From: Naegleria gruberi
Lineage: Eukaryota
NCBI GenBank assembly: GCA_000004985.1
Contig: GG739556.1
Direction: 5' to 3' (one strand)
DNA: 1,108 nt
Shown: one piece after another, positions 1 through 1,108 of the stretch
Layout: each line of letters begins with the position of its first letter
Numbering within the stretch: position 1 is the first letter of the stretch
Notes under the pieces: generated by a model
Told to the model about the DNA's origin: nothing
Databases searched by the model: none
The model's input: only the letters and a program-made list of their open reading frames with translations
Program-made: the position numbers and the translations under genes

Positions 1-129
1 ATGATGTCAGGTGAAGCTTTCAGAGACAAGAGAGAATCCAGAATGGCAGTCAAACAACAACAAGAGTCATCCTCACTCCCATTCCCAGTCAATCTAAGAA
101 AAACAAAATCCGAAGCAGCTGAACAATAA
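1..129 (+). CDS. Probable 3'-terminal coding segment of a gene that begins upstream of the window (alternatively a complete 42-aa ORF). Translation: MMSGEAFRDKRESRMAVKQQQESSSLPFPVNLRKTKSEAAEQ*. Low-complexity, charged tail; product unknown.
   Basis: Frame 1 is open for 42 codons from base 1 to TAA at 127-129. Codon choice is C. elegans-like (AGA x4, CCA x2, GAA, CAA). The stop overlaps a canonical AATAAA. The other two frames are also open until about 93-122, so the frame is not certain. ATGATG at the window edge may be coincidental. Confidence 0.45.
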   Translation: MMSGEAFRDKRESRMAVKQQQESSSLPFPVNLRKTKSEAAEQ

Positions 130-130
130 A
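125..130 (+). promoter_or_regulatory. AATAAA polyadenylation signal overlapping the stop codon of the upstream + strand ORF
   Basis: Exact AATAAA hexamer at 125-130 (caATAAAat), followed by a T-rich tract (131-142). This position fits a short nematode 3' UTR. Confidence 0.5.
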
Positions 131-210
131 ATTTCTTATTTTCACAAAACCACAAATTTTCCAAATTTAAAAATATTAAAAAATTGCACATGCTTTAATT
201 TCTTGATTTG

Positions 211-222
211 TTTTTGTTTCAG
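211..222 (+). other. Consensus nematode 3' splice / trans-splice acceptor (TTTTTGTTTCAG|ATG)
   Basis: tttttgtttcag ends at 222 and matches the C. elegans UUUUCAG acceptor consensus. ATG follows immediately at 223-225, the typical arrangement for SL1/SL2 trans-spliced mRNAs. Confidence 0.5.
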
Positions 223-314
223 ATGATTATAACACTTTTCATGTGCACGAATGACTTCTGGATGATCGTGCCTCTACTACCAAGATCTATGATGCAATTA
301 TTATTGTTTATCAG
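223..314 (+). CDS. Putative first coding exon, or a 31-aa micro-ORF if unspliced (stop TAA 316-318). Translation: MIITLFMCTNDFWMIVPLLPRSMMQLLLFI(R). Hydrophobic, resembling a signal peptide or TM helix.
   Basis: ATG lies directly after the TTTCAG acceptor. The frame is open for 92 nt and ends in AG|GTAATAA (donor GT at 315-316), a strong C. elegans 5' splice site. I found no convincing downstream exon in the window. Candidate acceptors at 412, 503 and 569 all lead to stops within about 10 codons. Confidence 0.3.
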
Positions 315-513
315 GTAATAATTTGATATCTACTCGGAGAGTTTTGTTTTTGCCTGGCTATTCATCATGCTTGAATGCCATTTGACAATCACAAGCTCTT
401 TCGAACACTCAGATCAAGCTATTTGCAATGATTTAAACAAAAGGAAAATTGAATTGACCAGTTCAAAAACGTTGGGTCACTGTTGATCCAAATTATTTAT
501 CAGAATTGAGAGT

Positions 514-519
514 TTTATT
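514..519 (-). promoter_or_regulatory. Candidate AATAAA poly(A) signal for the - strand cyclophilin-like transcript
   Basis: + strand TTTATT at 514-519 is AATAAA on the - strand, about 120 nt downstream of the - strand stop at 639. A non-canonical AATAAG lies much closer to the stop (- strand, about 611-606). Confidence 0.3.
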
Positions 520-638
520 AGGACTTATCCATAATTCTAACAATGGTTGTTGCGAAATGTCAAATTCAGTGTTAATTTTGATGTGCATCTAGTTTAGAAG
601 GTATCTTATTAAGCCAGAAACAATATTTCTGTGTTGTT

Positions 639-984
639 TTATAATTTACAATTGTCCACCATCCTCAATCTTAACTGCACTACTTGATTGTGACCAAAAC
701 TTGGCATACAATTGTCTGCAGCAAAAGAACCCCCATAAATTGATTTACCACAATCACCACCTTCAATAATAGCATCTTTGAGAACTATTGTATAATGTTA
801 AAGTTAAACTTCATGTTTGGAATACGTACCAGTTGTGAAACTAGTTCCTTGATAACCAAATCCATTTTGACCAGCTGAAATTTTCAGCAACATGTGGAAC
901 TTTGTCGCTAAACAAGCTAATGACAATTCTTCCGTATCGACTACCTCCAATGGATACGTCTAAGAAAACTTGTGGTCTGGTCAT
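639..984 (-). pseudogene. Cyclophilin-A-like peptidyl-prolyl isomerase gene, degenerate. Exon 1 is 984-830, intron 829-785, exon 2 784-639 (stop TAA at 641-639). Exon 1 reads [36 protein letters not shown], then [frameshift], then [15 protein letters not shown]. Exon 2 reads VLKDAIIEGGDCGKSIYGGSFAADNCMPSFGHNQVVQLRLRMVDNCKL*.
   Basis: The - strand ATG at 984-982 opens a reading frame. Its N-terminus aligns residue by residue with cyclophilin A (human CypA [31 protein letters not shown]). The conserved RALCT segment after AENF is missing and the frame shifts by +1 near 877-873. In the original frame a TAG falls at 843-841. In the new frame the GFGY.G..F motif is read. GTACGT donor at 829-824. 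Acceptor ...ACAATAG at 786-785 gives a 45-nt intron and preserves the spacing to the GGD and KSIYG motifs. Stop after about 97 residues, where a full domain is about 165. Confidence 0.6.
785..829 (-). other. Intron of the cyclophilin-like gene (phase 1)
   Basis: On the - strand: ACTG|GTACGTATTCC...ATACAATAG|TT. Reading through in frame instead hits TAA at 811-809. Splicing at 785 restores the cyclophilin frame and the canonical 7-residue spacing between F-x-x and (Q/E)GGD. An alternative acceptor, CAAAG at 777-776, would delete 3 residues. Confidence 0.45.
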
Positions 985-1075
985 TGGTTATTTTGTTATA
1001 TTGTGTGGATCGGGTTCCATTTAAGAGAAGAACACGTTTATGTGGTTTAATTACAATGTATAGCTTGCTAGCACC

Positions 1076-1108
1076 ATGGCTAACGAAAAAGTTCAAGTGG
1101 AGAACTCA
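1076..1108 (+). CDS. 5' end of a + strand ORF that runs off the window (MANEKVQVENS...); product unknown
   Basis: ATG at 1076-1078 sits in a good initiation context (cacc ATG g, A at -3). The frame is open for all 11 codons to the window end. A TAG-type acceptor, gtatag|c, ends at 1063. It diverges from the - strand ATG at 984. Confidence 0.3.
   Translation, partial: MANEKVQVENS

Follow-up and report, generated by a model that had tools for sequence, protein, structure and literature searches.

The minus strand of the window, the whole 1108-nt stretch of DNA analysed here (34% GC), carries a sequence that resembles the start of a cyclophilin gene, and the question it raises is whether this is a living gene or the remains of one. 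No frame of the window has an ORF of more than 51 codons. Translation shows that the N-terminal ~100 residues of a cyclophilin are encoded by the minus strand at 984-639, and that they are split over two reading frames. The features on which the discussion depends are as follows.

877 to 984, minus strand: exon 1 in frame A, starting with ATG at 984-982; 36 aa, equivalent to cyclophilin residues 1-36 (β1, β2, and the start of helix α1).
876, minus strand: frameshift point, with one extra base between TTC (879-877, the last homologous frame-A codon) and GCT (875-873, the first frame-B codon).
830 to 875, minus strand: continuation of exon 1 in frame B; 15 aa plus the first base of the next codon, equivalent to cyclophilin residues 42-55.
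785 to 829, minus strand: phase 1 intron of 45 nt, GTACGT...TTTAAC (twice, branch-like)...ATAG.
642 to 784, minus strand: exon 2 in frame B, (V)LKDAIIEGGDCGKSIYGGSFAADNCMPSFGHNQVVQLRLRMVDNCKL.
639 to 649, minus strand: end of the ORF, with TAA at 641-639 and a donor-like GTAAAT at 649-644 in phase 1 (AAT T/gtaaat).
1 to 118, minus strand: candidate further exon, very degenerate and uncertain, behind an acceptor-like ttattgttcag/CT at 119/118; frame B ...ASDFVFLRLTGNGSEDDSCCCLTAILDSLLSLKASPDI.

The relationship to cyclophilins is seen in several searches. In tblastn, human CypA residues 1-36 align to 984-877 with 50% identity, and residues 39-87 align to 881-711 in the other frame, with a joint E of 4e-12; the rest of the window gives no match to human CypA better than E of about 1. 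The stitched and spliced product of 100 aa is matched by Pfam PF00160 at 36.9 bits (E 5.3e-9, gathering cut-off 21.7 bits), and the match spans only profile positions 2-58 of 159. Neither frame reaches the cut-off by itself (18.1 and 12.4 bits), and the PF00160 call therefore depends on joining the two. It is the sole Pfam family matched in the six frames of the window. A custom profile built from 54 cyclophilins recognizes frame A with E 3e-16 (nodes 17-57) and frame B with E 3e-6, and gives no match in the other four frames. Comparison with PDB sequences by phmmer matches 122 cyclophilin chains, the best with E 5e-16. An HMMER scan of 1.84 billion representative proteins returns 2123 hits with E no higher than 1e-3, the best at 3.8e-17. 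All of them are canonical cyclophilins with 36-60% identity, and the closest are 48-60% identical over ~75 residues. The N-terminal ~87 residues of the product are colinear with known cyclophilins at ~45-55% identity, and the diagnostic motifs VFxDxxIGGxxxGRIV, VPxxAENF, GFGYxGxxF, GGD, and KSIYG are all found. A chance resemblance in AT-rich DNA has next to no probability; it is ruled out by the independent searches (E 4e-12 to 5e-16), by the colinearity over two exons, and by the diagnostic motifs. The original prediction placed a degenerate, intron-containing cyclophilin-like gene on this strand at 984-639, and these coordinates hold.

The exon-intron structure was likewise anticipated correctly, with a GTACGT donor, a properly phased intron, and a junction at 830/784. 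The intron at 829-785 has a branch-like TTTAAC some 13 nt ahead of its AG and holds two stops in frame B. When it is taken out, SF-TT/V-LKD stands against SF-HR/V-IKD, and the alignment runs on continuously with FHRVIKDFMIQGGD. Frame B, with 875-830 joined to 784-639, reads as 15 aa followed by VLKDAIIEGGDCGKSIYGGSFAADNCMPSFGHNQVVQLRLRMVDNCKL and a stop. In exon 2, the match to cyclophilins can be followed clearly as far as about 711 (CypA residue 87); beyond it, a weak similarity extends to about 645 (LRLRMVDN vs LSMANAG). Because the intron is kept, with its in-frame stops, the locus is not a processed copy. A retroposed origin was rejected on the presence of this intron and on the lack of an A-tract after the homology.

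The locus is probably an unprocessed cyclophilin pseudogene or a partial gene copy, made at the DNA level rather than by retroposition, in an AT-rich eukaryote with short introns. This agrees with the earlier assignment as a pseudogene or decaying paralogue, which is still the best reading. Homology to a functional family, disabling lesions, and a kept intron-exon structure, the marks of unprocessed pseudogenes, are all found. The copying would have taken in a cyclophilin A/B-type gene, whole or at least in its 5' part, including the start codon and a single intron of 45 nt. The frame disruption at 876 would then end translation from the ATG after 47 codons. Even if the frame were corrected and the intron spliced, the product would be without any active-site residue, without a 7-residue loop, and without the last ~60 residues that close the β-barrel. 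The locus appears to be non-functional and to have arisen by duplication of a parent gene, and much of its divergence seems to be older than the inactivation.

The frame change is of the +1 type and occurs at base 876, immediately past AENF and before AGQNGFGY. A frameshift after AENF had been claimed for this locus, and both the translations and the alignment confirm it as one extra base. Past 877, frame A continues for 11 more codons to a TAG, which gives an ORF of 47 aa at 841-984. Base 876 sits in GAAAATTTCAGC, a sequence with A4 and T3 runs. Splicing cannot remove the frame change, because AENF ends at 877, AGQNGFGY starts at 875, and no intron fits; a search for a GT..AG pair that restores the frame at 876 found none. 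The ttcag/CT at 875 was considered as an acceptor and rejected, as there is no upstream donor that retains the cyclophilin N-terminus. Two non-standard decoding schemes were also rejected by reasoning from the frame translations: neither the ciliate code (TAA/TAG = Gln) nor a Euplotes-type +1 shift at AAC-TAG restores the NGFGY homology. A 3-residue gap (CypA 39-41) coincides with the frame change, and a single deletion with a length of 3n+2 nt, such as 8 nt, would probably account for both. Base 876 lies within a perfect inverted repeat at 874-888, GCTGAAA-T-TTTCAGC (arms of 7 nt, spacer of 1 nt), which places a ttcag acceptor-like sequence on both strands. This repeat could have made a slippage deletion more likely, or it may have arisen by chance from the codons for AENF.

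Alternatively, the frameshift may be an artefact, a one-base sequencing or assembly error in the A4/T3 run, where such errors are common; the original prediction itself allowed for a reading error. Removal of one A or one T in GAAAATTTC (877-883) opens a continuous ORF. This is a point in favour of another reading, in which the locus is an intact, highly divergent, and non-catalytic cyclophilin-like gene. The frameshift would then be either a homopolymer error or a lesion that is polymorphic or of very recent origin; the TAA would be intronic, and further exons would lie at 118-1 and beyond the window. Such an intact gene is unlikely. The corrected reading would itself lose the core residue F36, or N35 and F36 together, which weighs against it.

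The conserved positions are heavily altered. A MAFFT alignment of the window product with human CypA and 53 database cyclophilins shows the substitutions H54T and R55T (FHR to FTT), F60A, M61I, and Q63E. The predicted loss of the catalytic Arg is therefore seen as R55T. The predicted loop deletion also appears in the alignment, as the absence of the 7 residues CypA 68-74, in addition to the 3-residue deletion in the helix (CypA 39-41). Within CypA 1-90, 44 columns are at least 80% conserved, and 16 of them are changed or deleted in the window product; the same count in the 54 real cyclophilins has a median of 2 and a maximum of 13. The residues essential for PPIase activity and cyclosporin binding are R55, F60, M61, Q63, A101, F113, W121, L122, and H126 (PMC8192932). 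None of these nine is retained. A101 is aligned to V at best, and F113, W121, L122, and H126 are without counterpart in the window product. This set of changes occurs in no protein among the 1.84 billion representatives, which also speaks against an intact gene.

The C-terminal ~60 residues, with the motifs NGSQFF and WLDGKHVVFG, were not found in any frame of the window by tblastn at E 1000, by six-frame Pfam, or by the custom profile with its filters off. Domain positions past about residue 103 were undetected anywhere in the window by tblastn, Pfam, and a profile search at maximum sensitivity, and a weak alignment to the custom profile persists to the final codons of the ORF (llsmanagk vs LRLRMVDNCK). 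An early stop had been listed among the lesions. This claim stands as far as the TAA at 641-639 is present, but the stop may be intronic, because it lies just inside the donor-like GTAAAT at 649-644. The TAA is either a premature stop or part of the start of a further intron.

A continuation of the gene on the far side of such an intron is suggested by the sequence at 118-1. The acceptor-like site at 119/118 is phase-compatible with the donor at 649, both being phase 1. Frame B of the minus strand has no stop between about 192 and position 1 (64 codons) and is still open at the window edge. In it, NGSEDDSCCCLTAILD is weakly like NGSQFFICTAKTEWLD, and NGSEDD...ILD at 83-36 of the minus strand can be set against NGSQFF...WLD (tblastn E 1.4). 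Against a profile of the C-terminal half, the candidate exon scores 3.0 bits, a value equalled by 34 of 2000 shuffles (p about 0.017, uncorrected), and the significance is lost after correction for roughly ten candidate peptides. Joining the candidate exon to the product brings no gain in Pfam (36.1 vs 36.9 bits). The strongly conserved HVVFG motif is absent after ILD, and the codon-position GC over 1-126 is slightly in favour of the plus-strand ORF. As a further degenerate cyclophilin exon, minus 118-1 is only suggestive. For the intact-gene reading, the paired phase 1 sites (GTAAAT at 649 and ttgttcag at 119) and the open downstream frame with its NGSEDD...ILD are favourable. The similarity that does not survive correction or raise the Pfam score, the missing HVVFG, and the codon-position GC are unfavourable, and the implied intron of 531 nt is odd beside one of 45 nt.

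The cyclophilin fold consists of eight β strands, and the strands after about residue 110 are needed for closure of the barrel. Because these strands are missing, even the frame-corrected product should not fold as a cyclophilin. A single-sequence AF2 model of the stitched product has a pLDDT of 36.7 and no confident fold, which is weak evidence and carries little information. The product of the locus has no look-alike among 5.8 billion protein clusters or the 1.84 billion representatives, and the 47-aa frame-A ORF corresponds to no called gene in the assemblies on record.

The relic could instead be expressed in a new role, as the 47-aa frame-A peptide (MTRPQ...), as a product of ~69 aa in frame B from an ATG at 895, or as a non-coding or antisense transcript. 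The start codon at the expected place, the divergent plus-strand ATG at 1077 only 92 nt away, the intact look of the intron, and the openness of both frames would all suit this proposal. Neither short product has a homologue in the collections searched, and half a β-barrel is not expected to fold, judging from the known structure and the low pLDDT; expression in a new role is very unlikely. It is also rather improbable that the locus is a live member of an undescribed, divergent, and non-catalytic cyclophilin-like family, with an assembly error as the frameshift and exons outside the window, or that it encodes a translated half-cyclophilin micro-protein.

Capture and transport of the fragment by a Helitron- or Pack-MULE-type mobile element would explain why only a 5' half with an intron is present, and a partial, intron-bearing gene is indeed all that is detectable in the window. 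A repeat search gave no convincing terminal inverted or direct repeats, the best flanking pair being 138-154/1041-1057 (17 nt, 76%), and Pfam found no transposase-like ORF in any frame. Transport by such an element is highly improbable.

Under the preferred reading as an unprocessed pseudogene or gene fragment, the small number of lesions deserves attention. Only one frame-breaking lesion occurs in ~100 homologous codons. Frame B is open over 16 + 48 codons, for which the chance is about 0.008 at 34% GC by arithmetic from the base composition. Neutral decay was simulated from canonical parents with the minimum number of nucleotide changes only (46-63 in up to 78 codons), which is conservative. 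The simulations give 2-2.9 expected stops in the 78 clearly homologous codons, and 0 are seen (median P 0.065). Since stops are few compared with neutral decay, much of the divergence probably accrued under coding constraint, at a time when the locus still encoded protein. This would follow from a parent that was itself a divergent paralogue, from a recent inactivation, or from a frameshift that is not real. The last of these options is shared with the intact-gene reading, which gains from the lack of any internal stop in the homologous frame, although the sequence differs by ~45-50% from every known cyclophilin (P about 0.065).

A fairly recent duplication, as originally proposed, is not supported, given that the closest protein is 48-60% identical over ~75 residues and that 16/44 conserved columns are altered. 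The proposed parent, a cyn-family gene of C. elegans, is unsupported as well. None of the 1.84 billion proteins is more than ~60% identical, a comparison limited to protein collections. The 60 best matches in PDB do not include the entries taken to be those of C. elegans CYN-3 and CYN-5. The codon bias of C. elegans favours GGA, CTT, and AAG. The codons of the locus had been described as preferred in that species; they are GGT 8 and GGA 4 for Gly, TTA 3 and TTG 2 for Leu, and AAA 4 and AAG 0 for Lys, which is generic AT-rich usage. The open segments of the window, comprising the two plus-strand exon-like ORFs, the start at 1077, and every non-cyclophilin segment of at least 25 aa in six frames, have no match in the 5.8-billion-sequence protein collection, which should include the annotated C. 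elegans proteome. A literature search on nematode cyclophilin pseudogenes gave nothing relevant. The combination of a GTACGT donor, a length of 45 nt, and TTTAAC in the intron would be as compatible with a fungus as with a nematode.

Relatives are scattered. A protein word search with the stitched product in 5.8 billion clusters gives one candidate over the threshold, P0001, with 46% identity, on a contig with a fungal-type neighbour. A back-translated pattern scan of metagenomes gives four loci with 36-43% identity. The related locus L001 is intronless and is therefore uninformative for a comparison of intron positions. An exact 38-mer of the window is absent from viral, prokaryotic-genome, and metagenome contigs. 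The top hits come from sources as different as plants, a shark, and fungal-like metagenome contigs, and so carry no taxonomic signal.

Among known systems, the single-domain CypA/B-type PPIases (PF00160; human CypA, yeast Cpr1, the PDB 9ls5 chain) are the closest. Their N-terminal ~87 residues are colinear with the window product, and both lack the 'divergent loop' insertion between GEKG and the FHR strand. GQNGFGY and KSIYGG of the window product are also found in the fungal cyclophilin-like P0001. The same two motifs are presumably present in yeast Cpr1 too, and VLKD (VIKD-type) together with KSIYGG is taken here to resemble CypB-like and fungal forms. In contrast to the CypA/B-type PPIases, the window locus has two frames, a substituted active site, 3- and 7-residue deletions, and no detectable C-terminal half. 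It is not a functional member of this group.

Mammalian processed PPIA pseudogenes are dead cyclophilin copies with frameshifts or stops, and they are intronless retrocopies of full-length mRNA. The window locus differs from them in having a 45-nt intron and only the 5' part of the gene. With unprocessed (duplicated) pseudogenes as defined in PMC5187791 and PMC1484586, it shares family homology, a kept intron and start codon, a frameshift, and truncation. It differs in having only one frame-breaking lesion. Fungal cyclophilins with substituted active-site residues exist (PMC8192932). Inactive cyclophilin-like domains of full-length proteins have lost active-site residues, as has the window product. 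However, they have a complete domain and an intact ORF, and their usual changes are at W121 or H126, whereas the window product has lost R55, F60, and Q63 and is truncated.

In annotation, the locus could be called as several short ORFs, or as a spurious 'cyclophilin' with an intron forced over the frameshift. A flag as pseudogene or fragment prevents both. The locus is a further case of decay in a gene family that is ubiquitous and present in many copies, and it raises no new biological question. The heavy change at conserved sites, set against almost clean frames, is a hint that the source lineage has, or once had, a divergent cyclophilin paralogue that is probably not an enzyme.

The surroundings of the locus hold a few further observations. 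On the plus strand, an ATG at 1077 opens MANEKVQVENS..., which runs off the right end of the window at 1108 and is too short to identify; it stands head-to-head with the cyclophilin ATG at a distance of 92 nt. Rfam gives no family above threshold in the window. Two sub-threshold matches at 185-296 (plus) and 179-238 (minus), SNORD24 with 22 bits against a gathering cut-off of 41 and STnc40 with 21.5 against 45, were treated as noise.

At the left end, the plus strand is open from the first base, and 1-129 reads as MMSGEAFRDKRESRMAVKQQQESSSLPFPVNLRKTKSEAAEQ and a stop. The stop is the TAA at 127-129, contained in an AATAAA hexamer (124-129). With 43% GC, 1-129 is richer in GC than any other part of the window, and its codon-position GC of 0.50/0.43/0.33 is coding-like. 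It looks like the 3' end of a plus-strand gene, and its ORF has no match in the 5.8-billion protein collection.

An exon-like stretch follows on the plus strand at 213-320, for which no protein or Pfam match was found. It begins behind tttgtttcag/ATG at 222/223, continues as an open stretch of 92 nt that reads MIITLFMCTNDFWMIVPLLPRSMMQLLLFI.., and ends at a CAG/gtaata donor at 315. The AATAAA stands about 94 nt upstream of it, and this spacing recalls what is presumably the arrangement of nematode operons with trans-splicing, and this operon-like spacing may be a coincidence.
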